From Vicugna vicugna (Eukaryota), in NCBI GenBank assembly GCA_013265495.1, contig MU057744.1, positions 1,130,356-1,194,355 of the forward strand: 64,000 nt of DNA, written 5' to 3'. Positions 1 through 64,000 of this stretch are shown here, piece by piece. The translations under genes were made by a program, and so were the position numbers. Under the pieces are notes generated by a model. That model saw nothing but the letters and a program-made list of their open reading frames with translations, did no database searches and had not been told where the DNA came from. Positions within the stretch are counted from its first letter, which is position 1. Every line of letters begins with the position of its first letter.

Positions 1-373
1 TTTTTTTTTTTTTTTTGGAGGTTTTAAGGATCTGTAGCCAAAGTCACTCATTCAACATGCACCTACCCAGCTTTTATTGGGTACGGACGGCATCGCGGTG
101 GTTCAAACCGTGAGCCGTGAAGTCACATCACAGCCCGGGCTCGTGCACCCGCGCCAGCGCCTTTGGGCTCTGTGAACTCCAGCGAGTTCTCAGCTCTCTG
201 AGCTTGTTACCCCCACCCCCACCCCCCTTAAAAAATGGAGCAGGTTGAGAATTTGCTGGAATGAGCTGCTGGTTGCAGGGCCAGCCGTGCGGGAAATGCT
301 GGGTACCACCATCCTGGGGCTTGGGACCACCCTGTCGCTCCACTTTTAATTCCTGGAGGCTACGCACTGCATT

Positions 374-380
374 AAAAAAC

Positions 381-416
<36 letters not shown>

Positions 417-430
417 ACAAAAACAAAAAC
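374..430. repeat. (AAAAC/AAAAAC)n microsatellite
   Basis: Directly visible tandem run of AAAAC/AAAAAC units. Confidence 0.95.
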
Positions 431-454
431 CCTAATCCCGGTGAGACACAATCT

Positions 455-625
455 TCAGAATGAATTATACACTTCAGCTTAGAGATTCGATGAGTTTTAA
501 CCAAAGAGTAAGTAGGTATCATGTCCCCATTCAAGACAGAGTTTCCATCGTCCCCAAAAGTTCCCTCTCGCTCCTTGGCTGTGCTGCCCACCCCACTCCC
601 GGCCCCAGGTAACCATCCGTCTTCC
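455..625 (-). mobile_element. Ancient L1M (L1MB/ME-type) 3' end fragment
   Basis: tttccatcgtccccaaaagttccctc...ccccactcccggccccaggtaacca resembles the antisense of old L1M 3'UTRs. Confidence 0.6.
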
Positions 626-782
626 TGGCTTCACAACAGGCTGCTGTTACCGAACAGGGTCCCGTGTGGTTACACCACCAGCTGTTCCCAAAGCAGTGTG
701 ATGTGTGCTACAAACGCAGTGACCCTCCCTCTCCAAGAAGCTTCACGGGATGCAAGAGGGAGACGGTAGGTACCTTACTTAC

Positions 783-1000
783 CTTTTGCGGACGCACTCA
801 TTTCTCTTAGGAGGCGGAGCTGTTCCAGGTCGGGGTGTCAGTCTTTTTCCTCCGAGGTTGTTGGAAACACAGTTACAATTTGGGGGGCTCCCTTCTGTAC
901 TCCATGCAGGTCTTTTCCTTTTGTTAACACAATCCTTTGTTGTTCTTGTTTTGTTTTAATAGCATTTGAAACACCAAAAAAATCTTTTCAGTTATTCCCA
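783..1000 (-). other. Candidate alternative first exon of an unidentified minus-strand gene (coding start MSASAK, phase-1 donor); 5' limit uncertain
   Basis: Minus strand reads gagaaATGAGTGCGTCCGCAAAAG|GTAAGT: ATG at 801, consensus donor GT at 782-781, purine at -3. Upstream sequence is non-repetitive, with a GTTAAT (HNF1-like half site) near 1007. Confidence 0.45.
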
Positions 1001-1229
1001 CAGGTAGTTAATGATCTCCTTCTGCGTGTGCTGTTGACTGCCTTGCAGAGAATAACGTTTTTAAAGTTCAGTTGGTATCTATTTCATACTTACAAACAGA
1101 TCTCACAAACGAATTTTCTTTTTGTTCTTTACAAAAACAATCAACTTTGGAAGAAATGAAAGTAGTGAGAAATGAAAATCAGCCTATTTTATCCACAAGA
1201 CTTTTTTTGCTTTAAAAAGTCCTCAGGCT

Positions 1230-1350
1230 GGGGAGGGGATAGCCCAGTGGTAGACTGCGTGTGCCTAGCGTGCACAATGTCCTCGGTTCAATCCCTAGTC
1301 CCTCCATTAAATAAATAAAAACATAATTACCTCTACCCAACCCCTCCCCC
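1230..1350 (+). mobile_element. tRNA-derived SINE (camelid Vic-1 type)
   Basis: A box (tagcccagtgg), B box (ggttcaatcc), A-rich linker and taattacctc tail shared with the other copies in the window. Confidence 0.9.
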
Positions 1351-1669
1351 CATCCTCATATTTTTGAAAGCTTCATCAAAGTGAAAATAAACAGAAAAAT
1401 GCTACAGGTATTTGGTTCAACACTTTTTACGTCAGTTCCAAAAATACATGGTGCCATGCTGAATTTTACTCTGAAAGTAAACTAGGAAAGCAAGAACAAG
1501 CCTGCAATTCATAAATATAACATTTGTTTTTTAAAACCTTTGGTTTAAAAAATAGGCCATGATCTTGAATAGTATCTTTTTCTCCATTTTAAAAGAATTC
1601 TTTGGGTATATTCCCGATTGTTTCTGATTATCACCTCGTCAGTTTTTGTGATTATAGGCCTGTCTCCCA

Positions 1670-3018
1670 ACATACAGATGTGTGCATGTGTACATACCAG
1701 GCACATGAAGAGATGCTCAGTATCACTAATTATCAGAGAAATGCAAATCAAAACTATAATGAGATATCACCTCACACCAGTCAGAATGGCCATCATTAAG
1801 AAGTCTACAAATAATTGATGCTGGAGAGAATGCAGAGAAAAAGGAACCTCCTACACTGTCGGTGGGAATGTAGTTTGGTGCAGCCACTATAAAAAAACAG
1901 TATGGAGATTCCTTCAAAAACTAAAAATAGAGTTACCATATGATCCAGCAATCCTACTCCTAGACATATATCCAGAGGAAACTCTAATTTGAAAAAATAC
2001 ATGCACCCCAATGTTCATAGCAGCACTATTTACAACAGCCAAGACATGGAAACAACCTAAATGCCCACTGACAAATGACTGGATAAAGAAGTTATGGTAT
2101 ATTTATACAATGGAATACTACTTAGCCATAAAAAAGAATAAAATAATGCCATATACAGCAACATGGGTGGACCTGGAGATTGTCATGCTAAGTGAAGTAA
2201 GTCAGAAAGAGAAAGATAAATATCACATGATGTCACTTATATGTGGAATCCAAAAAAAAAATGACACAAATGAACTACTTACAACAAAGAAACAGACTCA
2301 GACATAGAAAACAAACTTATGGTTATCAAAGGGGAAAGGGGGGATAAATTAGGCGTTTGGGATTAACATAAACACAATACTATATATAAAATAGACTGGG
2401 GAGGGTACAGCCCAGTGGTGAAGCACATGCTTCGCATGCAGGAGGTTCTAGGTTCAATCTCCAGTACCTCCTCTAAAAATAAATAAATGAATAAACCTAA
2501 TACCTCCTCCCTCAAAAAAAAATTTTAACAGATTAAACAACAAGCATTGGGAACTATAGTCATTATCTCATAATAACTCTTAATGGAAAAGAATCTAAAA
2601 AAGAATAGGTTTATATATGTGTGTGTGTATAACTGAATCACTTTGCTGTACACCTGAAACATTGTAAATCCATTATACTCCAATTAAAAAGTGAAAAAAA
2701 TATGAGACAAATGAACTTATTTACAAAACAGAAAGACTCACAGAGACAGAAAACAAACTTATGGTTACCAAAGGAGAAGGGGAGAAGGGATAAATTAGGA
2801 GATTGGAATTAGCAGACACAAATTACTATATATAAAACAGATAAACCACAAGGTCCTACTGTGCAGCACAGGGAGCTATATTCAATACCTCGTAATAATC
2901 TACAATGAAAAAGAATATGTAGATATATATGTGTAAGACTGAGTCACTATGCTGTACACCAGAAACTGACACAACATTGTACATCAACTACACTTCAATT
3001 AACAACAACAACAAAAAA
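1670..3018 (+). mobile_element. 5'-truncated L1 (ORF2 C-terminus plus two tandem 3'UTR copies) with a nested SINE
   Basis: ORF2 peptides [19 protein letters not shown] and [22 protein letters not shown] gcctgtctccca at 1658-1669 and 3019-3030. Confidence 0.95.
2398..2525 (+). mobile_element. tRNA-derived SINE nested in L1 3'UTR
   Basis: gggagggtacagcccagtggt...ggttcaatct...cctaatacctcc interrupts the L1 3'UTR. Confidence 0.9.
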
Positions 3019-3459
3019 GCCTGTCTCCCAGTTTGGTTATTCAGCAAAGGACCAGAGCAAGCTTACTTTTGCAGTTGTTATTGAATTTAAAATATCAGTT
3101 ATGGATCATGCAGCTCTACAATTTTCCTGTCTAGTAATCCTCTTAATGCCTATTGCTATTCTACATTCATTAAATCCAAAGCTTTAGCAATAATGATACA
3201 TACCCCTCGATGCAACAGTGAACACTGTTTTCAGAGATGGTGTTTTAACCATACATTCTTTCATCTGATGGGAGGTGTCGTAGGACAGAGTGATGAGTTC
3301 TCCTCATTTCAATCACTGTTCGTGGCAAGGACTCTAACCCCCAAAAAGCAAATCTGTATGAGTGAACTGAATGAATGAATGCTTCTTTTCGAAGGATGTC
3401 CTCCCTCCCTCCCTCACCCCACCCCCTTGTAATCCAGAGTCCAGATACTTTGACTCACT

Positions 3460-3740
3460 CCATGTGTATGTTACACCAGGCGAGGCGGATGCTGCTGGAC
3501 AAGACAGGTGAGTTCTCTACCTGCGCGAAACTTACATTCCAGCAGGAAGAGACAGGGAAAAGGCAAACAGATAAATCAGAAAGCCAGCAGGTAACGTGAG
3601 GCGTGACCTGAGGACAATAAAACAAAGCCGTATGATGGGGTAATGGAGGCAGGGCATTTGAGTGGCTGGAGGTGGACTCTCTAAGGAGGGAACGTTGAAG
3701 ACCAGACCTGAATGGGAGGTCTCCATAAAGTGGAGATTAT
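3460..3740 (-). mobile_element. L2 fragment
   Basis: acaagacagg...cttacattccagcagg...agaccagacctgaatg resembles antisense L2 3' region. Confidence 0.55.
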
Positions 3741-4675
3741 CCCAGACGGGACTGACCTTGACCCTGACTCTTGTGCAGTCACAGCAGGGCTCCTTGCTGC
3801 CCATCAAATACACCACGCTTGCATTTCCCTCATGGCACTTACAACCACCCAAATGATCTGATTGGTCTGCGTACGTACTCATTTTTTGTACCCTTTCACC
3901 AGACTACTGTCTTCATAAAGGCTTCGTGTAGGATATCGGAGCCTGGGCAAAGGTACAGATGATCACCTGTCAGTCTGAATACACGAAAGTTATAAATCAA
4001 CCTAACACGTTGTTACCTAGGATATGTTATAACCTCCAACTTTGACAAGTAAACAATTGTGATGACAAAACAGAAATGTTTTCATGTGGCTGCAGGACAG
4101 CAAAATACAAAAGACGACAGCATTTAACCATTATTGCACCTGTCTGGGTACAATGTTGATTGGCTGATGATTTTGGATGTGTAATAAAGAGACAGAGAGC
4201 TAACACATTTCCTGTATATTTAGCCCATAAAACTTTGCCTTCATTTCAGCAAGAGTACCAATTATGTTGTTTAAGCCAGATGTCCACAAATTGTGTTCTA
4301 TTGACAAAAGATTAAAAAAATTAAATTGAATGACATTCAAAGTATACACAATTTGAATATATTTTCATAAAATGTAAATTATGTAAAAATCAATATAGTA
4401 TATTTATCTTTCACTGGTTTTTGATGTTTTCAAAAGAATTATCTAAAAGAAGGCAAAATGCAGAGGACAATGACAAGATTTTAATCAAACTTAAATCAAG
4501 CTAAAGGTTTTTATTTTTTGGTAAATATTACTACCTTATTTTAATAAAATATTTTCATAAAAATTGTTCACAAGTTTAGTATTCAATATCGATCTAGTTG
4601 CCAGTATGAAGAATCAGTATTACCCTTCATTCATGTTATATCTACCTATTTTCAAATTTAAGACCTGTATGAATT

Positions 4676-4834
4676 TTTTTAACATTTTTTATTGATTTAT
4701 AATCATTTTACAATGTTGTGTCAAATTCCAGTGTAGAGCACAATTTTTCAGTTATACGTGAACATATGTATATTCATTGTCACATTTTTTTCTCTGTGAG
4801 CTACCACAAGATCTTGTGTATATTTCCCTGTGCT
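4676..4834 (-). mobile_element. Young L1 3' tip
   Basis: T-run followed by tttattgatttataatcattttacaatgttgtgtcaaattcc; flanked by tatgaatt repeats (4668 and 4835). Confidence 0.9.
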
Positions 4835-5282
4835 ATGAATTGTTTAATGTTGCTAAAGGGTCCTCCATTACCCTATCCAGTTGCTGAGAATACGCAGGAC
4901 AGTATTTCATCCAGAACCATAAATCGGAAAACAAAAGGAAATGAGACATTACGTGTTTGCAACTACTTAGAAATAATACTTTACAACGCGAAAACCTAAT
5001 ATGTACATGCTGTCGGAAAGGAAGAATGTGTCTTTTCACCAATTTGTCTTTTCTCTTGCCTGAGCACTTCCGAACTCAAATCTTCCCTGTGCTGAGAAGC
5101 AGTGTCCAGGAGCCATGCAATCTGCAGACCTTCAGAACGTTCCAACAGGGCTGCCTTTGCTTTGAGGATACAGAGCATGAGAGCTGCTTCCCTGAAGCTT
5201 AAATACATAAATCAGAGACTGGAGTTTCAGAGTTATAGGATATGCTACAGCAGTGCTAAATAGCAGATTTTTCAGGGACAGG

Positions 5283-6545
5283 ATTTTATTTTATTTTTAA
5301 AATGTTTTTACTGAAGTATAGTTGATTTACATTGTTGCATTAAATTCAGGTGTACAGCACAGTGTTTCATATATACATACATATTCTTTTTCATATTGCT
5401 TTCCATTATAGTTTATTACAAGATATTGAATATTATTCCCTGTGCTGTACAGTAAGACCTTGTTGTTTATTTTACATATAGTACTTTGTATCTGCTAATC
5501 CTAAACTCTTAATTTATCCCTCCCCTACCCCTTTTCCGCTTTGATAAACATAAGTTTATTTTCTATGTCTGAGTCTGTTTCTTTTTTGTAAATAAGTTCA
5601 TTTGTATCATATTTTTAGATTCCACATCTAAGTGATATCATATGATATTTGACTTTCTCTCTCTGACTTACTTCACTTAGTGTAAAAATCTCTAGGTCCA
5701 TCATTGTTGCTGCAGATGGCATTATTTCATTCCTTTTTATGGCTGAGTAGTGTTCCATTGCATAAATATACCATGACTTCTTTATCCAGTCATCTGTCAG
5801 TGGACATTTAGGTTGTTTCCATGTCTTGGCTGTTGTAAATAGTGCTTCTATGAACACTGGGGTGCATGTATCTTTTCAAAGTCGAGTTTACTCCATACAT
5901 ATGCCCAGGAGTGGGATTGCTGGATCATATGGTAAGTCTATTTTTAGTTTTTTAAGGAACCTCTGTACTGTCCTCCATAGTGGCTGCGCCAATTTACATT
6001 CCCACCAACAGCGTAGGAAGGTTCCCTCTTCTCCACAGCCTCTCCAGCATTTATTTGTAAACTTTTGAATGATGGCCATTCTGACTGGCATGAGGTGATG
6101 TCTCATTGTGGTTTTGATTGGCCTTTCTCTAATAATTTCCCACATTGAGCATCTTTTCATGTGCCTATCGGCCATCTGGATGTCCTCTTTGGAGAAATGT
6201 CTGTTTAGGTTTTCTGCCCATTTTTTGATTGGGTTATCAATTTTTTTGTTATTGAGTTATATGAGTTGTTTGTTTATTTTGTAAATTAAGCCCTTGTTGG
6301 TCACATCATTTGCAAATATTTTTTCCCATTCTGCATGTTGTCTTTTCGTTTTGTTCATAGTTTCCTTTGCTGTGCAAAGGCGTCTTAAGTTTGATTAGGT
6401 CCCATTTGCTTATTATTACTTTTATTTCTATTGCCATGGGAGGCTGACCTAGGAGAACATTGCTACGATTTATGTCAGAGAATGATTTGCCCGTGTTCTC
6501 TTCTAGGAGTTTGACAGTGTCATGTCTTATATTTACGCCTTTAAG
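5283..6545 (-). mobile_element. 5'-truncated L1 (ORF2 C-terminus plus 3'UTR)
   Basis: Minus-strand ORFs 5615-5857 and 5888-6175 translate to L1 ORF2 C-terminal motifs. Confidence 0.95.
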
Positions 6546-7280
6546 GCTTCCACACTTTAAGACACATGTATTTCTTATGCATTTGTGTTACGCAAGGTGC
6601 TGACATTACCCTGGCCCCAGGGATTCCTAATGTTTATTGCTGAATCTCTGCTACCAAGTAAAGTGCCTGGGACATGACTGACAATATTTGTTAGCTGAAG
6701 ACACGAATGAGTGAATGTAAATGTGTGGAAGCACTATCTGTATCTCCTTCCTTTCAAGAAATGTGTATCAGAATAGAAGTGAGTCAGAGCAGCACCGTTA
6801 CAAGAATAACTTAGAATTATTCTAACTATGATAAAGGTAAATTATTCAGAAAATTCAGAATTTCACTATTAGCAGATTATTTGCATCATATGTTACAACT
6901 AATGGCATACTGTCTCTTCGAAAATATATCTCCTGATGAGAAAGGGAATCAGATGTACATAATTAGCAATGCAAATACAGCATGTGAAATCTACATGATA
7001 GTCAAGGGGCAACAAATACCAGGCTAGTTAAATGGCTGAGAATTTCATTTGTCCCTACCTGGTGTGTCCTAAACAAAGTCATCTACATTATTATGAGGTT
7101 AAGCACTTGTGGCCTTGCCACCAAAAATTACAATGATTTTTCTGGTTATTTTGCGACGCACCGGCAGGGAGCTGGGAGTTGAAAGCCCTGTTTTGGAAGT
7201 CAACGAGAGCCAGCGCCGGCTATGTCCCTGGGATCCAGCAGATGGCACCAGAGCCTTTTCATGATCGCAGAGAGCGGTCC

Positions 7281-7410
7281 GAGGTAGCTCAGCGGTACAG
7301 GATGTGACTAGCATGCACGAGGTCCTGGGTTCAATTCCCAGCACCGCCATCAAAAACAAACAAATAAGCCTCATTACCTCCCCCTGCAAAATAAAAAATA
7401 ATCATAAAAA
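7281..7410 (+). mobile_element. tRNA-derived SINE
   Basis: tagctcagcggt...gaggtcctgggttcaattcccag...cattacctcccc. Confidence 0.9.
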
Positions 7411-7852
7411 AGAACATTTCATCTGCAATTGTAGGAAAACAAACTGACAAAAATAAAGGTCAGGTTCCAATAGCAAAATACACACACACACACTGAAGTA
7501 CCCGAGAGAAAATGGAAATTCATAAGATCTTTGTGAAGAAACAATAAAAACCCTTAGAAAACTGAAACAAAAGATTTGAATGCATGGGGAAGATGAACAG
7601 GTATATTACGCTTCTGGATAGAAAGACAAATATTATATAAAATGCCTACATACCATCCCTAAGTTACTTTATATATTTAATTCGGTCTTGAGAAAAATCC
7701 CAGAATATTTTTTTTAATTTGGAAAAATGTTTTTTAAATGGACTATGAAAGAATAAGTATAACAGAATACATTTAAAAAATTCTCAGAGGAACATTTAAT
7801 TGAAAAATATAATGGGGAAGATCAGCATTATCAGATATTAAAGACACATGAC

Positions 7853-8143
7853 AAACATGGACACAGAAAACCAACTGGTTACCAAAGGGGAAGGGGTGGG
7901 GGAGGGATAAATCAGGAGCTTGGTGTTAGCAGATACACATTACTATACATCAAATAGATAATCAAGGACCTACTGTACAGCACAGGGAACTGTATTCAAT
8001 TTCTTATAATAACATGTAGTGGAAAAGAATCTGAAAAGAAAAAATATATATGTACGTATCTGAATAACTGAATCACTTTGCTGTACCCCTGAAACTAACA
8101 TTGTAAATCAACTACATTTCAATAAAAGTAAAATTTTAAAAAG
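7853..8143 (+). mobile_element. L1 3'UTR fragment inserted in older L1M sequence
   Basis: ggttaccaaaggggaagggg...cacagggaactgtattcaa...tgtaaatcaactacatttcaataaaa; acatga on both flanks. Confidence 0.9.
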
Positions 8144-8442
8144 TACATGATAAAGCAGCTGCAAGTAAGAGTACGGCTCTGGGGCAAAATAAGGCAAACA
8201 GATCCTTAGCACCAAAGCGCTAATCCGGAAACAGAGCTCCATACATGTGAGAAATTTTCCCTAACTGGTATTGGGGTAAGTTATTCTGGTGGAGTTAAAA
8301 AAAAAATCGAACTAGATATTCACTTCGATCCATATGCAAGAAGGGCTCCCAGATACCTAAAGAAATTATGGTTCTGAACAGATGGAGTAACAGGGGCCAC
8401 TTTATTCTTCCACTGGACAAAATACGTGAAACAATGGTTTTC

Positions 8443-8553
8443 TGTAAGTTCCTGTATGACTGAAGTATTGTGCTGTGCACCAGAAATTGACACAATATTG
8501 TAAACCGACTATACTTCAATAAAAATATATTTTAAAAAATACAATAAAATCAA
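8443..8553 (+). mobile_element. Very short L1 3' tip
   Basis: Perfect 16-bp TSD tgaaacaatggttttc at 8427-8442 and 8554-8569. Confidence 0.92.
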
Positions 8554-8569
8554 TGAAACAATGGTTTTC

Positions 8570-9760
8570 AAGACACTGTACATCAGGCAACTAAGCTACC
8601 AGTGATTCTAGAAAGACACGAAATTAATGAGGGGAGCCCCATGGGTTGCCCCAGTTTACTGCCTTGGGAGAGTCTCCCGGCCGGAGTCCAAGCAGAGCAT
8701 TCGCAGGCAGAGCACTGGAGTCTCCGAGCTGAGGAAACGGGGTCAAGAGTCCAGAGAGCACAAGGCAGCTGGAGTCTACAGGACAGAGTGCAGGAAAGCA
8801 CAGGGCTCTGGAGAATGCAGAGGGTCCCCTGGGCACTGGCCCGCGCTTGCTTGCGAGGGGACTGTCTCAAGTCGAGGAAAGAGCCAATCTGAGCGGGTTG
8901 GAGGGAACAGTATCGTAGCCACACAGGGCGGGGAACAGCGCCTGCTCTCCCAGTGAGAAGCAGCCTCACAGCTGCACAGAACTCACCTCCGACGTGGGGA
9001 CCCACCGGGCCCTGCGCCAGTCCCACCTGACATCTAACACGGAGGGTAAACTTGCCTCCAGGTAACCTGACCGCAGTCCAGAGCCAAACTCTGGGATGGC
9101 TGAAGGAATACTGAAATATCTAGCCTCCAATAAGGTAGATTTCACAATGTCTGACGTGCAATTAAAAAAAAATTAGGAGGCGTGCCCAAAGGGAAGAAAG
9201 TACAACGTAATAGAAGGAGAAACACCAGTGGAAACAGGCCCGTAACACAGGCGCTAGAATTTCAGACGAGGACAGCAAACAGTTGTCATACCTACATTCC
9301 ACATGTGCAGTAAGTTAAACGAGACATGGGATGTTAGAGAGAAAACAAAGATCTGCGTGAGCTGCTAGAGAAGAGAGCTGCGTGTGGGATGAGAGACACA
9401 CTGCACGGGGACAAGGGCAGAGTGGGTGTCACAGAAGAGAAGCTCACTGAGCTTGAAAGCTTGGCGATAAAAACTATTCAAAATGGAACACTCAGAGAAA
9501 AGAGAATGTTTAAAAAATGAACAAAGCACCAGTAAACTATGGGACAACTTCAGGTGGACTAATTTATGTGTACCTACAAAGGAAGGGGGCAGCAGAAAAA
9601 AGTATCTGACGAGATAATGGCTGGGCATTTTCCAAACTTGTTGAAACACGATGAATCCATAGATCCAGGAAGCTCAAGAAACACCCATACGGGAAACCAG
9701 AAGGAAGTGACACCAAGTCCCATCACAGTCAAATGCTGAAAAATAATGTAGCAACTTAAG
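8570..9760 (+). mobile_element. Ancient L1M 5'/ORF1 region
   Basis: aaaatgaacaaagcaccagtaaactatgggacaacttcagg and cattttccaaacttg...acagatccaggaagctcaa resemble L1M ORF1. Confidence 0.65.
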
Positions 9761-10331
9761 TAGGAGAAAACCCAGAAAGCGATGGGATCACATATGTATC
9801 AGTTTGGGAGACGGTGAGAGAGAGAGAGAGAGAGAGGACTTCCTAGAAGTTTCAGAAAACAATCGTTGAGGAAAAGGTCAAGCCGTAACATATATAAACT
9901 ACAGACTTAAGTATCTCCTGCTCAGTGAAACAACGTGTAGACAAACCAAGCCAACTTTAAGAGACAGAGTGAAAAAACAAATGTAAAAGACAAAAGGGTG
10001 TTGTATATGTGTACAGATGTAACACAAATCTCATAACAGTAATGAGAAAAAACATTAAGGTTTCAACAGATAAACCGCCGAAAACCATGACCAAACGATT
10101 CACACATGCAAAATCCAACTATTCAATTTACAGGAAAAGGTTGAACTCAATTAGAAGGCGAACAATGTAGAATAATGCACTTTATACCCACTAAACTAGC
10201 ATTTCTTTAAAAAAAAAATCAAGACTGTTTATTCTTAGAAAAAGCAGATTTTAATTTATAATTTCATGTATTACCAATGACACTAAAACGTAGTATCACC
10301 CTTTTGGAAGCAATTTAGAAATATGCATCAG

Positions 10332-11321
10332 AACAAGCAATTCTCCAGTGAAGACGCACAAATGACCAACAGGCACATGAAAAAATGCTCAGTATCACTA
10401 ATTACCAGAGAAATGCAAATCAAAACTACAGTGAGGTATCACCTCACACCAGTCAGAATGGCCATCATTCAAAAGTCCACAAATGACAAATGCTGGAGAG
10501 GCTGTGGAGAAAAAAACAACCCTCTTACACTGCTGGTGGGAATGTAGTTTGGGGCAGCCATTATGGAAAACAGTATCAAGATTCCTCAAAAAACTAAAAC
10601 TAGACTTACTATATGGTCCAGCAATCCCACTCCTGGGTATATATCCAGAGGGAACCTTAATTCAAAAAGACACCTGCACCCCAGTGTTCATAGCAACACT
10701 ACTTACAATAGCCAAGACATGGAAACAACCTAAATGTCCATCCACAGATGGCTGGATAAAGAGTTGTGGTATATTTATATAATGGAATACTACTCAGCTG
10801 TAAAAAATAAAATAAAATAATGCCATTTGCAGCAACATGGATGGACCTGGAGATTGTCATTCTAAGTGAAGGAAGCTAGAAAGAGGAAAAAAATACCATA
10901 TGATATCATTTATATGTGGAATCTGGAAAAAAAACCCCAAAAAACCTTATTTACAAAATAGAAACAGACTCACAGACATAGAAAACAAACTTATGGCTAC
11001 CGGGGGGAAGGAGGTGGGAAGGGATAAATTAGAAATTCGAGGTTTGCAGATACTAGCTAATATATATAAAATAGATAAACACCAAGGACTTAATGTATAG
11101 CACTGTATTCAATATCTTGTAGTAACTCACAGTGAAAAACAATATGAAAACGAATATAAGTATGTTCCTATATGACCGAAGCAGTGTGCTGTGCACCAGA
11201 AATTGACACAACATTGTAAACTGACTATACTACAATTTAAAAAAATTAAAACCTATCCAACATCCTAAACAAATACAGATAAAACTGCTACTGTAATGGT
11301 CTTAAATATAAAAAAAAAAAA
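10332..11321 (+). mobile_element. 5'-truncated L1 with short 3' transduction
   Basis: ORF2 C-terminal peptides and 3'UTR ending near 11250; TSD agaa(a/c)tatgcatcag at 10317-10331 and 11321-11335. Confidence 0.93.
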
Positions 11322-11742
11322 GAACTATGCATCAGGAACTCAAAATATGTTTGTACTCATTAATGTCCTAATTCCATTGCTGGAATTCTGTAACAATGCA
11401 ACATTCCACAGTCACAAACAGACTGCTGTCACTTTATTGTATGGGATGGTGGATTTCTAAAAATATAGTTATATATATTTAAATATACAGTTAATCTAAG
11501 AATATATTTTGAAATATAAACTTACAAAAAAACAGTAATTTGATAGTTTTAAGATCTTTTTCTCATTTATCTATGCATACCAACCACATTTATATGATGT
11601 AATTTTCCACTTTAAATCAGCCTCTAATACTTGGACCCCAATACATATAGTTAACCTTTTTCTTCATAAATATTCCATATAGCTTATTAGAGACAATATG
11701 TTAACAAGTATTTAAACTAAAATGCACTTTTTGGGTTATGCT

Positions 11743-12070
11743 GTTTTTTCCAGTTTTATTGAGAACTAACCGACCTACATCACTGTATACGTTCAAGGTG
11801 TACAGCATGGTGGTTTGATCTGTGGATGTCGTGAAATGATTATCACAGAAGGTTCAGCTAACATCTGTCTTCTCTTACAGATACAATAAAAAAGAAAAGA
11901 AAGAAGAAAGCAGAACAATTTTCTCCTTGTGATGAGAACTCTCAGGATTTGCTCTCACAACTCTCAGGATTTCCCACACATCATGCAGCAATGTCAGCGA
12001 TAGTCAGCACCTTGTACATCACATCCCCGGCACTTATGTATCTTGTAACCGGAAGTTTGTACCTTTTGAG
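11743..12070 (-). mobile_element. Older L1 (L1MA-like) 3'UTR
   Basis: ttttattgag...aaggtgtacagcatgg...gaagtttgtaccttttga; TSD ttgggttatgct at 11731 and 12071. Confidence 0.88.
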
Positions 12071-12819
12071 TTGGGTTATGCTTTTTTAAAGGCCTTTCTT
12101 TAACCTGGGAACAAACAGCATTCTTCGAAGAAGATATTCAGTTCTTGGAATCAGTCTTCTGTAACAGAAGGAGTAATGAAATTAATTCCCTGCATTCAAC
12201 ATGCTTCTAAAGACACTGGGAAATCTTCAGAGGACCTTTCTGTAAAAGTCATTATTCTTACAAAAGTTTTAAGCTGCAAGTGTAATTGCAGACATTGAAG
12301 AATGTAAGGCCCTCGATTAAAGGGTGACATATTTCCACATGGGCAGTTATTATTTTGGACTATCAGACAGAGAAAGAGGCAGTCCATTCCATTAAAAGCT
12401 CTAAAATTGGTCTGGTCAAAATTCTTTGAAAGTTTTACAGACTGGACGGATGGTGGTACGCCTTTAACAAATTATTTGGATGAACGCTAGCAAAGTGAGT
12501 TCTGCTTTACTTCACACGTGTTGTGAGTCTTGTGCTTTTGTTGAATGTCCATTCAAACGTTTCAAAGGACTGCAGAATGGCTGCTGTACAAGAAGTACAT
12601 CAAGGCTAGAAAAGTAACAGAATGAACTGTCTCTCACGCCCCCTTCTTCCAGTAATAAGGAGTCTGGGGATCACTGTGCCAGGACCTGATTCGTTGCTAG
12701 TTGGCAAAGTCTGTAAGTGTCGTTTAAAAAGCAATGCCTTGTTCTAACTCATGCCAAGATCAGCAGTAAAATGAGTCCCCAAGTCGCGTCAGATTTGCCC
12801 CCATATCTTTCAATTCAAG

Positions 12820-13340
12820 CCAATTCAGTGAATACTAACTGTGTCTTAACAGTATGCCTGGCACTTTGATGAGTAACGGAAAGGTGGCCAATCCACAGGG
12901 CCCATGTTTACCCAGAAAGAGGTTAGCAGAGTCCAGTGCAGAAGCAGCCAATTAAAGTAACCTCCGTCATCTAACAGGCCCCAGACTGGAGAGTGAGGAC
13001 ACCACGGGGTCAGCTTTCCCCGGGGAGTTCATCGTCCCAGAGAAGGTGGCGTTTGAGCTGCGTCTTGAAAGGCTGAATAGAAACAAACCAGGGGGTGACA
13101 TCCCGGGGACAGTCATTCCGGGCAGTGGGTCCACCTGTGAAAAGGCACGGAGATCCCGGAGACACGGAGGAGAGTGTCCGGGAACAGCCAGCCTGCCGGG
13201 ACTGGAGCGCGGGGTGCGCTGGAAGGACAAGGGCAAAGAAGGAGCTGGGAGTGGGTAACAGAGGTCAGGCATGGAGGGTGTTCTGAGCCAGATCTTCTCC
13301 CGGAAGGCAGGGACGTTGTGGGTCAGGGCACAGGAGCAGA
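12820..13340 (-). mobile_element. L2 fragment
   Basis: tatgcctggcact...gaaggtggcgtttgagctgcgtcttgaaagg...cattccgggcagtggg matches antisense L2 pattern. Confidence 0.65.
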
Positions 13341-14328
13341 AACTGGTGGCGGAGAGACCCGGAGGAGGTGATTGCGAGCGCCCAGCACTGGGGTTCTGTT
13401 CACAAGCCAATCAGTTTCGCTGCAGATGCCATTTGGAAATGATTTCCTCCCTTCTCCCTGTGTGATTGACTGCGAATCCGAAAGCTGAAGGTTTTACAAC
13501 TGCACCAGGATTTTATGAAATGAAAAGAGCCACCAGAAAGGAAGGCATCAAACAAACACCAGGGGTAGTGGAGAGAGAAGCCTTTACCCACATTCAGAAC
13601 TGGGGGAGAAGTCGCTAGTGCTTTACATCGACCAGGCAGAGTCCAAACCGCTGCTTCAAAGACACCGTAATTCTTAATGGAACAACCGAATGCCAGAGCC
13701 AGAAGGGCACATCAATCAAAGTAACTCTCCCCCGCGGAGATTTTCCATTGCTCCGTCATAATCCTTTTTTTCCCCTGGGGCCAACTGAAAGTTTTATTTG
13801 CATTAGCATAATATCTGCATACCCCAGATTTAGCCAGAAAGAAGACACTGGGATGATTTCATCAGCAGAATTATCATCAGCAGCTATGGAGTCCCTGTCA
13901 AATGCTGGATCCTAGATACTGAGCTTTTGTTCATGGTTTGTAAGATGAAGTATTGAAGAAAGGCTTATAAATTTTTTTCTTTCTTCTTCTTTTTTTTTTT
14001 TTTTGGTACTATTTTCTCCCTTTTAGTTAAAATTGCTGAAGATGGCAATGTTCGTCTTCCTTCCCTGAGGATGAGCGTGTCAGGTCCCCTGTCTCTAACT
14101 GGGCGTCCCACCCTTTCTGGAACTCTCGGCAGACACTCTCAGGACCGTGCACTACAGTTTTCCAGATGGGTCAGGAAGGGTCCAGAAAAGCCCATAATGA
14201 CGCCAGACATGTATGTCTTTAGGGAAGGCAATTAGGTTTTCTGCGTAATTCCACACATAGCATTTTAGAACCTGGATGTCCTTGGGGTCACGCAATCCGA
14301 CTTTTCATTGTATAGATTAAGAAAGTTT

Positions 14329-14438
14329 TGGGGGGAAGGTATGGCTCAGTGGTAGAGCGCATGCTTAGCATGCACAAGGTCCTGGGTTCCATCCCCAGTG
14401 CCTCCATTTAAAAAAAAAAAGAAAGAAAAGGAAAAAAG
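14329..14438 (+). mobile_element. tRNA-derived SINE
   Basis: ggtatggctcagtggtagagcgcatgcttagcatgcacaaggtcctgggttc; aaagtttt on both flanks. Confidence 0.92.
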
Positions 14439-14954
14439 TTTTTTAAAAAGTTTCAGTATGATTCCATGTTCACTGATCAGCTTGGCAGAACAGAAGCAGA
14501 TCTTGGTCAAGAAGTGCAGGAGGAGTGGGTTTTGCTCGATTAGGGGAAACACCACATGGTACGTTTTGGAGGGCAGTTTGGTGCAACCTACACAAATTTA
14601 AAATACACAAACTTTTTGGCTCATTTTGAAAAAGCTGTCCTAAAGAAACCTAATACATACTTAGGAGAATATATGTATCAATATGCTTGTTTCACGATTT
14701 TTAGATGGTAAAAAATTGGGGTCAACGGACATGTCCATCAGTAATGGAAACTGCTTCGTGAATTAGAGTATCTTTGTGCCATGAAACGTAAGACTGCAGC
14801 CAGAAAGACCGTGCCGACCTAGTGTTAAGTGGAAAAGGCAAATTACGGGATCCTACATAGTTTGATCTCATTTTTATTTAAAAAATATATTTAAGTACTT
14901 ATTGAGATATATATACAGCGATACACACCAAATGTTTTTAACATAAACATAACT

Positions 14955-15158
14955 TTTAAAAAAATGTTATTGAAGTGTAGTTGATTTATAATGTTACTTT
15001 CAGGTGTACAGCAAGGTGATTCAGTTATACGTAGACATACGTATTTTTTTTTCTTTTCAGATTCTTTTCCATTATAAAGTATTACAAGAAATTGAACATG
15101 GTTCCCTGTGCTGTACAGTAGGTCCTTGTTGTTTATCTGTTTTATCTGTAGTAATGGG
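14955..15158 (-). mobile_element. L1 3'UTR fragment
   Basis: tattgaagtgtagttgattt...ggttccctgtgctgtacagtaggtccttgttg; acaccaaat repeated on both flanks. Confidence 0.88.
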
Positions 15159-15309
15159 TATACACCAAATTTTTAACAGTGCTTAAACCACGCAGTAGAC
15201 TCAGAAAGCGAGGCCAAGTCCATTTTCACTTTACGCACCTAAATACTGCTGAAGAGTTTTACAATGAGGATGTCCTACTTCTGTCCTTACTTTTCTCTTC
15301 TCTTTTTGG

Positions 15310-15405
15310 GGAAGAAAAACCTGAGCCTCAGACAAGTGAAGTCACTTGTTCAAATCACTTAAATGGGTAGTAAAAATGACAGGCCCAGAACCCGTGTTTT
15401 CTGAA
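15310..15405 (-). mobile_element. MIR fragment
   Basis: gaaaaacctgagcctcagacaagtgaagtcacttgttcaaatcac is a MIR core pattern. Confidence 0.6.
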
Positions 15406-15978
15406 CCAGGTGGATGCTTTCCTCCTCGAGCAGGGCCTTGAGGGACCTTTGCTTGAACGTCTAATTACCTGTAGATATAGTCGGGTCTCATATTTCTTAA
15501 GAAAGTCAGTAAAACGGATGATTTCCTGCCTTTATCAAGGCAGATCCATTTCTGAGCCTACTGGTCAGCAATATATTCTCCTCATTTTCTTCCCTCTATC
15601 TCCTGTTGTAATCATCAGGGAGATACTCACTTAGAGTTACTGTCTTTTACGTACACGACCAGTTCTGACCGCTTCCCTAACCGCTGGCCCACACAGACAG
15701 GACTGAAATTAACCTGGATGTGATTCTGTGGTTGAACAGAAGACGGACATTCCGACAGAGCACAAGGCTATTCGCAGACTACAGAGGCACCTGCTGTCCT
15801 GCTTCCTCAACTGTTCTGAGAGCATCTCCCGCGGTCTTACTTGGGATGGTTGCTATTTTTAGCTGCATTTTGATATTCACATGGAGAGCACCACTGCTCT
15901 CCATTAAACAGAATAAAATACATGAGAAATTTGTTTATCTTAAAATTTACAGCAATATTAGCTTTTCCTACATGTTTA

Positions 15979-16139
15979 ATTTTTTACGTTTAACTTTAGG
16001 GATTAAAATTTTTTTGAGAAGAATATATTCTTGACCAGGAGGCCAACTTGCCTTGATTTGCTTTGATGAAAGCAGGAAATCAGACAATTTAATTACTTTC
16101 CAAAGCAATTTTTAATCCCTAAAATTAAACTTAAAAAAT
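15979..16139. repeat. Imperfect inverted repeat (30-bp arms, 28/30 match, ~100-bp spacer)
   Basis: attttttacgtttaactttagggattaaaa (15979-16008) versus ttttaatccctaaaattaaacttaaaaaat (16110-16139). Confidence 0.85.
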
Positions 16140-16689
16140 ACAGGAAATTAAAATCATACCTTTCACTTACTTTCTTTCTAAAGTAATTTAGCTCTAAAAT
16201 TTTAGAGTTAGAATTTTTGAATTTTCAAAACAGTTGTAATTATTCGGTTGGTCTTTTCCCCAATTAATAAATGAAATGAGACATCTCAAAGTCATTCAGG
16301 GGTACACTTTAAGAAAATCACATGTTTAAAAGGATATTTAATTATGTTGGAAAATGTCACAACACTATGCTAAATAAAAAGAGATACCCCAAAACTTGTG
16401 TTTCAAAGTGTCCCTGTTCAGTAAACTTGCATGTTTTGTATGTAATCGCCCAGGTATAGAGTAAGAGCTTGAAAGAAATGGATGCAAACATTTATTTTGA
16501 GTCTGAGTGACAGACTCCGATTTCGGGTCTCTTTTCTCAGCTTCCTTGTGTTTTCTCATTTTGTTAAAGGAGTATTTACCTTTGACACCAGAAAAGAACA
16601 TTTTTCAAGAAGATCTGGAAGCCAATATAATCTAAAACGATCATTCCTGACTGTCTTTTTCTGGGAACAATGGTCAACTTCAGGATCTC

Positions 16690-17300
16690 ATAGTTTGGGA
16701 CTTGCAGACACACACTCCTGTATATAAAATAAGTGAAGTAAGCCAGAAGGAGAAAGAAAAATACCATATGAGAGCGCTCATTTGTGGAATCTAAAAAACA
16801 AAAACAAACAAACAAAAACAAAGCATAAATACAGGACAGAAATAGACTCATGGACAGAGAACACAGACTTGTGGTTACCAGGGGGGTAGAGGGTGGGAAG
16901 GGATAGATTGGGATTTCAAAATTGTAGAATAGATAAACAAGATTACACTGTATAGCACAGGGAAATATACACAAAATGTTATGATAAATCAAATAACAGA
17001 GAATGTGACAATGAGTGTGTATATGTCCATGAATGACTGAAAAATTGTGCTGAACACTGGAATTTGACACAACATTGTAAAATGATTATAAATCAATAAA
17101 AAATGTTAAAAAAATAGGTAAACAGCGAGGTCCTACTGCACAGCACAGGGAACTGTATTCAGTGCCTTCTAATAGCCTATAATGAAAAAGAACATGAAAA
17201 GGAATATATATATGTGTGTGTGTGTGTAACTGAATCACTATGCTGTACACCAGGAATTGACACAACATTGTAAACTGACTCTACTTCAATTAAAAAAATT
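16690..17300 (+). mobile_element. L1 3'UTR with a younger L1 3' end (~16735-17110) nested inside
   Basis: Outer 3'UTR breaks at tatataaaataagt and resumes at aaaataggtaaacagcgaggtcctac. Confidence 0.88.
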
Positions 17301-18946
17301 AAGGAAAATAGAAATTACACTCATCATACATAGACAAAAACCCTTCAGGCACGCCTAGAAGAGAAACATAACCTCTTATTAATTTGTGTGTCTACTTGCT
17401 GGTGGAGAGGTCTGATTGAAGCCTGATCTTTTTAAAGAAAAAAATAAACTTCAGTAAAAGGAGAAAAGGAGGCCAGAAGGCAAGAAAAGAGAGAAAGGAG
17501 GTGAGCGGGCTGACTGCTGGCTTACTTGGGGGGAGCTCAGATCCCAGACGGGGGATGCCCAGAGCCGGGGACTTCCAAGCGGGGACGTGATGGAAGGAGG
17601 CAGAGAAAGAAGGTGTGTTACACGGTGAAAGGGAAATGAGAACATTCTTCTGGGCACAGGAAGCAGCAGCCACACCTGGGCTGCCTCTGCTGCGGCTTCC
17701 TTCCTTCCTTCCCCCACCCTCCATCCTCCAGCCAAGCCTCAGCACCGTTTCTAGCACTGGCAGATTCTTTGTTTGTTTGTTTTTTAGGATGATAAGTGAG
17801 GAAAATGCAGCAGCTATTGGAACCTAGATGGAATTGAGGCGGAAGCTACCATTCCAGGGGAAAAACCCAGCAAGACGCCGCACACCAGCCGCCTCTTGCC
17901 AGGACTCCGCCGTTGGCAGACAGCTCTGCTACGCAGATGAGGCTGCAAGAGCCGATAACCCAGCACGGCCGCAGGTCCTGACACACGATTAGGCAGAGTG
18001 GACTGAAGAGGGGAACCTGAGTTAATCGTCATGAAACATTAGAAGAGCAGAAGGAAGAAGGGAATACGAAGGACCTAATTAGCTATTTGCTGTTTTATTT
18101 CCTTAGGAGCTAAGAAAATGTTGAGTAGGAGGTTAAAAGGTCTTAGTCACACTTACACGGACTGATGAAGCCATGATGTTAAAATCTGTTATGTGATGGG
18201 CCACTGACTCTCAGAGTAAAAATATTAATAGTAATTATTTGATAGGCAGCTGACTTTTCCATCTTGTGAAATTTCTCTAGCCTCTTTCCATGCCCTAATA
18301 TTCCCCTCTGTAACACAGGATTCCAATTATACTTGCCCATATTCCTTAAAAATAATGCGAGCACTAAAATGCAGAGCTGAAAGAACAACTTGTAAGCAAG
18401 TCGTGATGTGTTACCATGCAGTATTCTTGGCTAAAAACACCTCAAATCCACTCACTCTTGGTGAGTAAGAGTTTGTTTTGTGTGAAGTGAAAAACAGCAA
18501 GGCATTATTTATAGTACGTTCCCAATAGTACAAATGTTATTTACTTGGTTTCTTAGTTTTCCTCCTCACCCATCCTAAAGTCCAAAACAACTGGATACTT
18601 ATTACCAACTCCTACAGTGATGGTTCAGAATAGGGCACGTAGTGACAACCCCTTCAAGTTTTCTTCTTATCAATTCTCATTTCAAAGGCAGTATCAAGGA
18701 AGACAATTGAAACTATAGATTAAAACAAGAAACACGAGGCTGTCTGTGAATTTCACCCATCTAAACCGTCTTTCACAGAAGCCATGTCATCTGTCACCTT
18801 TACCCTCTACTAGTGGATGGCATTGGGAAAGGTGGAGCCTGGTTGATTCCCCAGAAGAAGTAGAGACTGCGGTTTGGGGAGATTTTGTTTTTGTTTGGTT
18901 CATAAATATATGAAACTTGTGTTTGAGGGGATATGCAAATAAACGT

Positions 18947-20090
18947 ATAAGTAAGTTCATTTGTACCATATTTTAGATTCCACACATAAGTGATATCATA
19001 TCATATTTGTCTTTCTCTGTCTGACTTACTTCACTTGGTGTGATAATCTCCAGGCCCACCCGTGTTGCTGCAAATGGCATTATTTCATTCTTTCTATGGC
19101 TGAATAGTATCCCATTGTACAAATACACCACATCTTCTGTATCCAGTCACCTGTGGATGGACATTCAGGTTGCTTCCATGTCTTGGCTGTTGTACATAGT
19201 GCTGCTGTGAACATTGGGGTGCAGGTATCTTTTTGAATTATAGTTTTCTCCAGGTACATGCCCAGCAGTGGGATTGCTGGATCATATGGTAACTCTATTT
19301 TCAGTTTTTTAAGGAATCTCTGTACTGTTTTGCATAGTGGCTGTAGCATACTACATTCTCACCAGCAGTGTAGGAAGGTTCCTTTTTCTCCACAGCCTCT
19401 CCAGCATTTGTTATTTGTAGACATTTAATGATGGCCATTCTGACCAGTGTGAGGTGATGCCTCATTTTAGTTCTGATTTGCATTTCTCTGATAATAAGCC
19501 ATGTTGAGCATCTTTTCACGTGCCTCTTGGTCATCTCTGTCTTCTCTGGAGAAGGTATTCAACTGTTTAGGTATTCAACATATGGGTCAATGGAACTATT
19601 AGAATAGAGAGCCCCTAATAAACCCACCCACCTACAGTCAGTTAATCTTCAACAAAGGAGGCAGGAATATTCAATGGAGAAGACGGTCTCCTTGGCAGGT
19701 GGTGTTGGGGAAGCTGGACAGGCATGTACAAACCTACGAAGTTAGGAACCTCCCTCACACCATACGTCACGATAAACTCAAAATGGCTTAAAGACTTAAA
19801 TACAAGCTGTGACATCACAAAACTCCTAAAGGAGAAAACAGGCAGAACATTCTCTGACATTAATTGTAGCAGTGTTCTCCTAGGGCAACAGAAATAAACG
19901 CAAAAATAAACAAACGGGACCTAGTCAAACTTACAAGCTTTTGCACAGCCAAGGAGACCATCGACAGAACAGGCAGACAGCCTACAGACTGGAAGAAAAT
20001 ATTTGCAAATGATGCAATCGATCAGGGCTTAACATCCAAAATACACAAACAGCTCATACAACTCAACAGCAAAGAACCACAGTTATGGTC
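18947..20090 (-). mobile_element. L1 with 5' inversion (twin-priming structure)
   Basis: 18947-19570 is antisense ORF2 end; 19580-20090 is the immediately upstream ORF2 segment in the opposite orientation. Confidence 0.85.
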
Positions 20091-20829
20091 TTCACGTTTC
20101 AGTTCTCTTTGGCTAGAAGAGGTACTTGAGCCTCAGTGACTAAGACAGAGGTGAACAGAACATCGAGGACTTCCCCAGTGGGCAGAGTCATGGGTTCTAA
20201 GGTCGTTTATAAGTTGATTGGACATCCTGAACTTATTTTCAGAGCAGATTGGGCACAGCTAGTTAACTGCAGGGAGTCTGAGAAGACGGGAAAATGCCAG
20301 AACTTGGAACCAGATCTGCCCACTGGGCTGGAGCAGGCCCCAAAAGGACAGGGACAGGTGCACTGAACTCGGAGGGTGTCTGATGCAGCCAGCAGGACAC
20401 GTAGTCCTGAAGGCAAGGGTACAGACAGCCACCAACACTAGAGAGGGCGCGGAGGGGCGGGATGACCCCGGCGGGAAGCAGAGTTTAGCAGCTGGTCATC
20501 TCGGAGCAGTGGAACTTAAAAGACTTCATCGAAAAAAGCCACGAAGACAGTGCAAGCCAAAGCATAGAGAGAAAGTATTTGCAGTAAGTCTATCTGACAA
20601 ATGGCTTGTACCCAGAATATTTAAGGAACTGCTTCAAACCAAAAAGATAGACCACCCAACAGAAAAGTGGGCAAAAGTCTTCAACAGTCATTTCCAAAAA
20701 GACAGTATCTAAACATCTAATCAACACATGGAGACATTCTCAGCATCAATTGTAGGCAGTCAAACTGAAGTCACAGGGAGATTTTACTACACAGCCACCA
20801 GAATGGCGAACTCTGGAAAGACGCAGGAC

Positions 20830-22400
20830 GGTATCGGCAGAAGAGCAGACGCAGATCAGCGGAACAGAGCGGATGGCCCAGCAATGAAACTACACGTATA
20901 TGGTCAGTAATTTATTAAAAGAGCCAAGAGTATACAATAGTTTCTTCAATAAATGGTGTCGGGAAAACTGGACAGTCACTTGCAAAAGAATGAAACTGGA
21001 TCCCTCTCTTACACCACGCAGAAAAAGTAGCTCAAAATGGATTAAAGGCTTGCATATAAGACCCAAGGCTCTAAAATGCTTGGAAGAAAACACAGGCCAT
21101 AAGCTCCTTGACATCGGTCTTGGTGATGAGATTTTTTTTTGGATTTGACATGAAAAGCAAAGGCAAGGAAAGCATGAATAAATAAGTATAACTACATCAA
21201 ACCAAAAGGCTTCTGCACAGCAAAGGAAACCACCAACACAATGAAGAGGCAGCCTACTGAATGGGAGAACATATTTGCAAATTATATGTCTGATAAGGGG
21301 TTAACATCCAAAATATATAAAGAGCTCACATAAATCAATAGCAAAAAAAAAATCTGATTTAAAAATGGGCACAGCATCTGTACAGACATTTTTCCAGAGA
21401 AGACATACAGATGGCCAACACGTCTATGACAAGGTACTCGGAGTCATTAACCATCAGGAAATGCAAATCAAAACCACAATGCGATATCACCTCACGGCTG
21501 TTAGACTCGGCTTTTGTCCCAAAGACAGGAGATAACAAGTGTCCGTGAGGATGTGGAGAAAAGGGAGCCCTAGTGCACTACTGTCAATGGGAATGTAATT
21601 TAGTGCAGCCACTATGGAAATCAGTATGGCGGTTCCTCAAAAAATTAAAAATAGAATTACCACATGATCCACAAACCCACTTGTGGGTATCTAACCAGAG
21701 GAAACAAAGACATTAACTCCAAAAGATCCATGCACCCCCATGTTCACCGAAGCATTGTTGATAATAGCCAAGATATGGAAGCACCCTAAATGTCCAATAA
21801 TGGATGAGTGGATAAAGAAAATGTGGTATATTTTATGGCATAATATATATTTTATCTATTTAGTTATTCATAATAATACCATGGAGTATTATTCAGGCAT
21901 AAAAGAGAAGGAAGTCTTACCATTTGCAGCAACATGGATGATCCTTGAGGGTGTCATGCTAAGTGAAATGAGTCAAACAAAGAAAAGCAAATACTGTATG
22001 ACCTCACTTAAAACAACAAAGCAAAACAACTCACAGATACAGAGGACAGATTAGTGATGACCAGAAGTGGTGGAGGGGGAATGAGTGAACTGGGTCAGAA
22101 GGTATAAACTTCCAGTTATAACCTAAGTAAGTCCTGGGGACGTGATGTGCAGCATGGTGACTACAGTTAGTAACACTGTGTTGCATATTTGAAAGTTGCC
22201 AAAAGAATGTGTCTTAAAAGTTCTCATCACAAGGAAAAAAAAATGTATTAACTATGTATGGTGATGTCTTCAACTAAATTTACTGTGGTGATCACTTTAT
22301 AATATATATAAATATCGAATCATTAGGTTGTGCTCCTGAAACTAACATAATGTTATATGTCAATTATACCCAAATCAAAAATACAATTAAAATAGGTAAA
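20830..22400 (+). mobile_element. Older L1 (L1MA-like) ORF2 end plus 3'UTR, inside ancient L1M fragments (20520-20825, 22410-23045)
   Basis: Peptides FNKWCRENWTVTCKRMKLDP and MFTEALLIIAKIWKHPKCP; 3'UTR with tttgaaagttgcc...aaaagttctcatcacaag. Confidence 0.9.
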
Positions 22401-23235
22401 TAAATAAAAAGCCTGGCAAACCCCAGGTGTTGGTAAGAATGTGGAACATTTGAAATTCTCTTATACTGATGGTGGAGGCGACAATTGACACACATGCTTT
22501 GTAAAACTGTTGTTTCATAATCACTATGCCTTCCAGGTATAAACTCAATAGAAATGCATGCATCTGTGCACCAAAAGGCATGTCCAAGAAGATCCACAGC
22601 AGCATTATTTCTAACGGCTTAATGTGGAAATACTCCAGGGGTTTATCTGCAGAAGAACGGTACTGACTGTGGAAATGTCACGCGATGGAACAGCATCCAG
22701 CAACGAGAAGAAAGCAGCCGGCGCTCACGGGCACCCAGACTGGCGCTCACAATGTGCAGCAACATGGAGCCAGAAACAAGAGAACGCCTAGAACATGATC
22801 CTATGTCCATGAACAAAATGTTCAAAACTAACCTGTCACAAAGGAAAGGATTTGCAGTGGTTTTCCTGGCCAAGCAGGGACAGCTGTTAACTGGGAGGCG
22901 GCAGCAGGATTTCTGGGGTAATGTTCTATTTCTTGATTTGGGCAGTAAGTACAGTTTGTAAATTAAAAAAAAAAAAGTCACCAAGCTATATGCTGTAGTC
23001 TCTTCTGTTTGGATGGTATATACTTCAATAGAATACATATTTAATTTTTTTTTAAAGAAAGAAGACATAGGGCCAACAACAGGAAGCAGCTCAGCCCAGA
23101 GCAGGGGGTGAGGGATCAGAACCTAATTCAGGGAAGGAGAGCTGGCGAGAGTCGTGCAAACGCAGCCGGAAGGAGTGAGCAGAGCTTCGGAGTGGTGCGA
23201 CAGCTGTTACCCCACACAGCCTGGGCTCTGACTCT

Positions 23236-23366
23236 TCTTTTTGTGGAGGGAGCAGTAATTGGGGCTGTTTGTTTGTTTATTTAATGGAGGCACTGGGGAC
23301 TGAACCCAGGACCTCGTGCATGCTAAGCACACGCTCCACCACTGAGCTGTACCCTCCCCCACCGGG
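23236..23366 (-). mobile_element. tRNA-derived SINE
   Basis: ggggactgaacccaggacctcgtgcatgctaagcacacgctccaccactgagct. Confidence 0.92.
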
Positions 23367-23789
23367 GCTCCGATTCTTGTCTGCCATCTACTCCCTTGGG
23401 CCACCTAACCTGGGCTGGATCATAGCTTCCTCGTTTACAAAACAGAGATAATGCAAGGCCCTCAAGGTTTTTACTTGACACAGGAAATGGGCTTAACAGA
23501 CATTAGTGATTAATAACAACAGTCATTTTACCTCAACAAGAGCAAGACAGAGGGTTGCTTACCACACTTGTTTTAGAGTTCAAGTTTTGGGTTTTCAGAA
23601 GAGTGGGTAAACCCACTAACGTGAAGCAGGGGCCAAAGTCAGGGCTGAACACACATCCAAAGGGACTCAGGTGAGCTCCCGAGTCCTGACGAGGGGAGCA
23701 TCTCTGCAAGGTCCCAGCGCGGAGGTCAGTGGGGATGGAGAAGGAAGCTGGACCTGATGGGGTCATTTGTCCCATCCATATGACCACTA

Positions 23790-24230
23790 ATAGTATCTCC
23801 CGTCTGTGCCTGCTCCGCCCATCAGGAGGTGGGGCCTGCTTTTCCTCTCCTTGAATCAGGGTTGGCTTTGGGACCAGCTTTGACCTGCAGATTGAAAAAG
23901 CAGTGATGTTGCGCCTGGTAGTTTTCTCTCTGCCTTCTTACAACCCAGAGGGCGTGCTGTAAGGCAGTCCAGGCCATTCTGGGATAGAGAGGAGAGGGCC
24001 TGGTGGATGAAATGCCACCTGGAGAGAGAGGCCACGTGGAGGGGAAGCCAGGTGTCCTGCTGATGGTCATACCAGGGCCTAGTCGTTCATCCAGGAAGGC
24101 ACAGCCACCAGCCGAACGAGGACACATGAGTGAGCCTTGGCCAACAATTTGTAGAGCATGAGAATTGCCCATCCAGCCCACAGAACTGTGAGAAATAATA
24201 CGTAATCATTGTTTAAACCATTAGGCCTGG
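23790..24230 (+). mobile_element. MLT1 (MaLR) LTR
   Basis: ccttgaatcagggttggc...gagagaggccacgtggagg...cccacagaactgtgagaaataat. Confidence 0.75.
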
Positions 24231-24504
24231 CTACAGAGTCAAAAGGTACAAATTTCAGTTAAAAAAGAAGTAAGTCCACAGAAGGGCTGAGGGGACCAAA
24301 CTTCAACACATACCTCACGGCCTTGGCTGTGTCCTTGTGGGGCCTGCCAAGGAGATTTTCTAGCAGAAGGAGGAAAGTGCCCATTGACCTATTTTAAGTG
24401 GGAGGAGGAGGAGGAGAAGAAGAAAGAGATTAGCTGAAGAAGGAATGGTTGACAGAAGGAGGGGAGACACTCCTGGAAACTGATGATCTCTAAGACACCT
24501 GCTC

Positions 24505-24815
24505 CAGCTGCTGTTGCTGGAAACAAACCCCTGCCAAGCTTAGTGGCGGAAAACACTCTTTTTGGATTCTGTGGGTCAGGGCTTGAAATGGACATTGGGG
24601 CCTCAGCTGGGGAGCCTGGAGGGTGGGGGTGCATTGCTGGTGTCTTACCCACAGCCCAGTGGTGGGTGCTGGCTGGCAGCTGGGAGCTCAGCAGGTCTGG
24701 ACCCACACCTGGAGCATCTCCACGTGGCTTCCCCGCCAGGCCTGGTCTGAGCTTCCTCACAACATGGCTATAAGGTTCCAAGAGAAACAGGCAGAAGATG
24801 TATCATTTTTTTATG
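24505..24815 (-). mobile_element. MLT1 (MaLR) LTR fragment
   Basis: aagcttagtggc...gattctgtgggtcagg...gcttcctcacaacatggc. Confidence 0.7.
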
Positions 24816-24978
24816 GTGGTAAAAAGATAAATAAATAACACTGATTATTTCAACCATTAAAAAAAAAAAAGAAGGATCTGTCCTGTCTTCAAGCAAAAGT
24901 CAGAAGATACATTTCTCAACCTCTTGGGTTGGAAAATAAAATCGTGTCTTATCTTCAGCATCTCTAGCCCCTCTGAAC

Positions 24979-25475
24979 TGTTGATGAAAATAATCAATAA
25001 ACAACCAGTAAGAAGAGAAAAGAGCTTTACGTGAGCCAAATCGAGGACAAGCCCGGAAGCCTGCTTCCCAGGTTACTCTGTGAAATTTCTCTGGAGAAGC
25101 AGGACTTTCAGAGGTTTTATGTCTTGTCAGAACAAAGGATATTAAACAAGTCAGAGGTACATTTCTTCAAGGTTTCAAACAAAACAAAGCAAAAAACAGA
25201 CCAGCACGTACCCGGTGAGTCAGTGTGGCCTTGGCACCTGGGAAGGTGGTCTTGTCATCAAAGCTGGCATCCAGGAAGAGGGGCATTTAATCTCTAACAC
25301 GGACATTCTTTACTTCTGGTCTATGTGCCCTTTTCTTAAATAATTGAGGCAGATGTACAATGTCTGTTTGATAGGCTGCAAACAGGCTATTTTAGTTAGC
25401 ATCAAATTTAAGGTGACTCATGGATAAGCCAGAATGACTTCCCCAGACTGTAAGATATGAAAATCTCTTTTATCA
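24979..25475 (-). mobile_element. ERV1 (MER4/MER41-group-like) solo LTR
   Basis: TG...CA termini, 497 bp, 4-bp TSD gaac/gaat (24975-24978, 25476-25479); two AP-1 motifs (tgagtca ~25216, tgactca ~25414). Confidence 0.85.
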
Positions 25476-25479
25476 GAAT

Positions 25480-25890
25480 ACAGGCAGATGTGGCGCATGT
25501 GACATTCTAGGACTTCCTGTCTCAGGACGTTAAAGGATTGTAGCTTATGCTTTCACCCTCTGGGGATCAGGTGTCTGAAAAAGGAATTCGGGATAGCCCA
25601 CTAAATTCTAAGAGGCCACACAGAGAGCAAAGGTCCAGTAGCCCTCTGTAGGGCTCCTTGCACCCTGTTTAGGAAGCCATCTTCCTCATCCCAGCCCTGG
25701 GGAAGTCGCAGCTGAATACAGCTGCACGTGTGACCTCAGCCAGTACCTCATGGAGTGAAGCCAAGTCGCCCCCCCACCACCCCAGGCCCTGCCCAGATTT
25801 GCAACATCACGAACAAACAAATGGTGGTGCTTCCTTCAAGACACGAAGGGTGCAGGGGGATTTTATGCAGGAGACAAGGACAATACCTGA
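25480..25890 (+). mobile_element. MLT1 (MaLR) LTR, diverged
   Basis: cagctgaatacagctgcacgtgtgacctcagcca...ccctgcccagatttgc is an MLT1-type 3' portion. Confidence 0.6.
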
Positions 25891-26439
25891 TGCTCGCCAG
25901 CACGCAGGCTGTGACGCACTTTTCAGGCTCATTACCCCAGTGCACAAGGTCCTAAAAGAGCTGTTCCTCCCAGAGAATGATGTGGAAAAATCTCCATTCA
26001 GCTACAGAGCGCCCCAAGTGGCTGGACAGTGAGCTGCAGCCTCCTCCCCCTGGGTCCCTGCAGAAATTACTGCGGAGTCAGAGAGGCCTGTGCGCTTACA
26101 AAGTCATCTGATAAAGACCTCGTTCATTCAGTTCTGTAAGGAGAATACATTAGCTATTTGTATAGGGTTTGTTTATTTTTTTGAGCATGATATCTCACCG
26201 TCAGTTTTGTGCTACCAGCAACTAATGGCTGTTAAAAAGAAGGTTCTGAAATCTCACTCTGGCTTCCAGAATTCTGGGGGAGAAAATTTTCCAGGAGCAT
26301 ATTTCTGTGCATCCCCCATAAAAATAGCCTTGCTTTCCTGTCTCTGATTCATTTATTTATGTAGAATGTACTTGAGGAAAGGTACTGGACCACTGTAAGA
26401 TGTGGGAAGACATATTTATATGTGGGCACGTGGGATAAC

Positions 26440-26582
26440 TCTATGTATATGTCCTCTCCTGCTGGCTTGTAATCCTTTTCAGGGCAGGTTCCAAGTCTGT
26501 TTTCTCTTTGTGTATTTGTCTGATTTTAGCACAGTGCCTTGACCATGGAAGGACTGAATAGGTATTTGTTGTCTGCTGAACA
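26440..26582 (+). mobile_element. L2 3' end
   Basis: agggcagg...ttagcacagtgcctt...ggtatttgttgtctgctgaa. Confidence 0.6.
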
Positions 26583-27469
26583 GAAGTGTTAAAGATGACC
26601 ACAGAAGAGTTGGATTTGGGTAAGTTTTGCTAAAACATACCCTTTAAGTGCATAAACTCTATCCTCGTCTGGGGCACATTTCCAACCTCAAATACTGATG
26701 ACGTCTACAAGCTTTGTTTTCTAGTCCACAAGCAGGCTGGTGGGCCACTCCAAGCAGGGAAGAACACGCGACGTCATCACATTCCCGGTCCACGATGTGG
26801 TCACAGGCACTCCGCTCCCGTCCATTCAGCTCATGTAGTCTTGGCCGACAACGTCATCTGAGGTTACCGCACTGTTCAGGTGTCCTGCGTCATCACTTTC
26901 CATTCCCTCCACGTCTGCAGTCTCATTTTAGCTGTGAGGATCACGCGGCACGTCTGTAATGCCACTGGTGGGGACACCGGGGATGTTTGTTGCCGCTGCG
27001 GTCGAGGGCGCCCACTCCCACTCCGAGTGTCATGTCCGTGCGTGTGATTTAGAAGAAGAGGGTCTAAACATTTGCCCGCAGCAACTGTCTCAAAAAGGAT
27101 GTGCGAGCAAGGCAGTTTCTCCGTGCTCAGGGACAAATTCAGCCCCAGTATGTAGGTAGCTGTAACCCGCGTCACCTTCTCCCTAGAGTAAGTGACAGTG
27201 GAATAAAAATCCTCCCCCACAAGGGCACCCAGGGCTTCAGCGCCCCCGCGACTCCTGCTGCAGCTTCAGGCTGCCGTCCTACCGCGTCCCCCCCCAGGAA
27301 TCTCTCTCTAGGACAATCACTTTCATTTTATCGCTATTCTGTTCCAGGTCCATAAACGTAAGTGGGGGGGGGGGACCACCCAGAAATAGCATCAGAAAGA
27401 CGACGAAAACAGTGGGACGAAATCCCTTCTGAGAGTTACATGGGCTTTATGGAATTTCCTTTCTTACTA

Positions 27470-27830
27470 ATCCTCAGGACCGGCAAAAATAGGCCCCGGC
27501 TGCCCGTTCGGGCTCCTGAGGAGTCCTCGGCGGCGGACCCCTCCTAACCTGGACACCGAGCCGGGCAGCTGGGCGCGCGCCGGGCGGGGGTCCCCTCCGG
27601 AGCAGCTGCGCAGGAGCTCCGCGCGCTCAGCTTGGCCATCCTCCCTTCGCCGGTTGCCCGGTTTCTGGAATGTTGGAATAGTAAACAGTTGTTTCTCAGA
27701 GACAGAGATCGGGTTATCCACAGCCTCACATGCTAAATTTAAATTTAATAAAGCTCTTTCCCAACAACCCAGATCAGTGATTGGCAGCCCGGGTTGGGGG
27801 CGTGGAATGGTCCGCCGTTAGGAGGCTGGG
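27470..27830 (-). promoter_or_regulatory. CpG-island promoter oriented toward the minus strand
   Basis: CpG-dense core. On the minus strand: GC box CCACGCCCCC (27796-27805), CCAAT (27780-27784), AT-rich TATA-like element (27734-27752), TGTTTAC forkhead motif (27681-27687) and CATTCC motifs. Confidence 0.7.
27549..27720 (-). other. Candidate first exon (coding start MAKLSARSSCAAAPEGTPARRAPSCPARCP, phase-1 donor)
   Basis: ATG at 27639 in strong context (aggATGG); 91 nt to CAG|GTTAGG donor at 27548; lies just downstream of the promoter elements. Gene not recognised. Confidence 0.45.
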
Positions 27831-27940
27831 GGAAGGAACCAGCAGGGAGCGTTTGAAAAGGCACCGGAGAGATTCTGCCCCTCACCTGCAAACCCCAGCG
27901 CTTCTTCAGAAAACCACTGGCACAGATCTTGGACTTTTGG

Positions 27941-28072
27941 TGGGGGTGGGGGGTGGGGTAATCAGGTTTATGTTTTGTGTATTTATTGTTTTTTCAGTGG
28001 GGGTACTGGGGACGGAACCCAGAATCCCCCGCGTGCTCGGCATGCGCTCTGCCGCTGAGCTGTACCCTCCTC
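27941..28072 (-). mobile_element. tRNA-derived SINE (GC-shifted copy)
   Basis: ggggacggaacccagaatcccccgcgtgctcggcatgcgctctgccgctgagct. Confidence 0.85.
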
Positions 28073-28522
28073 GCATCTTGGATTTTGATGGAGGCCTTGT
28101 CTGGCTTTCCCTGCAGTTTGCCCACAATGCTCCTGACACATCAGAACGAACCTCTGAGGCACTTAGGGAAGATGACACAGACCTCCCTCCCCAGGGCTGC
28201 CCTGTGAACTTTCTCACACTTACGTGGGGCTGACTGTTGACAACAGCTGACTGAGTGTCTTAGGTTTGATCCTGGGAGCTGCGGAAGATTGCAGGGGTAA
28301 ACTGGGACGTCATCCACCACGTCTTCCGTCATGCCTGCAGAACAGGTATGCTGCGCAGCCTGGAGCAAACAAAAGCCAGACGTGGAGGTCATGCATCTTC
28401 CCCGCTCGCATCCTACTCTTGTGCTGTGAGCTCGGGAGGGAAGCGCCTCCGTGCAGAGAAGCCTGGGAGAGGGAAGCACAGACATCACTTACCTGAGCCA
28501 TAACCGAAAGGACCCTGTGACT

Positions 28523-28636
28523 TTTTGTTGCTGCTGTTGGTTTTCCCCTTAACCGAGGCCCTGGGGATCGAACCCAGGACCGTGAGCACGCCGAGCATGC
28601 GCTCTGCCACCGAGTTATACCCCGCCCCCACCCCCG
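28523..28636 (-). mobile_element. tRNA-derived SINE (GC-shifted copy)
   Basis: ggggatcgaacccaggaccgtgagcacgccgagcatgcgctctgccaccgagtt. Confidence 0.85.
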
Positions 28637-28999
28637 CTGACTCCTGCGTGTCAGGGAGACCAAAATGAGCCCGTGTATCCCAAACCGCTGGTCGCTTCCT
28701 GTTTGGTAAGCCATGAAGAACTGCCCATGAGCCTGGGGAAGACGGATTCTTGGCCCTCTGGCTATCACCTGAATTGGCCATTTAGTTATGCAAGTAGAAG
28801 GCAAAACCCAAAACTGGAAAATGAGACCACGGCAGACGCTCACTTGTTGGTGGCTAACACAGGGACTTCCAAGCTAACGACCGACCACATCCACGCGCGG
28901 CGGTTCCCAGAGCGGCCCGAGGCCCGCGCGGGTCGGAGCTGTTTTCCCAGCACTGAGACGGTGCTGGTCGCTGCCGCTCCCGTCCTCTCGTGAGCGGAC

Positions 29000-29300
29000 A
29001 GGCAAGTTTCCCCACGCTGTACGGCGTGGATGATCAGCCTGCAGGAGCAGACAGGAGACTTCAGCTGCCTTCTGTTAAGATACACGATAAAGAAACATGC
29101 ACCAAGGCAAAACAATGCTACTGTACTCATTTTTTTTGAAAAATAGTTACGTTTCATAAAAATATATTCCTTGTGTGAAATGTATGTGACCACATAATGG
29201 GTTTGCTATGGTTTTTCTAAAATGAATTAATAAACATTCATCAAATTTCTCAGGTTTCATATGGTAAATATTGAGAGGTACAACCTTGATAAATAAGTCT
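29000..29300 (+). mobile_element. Charlie1-type hAT DNA transposon fragment
   Basis: gcaggagcagacaggagacttcagctgccttctgttaag...aaaacaatgctact...aaatgaattaataaac...atggtaaatattga matches the recalled Charlie1 3' portion. Confidence 0.75.
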
Positions 29301-29306
29301 TTGTGG

Positions 29307-29456
29307 GGGGAGGGGATAGCTCAGGGGTAGAGCGCATGCTTAGCGTGCAGGGGGTCCTGGATTCAATCCCCAGTACCTTTATTAAAATAAATAAATACAT
29401 AAACCTCATTACCTTCCCCCCAAAACAAACAAAAAAACTTAATTAAAAGAAAAAAG
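29307..29456 (+). mobile_element. tRNA-derived SINE
   Basis: Full SINE body; TSD aagtctttgtgg at 29295-29306 and 29457-29468. Confidence 0.93.
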
Positions 29457-29860
29457 AAGTCTTTGTGGTTCCGCTATAAAAACTGTGGAAAACAAACAAA
29501 GGATCAGGAAACAGGAAAATAAACATTATTTGTTTAAGCCCCTGTGAGTCTGGCTTTCTGGTCTCAGTCTCCCAAGCACGGCTAATGGATTCAGTGACTT
29601 AAGAAGCTCTAAACGTTATACCCGTGACAGGCAGGACTGTGGATTTTGGTTGCCTTGAGAAAAATGTCTTACTCCATTCTTTCCCTTACACAGACTTAGA
29701 GACGACTCTGTGCCTAAAACCAAAACAACACACACCAAAGAAACTGTGTGGGATGGCGGGGCGGGTGTGCTTTCTGACAGCTGCTGACAGATCAGTGGCT
29801 GGGTGGACGACGGTTTCTTGCCCACCCAGTGCTGCCCGGGGACCCACGCGCTGAGACCAG

Positions 29861-29902
29861 CCTCTCCCTGGGGGTGCCTCACCTCTCCCTGGGGGCGCCT
29901 CA
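29861..29902. repeat. 21-bp tandem duplication
   Basis: cctctccctggggg(t/c)gcctca x2. Confidence 0.9.
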
Positions 29903-31670
29903 CCGCTCCGCTGGGACACAGGGCTCTGCTTCCACACACTCAGCCCTTTGTCTCTGATTCTGGCTTCTCCATCTTGGTGTTCCTCTGGGTTCTCAATGCT
30001 GCTCAGCGTACAAATTCAGGTGCAGTCTCTCCATCTGCTGCATCCCCCATCAATCTAGGTGAAAGCTGTTGCTCTTGGCTCTGGCCCCTGGGAACCTAAC
30101 AACCCCCCGGAGCTCCTCGGTGGTCGTCTGGCCGAGCCAGCCCAGCCCCCCTGTACAGGGGAGGAGCAGGGGATTCGGCCACTTTCAACGATCAGGCGCC
30201 CTCATCCCGGAAAACGACGTGTGAGAAAATAATGTCTGGAAACAGAAGCACCTGATCGTTTGTTACTGCTCCTCTTGTCCTGAGTTGCGGTCTCTGGCCG
30301 GGGTCCCAGCAGACGGGACGGCAGGTGGGCCCGCCTGCCTCGGCCCCTTTCACGCTTCTCTCATATTCTTCACAGGGAACACCTCCTTTGGGCCTTATTT
30401 TTTCCCCTTAAGATTGCCCTACGTTTGCTTTTACACTGTTTCACAGGTGGAAAGTGTGTGTGTGAAGGAGAAGGTGAGGGGGTGGGTGGCGATGGGGGGA
30501 GACGGGATGCCCCGTCAGACTCCCCCAGACCCTGGTCGTCAAGGCTGGAGAGTCCCTCCATTGTCAGAGACGAGCTTCTGGACCCAGGACGGAAGGACTG
30601 CACAGGGAGTGATGTGGGGTGTGTCCTGCTCGGGGACAGAATGGACTGAGTACACACCCATTCTTCTGTTTCTTTGCACCAGTTTCTCATGCCCTGGTTC
30701 TCTGTCAGGTTTCACCTCTATAGGATGCATGCGCTGTCTTCCATTTGTTTTCTACAAAACTTACTTTCTGCCTTTCACTCCTAGACGGAGCCTCACAGTG
30801 GGCAGCCAGTCTGGCCCGCCCAACTCTGGCCCTGGGGATTCCCTTCCCAGACGACAGGGGGCTTAGACAGTGCTGTTGTGACATCTGCGATTAAGCTCTC
30901 TCTTTTCTCCTCCCCTTCCCACTCCTCTTTCTCTTCCTCCTTTCTTTCTTTCTCTCTCTCTCCTTTACACTCCTTCTCAGGAAGGGCAAACCATGAATTA
31001 CCGTGTGCTGCAGGAGCATAACCAGGGAGGGGCAGACGGTACACCTGGCCTGTGCACGCAGACTTTCTCACCGACCACACCTGAGCAGTTCCAGGGAGCC
31101 ACGTGCGGGAGGAGAGCTGCCCCCGGGCCCTTGTGTCCTCCCTTCTTCCCGCTGGGTGGTCCCTCAGGTGCACTCTTGCTTCCTGTCCAAGGTCTGTGTT
31201 CTGGAGAGAAGGTGTGTCTGGATTAAAAGCACAGAAGTTCAGGACTCTGACCAGCTCACGAGGGAGTCTAACATGGGATGCTGACCTCATGACCTCCACG
31301 GCCCAACCACATAAAGAAATTGTTGGTGAAAGAGGGATGGTGAGGGCCTGCTGAATTTCAGACCCCGCGTGTTCCAGCTCTCCTGCTCTCCAGTGCTGCG
31401 CAAATTCACACCCGAGATCGATCTGGGCACTAGCGAGAGCTGACTCTTACATGTAATTTTGTACTGGAAAAAGGAAATATTAGAGAAAGAAAAAAAAATC
31501 ACTGGACAAATTAAGAAGATAAAGGGGTTTCTTTTAGGTTAACAATGAAAGAGGCAGACTAAAAGCCGATTCCCAAATCTCAGGGAATATTCTTTTATCT
31601 CTAAGGATTATAGTAGGTCCCTGGAAAAATGGGACTGGAAGACTTTTTGTATTGCGGTTAAAAAGCAATG

Positions 31671-31795
31671 ATATAACTCAGTTAAAAATAAAATAAAATT
31701 TAAAAATACACCTCAAAAATAAAATTCAGTGAAAAATATCACTCAAAAATAAAGTTAAATTAAAAAAATATAACTCAGTTAAAAATAAAATTTAA
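31671..31795. repeat. Degenerate ~30-bp AT-rich minisatellite (about 4 units)
   Basis: atataactcagttaaaaataaaat occurs at 31671 and 31768, with two diverged units between. Confidence 0.7.
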
Positions 31796-32821
31796 TTAAG
31801 AAAATGCAAGGAAGGAGAAGGAAGGTGAGGAGGAGGAGGACAAAAGAGTAAGAGCACGAAGGAAAAGGAAAAGGTAAGGGGAAGCAACAGGCGGAAGCAG
31901 AAATGATGCATCTAATGTGCGGTAAATTGATATTTTAAATATAAGTAGTAATATATGGTAATGTGCTACACACATACGTTCACACTCAGCATGTACTTAT
32001 CAACATAACTTACAAGATCACTTAGTATCCATGTTTAATTACAAAATATTTAATTGCAATATGTATTTTATATATACATATATATAATTACATGTGGTTT
32101 TTTTGCATGTGTATCTCTCTATTTGATTCTAAATTCCTTAAGTCAAGACCAAAGCACCATGACCTGTGACCTGCATGTAGGAACTACTCAGTGTTTTCTG
32201 AACAGAAAAGTTTGGTTCACCAAGTCAGACTTTACGGATGCCTTCTGATACACGTTTTTCATGCCAAATGCACGGCATCCTCAAAGCACACAGTTACCAA
32301 GTCACACATCTTCTTCTGACGTTTATAAGGTGCGGATGCACAAGGAGAGGACTTTAGAGCCGGAAGTGTAAAGCTTGACAAAAGGTGAGTGAGTTAAAAA
32401 AAAAACAAAACAGCCTCGGTACAGCTGTGCCGCGGAGTATGATGCAGCCATGGAAACACAAGGCAGGCCAGTTGGACGCCCTGGTGTGAAAGCAATGTAA
32501 GACATGCGGGTAAGGGCCGCCCTTCTAAGCACCCCTATTTGTGTCACTAGTGGTCCACTCTGCTAGTGACACAGGCTCAGCCCCCTCGTCTTCTCACATC
32601 TAGTGAGTCGCACAGTCCTTTACTTCGAGAACTGCCGTTTTAATTCCAATCCACAGCATGGCACTGGCGTCCAAGGCCTGTTTCTAGTTTCTCGCTGCTC
32701 TGAGTCCTTTATGTGTATCATGTCCTTGGCTTACCTGCATTTCTCAGGAGCCTGAATTTAACAGTTTCAGCCAGCAGTGAAGACTTCACATAATTTCACT
32801 ACCTAAACTGGGGTTTTACTA

Positions 32822-32911
32822 TTTTTTTTAATGGAGGGACTGGGGATTGAACCCAGGACCTCGCGCCTGCTAAGCATGTGCTGTATCCCTGAGCTATTAC
32901 CCATTCACCCC
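32822..32911 (-). mobile_element. tRNA-derived SINE
   Basis: ggggattgaacccaggacctcgcgcctgctaagcatg. Confidence 0.9.
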
Positions 32912-34297
32912 ACTGAACTGCATTTAAGCCTCCTATGGAAGAAACTGCATTTTTGGCATCTTTGCAGTCCCAACAGGTAACACACGCCCTGCAGGTAAGA
33001 AGCGTGTAATCAACAGGGTGGTCGTTCCTGACCCTGCCCCTTCAGATGCATCCCGGCTTGGAGACACATTTCCTGGTCACCCTGCGAGCGACTGTGGACG
33101 GTGATCATGGCGAGAAGCATCCTGCCCACTGCCTCTCATCTGGCTTCTTTCCCACTCTTTCCTTTCCCCGCGAGACCTCCAGATTTTCTATGTTTGTTTC
33201 TGAAAACCCGAACCAAACCATTCGTCAGCGCTTCCTTCACCGGGAAATACAGAATTGTCGTTTTCATTTCAAGCCCAGTAGAATGTTAGCGTGAGACCAT
33301 TGTGTCCTGAGAAGCTGTGTGCCAAGTACTGCTCTCCTCCTTTGGGCTCAGCTGACAGAGACGAGGGCAGAAGTGGTTTGGCACGGAGGTGACGTGGAAC
33401 AAACACCATGCTCTTCGTGTAGCCTGAGCTAACCCTGTGGGTCTGAATGTAAGCGCAGGACAAAACCAGCAGGTGACACAATGGGACAGCAATTTAGTTC
33501 CCTGATATTTTAAAGCATCATTATCGTGAGTAGCCCGAAGGAAGACATGGTTTCGGATGTCAGTTGTCACTGGTATCAAAGGGATTAAGAAATTCAAATT
33601 TTATTTAGTCCCTAAGCAGTCAATTAAGATGGGATCCACCAAAGCAATGGGACTCGAGGATTTAGATTCTGGTTTCAGTCCTTCTGAAAATAGCAGATAC
33701 TGCCTTGATCTGAACTTAGCACAGCCCTCTTGGCAATGGGCACGACTTGTGAGAATTCTGCCTGGCAGGGGTGGAGGCTGTCTCATCCTCCGTGTGCAGA
33801 GCGCTGCCTTCGGCACCTGGTTCAGTGTAAGAACCCTTCACGTGAGCAACGCGCTCAATTCAGACTGCGGGAGACAAACCTGTTACGGGGCAGGAGGGTT
33901 CCACATAGTGTTGTGGCCAGATTTCCCCTCCTAGAGCATGTCTGGTTTTGGTCCAGGTGGTGTTATGGTACTGTCCTGTATGCTTAGACACCTTTTGAAA
34001 AGAAAGTTTCAGAGGAGATAGGATGTTCAGTTAATCCTGTGCTGCAGAAGCAAAGCCAGCCCTTTGCCAGAACCTAGGTAGGATCTTGCTGGCCAGGGGC
34101 TTGCCCTCTTACACACACCGGCTCCTGCCGGGTAGACCAGCAGACTGGCAGAATGTCTGTAACAGAGAACAATTTCTAAATACTCCTATTTCTCGGGTGT
34201 AGAAGCAGCTGAGAGGCTCTTAGTGGTTTTTCAGATGCCTTTTCCAAATGACATTTGTTCATGAGCCAGAGCTTACTTGTAGAACCAAAACTAGGGA

Positions 34298-34465
34298 CAG
34301 GACTGGCTACATCATTTATGGGGCTCAGTGCAAAAAGAAAATACAAGACCTCTGGTTCAAAAATGAACAATATCCAGTGGGTGGTGACAGCAGAGCATTA
34401 ACCCCAGCATGGGAGCCTTCCGAGGGGCGGTGGGGAGCCTGGGGCCCAGAACAGGTTGCCTGCTT
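34298..34465. mobile_element. MER45A-like hAT MITE
   Basis: ggctacatcatttatggggctcagtgcaaaaagaaaat...gttcaaaaa...gacagcagagcattaacc. Confidence 0.75.
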
Positions 34466-35487
34466 TATTCACCAGTTCTCTCTGACCAGTTGTCTCAACT
34501 GCCACAAGCCAGGGTTTGTTCTCAGGGCTGAGGTCCCCAGAAAGCCACTTCAGCAACACCTGGGAACTGGTGGGAGATGTCAATCCTGAGCGCCTACTGA
34601 GACAGGAGGGAGGGGGCAGGGCGCAGCCGTTACAGGAATGGCACAGCCATCAGCACCAAGATGGCAGAAGGGTCAGCTCCCAGTAGACCTGAGCGTCAGC
34701 GCACACTCACTGGGTACAGCAACTGCCAAGTGACACTCCCACAGGTGCCAGCGCAGTTTCCAGGCTGCCCATGGAAGGTCAAAGGGTGAGTGACGGCCCA
34801 TCCTGGGCTCCCAGCCCTGCCCCAAAGCAGTGGGAACAGTCCTCCCACTTGTCAGCATATGATGTCACCGAGCCCAGAAAACTAACCACCCCCTCTTACA
34901 CATGGTGTAAGCTCATTTTTCCTAGCGGACCCCACGGTCTGAGGCTGTGAAGCCAAGGACCCTCACCTGGTGGGGCGCATCCCAGGGACTCTCCTGAGAC
35001 CTGGGACATGGCCCTCCTCTCGCCCCACATGTTTCCTGTATCACTCTCTGGGGTTAAACACGCACTCCAGGTGATTCTGTCTCCTGCTCAAGTTTGAGAA
35101 CCACTCCCTGCGGCAGATTTCAATGGCTAGAGTGATAGATTTCAAAAGGGGAGTTTAGGGGTCATGCAGCCTATCCCGTACTGGTAGGAAGTTCGGGGCC
35201 AGGAGAAGCAGGCGAGGCCTGGTGCTCACGGTTTACTCTTTACTCTTCAGCTGAAGAATTTTCAAAGCACCAAGCCACCTCCCCAGTAGAACCAGCTCAT
35301 ATCCCAGTTTTAAAGATGAGGAAATCGAAATGCCAGAAGTGTTCAATGAGTCGTCAAGGGGAGCTGGGATTAAACCCCAGTGCTCCCAAATCCCCTGCCC
35401 GTGGCCCCACGCTCGGTCTTCAGGTAATATGATACAGTGGACAGGTGAGCTGGGTGGCTGTCCACTTCCTGCATCAAAACCCAACAC

Positions 35488-36068
35488 GGGCGGAGGGTGT
35501 GGCTCAGGGCTAGAGTGCAGTGCTTAGCATACACGAGGTCCTGGGTTCAACCCCCAGTACTGCCATTAGAATGATAATAATAATAATTAATAATAAATAA
35601 TAAAAATAATAATATTAATGCCATTTGCAGCAACATGGATGGACCTGGAGATCATCATTCTAAGCGAAGTAAGTCAGACAGAGAAAGACAAATGCTGTAT
35701 GATATCACTTATGTGTGGAATTAAAAAAAATGACACAAATGAACTTATTTACAAAACAGACACAGACTCCCAGACACAGAGGAAAGGACTTAGGGTTACC
35801 AGGGGTTAAAGGGGGTGGGAAGGGATAAACTGGGAGCTCCAGATTTGCACCTCTTGGGGAGTGATGGAAATGTCAGCTCTCCTGATGGCAGCGGTGGCTT
35901 CACGGGTGTAGACATCTATCAAAACTCATCAAATTGTGCATCTAAAATATGTGTAGTTTACTGTACAGAAATTATACCACAATAAAGTTGTTTTTTTTAA
36001 ATTACAATAATAAATAAACCTAATTACCACCCCCTACAATTAAAAAAATTTTTTAATTAAAAAAAAAC
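35488..36068 (+). mobile_element. tRNA-derived SINE split by a chimeric L1 3' end (~35600-35995)
   Basis: SINE head 35488-35575 and tail taaacctaattaccacccc at 36015-36035; the L1 3'UTR between them switches to an L1MD/ME-type tail at ~35850. Confidence 0.88.
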
Positions 36069-36879
36069 CCAGTGAGAACCAACACAGCTGATCACCCCAG
36101 GAGGTGTGCAGCTCAGACTGGCTCCGTTTGGTGTGAGGACAAGGACTGCCGGAGGGCGTGGCCATGCTCAAGAAGCTGGAATTTGTGACTCACGCTGTGT
36201 GGACCCAAGGACCTCGGCCCAGCCCACGAGGGAGGCTTGCAGGCTCCTCTCCTGGTCTGAGCAGCCCCAGGCCTCTTCTGCATCCGCAGGCCTGCCCCTG
36301 GCATTCCTGCCGCTAAGTCCCTCTGAAAGCCTTGGCCCAGCTTTGCATTCTTTCCATTCTTAGGCCGAGGCTATTTGCAGTCTCTCCACCTGTCACGTGT
36401 GTGTTAGGCTGCCAAGGGCGAGTGCGGCTCCAGGCTTATTTAGAACACCATGCTTTCTTTGAATGTGCCATTTTAGGGGCCACTTGACGAATCTTCACAG
36501 CCTTTCAGCTGTGCCGCTGCACTTGGGTTGGTGACTTACATTGACTTAGGTACGTATTAAGCTAGTTTCTTGTAGGGCCTGAATTATTTCCCCGCTTGCA
36601 AATGAGAAATCTTGACAACTGACTAACTGGACAACATGCGGTTGAGTAAAGAAGATACTGTATGAGTCCAAACAATACAGAAGTTACAGAAGGATTATTA
36701 TAGAAGAAATGCCAGTGGGAAGGAAGCAAGTAAACATAGTGGGATAGAAAGTAAGAGGAAAACTTAACGTTCAGAGTTGCAATTTACATTTGTAAATGGA
36801 AAACAGTCGCCAGTACAATGACTTACATGGGAAATCGTGGACGGTATTGATCCACAAAGAAAGCAGATTGTATTGTAGA

Positions 36880-39260
36880 CCCAAGTGTGAAACTCCTTGA
36901 GGGTAACGTGGGGAGAGTCTAGGAGACCTCGGGTCTAGTGATGAGGTTTTAAATACAGGACCCAAAGTACAATCTACGGAAGAAATGGTAAGTTGAACTT
37001 CATTAAAATAAAAAAAAAAACTTCTGTGAAAGTTACTATTAAAAGAATGAAAAGACAAGTCACACACTGGGAGGAAATATTTGCAAAAGACATCTCTGAT
37101 GAAGGACTGTTACCCAAAATATACAAAGAACTCTTAAACTCAACAATGAGATACCAGCAGATGCGTCAGAAAACAAGACATTCAGACGGCAGACAAGCAT
37201 ATGGAAAGATGTTTTCCATCATATGTCATTAGGGAATTGCAGATTAAACCAATAATGAGATACCACCACATACCTGTTAGCATGGCTGACATCCAAAGCT
37301 CTGACAGCACGAAACGCTGGCGAGGGTTAGAGCAGCAGGAACTCTCACATTCAGTGCTGGTGGGAGGGCACAGCAGAGCAGCCGCTTTAGAGGACACCTG
37401 GAATTTCTTATAAAACTGAACATACTCGTATCATATGATCCGAAAATAGTGTTTACTGCTTATCCAAATGCTTAAAAAACTTAGGTCCATATGAGAACCC
37501 ACATGTGAATGTTTATGGCAGTTTTATTCATAATTGCCAAAACTTGGAAGTAAGCAAGATGTCCTTCAGGAGGTGGATGGCTGAGCAAATTGTGGTCCAC
37601 CCAGACAAGGGAGTACTATACAATGAAAAAAAGAAATGAGCTATCAAGCCATAAAAAGACACGGAGAAACCTTAAAAGCGTGTTACTAAGTGAAAGAAGC
37701 TAATTAAACGTACAAGCTTCTGCACAGCAAAGGAAACCTAAGTAAAACACAACGACAACCTAAGGAATGGGAGAAAATATTTGCAAATGATGTGACTGAC
37801 AAAGGTTTAATTTCCAGAACATATAAACAGCTCATACAACTTAATAAAAAAAAAAAAGAAAGAACCCAATCCAAAAATGGGCAGAAGACCTAAACAAGCA
37901 ATTCTGCAATGAAGACCTACAAATAGCCAATAGGTACAAGAAAAAATGCTCAATATCACTAATTATCAGAGAAATGCAAATCAAAACTACACTGGGCTAT
38001 CACCTCACACCAGTCAGAATGGCCATCATGAAAATGTCCACAAACAATAAATGCTGGAGAGGCTGTGGAGAAAAGGGAACCCTCCTACACTGCTGGTGGG
38101 AATGCAGTTTGGTGAAGCCACTGTGGAAAACAGGATGGAGATTCCTTTAAAAATGGAAAACAGACTTACCATATAATCCAGCAATCCCACTCCTGGGCAT
38201 GTATCTGGAGAGAACTCTAATTTGAAAAGACACATGCATCCCAATGTTTATAGCAGCACTATTGACAATAGCCAAGACATGGAAGCAACCTAAATGTCCA
38301 TCGACAGATGACTGCATAAAGAAGATGTGGTATATTTATACAGTGGGATACTATTCAGCCATAAAAAAGAATAAAATAATGCCATTTGCAGCAACATGGA
38401 TGGACCCAGAGATCGTTGTTCTAAGTGAAGTAAGCCAGAAAGAGAAAGAAAATATCATACGATATTTTGGAGTCTTAAAAAAAAAAAGACACAAATGAAC
38501 TTATCTACAAAACATACTAAACAATCTTGTAGTTACCGGGGGAAAGGGGATGGGAAGGGATAAATTTGGCAGTTTGAGGTTTGCAAATGTTAGCCACTAT
38601 ATATAAAAACAGATTAAAAAAAACAAATTTCTTCTGTATAGCACAGGGAACTATATCCAATATTTTGCAATAACCTTTAATGAGAAAGAATATGAAAATG
38701 AATATATGTATGTATATGCATGACTGGGACATTGTGCACCAAAAATTGACACACTGTAACTGACTATACTTCGATAAAAAAAGAAAAAAAAATGAATATA
38801 AAAAAAGAAGCCAATCTGGAAAGGCCATGTACTGTGTGATTCTGTATGACATTCTGGAAAAGGCAAAACTATTGAGACAGTAAAATGATCAGTGGCTGGC
38901 AGGGGTCTGGGGAGAGGGTGCAATGACCAGGTGGAGCACAGGACATTTTTAAGGAGGGAAACTATTCAGTGGGATGTTATAAGGATGGACACAGGTCATT
39001 ATATACATTTGTCAAAGTCCCTAGAATATGCAGTACCAAATACGAATCCGAATGTGACGATGGACGTTATAGTTACCAATAACGTGTTAATGTTGGTGCA
39101 TCAGTTGTGAGAAATGTTTCACACCAATTGTAAGATATTAATAGTAGGGGAAACTATTACTAATAGGGGAAATAGGTGAGGAAGTAGATGAGAAACCTCT
39201 GTATTGTCAGCTGAATTTTTCTGCAAACTTAAAACTGCTCAAAAAGTAAGCCCTATTAAT
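36880..39260 (+). mobile_element. Ancient L1MB/MC ORF2-3'UTR interrupted by a young L1 (37702-38805)
   Basis: Old element breaks at gaaagaagctaat and resumes at aaagaagccaatctgga; the inner element has ORF2 peptides and a young 3'UTR. Confidence 0.9.
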
Positions 39261-39744
39261 TAAAAGATTATATAAACTTACAGTAAAATAAAGGATTAAC
39301 CAGGCTTGAATCTCCTACCTTTGGATTTCTGGTTATGTGGGGTCATACATTTTCCTTACTATTTAAGTGACTGCTAGTCAAACTTCCTATTACTTTAGCT
39401 GAAAGGGTCCTAACGTAATGAAGTTTTTCTATTTGTTCTTGGTAGTGGTGTTTTTTTTTTTTAATTACACCTTTTACATCGCTCTGTACTGCTTTAACAC
39501 AAGCATTCTCAATGAAAGGGAGAAAAACATCCTACTCTTTTTATGTATAAAACATACATACACATACAGTACCTAAACTAATATACAGATTCTCTCTCGT
39601 ATTTCAGTTACATGGGGGAGGAGCAGGTTTCTGGGGGGAAAAGGCTAAAAAAGACTCCTGGGGGAGTAATAATGAAAAGCGGGTTGAGAAATACTGCTTT
39701 CACAAAAAAAGATCTGACATGTAGGTACAGCATGATGCCTTGAA

Positions 39745-39870
39745 CATTTACTTTGGTGTCGGAAGACCAGCTATATGACCTTGGTAAAGTCACCTACATC
39801 CTTTGGCTACTTTTTTTTTTGTCTATAAAATATGGAGATTGCACTGATGGTCTCTAAACACATATTCAAG
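39745..39870 (+). mobile_element. MIR fragment
   Basis: ccagctatatgaccttggtaaagtcacct...gtctataaaatatgg. Confidence 0.6.
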
Positions 39871-41060
39871 CGTTAACAGTCCATACTTCAAAAAATTTTA
39901 AAATACGACATTTTCTAGCAGTAGAATGCAGTGTTATTGGAAGCAATCACAGAGCCAACAGCCCCAGGTAACCGGACAGTGAGGAAAACAACAGAAAAAT
40001 AAATCATCTTGTCCACGTTGGAACTGATAACTACTTGTCTTTAACTTTCTGTGTACAGGAAGCTCTTCATCTGCTAGAAAACCTAACCCTATTCATCTTG
40101 CTGATGGAGATAGGGAGACGCTGAGAGCCAAATGCAGCTGGTCCAAGGGCGGCTGATGGGTGACAGGGCTGTTGCCAAGGTACGTGACAGCTCACCTCTC
40201 TCCCCCCTCATCCTCCCTCTTCCCCGAAACACACACGCATATAGACACAGTCAGGTGCACATCTGTTTGCCTCAACCAATATGCAATTAGAAACTGTGCT
40301 TTGTCCTGGAGGTAAAAAGAAGAGCTTGTGGTTGGAGAGAGAGCAAGAGTCACAAAGAGGAGGGAAAGGCTGGACCAGCTTCTGTTTAGAGGCTCTGGCA
40401 TGTGAAGGGGTCTTGAGAATGAAGCCAGGGAGGTGAAAGGACTTTTCAAGGACGGAGACTCTCGGTTCAAGCACAGCTCTGTGGTGTTCCAGATGAGGAA
40501 GGTGGCAAGCAAGCCCGCCCCCTGGCCTCTGCACAGAATCAGAATCCTACGACACTCTGACATCCGAGTCCTAGGAGCACCGGGGCTCAGAGGTTGCTGT
40601 CCTACCGATTGGCAGTCACTGAACGAGGCTCCAGGGCTGCTCTGCCAGACAAGCAGCAGCGCAAAGGCAGGTCTGGCACCGTGAGGACGTGATGCTAACA
40701 GATCGCTCTATGAGCATTTGACAATCCCTTCTTAAATTCTCCAAAAACCACTGGGGGTTGCTTTGAAGGGGGCTGAGACACCATTGTTGTCCAGATGAAG
40801 CTGTCAAACCAGTCACTGTGTGGGTTCAGATTGATACCCTATTTCATCCTGTCCACAGGGGACAGAGCTTTAACTTGGGAAAATAAAAGTCTTCTGGAGG
40901 TGGAAGGTGGTGATGGATACACAGCAAGATGAATGTACTTTGTGCCACTGAAATCCATATTTAAAAATGGCTCAAATAGTAAAATTTAAGTTTCAAACAC
41001 ACACACACTAACTCCCACAGAAATACTAACTGCTAATCATCTTGTATGACCAGAGTTGTC

Positions 41061-41177
41061 TTTTTTTTTTAATTAATTTTATGCAAGTTTTTTTTTAAAT
41101 GGAGGTACTGGGGATTGAACCCAGGACCTCGTGCATGCTAAGCACGTGCTCTACCACTGAGATACACCCTCCACCCA
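41061..41177 (-). mobile_element. tRNA-derived SINE
   Basis: ggaggtactggggattgaacccaggacctcgtgcatgctaagcacgtgctctaccactgag. Confidence 0.93.
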
Positions 41178-41438
41178 TCTAGTCTTTTTTTTTTTTTAAA
41201 TAAAATTAATGAAAACGGAGGTCTGAGAAAGGAAAACTGGATGAGTATTTCTGGGACTTTGTCATCGGTAAAAATGACCTCCAATGTCCTCCAGGTTCTG
41301 AGACACTGAGCTTCCATAATTCCGTGGTGTCATCTGACAGGGATACTTGCAAAGTAGGAAGGTTTGGGGATGGATAATGAAGCAAAGATAAAACGGGAGG
41401 TTTCGTTTTCCATTTTATCATTTCAAGTTGGGCTCAGC

Positions 41439-41975
41439 TGTAGTTCTAAATGCCTCTGTCAGCCACCTAGAAGCAGTCTTCTGGGGGACGAGGCACAACG
41501 TGAAGCGGTGAGTGTTTCTTCCCCTCCGTTTGCATTCATTCTGCCTTTTCTGGGCAGAACGTCTCATCTCTCTGGTGCCCCCCAGCCCCCTTCCTCTGAC
41601 TCTCAGCCGATGCCCTTGCCTCCTCCACTTTGCTGTAAAAGCCACCGGACGGGAGCGCCTCCTCTTCCTGGGACGAGGTCCACGGCCACTGACATCTGTG
41701 CACGTCTGCTCCTTAGTGGAGCCCCTGTCCCTTCCTCAAAAGCTCTGGTCCCAGTTCCTTCCTCTTTCACAGAAACCTGACTCCAAATTTCCCACTTCTG
41801 CCCCGAATCATCGCTCGCCCGCTTCCTTCTGCATTCCAGCCCGCGACAAGAAAATTTGCTCTAATACGTCCTACTTTGCGGTTTTCCTTTGTTTCTTGCA
41901 CTTTTACGAATAAAGCTGTTTCTTTTTTCTGAATCCAGTTTCCCCCTTCACCACTTCGAGAGCTCGCCACTGTAT
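41439..41975 (+). mobile_element. Probable ancient ERVL-type solo LTR
   Basis: Starts tgtag; internal gtgagt donor (41509); AATAAA at 41909 followed by a U5-like tail. Family not assigned. Confidence 0.5.
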
Positions 41976-42149
41976 TTCTATTCCTTTAGTCATTAGCTGG
42001 GAGTAACAGCGTGATCGGTATGTTCACATCTGAAGTTACACACGCCTTCATCTTCCTCCCCGATGATGCAAGGACCTTAGACCCCTGTGATGCTGAGCAC
42101 CTGTTTCCAGTGTGTATGCTATTGCTGTTATGCCTTTACGTTAATCTTG

Positions 42150-42970
42150 ATTTTGTTTATTGTGGCAAAATATACACGACATAAAATTTTCCATTTTCAC
42201 CAGTTTTTTAGCGTGCAGCTCAGCGGCACTAAGCACATTCACGTTGTTGTGCAAACATCGCCACTTTCCATCTCCAGAAACTTTCCATCTTGCAAACTGA
42301 AACTCTGCACCCATTTTTTTAAATGTGTTTTGAGGGGAGGTAATTAGGTTTATTTACATTTACTTTTATTGTAGTGTTTAATGGCAGTACTGGGGATTGA
42401 ACCCAGGGCTTTGTGTGTGCTAAGCATACATGCTGCCACTGGGCTGCACCCTCCCCTCTTCTATACTCATTAAACAGTCACTCTCCACTGCCTCCTCCCC
42501 CAGCCCCTGGCCACACCCACTCTGCTGTCTATCCGCATGAATCTGACTTCTCTAGGGACCTCCTATACATGGAAGTATGTGGTATCTGTTCTTTTGTGTC
42601 TGGCTTATTTCACTCTAAATAATGTCCTCAAAGTCACCTCTGTTGGAGCATGTGTCTGAACTGCCTTCCTTTTTAAGGATGAAGTATATATTTCACACTT
42701 TGCTTGAATATTCATGTGCCAATAGACACTCGAGTTGCTTCCACCTCTTGCCTACTGTGAATAATGTTGCTGTAAACATCGGTGTACAAGTATCTCTTGA
42801 ATCCCTGCTTTCAGTTTTGTGGGGCATACACTAAACCATGAGATAGTTCTACAGTTAATTTTCTGAGGACTCTCCACGCCGGTTTCCCCAGCGGCTGCAC
42901 CGTCTTACGTGCCCGTCCACAGTGTGCAGGGCTCCAGTTTCTCTGCATCCTCACCGACACCTGTGATTTT
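42150..42970 (-). mobile_element. L1MB-type 3' end with nested SINE (42313-42456, minus)
   Basis: attgtggcaaaatatacac...ttccatctccagaaactttccatcttgcaaactgaaactctg...cagcccctggc. Confidence 0.85.
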
Positions 42971-43247
42971 CTGTGTGGGAGGTGGCTGGTTAGATTTCCT
43001 TTTAAGCAACAAGATGCTTCCATATTCAAATTTTGTGAAATGCTAATGATGGGAAAGCACCGTAGAGACGATGAAGTCTTCCTTTCTGCGTGGAATTTTC
43101 CCAGAACGTTCTTTGGTGCTCTGCAAGCAGTCCTGAGTGCCCGGACACCGATTTCCCTCCTAATCCGGGGCCTCTGTAAGATCAAGTGACTTTGGGGTTA
43201 TAGAGGGAAAATGAAATGGTGTTCCAGTTACCTTTGTGATCTTCAGG

Positions 43248-43345
43248 GCAGGACTTGGCTAGCTTTCACCGTGAAGGGCTGGATAGTAGATATTTTAGAC
43301 TTTGTTGGCTACATGAGGTCTCTGTTCCAACTACTCAACTTACTG
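43248..43345. mobile_element. MER58A-like hAT MITE fragment
   Basis: gaagggctggatagtagatattttagactttg...ggtctctgttccaactactcaac. Confidence 0.75.
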
Positions 43346-43814
43346 TACTTATAATAAGAAAATTATAAAAAAAAGAGAGAGAAAATGATCATACTTAGAA
43401 CAATATTCTACCGTATGTATATTCTCTCTGATTTTTCAACCATCAAGACATTATCACTATTACTGTTTCCTGCAGATATGTAGGTGATCTTCAAAAAGAT
43501 ATTTTTGCCACTTTTTTGTGAGTGCTTTCTTGCATTCCTACTCCAAAGTGCACTCCTTTCAGTGAGGGTTTATCAGTGCGATTTCTCTCAGATTTCCTTC
43601 TTCCTGAAAATGTCTTTAATTTACTCCCTTTAAAGTGCCGTAGCTTTAAGACTTTAACGCACTTTACTGCCGTCTCCTGGCTTCTGTGGTCGATGCTGAG
43701 GAATTGAGACTCTAACTCTTGTGTCTTTGCTGCAAACCGTCTGGGTTTTCTGACCGAGAGCCCTTTCTCTTTGCTGTGCTGTGGTTTCACCAGGAGGTGT
43801 GTGGGTATGGATTT

Positions 43815-44458
43815 CCTTCTTTTTCTTTTTTTCTTTTTCTTTATTTTAAACACCTTTATTGTGGTATGATTCCTGTACATAAACTGCACATATTTCAGAT
43901 GTACAGTTTGATGAATTTCGATTCTGTCGAAGCCACCACCCATGAAGCCACCGCCACAACCAAGACCGCTAACATTTCCATCACTCCTCAAGAGCTGCAA
44001 GTTTCAAGTTCCCAATTTATCCCCTCCCACCCGCTTTACCCCATGGTAACCGTAAATTTGTTCTCTATGTCTGTGACTCCATTTCTGTTTCATAGATAAG
44101 TTCTTTCGTGTCCTTTAAGATTCCACATATGAGTGATATCATATGGTATTTGTCTTCCTCTGTCTGGCTTACTTCATTTAGTATGAAAATCTCTAGTCCA
44201 TCCATGTTGCTGCAAATGGCATTATTTTATTCTTTTTTATGGTATTCCATTGTATAAATATACCACGACATCTTTATCCAGTCACCTATGAATGCACACT
44301 TGGGTTGTTTCCATGTCTTGGCTACTGTAAATAGTGCTGCTGTGAACACTGGGGTACATGTATCTTTTCAAATTACAGTTTCCTCCGGATATACGCCCAG
44401 GAGTGGGATTGCTGGATCATATGGTAAGTCTATTTTTAGTTTTTTGAGGAATCTCCAT
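43815..44458 (-). mobile_element. 5'-truncated L1 with chimeric L1MD/ME-type tail, inserted in ancient L1M
   Basis: Young ORF2 end/3'UTR at 43996-44458 joined to an old-type tail at 43850-43995; tggattt on both flanks. Confidence 0.88.
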
Positions 44459-44754
44459 TGGATTTTTTTTTTCAGTTATCCTGCTTGAAATTCAGTACAT
44501 TCCCAGAATCTGAGGACTAGGACCTCCCATCTGTTGGGACAATCTAATGTAATTACTTCCTTGACTTCTGCCCCCGCCCATCTCCGTGTGGTCCTCCTAC
44601 AACTCCAACTGGTCATATGTTAGACTGCCGCACACCCTCCGTATTTTTAAAGCTTTCTTTCATATTTTCTCTCTCTTTCTCTCTATGCTGCATGGTGGTT
44701 TCGTTTGTTTGTTTGCACATCAGCCTCTTGGCTATTTCTTTTCTCTTCAGGATG

Positions 44755-45175
44755 TCTGGATTAGTGTTCCATTGCTGCCAGAACAAACTGCCACAAACGT
44801 TGTGGCTCCAGGCAACACAGTTTTATTATCTTGCCAACCAGTTGGTCAGAAATCCATTGAGTTGGGCTGGTTTTCTCAGCCCGGCTCTCACAAGGCTGGA
44901 GTCAGGTGCTTCGGCAGGACTGCCTTGCTCTCTGGAGGTTCCGTTCAGGCTGCTGGTGGCCCCGAGTCCCCTGTGGCTGCGGGACTGAGGGCCCCAGTCT
45001 CTGGCTGGAGGGTGATTAGAGATTGTCCTCGACTTCTAGACGCTGCTGCTGGCAGCTCCCCCCCCCCCACCTCATGGCCCCTCTGGCTTCCAGGCCAGCA
45101 GCAGGGGGCTGGGGCTTTCTGACCCTTCTCATCTGTCTCTGACCTCAGCTGGGGAATGTTCTCCACCCTGAGGCT
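44755..45175 (-). mobile_element. MLT1 (MaLR) LTR, left part (continues at 52180-52331)
   Basis: ttccattgctgcc...ccacaaac...ggactgaggccccagt; resumes with ttgggcccaccctgataatccagaataatc...cttaattacatctgcaaag. Confidence 0.8.
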
Positions 45176-45183
45176 TGTTACCA

Positions 45184-45611
45184 TAAAAAAGAATGAAATA
45201 ATGCCATTTGCAGCAACATGGATGGACCTAGAGATGATATTACTAAGTGAAGTAGGTCAGACAAATATATGATATCACTTATATGTGGAATCTGAAAAAT
45301 AATACGAATGAATTTATATACAAAACAGAGACTCATAGACAGAAAACAAACTTACGGTTACTGAAGGGGAAGCCGGGAGGGAGGGATAAATTAGGAGTTT
45401 GACATTAACAGATACAAACTACTCTACGTAAAACAGATGAGCAACAAGGACTTAGTGTGTAGCTCAGGGAGCTATATTCAGTATCTCGTAGTAACCTATA
45501 ATGGGAAATAATCTGAAAAAATGTGTATATAACTGAATCACTTTGCTGTACACCTGAAAGCAACACAGCATTGTAAATCAACTACACTGCAATAAAATAA
45601 TATAGAATAAA
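45184..45611 (+). mobile_element. L1 3' end
   Basis: TSD aggctt(g/c)ttacca at 45171-45183 and 45612-45624. Confidence 0.92.
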
Positions 45612-45616
45612 AGGCT

Positions 45617-46145
45617 TCTTACCAAGCCGGTTTCACTTATCTGATGCACAACAAGTCGAATGCTGAGATGCCAGGGTTTGCAGCAGAGAAAAAGTCTTGT
45701 CATGAGGCAGCCAAGCGAGAAAATGGAAGAACAAATCTCAAATCCACCTCCTCTGAGGCGAGGGCTCAGAGTATTATGGGATAAGAAGCAGGATGATCCG
45801 TGGTGCAGGGAGCGTGGAGAAAGGTGATTGTCAATAAGACACAGGTGAGGTAGTCATGATGTTGCGCAGGTGCAGCTAAGCTACAGGAGTCTTCGTGGGA
45901 CACGTGTTCAGAAACATCGTCGTCAGCGTGATCTGACTGTGGGGTTTTCAGCCTCTGACGTGGAAAGGTCACTGGCCGGACACACACGCATGCTCAGTTG
46001 AGGGGTCAATGGTCCTAACCAGTCTTGACCTGCTCAGGCTCAAACTGGACACAGCTGCCTCTGAGTTCCTGAAAATCAACAATTAAAGTGAGTTTGACCC
46101 ATGGAGGCAGGTGACAGGTGTCATGGGTCTAGCTGACAATGGTTT
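45617..46145 (-). mobile_element. ERV1 (MER34/MER39-like) solo LTR; terminal bases displaced to 52174-52179
   Basis: gggtttgcagcagaga...aggcagccaagcgag...gaacaaatctcaaatcc; 4-bp TSD ggct at 45172-45175 and 52180-52183. Confidence 0.75.
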
Positions 46146-47357
46146 TGTAACCGAGCAGGAGGACCCTGGGGGGCCTTCCAGGGTCAGACCCTCCCCCATG
46201 CCCTCTGCGGGAGCTCCTCTCTGAAGCACCCAGATCATAATATCTCATGTGTATTTCCTGAGTTTTTCAGATGCTTAAAACCACCTCCAAAGTGAAGAAA
46301 TAACCATCTGATGATGGAGAGCACGTGGCCCCAGACCTTCTGGGGCCCAGGGGTGACAGTGTTGCCCGCCCTGTGACCTCCACGTCAGCCACCAGAGGAC
46401 TGTGCATGAGCTGATCACACACCCTGTGACCCCCCCCACCTGGCCTTAAATATGCTTTGCTGAGACCCTTCAGGGAGTTCAGGGTTTTCTTGGGCATAAT
46501 CCACCCTGTCCTCCTTGCTCGGCCCTGCAGTAAACCTTTCTCTGCTCCAAACTCTGATGTTTCAGTTTGTTTGGCCTCACGGTGCGGTGGGCACATGAAC
46601 TTGCCTTCAGTAACAGTTTTGATGAACCAGCGCAGGTGTCTGTGCCGTGGCAGGGCGACCCTCGCCGGGGCAGCCCCTTGCCTGTGTCCCAGCAGCTGCC
46701 GGAGCTCAGCTGACTCCAGGGAATCGGGAAGGACTGTCCCCGACAGGCGCTGGCTGCCCTATGGCATGAGGCTGTGTGAAGTCAAGAAACTGCTGGAGCT
46801 ACGGTCGCCGGCATTGTGAGTCGCCTGGGGGTGAGTGGCTCCGGCTCGCACAGGCCGAGAACCCTCTCCATCCATCTGGGCTCATTCCCACCAGGAAGGG
46901 AGCCGCTCTGGGGGGCTCCCTCTCGGGAGCTGGGCCCACCTGTTTGGAGGCCTCCATCTGGGAGTGGGAGTGGGATTTGGGGGCCACACCTTGCCTGATC
47001 TTTTGTTTATGGGAAAATGTTGCATGTATGTGTGTGTCAGACTTGCATTGACCAGTTGAGACGTCTTTGAGTAACAGGGCTCGGTGTGACGGCACCAGAG
47101 TGTCCTTCCCTACTGCACTGGCCTCGCCTGGGGCGGAGCGTAGCCTCGGTCCTCCATTCAGCTTCGTCTCTGCTGGGGCACTGGGGGGGTTCACCCCTTG
47201 TGGGCTGACAGGGCTCTGGTTAGGAGTCTCCCTTTTGGGGCCCGGGAACTGTGACCCAGAGGGACCGTTTTGAATTATTGTTTGCTGGATATTTGATACC
47301 ATCGGCTGTGAATAAGTGTGGACAATCAGAGAGCTCTGTTCCATCTTATATATCGTC

Positions 47358-47521
47358 CTCCTGGAGTACATTTTGCAAAACTGGGAGATATTCAGCTATG
47401 CTCCCAAAAATTAAAAAAAAATGATATGTTTATTGTAACGCTGTGTGACCTCAGTGCTCCCTGTGATCTGGAGGACAGTGGCCCTGACGGCTCTGCTGTT
47501 GTATCAAAGTGGATCTTTTGC
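47358..47521 (+). pseudogene. gag: Class I ERV gag matrix remnant
   Basis: Frameshifted translation LLEYILQNWEIFSY...YCNAV*PQCSL*SGGQWP resembles class I ERV MA (PLxCILxxW...FCNxAWPQYxLxxGExWP). Confidence 0.65.
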
Positions 47522-47854
47522 AATTTGGCTTTTGTCTTGGGTGTGTGTGCACGTGTGTGTGTGTGTGTGTGTTTATCTTGGTACCTAAGTCCAAATCCTG
47601 TTCTCTCTTTCTACTCTTGCTGAAAGTGAGGCATCTGAATGGGAGTGAATGATTATATATATATATATAATTCTCTATGATTGTTATTTCTTTAAGCTGG
47701 AGTGGATATTTGGGAACCAGAAAAAAAAATCCCTGAAAATAGCCAAGATGATTGAGTTTGTAGAAACCACTAGAGGAGGAATTTGCGTTTCTCTTCCTGT
47801 GCCTTTGAGATGTAAGTGATCCACCTGGCTCTCTAGCAAAAAGGTTTTTTTCTT

Positions 47855-47913
47855 TTCTTTTTTTTTTTTTTTAACATTTTTTATTGATTTATAATCATTT
47901 TACAATGTTGTAT
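47855..47913 (-). mobile_element. Young L1 3' tip in the provirus
   Basis: T-run plus tttattgatttataatcattttacaatgttg; TSD caaaaag(g/c)ttttttt. Confidence 0.85.
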
Positions 47914-48374
47914 CAAAAAGCTTTTTTTTCAAACTCAGGCAGAAAACCTGTGAGATCTCTGGTTCTGTCTTTACATAAAAATTAACACGTAAAAGAGCTC
48001 TATTTAATTGACTTAGAAGTATTTAATTTATAAGTGCTTACTTTTAAGTATAAAAGAAGCTAGACTACAAATTTCAGGCTCATGTGATTTAGGAAGTAGC
48101 CAATATTAAATTAATATCTGATGTTAAACCTGGCTTGAGCTTGTTGGTATCATCAACACAGACATGTCTCTCATTGTGCCCAGGTTCAATGAAGGTCAAT
48201 AGGTTCGTGTTATTTGTGTTGCAGAGTTTGTCAGAAAGAAAAAAAAATTTAATTAACTTGGTATGACAAAATTCTTCTAAGTAAATTAAATGCAAATAAC
48301 AAAAGAGGTTTTGGGTAAACTCATTGGAAATAATTCTGTTTTGGGAATATCTACTTAAAAATGATCTCTCCAGA

Positions 48375-49045
48375 ATAGACTTACCATACAACCCAGGAAT
48401 CCTGCTCATGGGCATATATCCAGAAGGAACCCTACTTCAAAAAGACACCTGCACCCCAGTGTTCATAGCAGCACTATTTACAATAGCCAAGACATGGAAA
48501 CAGCCTAAATGTCCATTAGCAGATGACTGGATAAAGAAGATGTGGTATATTTATACAATGGGATACTATTCAGCCATAAAAACCAACAACATAACGCCAT
48601 TTGCAGCAACATGGATGTCCCTGGAGAATGTTATTCTAAGTGAAGTAAGCCAGAAAGAGAAAGAAAAATACCATATGAGATCGCTCATATGTGGAATCTA
48701 AAAAACAAAAACAAAAAACATAAATACAAAACAGAAACAGACTCATAGACATAGGATACAAACTTGTGGTTGCCAAGGGGACAAGGGGGTAGAAAGGGAC
48801 TGGGATTTCAAAATGTAGAATAGATAAACAAGATTGTACTGTGTAGCACAGGGAAATAAAGACAGGATCTTGCGGTGGCTCACAGCGAAAGAGAATGTGA
48901 CAATGAATGTATGTATGTTCGTGTATCACTGAAAAATTGTTCTCCACACTGGAATTTGACACAACATTGTAAAATGAGTATAACTCAATAAAAAAAAGTT
49001 TAAAAAAATAAAAATAAAGACACCAGTTATACTGTTAAAAAAAAA
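48375..49045 (+). mobile_element. Young L1 in the provirus
   Basis: ORF2 peptide IDLPYNPGILLMGIYP...EKYHMRSLICGI; TSD atctctccaga. Confidence 0.93.
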
Positions 49046-51090
49046 ATCTCTCCAGATATTTGGTAACTTGAAATTTTAGAGCTGTCCTAAAGGTAGATGA
49101 TGGAAGTTTGCTGAACAGCTAGCTCATTCCCAAACAAAGGAAGATACTAGAACATTGTCTGCTGAGCACTGGCCTCCCTTTACAGAGAAACTAAAGGTGC
49201 TTAGGACTGTTATTAAATATGTTTGGTGCCACGCTGAGGTATGTTCTGTAAAAAGCACATGTTATTAGGAACTGCTGGTAGTTATGCTTGCCGATCTACA
49301 GAATGTGAGCGTAAAAGACAGCTTATAAATGCTGACTTCTTGGTTTTCACTAGAAATTACTGTTTTTAAGAGTTGGGGATTCTAATTTAAATATGTCACT
49401 AAAGCTACTAAAAATAATAAAGGGAACATTCAGTATACAGTGAGGAGGTAGGATATATGATTTGAGTGAAAAGTATGAGGCATGGAATTGTATTTTGTTA
49501 GGGGAAAAGTTTGTAGAAGGGGACCTCTAAAAAGAGGAGTTTTGTGCATGGTCAGGCTGAGATTAAACTTAAGTAACGGGTAAATGGATTTTGTTAGTAA
49601 AATCCTGGTGCAGGGCTAAGAAAGAAGTTTACTTGCTTGTCATAACAGATGCTTCTGACAACAGATTGTGTGAGATTTTTTGATGTTGTTGACAAACTTC
49701 CTGTCAAATTCTAATCAAAGTTCTTTTGACTTCAGCAGACTTTGGGAGGTGTCAGAGGACCCCTGAGACAGCTCAGAGAAAAGTATTAAACCAACTAGGA
49801 TTGGCCAGTACGTTAAATTACACGGCGTTGTCAAATGAGTGATAAGCCTCCTCAGAGGATACGATGCTGAAAAATGTTATTAACATGGACATTCTGGAAA
49901 TTATATAAGGTTCCCGAAATTTAGATACGTGCTGGCATAATGCTGCCAGTCATAATTCCAGTCCTAGCCTAGCTATCTTAAAAAGTTGTATGTCCAGCAA
50001 CTTGATTAAGCTGCTTTGTCGAAAACGTTGTAGCCAGATCTTTAACCTTGCTTTTTAAAAGTCTTTTTGTCATTTATAGACAGTTGAGCTGATGCTTTGA
50101 AAAACTGCTTCATCTCAAATAAGAGTCCAAAAAAGGACTTTTTGACAAATAGTTTTCTCTTAAATCCTCGTGCTGAGCTGAGTAAGAGATTTAAAATGTC
50201 TAATGAAAACTCTGATTTCATAAAACTTATTAAAAAGGATTAATTACATAGGATTGAGTAAGCTGGTGAATATGGTTGTAATTATTTGGTTTTTTTCTGA
50301 AATATTACTGGCTTTTAATCGACATTTTCCAATTGAGTTGTTTCTCAGATGTTTGTCTCCCAATCAATATTGAAAGTTACTGATTCACTTCCAACCACAC
50401 TGTTGCCCCCAGTGTTTAGGATGGAAAGAGAGTTCTCTCGTGGGGTTGTCACAGAGGATAAGGACTCACGATGGACAACGCTGCTTGCTCTGTGTCTGTT
50501 GCTGAAAGCACATGTGCAATGCTCCTGCCCCACCTGGGTGTAAGAGATGAAATGTGTGGCCGGTGAATGTTTCCTCATGAACATACGCCTGAGCCTGTTC
50601 ATGGCATCTGGTTCGTTCTCCCCTGACGTGGATAACGAGGCAAATATAAGGGAGGCCTGGTACCGAGGGACATGATCTGAACCTGGGGCAGGAGCTTTGA
50701 TCAGCAGTGCTTGCTGTTGAAAGATTTGCAATCAAAAAGAGAAATGATGGGAAAATCTGCACATATTGAGGTATGGGGAAGTCCTTCTGGCTTGTGTATA
50801 GTTTGATTTGAACTTTACTGATCAAAGCAGCCTGTTTTATGGACATGCATTGTACATCTGCTTTGGCCTTGAGGAGGGGAATGCGTTTGAAAGTTAGAAT
50901 GGAGGAGCTGTGGTTCAGACATTCTAGGTCAGACTAGGTGGCCACTGGGGGCGTGATTTCAGACACATTCTCGTATTGCCGAGAACTCGAACTTTCTGAG
51001 CTGCGTCATACTCGGGAGACACCAGCCATTCTTGAAGCAGTGCCTGTTGGAAGCTGCAACCTTGTGACTTCAAGGTCTCTTGTCACTATT

Positions 51091-51294
51091 AAATTTTTAA
51101 ACAATTAAGTTGTTTTAGATCAGTTGTTAGCAGAAAAAAGGAGACGTGTAATGGCCAATAGCTCTGGTTTTGTATGTGTTAAAACCACATCAGAAGTTAA
51201 AACCTACTCAGATGAGAGTAGACAGCTGGCTACCTGGCTACAGGTCTCCCCTGAAGTGCCAGGTCCGGACTGGTTTTCAGGCTCACTTTCGTGA
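51091..51294 (+). pseudogene. env: Class I ERV env transmembrane-subunit (immunosuppressive domain) remnant
   Basis: In-frame KFLNN*VVLDQLLAEKRRRVMANSSGFVCVKTTSEVKTYSDESRQLATWLQ parallels the LDNRIALDYLLAEQGGVCAVANTSCCTWIN...QATWLQ pattern. It has a stop and has lost the CX6CC motif. Confidence 0.7.
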
Positions 51295-52790
51295 ATTCCT
51301 CTGGGAAAGGGGAATGAGGTCTACTCTGTGTATTAAAGTCCTGGTCGTCGCTCCTCCAACTACTCCTGATCAGGTCTGGTGGCCTCAAAAGGGTGGAACA
51401 AAGGACAGGGATCTTAATCATACAAGACTTGGATCCAGTACTTGAAATGTAGGAACATTTTCAGTTTGGGGACCATCCCATAGAGGCAGGACTGCACCCC
51501 ATTTCAGCAGCAAGTGGCCAGAGCGGTCGCCGCCCCGTTCCCTGAGAGGTTTGGGGAAGGCTGAAGCAGGATTGGAGGCTGAGACCAAGTCCCCCTGAAA
51601 CCAGGCTCCTCTGCTGAGTTGATGGCTAACTCGCTGTCCACAACATCGTTCCCCTTCTTGTCCAACACCTCCTCTCCTCGACATTGAGGAGAATCAAAGG
51701 AAAGGGGGAAATCGTAACTGAGGAGGACGCTGGGGGGCCTTCCAGGGTCAGGCGCCTCCCCCACGTCCTCTACTGCAGCTCCTCTCTGAAGCACCCAGGT
51801 GGTAGTGTCTCTTTTCCTGAGGTTTTCTGATGCTAAAACCACCACCAAAGGGAAGAACATTACTTATGATCAAGGGCACGTGGCCCCCAGACCTTCCGCC
51901 TGGGGGTTGGTGGTGTTGACGGCCTGTTCCCTTCACATCAGCCAATCAGAGGCTGATTGCATGAGCTGATCACACACCCCGAGACCCCCTCCCTCACCTG
52001 CCTTTAAATATCCTTTGCTGACACCCTTTGGGGAGTTTGGGGTTTTCTCGGGTATGAGCCACCCCGTCCTCCTTGCTCGGCCCTGCAGTAAACCTTTCTC
52101 TGCTCCAAACTCTGATGTTTCAGTTTGTCTGGCCTCACGGTGCGGCGGGCACACGAACTCGCCTTGGGTAACAGCTTCAGGCTCCTATATGTACCTTGGG
52201 CCCACCCTGATAATCCAGAATAATCTTCTGCTCTCCAGACCCATGGCCTTAATTACATCTGCAAAGCCCCTTTTGCCGTGTAACAGCATATGCACAGGCC
52301 CTCAGTATTGGGACATATTTGGCTTGCCACAATTTATTTCCAGCTGTGTCTAACCTGCTATTAAATTACTTTGAGTTTTAATTTTCAATTATTGTAGGGG
52401 TTTTTTTAAGTTTTAATTTATTTCATTATTTAAAAATGTTTTAAATTATCTTACTTTATATCATGTTTTTAATTCCCTTCTATTTCTTTAAATATATTAA
52501 GTGTATTTTATTTTCTGATCTTGATAATCCCAGTATCAGAAATGTTAGTCTGATGTTGATGCCGAATTTTTCCCTGCAAGCTCATTTTTCTGCCTTCCTT
52601 CCTGCAGTGTTTTGTGAGTTTTGAACCTGAGCGCACACTCTTTTGAATTTGATTGATGGGAATTTTTCAACGCCAGTGTTTAAGGTGTCTGGTCCTTCAG
52701 GTAACATTTGGGTTTACTTCTGCCAGGTGACTGTGGGCACCAGCAGTTGATGGTCCATTTGGTTTCCTTTGGCTAAAACTATATTAAGGC

Positions 52791-53218
52791 GGGTGTAGGG
52801 GGCGGCTCAGTGGTAGAGCGCATGCTTAGCATGCACAAGGTCCTGGGTTCAATCCCCAGTACTTCCATTATAAAACAAATACACAAAACAGAAACAGACT
52901 CCGAGACATAGAAAACAAACATGGTTACCAGAGGCCGGTGGGGGAAGAGTGGGTGGGAAGGGATAAACTGGGAGTTTGAGATTTGCAGATACTAACTACT
53001 ATATACGAAATAGATAAACAACAAGTTTAGTCTGTACAGCACAAGAAACTCTATTCAATATCTTGTCATAATTTATAAGGAGAAAGAATTTGAAAACAAA
53101 TATACGTCTGTATATGTGTGGCTGAAACACGATGCTGTACACCAGAAATTGATACAACGTTGTAAACTATACTTCTATTAAATAAATAAATAAAGCTAAT
53201 TACCTCCCCTCCCAAAAT
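52791..53218 (+). mobile_element. tRNA-derived SINE split by an L1 3'UTR (~52880-53180)
   Basis: Perfect TSD aaactatattaaggc at 52776-52790 and 53219-53233 encloses SINE head, L1 3'UTR and SINE tail. Confidence 0.92.
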
Positions 53219-53233
53219 AAACTATATTAAGGC

Positions 53234-53720
53234 ATAATTAGCATATAATAATGTACACACTTAAAATGTGTAATTCGATAAAGCTGACATATGTGTGTAT
53301 CTGTGAAACCATCGCCTCAATCAAGACACTGACCGTGTCTATCACCCCTCCAGGTTCCCTTGTGCCATTTGTAATGTCCCATTTCTGCCCTTCCCCATCC
53401 TCAGCAAACGCTGATCTGCCTTCCGTCTCGGTGGCTCACATTTTCTAGAATCTTCTATAAGTGGGATCATGCAGTAGGTTCTCTTTTTCAGTCTGGCTTC
53501 TCTCACTTGGCATGATGATTTTGAGATTTACTCACATTATTATGTGGAGGAAGCATTCACTTCTCTTTGGGGGGGTGATCAGTTTTATTTACGTATTTAA
53601 CGGGGGGACTGGGGATTGAACCCAGGACCTCATGCGAGCTAGGCATGTGCACTACCACTGAGCTACCCGCTCCTCTCCTATTTCTTTTTATTACTGAATA
53701 ATATGAATAATAATCTCTTG
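53234..53720 (-). mobile_element. Ancient L1MD/ME 3' end (continues at 56689-57170) with nested SINE (53568-53672)
   Basis: ctgtgaaaccatcgcctcaatcaagac...ttcccttgtgcc...tctggcttctctcactt. Confidence 0.8.
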
Positions 53721-53724
53721 TATG

Positions 53725-54154
53725 TGTGTTGGTTCCCGGGGGCTTCTGCAACAAATTCCCACAAATGGAGTGGCTTACAACCACAGAAATGTGTTCTCTC
53801 CACAGTTCCAGAGGCTAAACATCTGAAGTCCAGGAAGACCACTCTTTTTCCAGGGGCTGGCAGGGAGAAACTGTCCCGTCTCCTGGAGAGAGTCTGCATT
53901 CCTCTTTGGGTGGCCCCTTGTGGCCTCTGCGGTCACACTGCCCTCTCCTCTGTCTCCCCTGCACGTCTCTCTTATCAGGTCACTTACGATGGTATTTGAG
54001 GCTCATCTGGCTAATCCAGGATTGTCTTTTATCACAAGATCCTCCACTGAATCATATAGACAAAAACTCTTTTACCAAATAAGGTAACATTTTGGAGATT
54101 TCAGGCATTTGACTTGGATGTCTTTGGGAGGGGGCAAGTTTTCAGTCCACCGCA
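53725..54154 (-). mobile_element. MLT1 (MaLR) solo LTR
   Basis: TG...CA ends; 5-bp TSD gtatg/gaatg; gtggcttacaaccacagaaatg...cacagttccagaggc. Confidence 0.85.
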
Positions 54155-54641
54155 GAATGGCCATCCAGAATTCTTTTTTTTTACCCTTTCAAATATTTTC
54201 TTGTTTTTATTACACACTTTTATTAACACAAAGAAATCATATAGCTACATTTAATAACTAGTTTTTTTATTTTACATAATTATTTGATATATATTTTTAT
54301 ATCATCATGTGTAACACTTTTTAATTCTTTTTAATTAGATGCAAATTTTTACCTTTGTCTAGATGTTCATAATTTTTAGTGTCAGTTTCTATCCTTGGAC
54401 GTGTAGGTTGTTTCCATTTGTTTTTGGCTTTTACAAAATCGGCACCATGGTCAAATTTATGCATAGATATTTACACCTGTCTAAATATATTTTAAGGGTA
54501 AGTTCATAAAAGTGAAATGGCTGAGTCAATATGTACACATTAAAAATTTGGCTGTAGCTTTATATATATATAAACATACACATACCCCTCTTCTAAGGAA
54601 GTCCTATCAATTCAATTCTCATTTGAAAGTGTGACTACGCA

Positions 54642-54838
54642 TAGTGGTGTGCTGGTAAATGTTTAACAACTGGCTCTTGGCTTTGAAAAAAAAACATAAC
54701 CCTATTAATAGTGATTGACAAATTCCATGGTAAATATCTTCCAGCCAACAAGAATTTCAAGCTATCAACATGCTGTCACTGAAGTCAGAGTTTGGCAAAA
54801 ATGAGCAAAATTAGCTCTGATGTCTCTAACACACCGTG
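54642..54838. mobile_element. MER63-like hAT MITE (within an L1 3' transduction)
   Basis: agtggtgtgctggtaaatgtttaacaactggctc...gaatttcaagctatcaacatgctgtcactgaa...aacacacc. Confidence 0.75.
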
Positions 54839-55061
54839 GATTATGCCTTCTGACAACCCCTTCAGTGCGGTTGCTGTCCAACTTTTAAATGTTTTCCATT
54901 TGATAGATTAACAGACATATTTGTTTTTATTTTAATTTGCATTTATTTAATACTAAATTGGTAATTTTTCATGGGTTAATTCGTCATTTAATTAGTTTAC
55001 TATTAGCTGTGTGCTCCTGTCCCACGCCTCATTTATACAGGGCTATCCATCTCTCTATTGT

Positions 55062-56672
55062 TTTTTTTAACATTTTTTTATTGAGTTGTAGTCATTTTAC
55101 AATGTTGTGTCAAATTCCAGCGTAGAGAACAATTCTTCAGTTATACATGAACATACACATATTCATTGTCACATTTTTTTCTCTGTGAGCTACCACAAGA
55201 TCTTGTATATATTTCCCTGTGCTATACAGTGTAATCTTGTTTATCTATTCTACAATTTGAAATCCCAGTCTGTCCCTTCCTACCCCCCATCCCCCTGGCA
55301 ACCAGAAGTTTGTATTCTATGTCTGTGAGTTTGTTTCTGTTTTGTATTTATGTTTCCTTTTTAGATTCCGCATATGAATGATCTCATATGGTATTTTTCT
55401 TTCTCTTTCTGGTTTACTTCACTTAGAATGACATTCTCCGGGAACATCCATGTTGCTGCAAATGGTGTTATGTTGTCATTTTTGTGGCTGAATAGTATTC
55501 CATTGTATAAATATACCACAGCTTCTTTATCCAGTCATCTGTTGATGGAACATCTAGGCCCATGTTTTGGCTATTGTAAATAGTGCTGCTATGAACATTG
55601 GGGTGCAGGTGTCATTTTGAGTAGGGTTCCTTCTGGATATATGCCCAAGAGTGGGGTTCCTGGGTCGTATGGTAAGTCTATTCCTAGTCGTTTGAGGAAT
55701 ATCCATACTGTTTTCCACAGTGGCTGCACCAAACTGCATTCCCACCAGCAGTGGAGGAGGGTTCCCTTTTCTCCACAGCCTCTCCAGCATTTGTCATTTG
55801 TGGACTTTGGAGCGATGGCCATTCTGACTGGTGTGAGGTGATACCTCATCGTAGTTTTGATTTGCATTTCTCTGATAATTAGTGATTATTGTGCATTTTT
55901 TCATGTGCCTGTTGATCATTTATATGTCTTCCCTGGAGAAATGCTTGTTTAGGTCTTCTGCCCATTTTTGGATTGGGTTGTTTGTTTTTTTCTTATTAAG
56001 TCATATGAGCTGCTTATATATCCTGGAGATCAAGCCTTTGTCAGTTTCATCTTTTGCAAAAATTTTCTCCCATTCTGTAGGTTGTCATTTTGTTTTGTTT
56101 ATGGTTTCCTTTGCTGTTCAGAAGCTTGTAAGTTTCATTAGGTCTCATTTGTTTATTCTTGCTTTTATTTCTATTGCTTGGGTAGACTGCCCTAGGAGAG
56201 CATTTTTGAGATGTGTGTCAGGTAATGTTTTGCCTATGTTTTCTTGTAGGAGATTTATCTTGTCTTATGTTTTCAGTTTTTGATCCATTTTGAGTTTATT
56301 TTTGTGTATGGTGTAAGGGAGTGTTCTAGCTTCATTGATTTACATGCTGCTGTCCAGTTTTCCCAACACCATTTGCTGAAGAGACTGTCTTTATTCCATT
56401 GTATGTTCTTGCCTCCTTTGTCGAAGATTAGTTGACCAAAAGTTTGTGGGTTCATTTCTGGGCTCTCTATTCTGTTGCATTGGTCCATATGTCTGTTTTT
56501 GTACCAATACTATGCTGTTTTGATCACTGTAGCTCTGTAGTATTGTCTGAAGGCTGGGAGGGTTATTCCTCCAGCCTTTTTCTTTTTCTTCAGTAATGTT
56601 TTGGCAATTCTGAGTCTTTTGTGGTTCCATATAAATTTTATTATGATTTGTTCTAGTTCTGTGAAATATAGA
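55062..56672 (-). mobile_element. Young 5'-truncated L1 (1.6 kb)
   Basis: ORF2 peptides [25 protein letters not shown] and [18 protein letters not shown]; young 3'UTR. Confidence 0.96.
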
Positions 56673-58351
56673 CATCCAGAATTCTTTTAAGCACTCACCT
56701 GTTCCTGGACATTCAGTGTCTTTTCAGTTTTTGGCTTTTACAAATATGGACATTCACATGTAAGTTTTTGTACACAGGCTCTTGTATCTCTGGGGTGGAT
56801 ACTAGGAGTGGATTGGCTGGAACAGATGGTGGGCATATACGTAACTGTTAAAGACACCGTCAAGCCATTCTTCATCAGCGATGTATGAGAGCCCCAGTCC
56901 TGCCACGTCCTGGTCAACACTTGGTATAGGAAGTCTTCTAAATTTTAGCCACCCTAACATGCACGTGATGTTATCTCATTCTGCTTATAATCTGCATCTC
57001 CCTCATAACAACTACTGTTGTGTCTGTGCTTATCTACCACCCCCATATTTTTATTGAAGTGTCTGTTTTTTGTTAGATTGGTGGTTTTCTTATTCTTGAG
57101 TTTTATAACACCTTTGCATATTCTAACTATAAGTATTTTACCAGATATGGTTTGGAAATATTCTCTCCGATCTTAAAAAAGCCGCTTGGCTGCACTCTAC
57201 GAGCCCCCTACCCTCCCCCAGCGTGTCCTGCCCCAGGGCAGAGGCCTTGGTGGCCAAGGGATGAAGGCAGTGGGTCCCACCCAGTCCAGATGATGGTTCT
57301 ACACCGTGAGTCCAAGCAGAATTAAAACAAACCGACGTTACAACAAAAACACCAGTCACACAACCAACAAACAAAAACACCTGCAGGATGCTATCACTTG
57401 AAGCGACAGCAGAGATTTTATAACCCAGGTCTTTCCTGTCTACGTGCATGGGAATCTACCACAGAGAGCTCACTAGAGCTGCCCGAGGTCTCACAGCAGG
57501 ACCAGGCCCCGGCCAGCCTGGCGCTGGCAGCGGTTCTGTCCAGGCCCGGCCCCTCAGCCTCAGGGCGCACCCTCACCTCGGAAGCGAGAGGCTTGGCCGT
57601 GCTCTCCAGGATCCGTGCGCTGTAATGCTCTCTGACCTGGCACCTCCTCTGCTTCTCACGCTGCAAAAGGGGAGACGGACAAGGGCCCCTGTCCTGTGGC
57701 AGAACGTTAGACCTAAGGCCGTGCACCCAAGCACAAGGTTGTTTGAAACAACACTCCAAGCGGGAGTGGACTTTTCCCACAGTTAGCCGAGTGTGCCTGG
57801 ATTCTCAGTCTCTGTCCAGTGCGGGAACTGTGTTGCCTTTTGCCCTCATGGCACTTGTCTTGTTTTCAGCTGAGTTGCTTTAAGGACTGAATTACAGGGG
57901 GGACTTGGCACTTGGCTTACTCTCTGTGAGTGAGAGACAACGACGAAACTCATCATCCCGTTCCTTCCTCACTGCCAGCCTCCCAGGAGCGGAGGCCCCT
58001 CAGCTGCGGCCCTCCTCCCCTCCCTCGCTGCTCGCCTGTTCGTCTTGTGGAGACCTTCGGGGCCCACTACTAGGGGCTGGGAAAGAGGCACTCGCAGTGC
58101 GACTGGTCTTCAGGAGATGTATTTGAGGCTTTCTCTTCGATAAAGGTGATAAAAATTTCTAACAATTTTACAACTTTCTAGAAAACAAGCGTATTTGTAT
58201 AAATATTCAGAAAAAGGAAACCATATTGCTCAATACCACATACAAGATAAAGACAAGACTAAAATAGAATAGAACATTTTCTGGCTTTCTGCCCAAGAAA
58301 CTAGCCTTATGATATATTCAGTAGATCCATTCATTCTGATTAAACTAAAAT

Positions 58352-58497
58352 CTGTTTTTAAATTTTGAATTTTATTTTTTGGTGGGGAGGGAGTTAGGTT
58401 TTTTATTTATTTGTTTTTAATGGAGGTACTGAGGATTGAACCCAGGACCTCGTGCACGCTGAGCACACGCTCTACCGCTGAGCTCTATCCTCCCCCA
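58352..58497 (-). mobile_element. tRNA-derived SINE
   Basis: gaggattgaacccaggacctcgtgcacgctgagcac; ctgattaaa on both flanks. Confidence 0.92.
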
Positions 58498-58559
58498 TCC
58501 TGATTAAATTCAAACAAACAATAGCAATTGTTAATCTCTATTACTGAAAGTTCATTGTA

Positions 58560-59435
58560 TGCAGATGGCCAACAGGCACATGTAAAGATGCTCAACATCA
58601 CTAATTATTTGAGAAATGCAAATCAAAACTACATTGAGGTATCACCTCACACCAGTCAGAATGACCATCATTAAAAAGTCCACAAATGATAAATGCTGGA
58701 AAGAGTGTGGAGAAAAAAGAACCCTCCTACACTGCTGGTGGGAAGGTAAATTGGTGCAGCCACTATAGAGGACAGTACGGAGGTTCCTTAAAAAACTAAA
58801 AATAGACTTACCATGTTATCCAGCACTCCCACTCCTAGGCATGTATCTGGAGAAAATTCCAATTCAAAGATACATGCACTCAGTGTTCATAGCAGCACTA
58901 TTTACAACAGCCAAGACATGGAAACAACCTAAATGTCCATTGACAGATGACTGGATAAAGAAGTTGTGTGTATATTTATACAATGGAATACTACTCAGCT
59001 GTGAAAAAGAATGAAATAATGCCATGTGCAGCAACATGGACCTAGGGGTGATTATACTGAGTGAAGTCAGACAGAAAGACAAATACCATGTGATATCACT
59101 TATATGTGGAATCTAAAAAAATGAGACAAATGAACTTATTTACACAAAGAAACAGACTCATAGACATAGAAAACAAACTCATGGTTATCGGGGGGGAAGG
59201 GATGGAAGAATAAATTAGGAGTTTGGGATCAACAGGTACAAAATACTATGCACAGAATAGATAAACAACAAGGTCCTACCGTAGAGCACAGGGAACTATA
59301 TTTAATGGCTTGTAGTTACCTGTAATGAAAAGGAATATAAAATAGAATATATATGTGCACATATAACTGGATCACGATGTTGTACACCAGAAACTAATAC
59401 AACGTTGTGAATCAACTACACTTCAATTTAAAAAA
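58560..59435 (+). mobile_element. 5'-truncated L1
   Basis: cagatggccaacaggcacatg...ORF2 end...aatcaactacacttcaatttaaaaaa. Confidence 0.94.
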
Positions 59436-59499
59436 TGTTTTAGAAGTTTGTCCTTCCAGTAGGCTTCGCCTTGCGCATAGGACCTCATCTACATGAAAG

Positions 59500-60530
59500 T
59501 CCTTCAATAGGGCATTTCCGGGAGCGGTCTCATCTGGAGCCGCTTCCCAGACCCCCCCTCGGCGGCGCTCTCTCCCGCGCTCCAGGTCGCGAGCTGGGCT
59601 GACCACTGCACATGTCCCCAGGCTGAGTTCACTGCGTGCCCCACCCCTTCTCCAAATCCCTACACGTGCTGTTTTTCCTTGTTGGCTCAAGGAGTGTCAC
59701 ATCTACCCCCGACCAAGCCAGGAGCTGCAGGGAGACCCAGGTCGCTGTCTCAATCTTCCTCCGCGTGCATCTAATCAATCAAAACACCTTCTACTTGCCA
59801 ATGTCCCTCCGAGCTGCTCCCTCCGCTCCCGCCCCGCTGTCACTCTCCTGGGTCCCACTTATCCTTTGCTGCTGGAATGATCTTCCTAACGTGATCATCC
59901 GGTTATGAGTGCTCAGTGCGTCCTCCAGCAGCTCCGCGGTGGCGCACGAGGCCCCCGGGGTCTGCCCAGCCCGCGCGCACCGCACGGCGTCCGCTCCTGC
60001 CTCCGGCTCCGCCCCGGCCCGCCCCTCGCCTCGGAGCCTCGCGCTCAGGGCTCCGACGGGCGCCAGAGCCTGAGCCTGTGTTGTTCCTTCTTCCTAAACG
60101 CCTGCTCGCCTGCAAGCCCCCCTCCTCCGTGCAGCCGGCCTTGCCTCCCGCCCTCAGCCCTGAGCGCTGTCTGCCTGTGCACCACGCGCCCAGACGCACC
60201 TCCGTGACAGCTACTGAATGACTGTACTGTGCCACGCTTCATTTGTGACTTTCTCCCCTTTCTTCTGCGAGCAGCTTGAAGGTGAGAGCAATTTGCTGTT
60301 CTAATTTTTTAAAAACTTATTTTAAATTTTTTTTGGAGGGGAGGGAATTAGGTTCATCTATTTATTACCTTTGATGGAGGCACCAGGGATTGAACCTCAC
60401 GCCTGCGAGGCAAGCGCTCTACCACTGAGCTGTTCCCTCCCCACAAATTTGCTTTCTGCGTGGTGTCACCAGCACCCACCATGGTCCTTAGTATCTAGAA
60501 CTTGCTCAAAAAATATTGGCTGAATAAAGA
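59500..60530 (+). mobile_element. L2 element overlapping a CpG island (nested SINE at 60304-60443, minus)
   Basis: Colinear L2 landmarks: catgtccccaggctgagttca, caagccagga, catctaatcaatca, aatgatcttcctaa, ttgttccttcttcctaaacgcc, and terminal tgctcaaaaaatattggctgaataaa. CpG-dense at 59520-59600 and 59900-60210. Confidence 0.7.
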
Positions 60531-60966
60531 AGTGGCCTTTTCACCCTGCCTCATCCGAACTGTTTGGCTAAGCCAGAGGTGCTTGAGAGAGAATTCTGGA
60601 AGTTTCCTCTCGTTCTATGGGAGCATTCCTAAATTGGCGTGGCCCAGGGATGTGGGTCATTCAAGAACAAGAGTTGAACCTACTTTTTTCCCACAAGGAC
60701 ACGTTTGCCAGATTCTTTTGCCTTTGGTTCCCTGATGTTCTCTTGGCGGGGAATCACGACGAAATTCAAGAAATGCATCAGGGGATATCTGACCACCTCG
60801 GATCAGAATCAGCCAGCTGAGATGAGACCAACAGAGAAGCCTGCCTTTGAGGAGATCAGTACAACCCAGTAGCCAAGCAGTTCGCAATCAGACAGATCTA
60901 TGTCTGAATTCTGACTGCAGCGTTACTAGTCATGGGTAGATTTGCTCACTGACCTGACAATCATTT

Positions 60967-61145
60967 AAAAAATTTTTTTGAGCTGTCTTACTGATTTTGC
61001 ACATTTAAAAAACTTTAATTTGGGGGGAAGGTAATTAGGTTACGTATTTATTTATTTATTTATCTTTAATGGAGTTTTGGGGGATTGAACCTAGGACCTC
61101 GTGCATGCTAAGCACATGCTCTACCACTGAGCTATATACCCTCCC
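60967..61145 (-). mobile_element. tRNA-derived SINE
   Basis: TSD cctgacaatcattt at 60953-60966 and 61146-61159. Confidence 0.93.
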
Positions 61146-62210
61146 CCTGACAATCATTTTTTCCAATGTCCTGCTACGTGCCAGGCACTATACTAGATTC
61201 TGGGGATGAGATCTAATATTAGTGATGCATGCCTGGCAAATGTCATGCCCTCAGCATCTTCAGTTGTTATTATTAGGAATTCCACACCAGTCTGACATCC
61301 AAAATTCAGGCATTGACACCCTATGGAACCATTAAATATGTCAGTGGCATTAAAGAGTTTTTAAGGAGTTACTCCAGCCACTACCCAAGTTCTATCAAAA
61401 TTACAAAGTCTGTAAAACTCTTCGCCCACCATTCTCACTTCCTCCTCCATCTCTTCTAGGCCTGTGTTCTGTCTTTTACCATCTATCATCCTACAACCCA
61501 CCCACCCAAGCATTCTCGTTTATCCTAAAGTCCAAATTAAACCTCACTACCTAGAACCGAAACTCAAATTCACCAGACCATCTCAGACACTGCCTGAAGA
61601 AAGTAATTGGCACAAATGGACGTTTATGAGTGGGTGAACGTAATGCTATGTTCTGACCCCCGCAGGTAGGCGAGAATGCTGTCCTGGGGTGGTCCTGGCT
61701 TCAGAGACTCAGAAGGGCAGTCCTGGCAGGGAGAGGGGCTCTTCCCTGGAGATTCAGGTTTGCAAAAATGGACAGCAGGGTAAGTGGAGTCGAAAGGAAA
61801 GCACTGAATCCAAAGGCTTTCCCTGAACAAGAGCAAAGGATTGAGGCAGATCCTAAGAGATGGAGTGAAAAGCCAGGGCTTGGAGGAGCCAGCGACATGA
61901 GACTAGAGCCCGGGTGGCCTGAGTGAAGGGGAGGGGCCCCCAGGAATGCCCGAGACAGGGCTGCTGCCACCCAGCTGCTCACGGGGCTGTGATGAGACAG
62001 GAACCTGCAGAAACAGTAGCTACCTCCTAAACGCATCTGTCAGCGAAAAGGCTCTCCAGTTAGCGGGATATTGAGACACAATTTCTGAGCAGATGGATGT
62101 CTGATATTCCTTGCCTTCTGAAATTTCAAAAATTCATAAAATCTCTATCCTTCTTTTGGCCTCTTCTCCCCAGTGCCACCTGCCTACATGTAAAGATTGA
62201 TGGTCAACAA

Positions 62211-62342
62211 GGGTGGAGGGGACAGCTCAGTGGTGGAGCAGTGCTCAGCATGCATGAGGTCCTGGGTTCAATCCCTAGTCCCCCCATCAAATAAATAAAT
62301 AAATACTTAATTACCTTATTGCCCCTCCACTCCCAGAAAGAA
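62211..62342 (+). mobile_element. tRNA-derived SINE
   Basis: cagctcagtggtggagc...gaggtcctgggttcaatccc; flanked by aaagat.gatggtca.caa. Confidence 0.92.
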
Positions 62343-62361
62343 AAAGATCGATGGTCAGCAA

Positions 62362-62854
62362 CAGATGACTGGATAAAGATGTGGTGTATATATATACAAC
62401 AGAATATTACTCAGTCATAAAAAAGAAATGAAATAGTGTCATTTGCAGCAACATGGATGGATCTAGAGATTATCATACTAAGTGAAGTAAGTCAGACAGA
62501 GAAAGATACCACTTAGATGTGGAATCTAAAAAAATGACACAGATGAAAACTTATTTACAAAACAGAAATAGGCTCAGACACAGAAAACAAACTTATGGTT
62601 ACCAAAGGGAAAAGAGGGGGTGGAGGGATAAGTTAGGAGCTTGAGGTTAACAGATACACACTACTGTATATAAAATAGACAACACGGACCTACAGTACAG
62701 CACAGGGAACTACATTCAGTATCTTACAATAACCTACAATGGGAAAGAATCTGAAAAAGAATATGTGTATGTATATGTATGACTGAATCACTTTGCTACA
62801 CACCAGAAACTAAGACAACCTTGTAAACTAACTATACTTGAATTAAAAACAAAA
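62362..62854 (+). mobile_element. L1 3' end
   Basis: cagatgactggataaag...3'UTR...actatacttgaattaaaaac. Confidence 0.92.
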
Positions 62855-62999
62855 AAAGATCAATGGTCAAGAAGTTAAGTCAACAACATCAAGACAAGGC
62901 TGACCTTAGGAAGACTGACCCACATGTAGTGATACGGAAGCTATCCAAGATGCAGTGTTCTATTTAAAAACAGGAAGTTGCACAAGAGTTCATACAGCT

Positions 63000-63538
63000 T
63001 AATCTTATTTAAGTTAAAAAATACTTATGGAAAAGCATTACATTTATAAGTTTACATTGATTAAAAAAAACAAACAGGCAAACTGGAATACCCCCAAGCG
63101 CTGCTGAATAGGCTGCATCCGCACGCCCGCCCACCGGCCCCTTTTCACTGCGAGGGACTCTGAACCTCGCGGCAACTCAAGAAGACTGTAAACACCACCA
63201 ACAGGAAAGAGAATGTGGGTTGATGCATGAGTAAATGTTGCAGATGCCAAGGATTTCACGTTGTTTTAAGTCTGTGCTTAACAATAAGCAACAATAGTTG
63301 AGCTGAATTTTCTCTCTCGTGACTTTACCCACGCTGCTTTCTCGTTCTGTGAAAAAGACTTAGGTGTCTTAACTGACAGCAAGTTCAACCGTAGGCGGCC
63401 CAAAATATCAAATGCAAAGTTAAACTGGATGAATAGATGTGATGTTCAGCCTGAGGTGAGGTATTGTTCTCTGAGCTGGCGAGAACACAGCTGGAGTAAT
63501 AAAGAGGATCATTTATGATAAATGTGACATGTAACTCC
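63000..63538 (-). other. Possible terminal exon/3'UTR of an upstream minus-strand gene
   Basis: Acceptor-like ttgttttttcacag|G at 63539/63538 followed by unique sequence with early stops in two frames (GVTCHIYHK*, SYMSHLS*). No canonical AATAAA identified. Confidence 0.2.
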
Positions 63539-64000
63539 CTGTGAAAAAACAAGTAGTACCAAACTGTATGAAAGAAATAGATGAAGTTCCTGCATCTTTC
63601 CACCCCCTACCCATTCGCCATGGTTGGCTGATACGAACAGTTTGGAGTGTATTCTTCTGAATACAAACATTTTAAAGACACACATAATTTTCTTCTACAG
63701 AAGATATCTCTTTTGCAACTTGCTTTTCATTTCTAAATCACAGACATCACAATTTCGAGATGTTCCATAATTCCCCGAATCAACTCCCCATGCGTGGACA
63801 TTTGTCCCTGTCTATGAGGTAGGTTCATAAAAATGGAATTTCTGGGTCATAGGTTGCATTTACAATTTTTGATAGGTAGTAAAAAAAACATTCTTTCCAA
63901 AAAGGTTGCCCAGAAGTCACATTTTAGAAACATTATATATATATACATACAGGAGTGTGTCTGGGGAAAAAAATTAAGTGGTAATATGAAACACCTGTTG

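Follow-up and report, generated by a model that had tools for sequence, protein, structure and literature searches.

The best reading of two L1 copies (A and B) in the window, the whole stretch of 64,000 nucleotides that was analysed, is that they belong to a scattered, old L1 family whose ordinary 3' end was replaced by the end of a far older L1, a reading that we hold with modest confidence. To the limit of the contig data, both are shown to be dead, 5'-truncated members of an L1-derived family that is dispersed and goes back to a single chimeric source. No description of such a chimeric-tail family was found in the literature searched, most subscription papers and Repbase Reports lying outside its scope.

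Structure of the two chimeric copies

Copy A extends over about 35612-35993 on the forward strand and copy B over 43848-44458 on the reverse strand, both at the positions given by the first-pass annotation. The body of A (35612..35849, +) is a 5'-truncated L1 that comprises ORF2's end and the first part of the 3'UTR with its G-rich tract; it is 76-87% identical to 12 other L1 copies and matches a profile, which itself includes A, with an E-value of 7.6e-68. The body of B (43996..44458, −), also 5'-truncated, holds the last ~460 nt of the ORF2 end and the 3'UTR up to the junction, and is 78-85% identical to 12 other L1 copies; it was also placed in an alignment and a tree of L1 copies. The copies extend 240 nt (A) and 460 nt (B) upstream of the junction, and "young", when used of such L1s, is a relative term, the copies being about 10% diverged.

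The switch from L1 3'UTR to tail falls at the identical base in both copies, 35849/35850 in A and 43996/43995 in B. The borrowed tail, 144-148 nt long, occupies 35850..35993 (+) in A, with an AATAAA at 35981-35986, and 43848..43995 (−) in B, with an AATAAA at 43860-43855; the own last ~200 nt of the ordinary L1 copies are absent from both. Self-BLAST matches A to B over 397 columns with 79% identity, and the identity amounts to 119/141 (84%) in the tail and 186/229 (81%) in the body. Positions, breakpoint and tail identity agree with the initial claim that two L1 copies in opposite orientation share one junction and one tail. Among the 15 younger-type L1 3' ends in the window that reach the junction position, a set that excludes the non-comparable rows near 15160 and 22093, the tail is found in two. 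Compared with the 3' ending found in 11 ordinary copies, it scores no better, or hardly better, than shuffled sequence: some of 200 shuffles reached 21 of the 22 scores. In the tree of 13 bodies, where A fills less than half of the columns, A and B are left in an open fork and form no supported pair, and only 2-3 private sites are shared by the two bodies in the 13-row alignment.

It could be argued that A and B arose by local duplication or gene conversion between them, as they lie 8 kb apart and have minority letters in common at 35892 and 35898, or by two independent fusions to different fossils. Both proposals are largely refuted and highly improbable. The flanks of A and B are unrelated (scores reached by 39/50 and 8/50 shuffles), the copies diverge by 16-19%, and other loci carry the same junction; tails taken from different fossils would be about 65% alike, against the 84% seen. 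The situation in which only these two copies existed, with homologous flanks, is thus excluded by the further loci in contigs and by flank scores at shuffle level.

Insertion sites

Copy A lies inside a tRNA-type SINE, putatively a camelid one. The head of this host SINE (35487..35570, +), aligned with 14 sister copies, departs from their majority at 11 of 82 sites; the Rfam tRNA model is passed by nine sister SINEs and not by the host copy. Behind A, the remainder of the host, which together with a 3' target-site duplication candidate spans 36006..36069 (+), continues as it does in the sister SINEs at 29300 and 61147, which are intact. The 5' duplication candidate (35589..35600, +) matches 36006-36017 at 12/12 positions and is situated within an AT-rich microsatellite (35574-35619), in low-complexity DNA. 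This location of A between direct repeats inside the SINE bears out the suggestion that the tail was mobile after a lineage-specific SINE had inserted. The AATAAA of A is present and its A-tail is eroded, with no clear poly(A) behind it, just a T-run and a few A. Contig runs X5 and X13 have zero depth over 36008-36021, although this does not prove the absence of A from them.

Copy B is followed by an A-rich tail and a 3' target-site duplication candidate (43809..43847, −), recognised in the sequence and by TRF. The candidate itself, at 43821-43809, pairs with 44472-44460 imperfectly, through six identical bases and A-rich DNA. Each copy has insertion marks of its own, with candidate duplications of the individual kind that the first pass had proposed to look for. 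The flanks of B may resemble an old L1 ORF1 that reads through the insertion site; Pfam returned no family for three translated pieces of these flanks, and no weight is placed on the resemblance. Taken together, the copies display 5' truncation, AATAAA, an A-rich tail and a target-site duplication, the hallmarks of a retroposon mobilised by L1.

Ancient origin of the tail

The tail is a homolog of the end of a strongly diverged L1, as the first pass had proposed. An ancient L1 3' end is located at 53219..53575 on the reverse strand, and its part at 53219-53353 matches the tail with an nhmmer E-value of 1.7e-7, a score that 0/200 shuffles reach. Identity to this segment is 90/133 for the tail of A and 84/131 for that of B (64-68%), and the ancient element departs from the family majority at 43/138 sites (about 31%). 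It is recognised as an L1 3' end because the ORF2-end profile built from the younger copies finds its upstream part with an E-value of 2e-5. This element is a relative of the donor and not the donor itself. A second, weaker homolog of the tail lies at 461..555 (−), with an E-value of 0.0058 for a three-sequence profile. The donor subfamily may be L1MD/ME; an L1MD-like donor is plausible, and L1MC is also possible. The ancient element is collinear with A from the ORF2 end through the tail (E 2.5e-14), so that the join is roughly in register; similarity just upstream of the junction is weak, being reached by 22-102 of 1000 shuffles.

A join in register would also fit if the tail came, not from a dead fossil, but from a second L1 lineage, old in type and still active, through a template switch between two RNAs during reverse transcription, and mouse L1 inter-family recombinations, as described in PMC3600994, took place mostly between simultaneously active families. 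Nevertheless, such an origin is improbable, since those old-type 3' ends that the window does contain stand about 31% off the family majority and none of the junction rows listed is a well-supported loose end whose upstream part is non-L1.

Dispersal and age of the family

Four public whole-genome contig sets were aligned to 210 bases around the junction and tail, with 3135-3700 contigs per run; four other listed runs, with next to none of the query words, were left out. The junction is spanned, with 31 or more letters on each side and 82-83% identity, by at least two loci besides A and B (records 1/25 and 26; 3 of the 32 listed rows). Short motif scans had no match in metagenome contigs, prokaryote genomes or viral contigs, collections in which this host would not be expected and whose silence is therefore uninformative. 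The alignment starts at or before 35849 in 16/32 listed rows, and in 28/32 the contig itself ends at most 11 letters from the 5' start of the alignment, as is expected where many copies share a sequence. In run X13 the L1 3'UTR precedes 34 contigs that start at 35843, and in each run 16-24 contigs have, at 35849 and at a distance from their own ends, a variant letter. At the other end of the tail, each listed row counts 54-77 contigs ending, at 35992 or 35993, in A-runs followed by unlike DNA. Over 35970-35993, where the ancient copy differs at six sites common to A and B, the listing has no position at which the majority departs from A.

Fossil copies as the main source of this depth are argued against by the finding that just 2-3% of the aligned contig material runs on into unlike sequence. 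In a control simulation, 20,000 fossils alone gave 2100-5600 short partial matches and 0-918 matches reaching the tail end, so that the count of tail-end contigs is not decisive by itself. Summed contig depth is not copy number; a rough simulation, whose contig count fits the observed one only if low-abundance branches are dropped, points to a hundred or more copies, probably the low thousands. The contig sets and the flank shuffles together reveal dispersed copies with a common diagnostic structure and unrelated flanks, and the two or more further bridging loci, along with many collapsed contigs over the tail, sustain the claim of genome-wide amplification. The subfamily had also been called active, which holds for past amplification and not for the present: the tail of A departs from the majority of the aligned contigs at 12/144 sites and that of B from the family majority at 16/142, and, with A and B 8-11% off this majority, the family is old and not active now.

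Proposed origin

The structure shows a then-current L1 joined, about 25 nt behind the G-rich tract of its 3'UTR, to the final ~145 nt of an L1 that is much older and has the same orientation. The source, presumed to be a protein-coding L1, lacked the last ~200 nt of its own and had its terminus at the AATAAA of the old element; use of this signal is suggested by the A-rich ends directly behind it. The donor was likely already dead when it was captured. A single event at the DNA level is the most probable way of joining, either by a 3'-truncated insertion into the old copy or by a deletion that joined two tandem copies where their G-rich sequences are loosely similar. L1 reverse transcription depends on the poly(A) tail and not on a specific 3'UTR, and for this reason the source could have stayed mobile. 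Retrotransposition despite a disrupted 3'UTR is noted in PMC5381506. Tens of millions of years ago, target-primed reverse transcription would then have produced hundreds to a few thousand copies. Neither a full-length member nor a source or donor locus appeared in the window or the contigs. This proposal is supported by the identity between the two tails (84%), which is on par with that of the bodies (81%) and far above the 64-68% between tail and ancient element.

Splicing is an unlikely origin of the junction, as no GT (splice donor) follows the breakpoint position in ordinary copies. Classical 3' transduction does not apply either, the L1's own last ~200 nt being missing in A and B before the extra DNA.

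The same family and tail could also descend from a non-autonomous source, an ORF1-only, HAL1-like element or an L1 with a broken ORF2, copied in trans by ordinary L1, with A and B as its 5'-truncated ends. HAL1 arose several times in mammals according to PMC5753468, and what B displays upstream of the junction is just 460 nt; however, in B a sense-strand ORF2 end and 3'UTR precede the tail, and we regard this source as less likely. On the reading of a coding L1 as source, a fuller version is offered tentatively, with considerable doubt about the whole: the carrier would be an autonomous camelid L1 lineage that discarded its own 3' end, acquired in its place, in near-homologous register, the end of an L1 long dead, and reached thousands of copies beside the ordinary lineage, with a polarity reverse to that of rodent L1 recombinants, a single donor locus that should be traceable to this day in other mammals, and no entry in repeat libraries.

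If true, the family would be a natural experiment indicating that the distal L1 3'UTR is replaceable provided that the G-rich tract is kept along with a poly(A) signal, and that dead L1 copies are reusable as 3' ends. Its importance is limited by its age and by the lack of a demonstrated host effect. In repeat annotation each copy would come out as two pieces, one a younger L1 and the other an "ancient" fragment, leading to inflated counts of ancient L1s and misdated insertions in camelid genomes.

Relation to known systems

End-swaps between L1s are known in principle, and the direction here is the less usual one. Replacement of UTRs and inter-family recombination have been reported in mammalian L1s (PMC5753468, PMC3600994 and PMC5872511), where, as here, a lineage gains a new end or motif from another, at times extinct, L1 family and then amplifies. 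According to PMC3600994, recruitment goes one way, with an older 5' terminus taken up by a young 3' end, whereas here the old part is the 3' terminus; the families in the mouse cases are a few million years apart, and the donor here is about 30% diverged from its old relative. The camelid Repbase families L1-1_Vpa and L1-2_Vpa are named in PMC6726744 and PMC10362595, and the bodies and ordinary copies probably belong to them.

As in L1 3' transduction (PMC5381506), transcription would stop at a poly(A) signal from neighbouring DNA, and this DNA is carried into new insertions; there the L1 keeps its own end and A-tract, whereas here ~200 nt and the own signal are gone and a large family results. 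HAL1 (half-L1) families, such as HAL1_Ssc, are likewise L1-derived, lineage-specific and amplified by the L1 machinery, as presented in PMC5753468, PMC5786205 and PMC6501411; they are defined by ORF1 without ORF2, and A and B, too short to tell, retain a sense ORF2 end. The gibbon LAVA element also has a piece of fossil L1 (L1ME5) as its 3' end, and stems from one traceable progenitor locus, with 1097 full-length copies (PMC5174737). LAVA is, however, SVA-derived and non-coding and carries its L1ME5 piece in antisense, unlike the sense-strand natural terminus that is joined here to an L1 itself.

Two L1 copies with a common junction and tail

In this repeat-rich mammalian DNA (64 kb, G+C 43%), L1 3′ fragments and tRNA-type SINEs are numerous. 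Two 5′-truncated L1s, copy A (35612-35993, +) and copy B (43848-44458, −), are 79% identical across 397 aligned columns. In a 14-row alignment of L1 3′ ends, the bodies of both, that is, the parts upstream of the junction, follow the ordinary L1 3′UTR past its G-rich tract, which the join leaves intact, and depart from it at the identical base (35849/35850 in A, +; 43996/43995 in B, −). Beyond this point lies a tail of 144 nt in A (35850-35993) and 148 nt in B (43848-43995), with AATAAA at its end. The first-pass annotation had described a junction and tail common to both copies, as the identical breakpoint and the identity of the tails (119/141; bodies, 186/229) confirm. Among the younger-type L1 3′ ends of the window that reach the junction position, two of 15 bear this tail and 13 continue in the ordinary way, two non-comparable rows being excluded from the count.

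Origin of the tail

A profile search of the window with the two tails returned one further clear match (53353-53219, −; E 1.7e-7), within an old element at 53219-53575 (−). Its identity is 90/133 to A and 84/131 to B, with scores exceeding 200/200 shuffles; between the tail and ordinary L1 endings, 21 of 22 alignment scores were matched by shuffles. The old element is an L1 3′ end, as its upstream part matches an L1 ORF2-end profile (E 2e-5) and it is collinear with A over 35634-35989 (E 2.5e-14); upstream of the join the similarity is weak, 22-102 of 1000 shuffles reaching it. The tail, matching this element, is thus an ancient L1's 3′ terminus, fused directly behind the G-rich tract in a register that is roughly homologous. 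The proposed L1MD/ME-type tail thus stands as an ancient L1 3′ end, whose subfamily may be L1MD/ME.

Independent insertions

As had been claimed, A lies inside a SINE (35487-36069, +), which it splits between head and tail. It is bounded by a 12/12 repeat situated in low-complexity AT-rich DNA, and its A-tail is eroded. B ends in an A-rich tail, and its flanking duplication is imperfect. The flanks are unrelated, as their A versus B scores were reached by 39/50 and 8/50 shuffles, which speaks against a local duplication; the two copies are accordingly read as independent insertions. Pfam matched no family in the flanks of B (43450-43808 and 44473-44720), which may represent a decayed L1 ORF1 continuing across the insertion site. 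A second L1 3′ fragment, with an ordinary ending (52787-53200), sits in another SINE of the type that hosts A, in its AT-rich middle, and this part of the SINE seems to be a favoured L1 target.

A dispersed family

Most of the region is contained in 20 of the 24 public runs listed, which represent two organisms. Contigs of four public runs (all contig sets) were aligned to 35812-36021 at a threshold of 80% likeness, yielding 3135 to 3700 aligned contigs per run. A and B are not the sole carriers of the junction: records 1/25 and 26 span it with at least 31 letters on each side (identity 82-83%), and their gap patterns and ends, which differ from those of B, identify them as two further loci. 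The alignment starts at or before 35849 in 16 of the 32 pieces listed, and in 28 of the 32 no more than 11 letters separate the contig's own end from the 5′ start of the alignment, as expected of assembly graphs where many copies share sequence. In run X13, L1 3′UTR precedes 34 contigs whose start is 35843. Away from contig ends, 16-24 contigs in each run have a variant letter at 35849, and ordinary L1 is seen as 216-230 contigs diverging there. In each listed row, 54-77 contigs continue past the end of the tail as A-runs and then as unlike DNA. The tail-bearing L1 is therefore a real genome-wide family and not a local oddity, with a single breakpoint, one tail type and dispersed copies bearing insertion marks. 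At 35996, 11 contigs of run X13 have a common loose end whose consensus is partly non-A (agreement 0.54); this may be noise or a sub-group carrying additional 3′ transduced DNA.

Summed depth on the tail peaks at ~11,000-14,000x single-locus depth (lowest bin, 110-200x), a sum that is inflated by overlapping contigs and is not a copy number. Simulated families match the peak at ~1000-4000 copies and 5-11% divergence, their contig count fitting the observation only with low-abundance branches dropped. When 20,000 fossils were simulated as a control, short partial hits numbered 2100-5600, the peak was 1300-5100, and 0-918 hits extended to the tail end, so that the count of contigs reaching the tail end is not decisive alone; just 2-3% of aligned contig material continues into unlike DNA, as fossil-derived hits would be expected to do. 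From depth and simulation, we estimate that the family comprises at least a hundred copies and probably low thousands.

Age

From the majority tail letters, which are biased towards A, A differs at 12/144, B at 16/142 and the old element at 43/138 positions. The bodies of A and B are 10-11% off the window majority, similar to neighbouring copies; in the tree, A and B are not recovered as a pair, and the host SINE is 13% diverged from its sisters. The subfamily had been called active, whereas these divergences point to a past amplification that dates back tens of millions of years and probably precedes the camel-llama split (16.3 Mya, PMC6726744). For alpaca, young families are absent from the listing in PMC3183009. 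Within 35874-35969, where surroundings are 50% G+C, copy A departs from the majority tail at 12 sites, nine of these changes being A/T to G/C and three the reverse, which weakly suggests GC-biased conversion. At 35892 and 35898, and at the matching B sites, both copies have C where ~90% of aligned depth has T, possibly through a sub-lineage or parallel GC-biased change.

Proposed mechanism and known systems

A then-current L1 would have fused with an older L1 copy in the same orientation to form a single source, losing its own last ~200 nt and terminating at the older copy's AATAAA. The simplest route is a DNA-level event, fusion by RNA template switch being possible; splicing is an unlikely origin of the junction, since ordinary copies have no splice donor after the breakpoint. 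The family behaves like an L1 3′-end replacement with putative autonomy, the main rival being that the source was an ORF1-only L1-derived element with an ancient L1 tail instead of an ORF2-coding L1. Of the replacement and amplification first proposed, the dispersed family upholds the amplification, apparently an old one, and the single breakpoint is consistent with the replacement.

It is established that the 5′ and 3′ UTRs of L1 can be replaced (PMC5753468). Mammalian L1 3′UTRs are described as poorly conserved apart from the G-rich tract, and retrotransposition as still possible with a disrupted 3′UTR (PMC5381506). Inter-family L1 recombination, extinct families included, is reported in mouse and horse (PMC3600994, PMC5872511). 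Mouse recruitment is termed directional, a young 3′ end acquiring an older 5′ terminus (PMC3600994), whereas here the polarity is reversed and the 3′ terminus is the older part. Gibbon LAVA likewise has a fossil L1 piece as its 3′ end, but there the piece is antisense and the element non-coding (PMC5174737). The literature searched, library consensus files lying outside it, yielded no description of this family; the camelid Repbase entries L1-1_Vpa and L1-2_Vpa appear by name alone in the sources consulted (PMC6726744, PMC10362595), and the camel transposon survey, in the part consulted, stays above subfamily level (PMC8605555; for background only, PMC6501411, PMC5786205, PMC9252281, PMC4072516).

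Other repeats

The L1 3′ ends of the window comprise at least three coexisting 3′UTR types. Copies at 17110, 49010 and 55060 constitute a clade (support 100/99) marked by a ~22-nt deletion exactly at the A/B breakpoint position, which has thus been remodelled twice. At 1698-3011, a SINE (~2393-2540) interrupts an L1 3′ end, and another L1 3′ end follows directly. Two repeats on the same strand (46157-46619 and 51721-52177), 82% alike and 5.6 kb apart, are labelled LTR-like by eye and would be solo LTRs or the termini of a decayed element.
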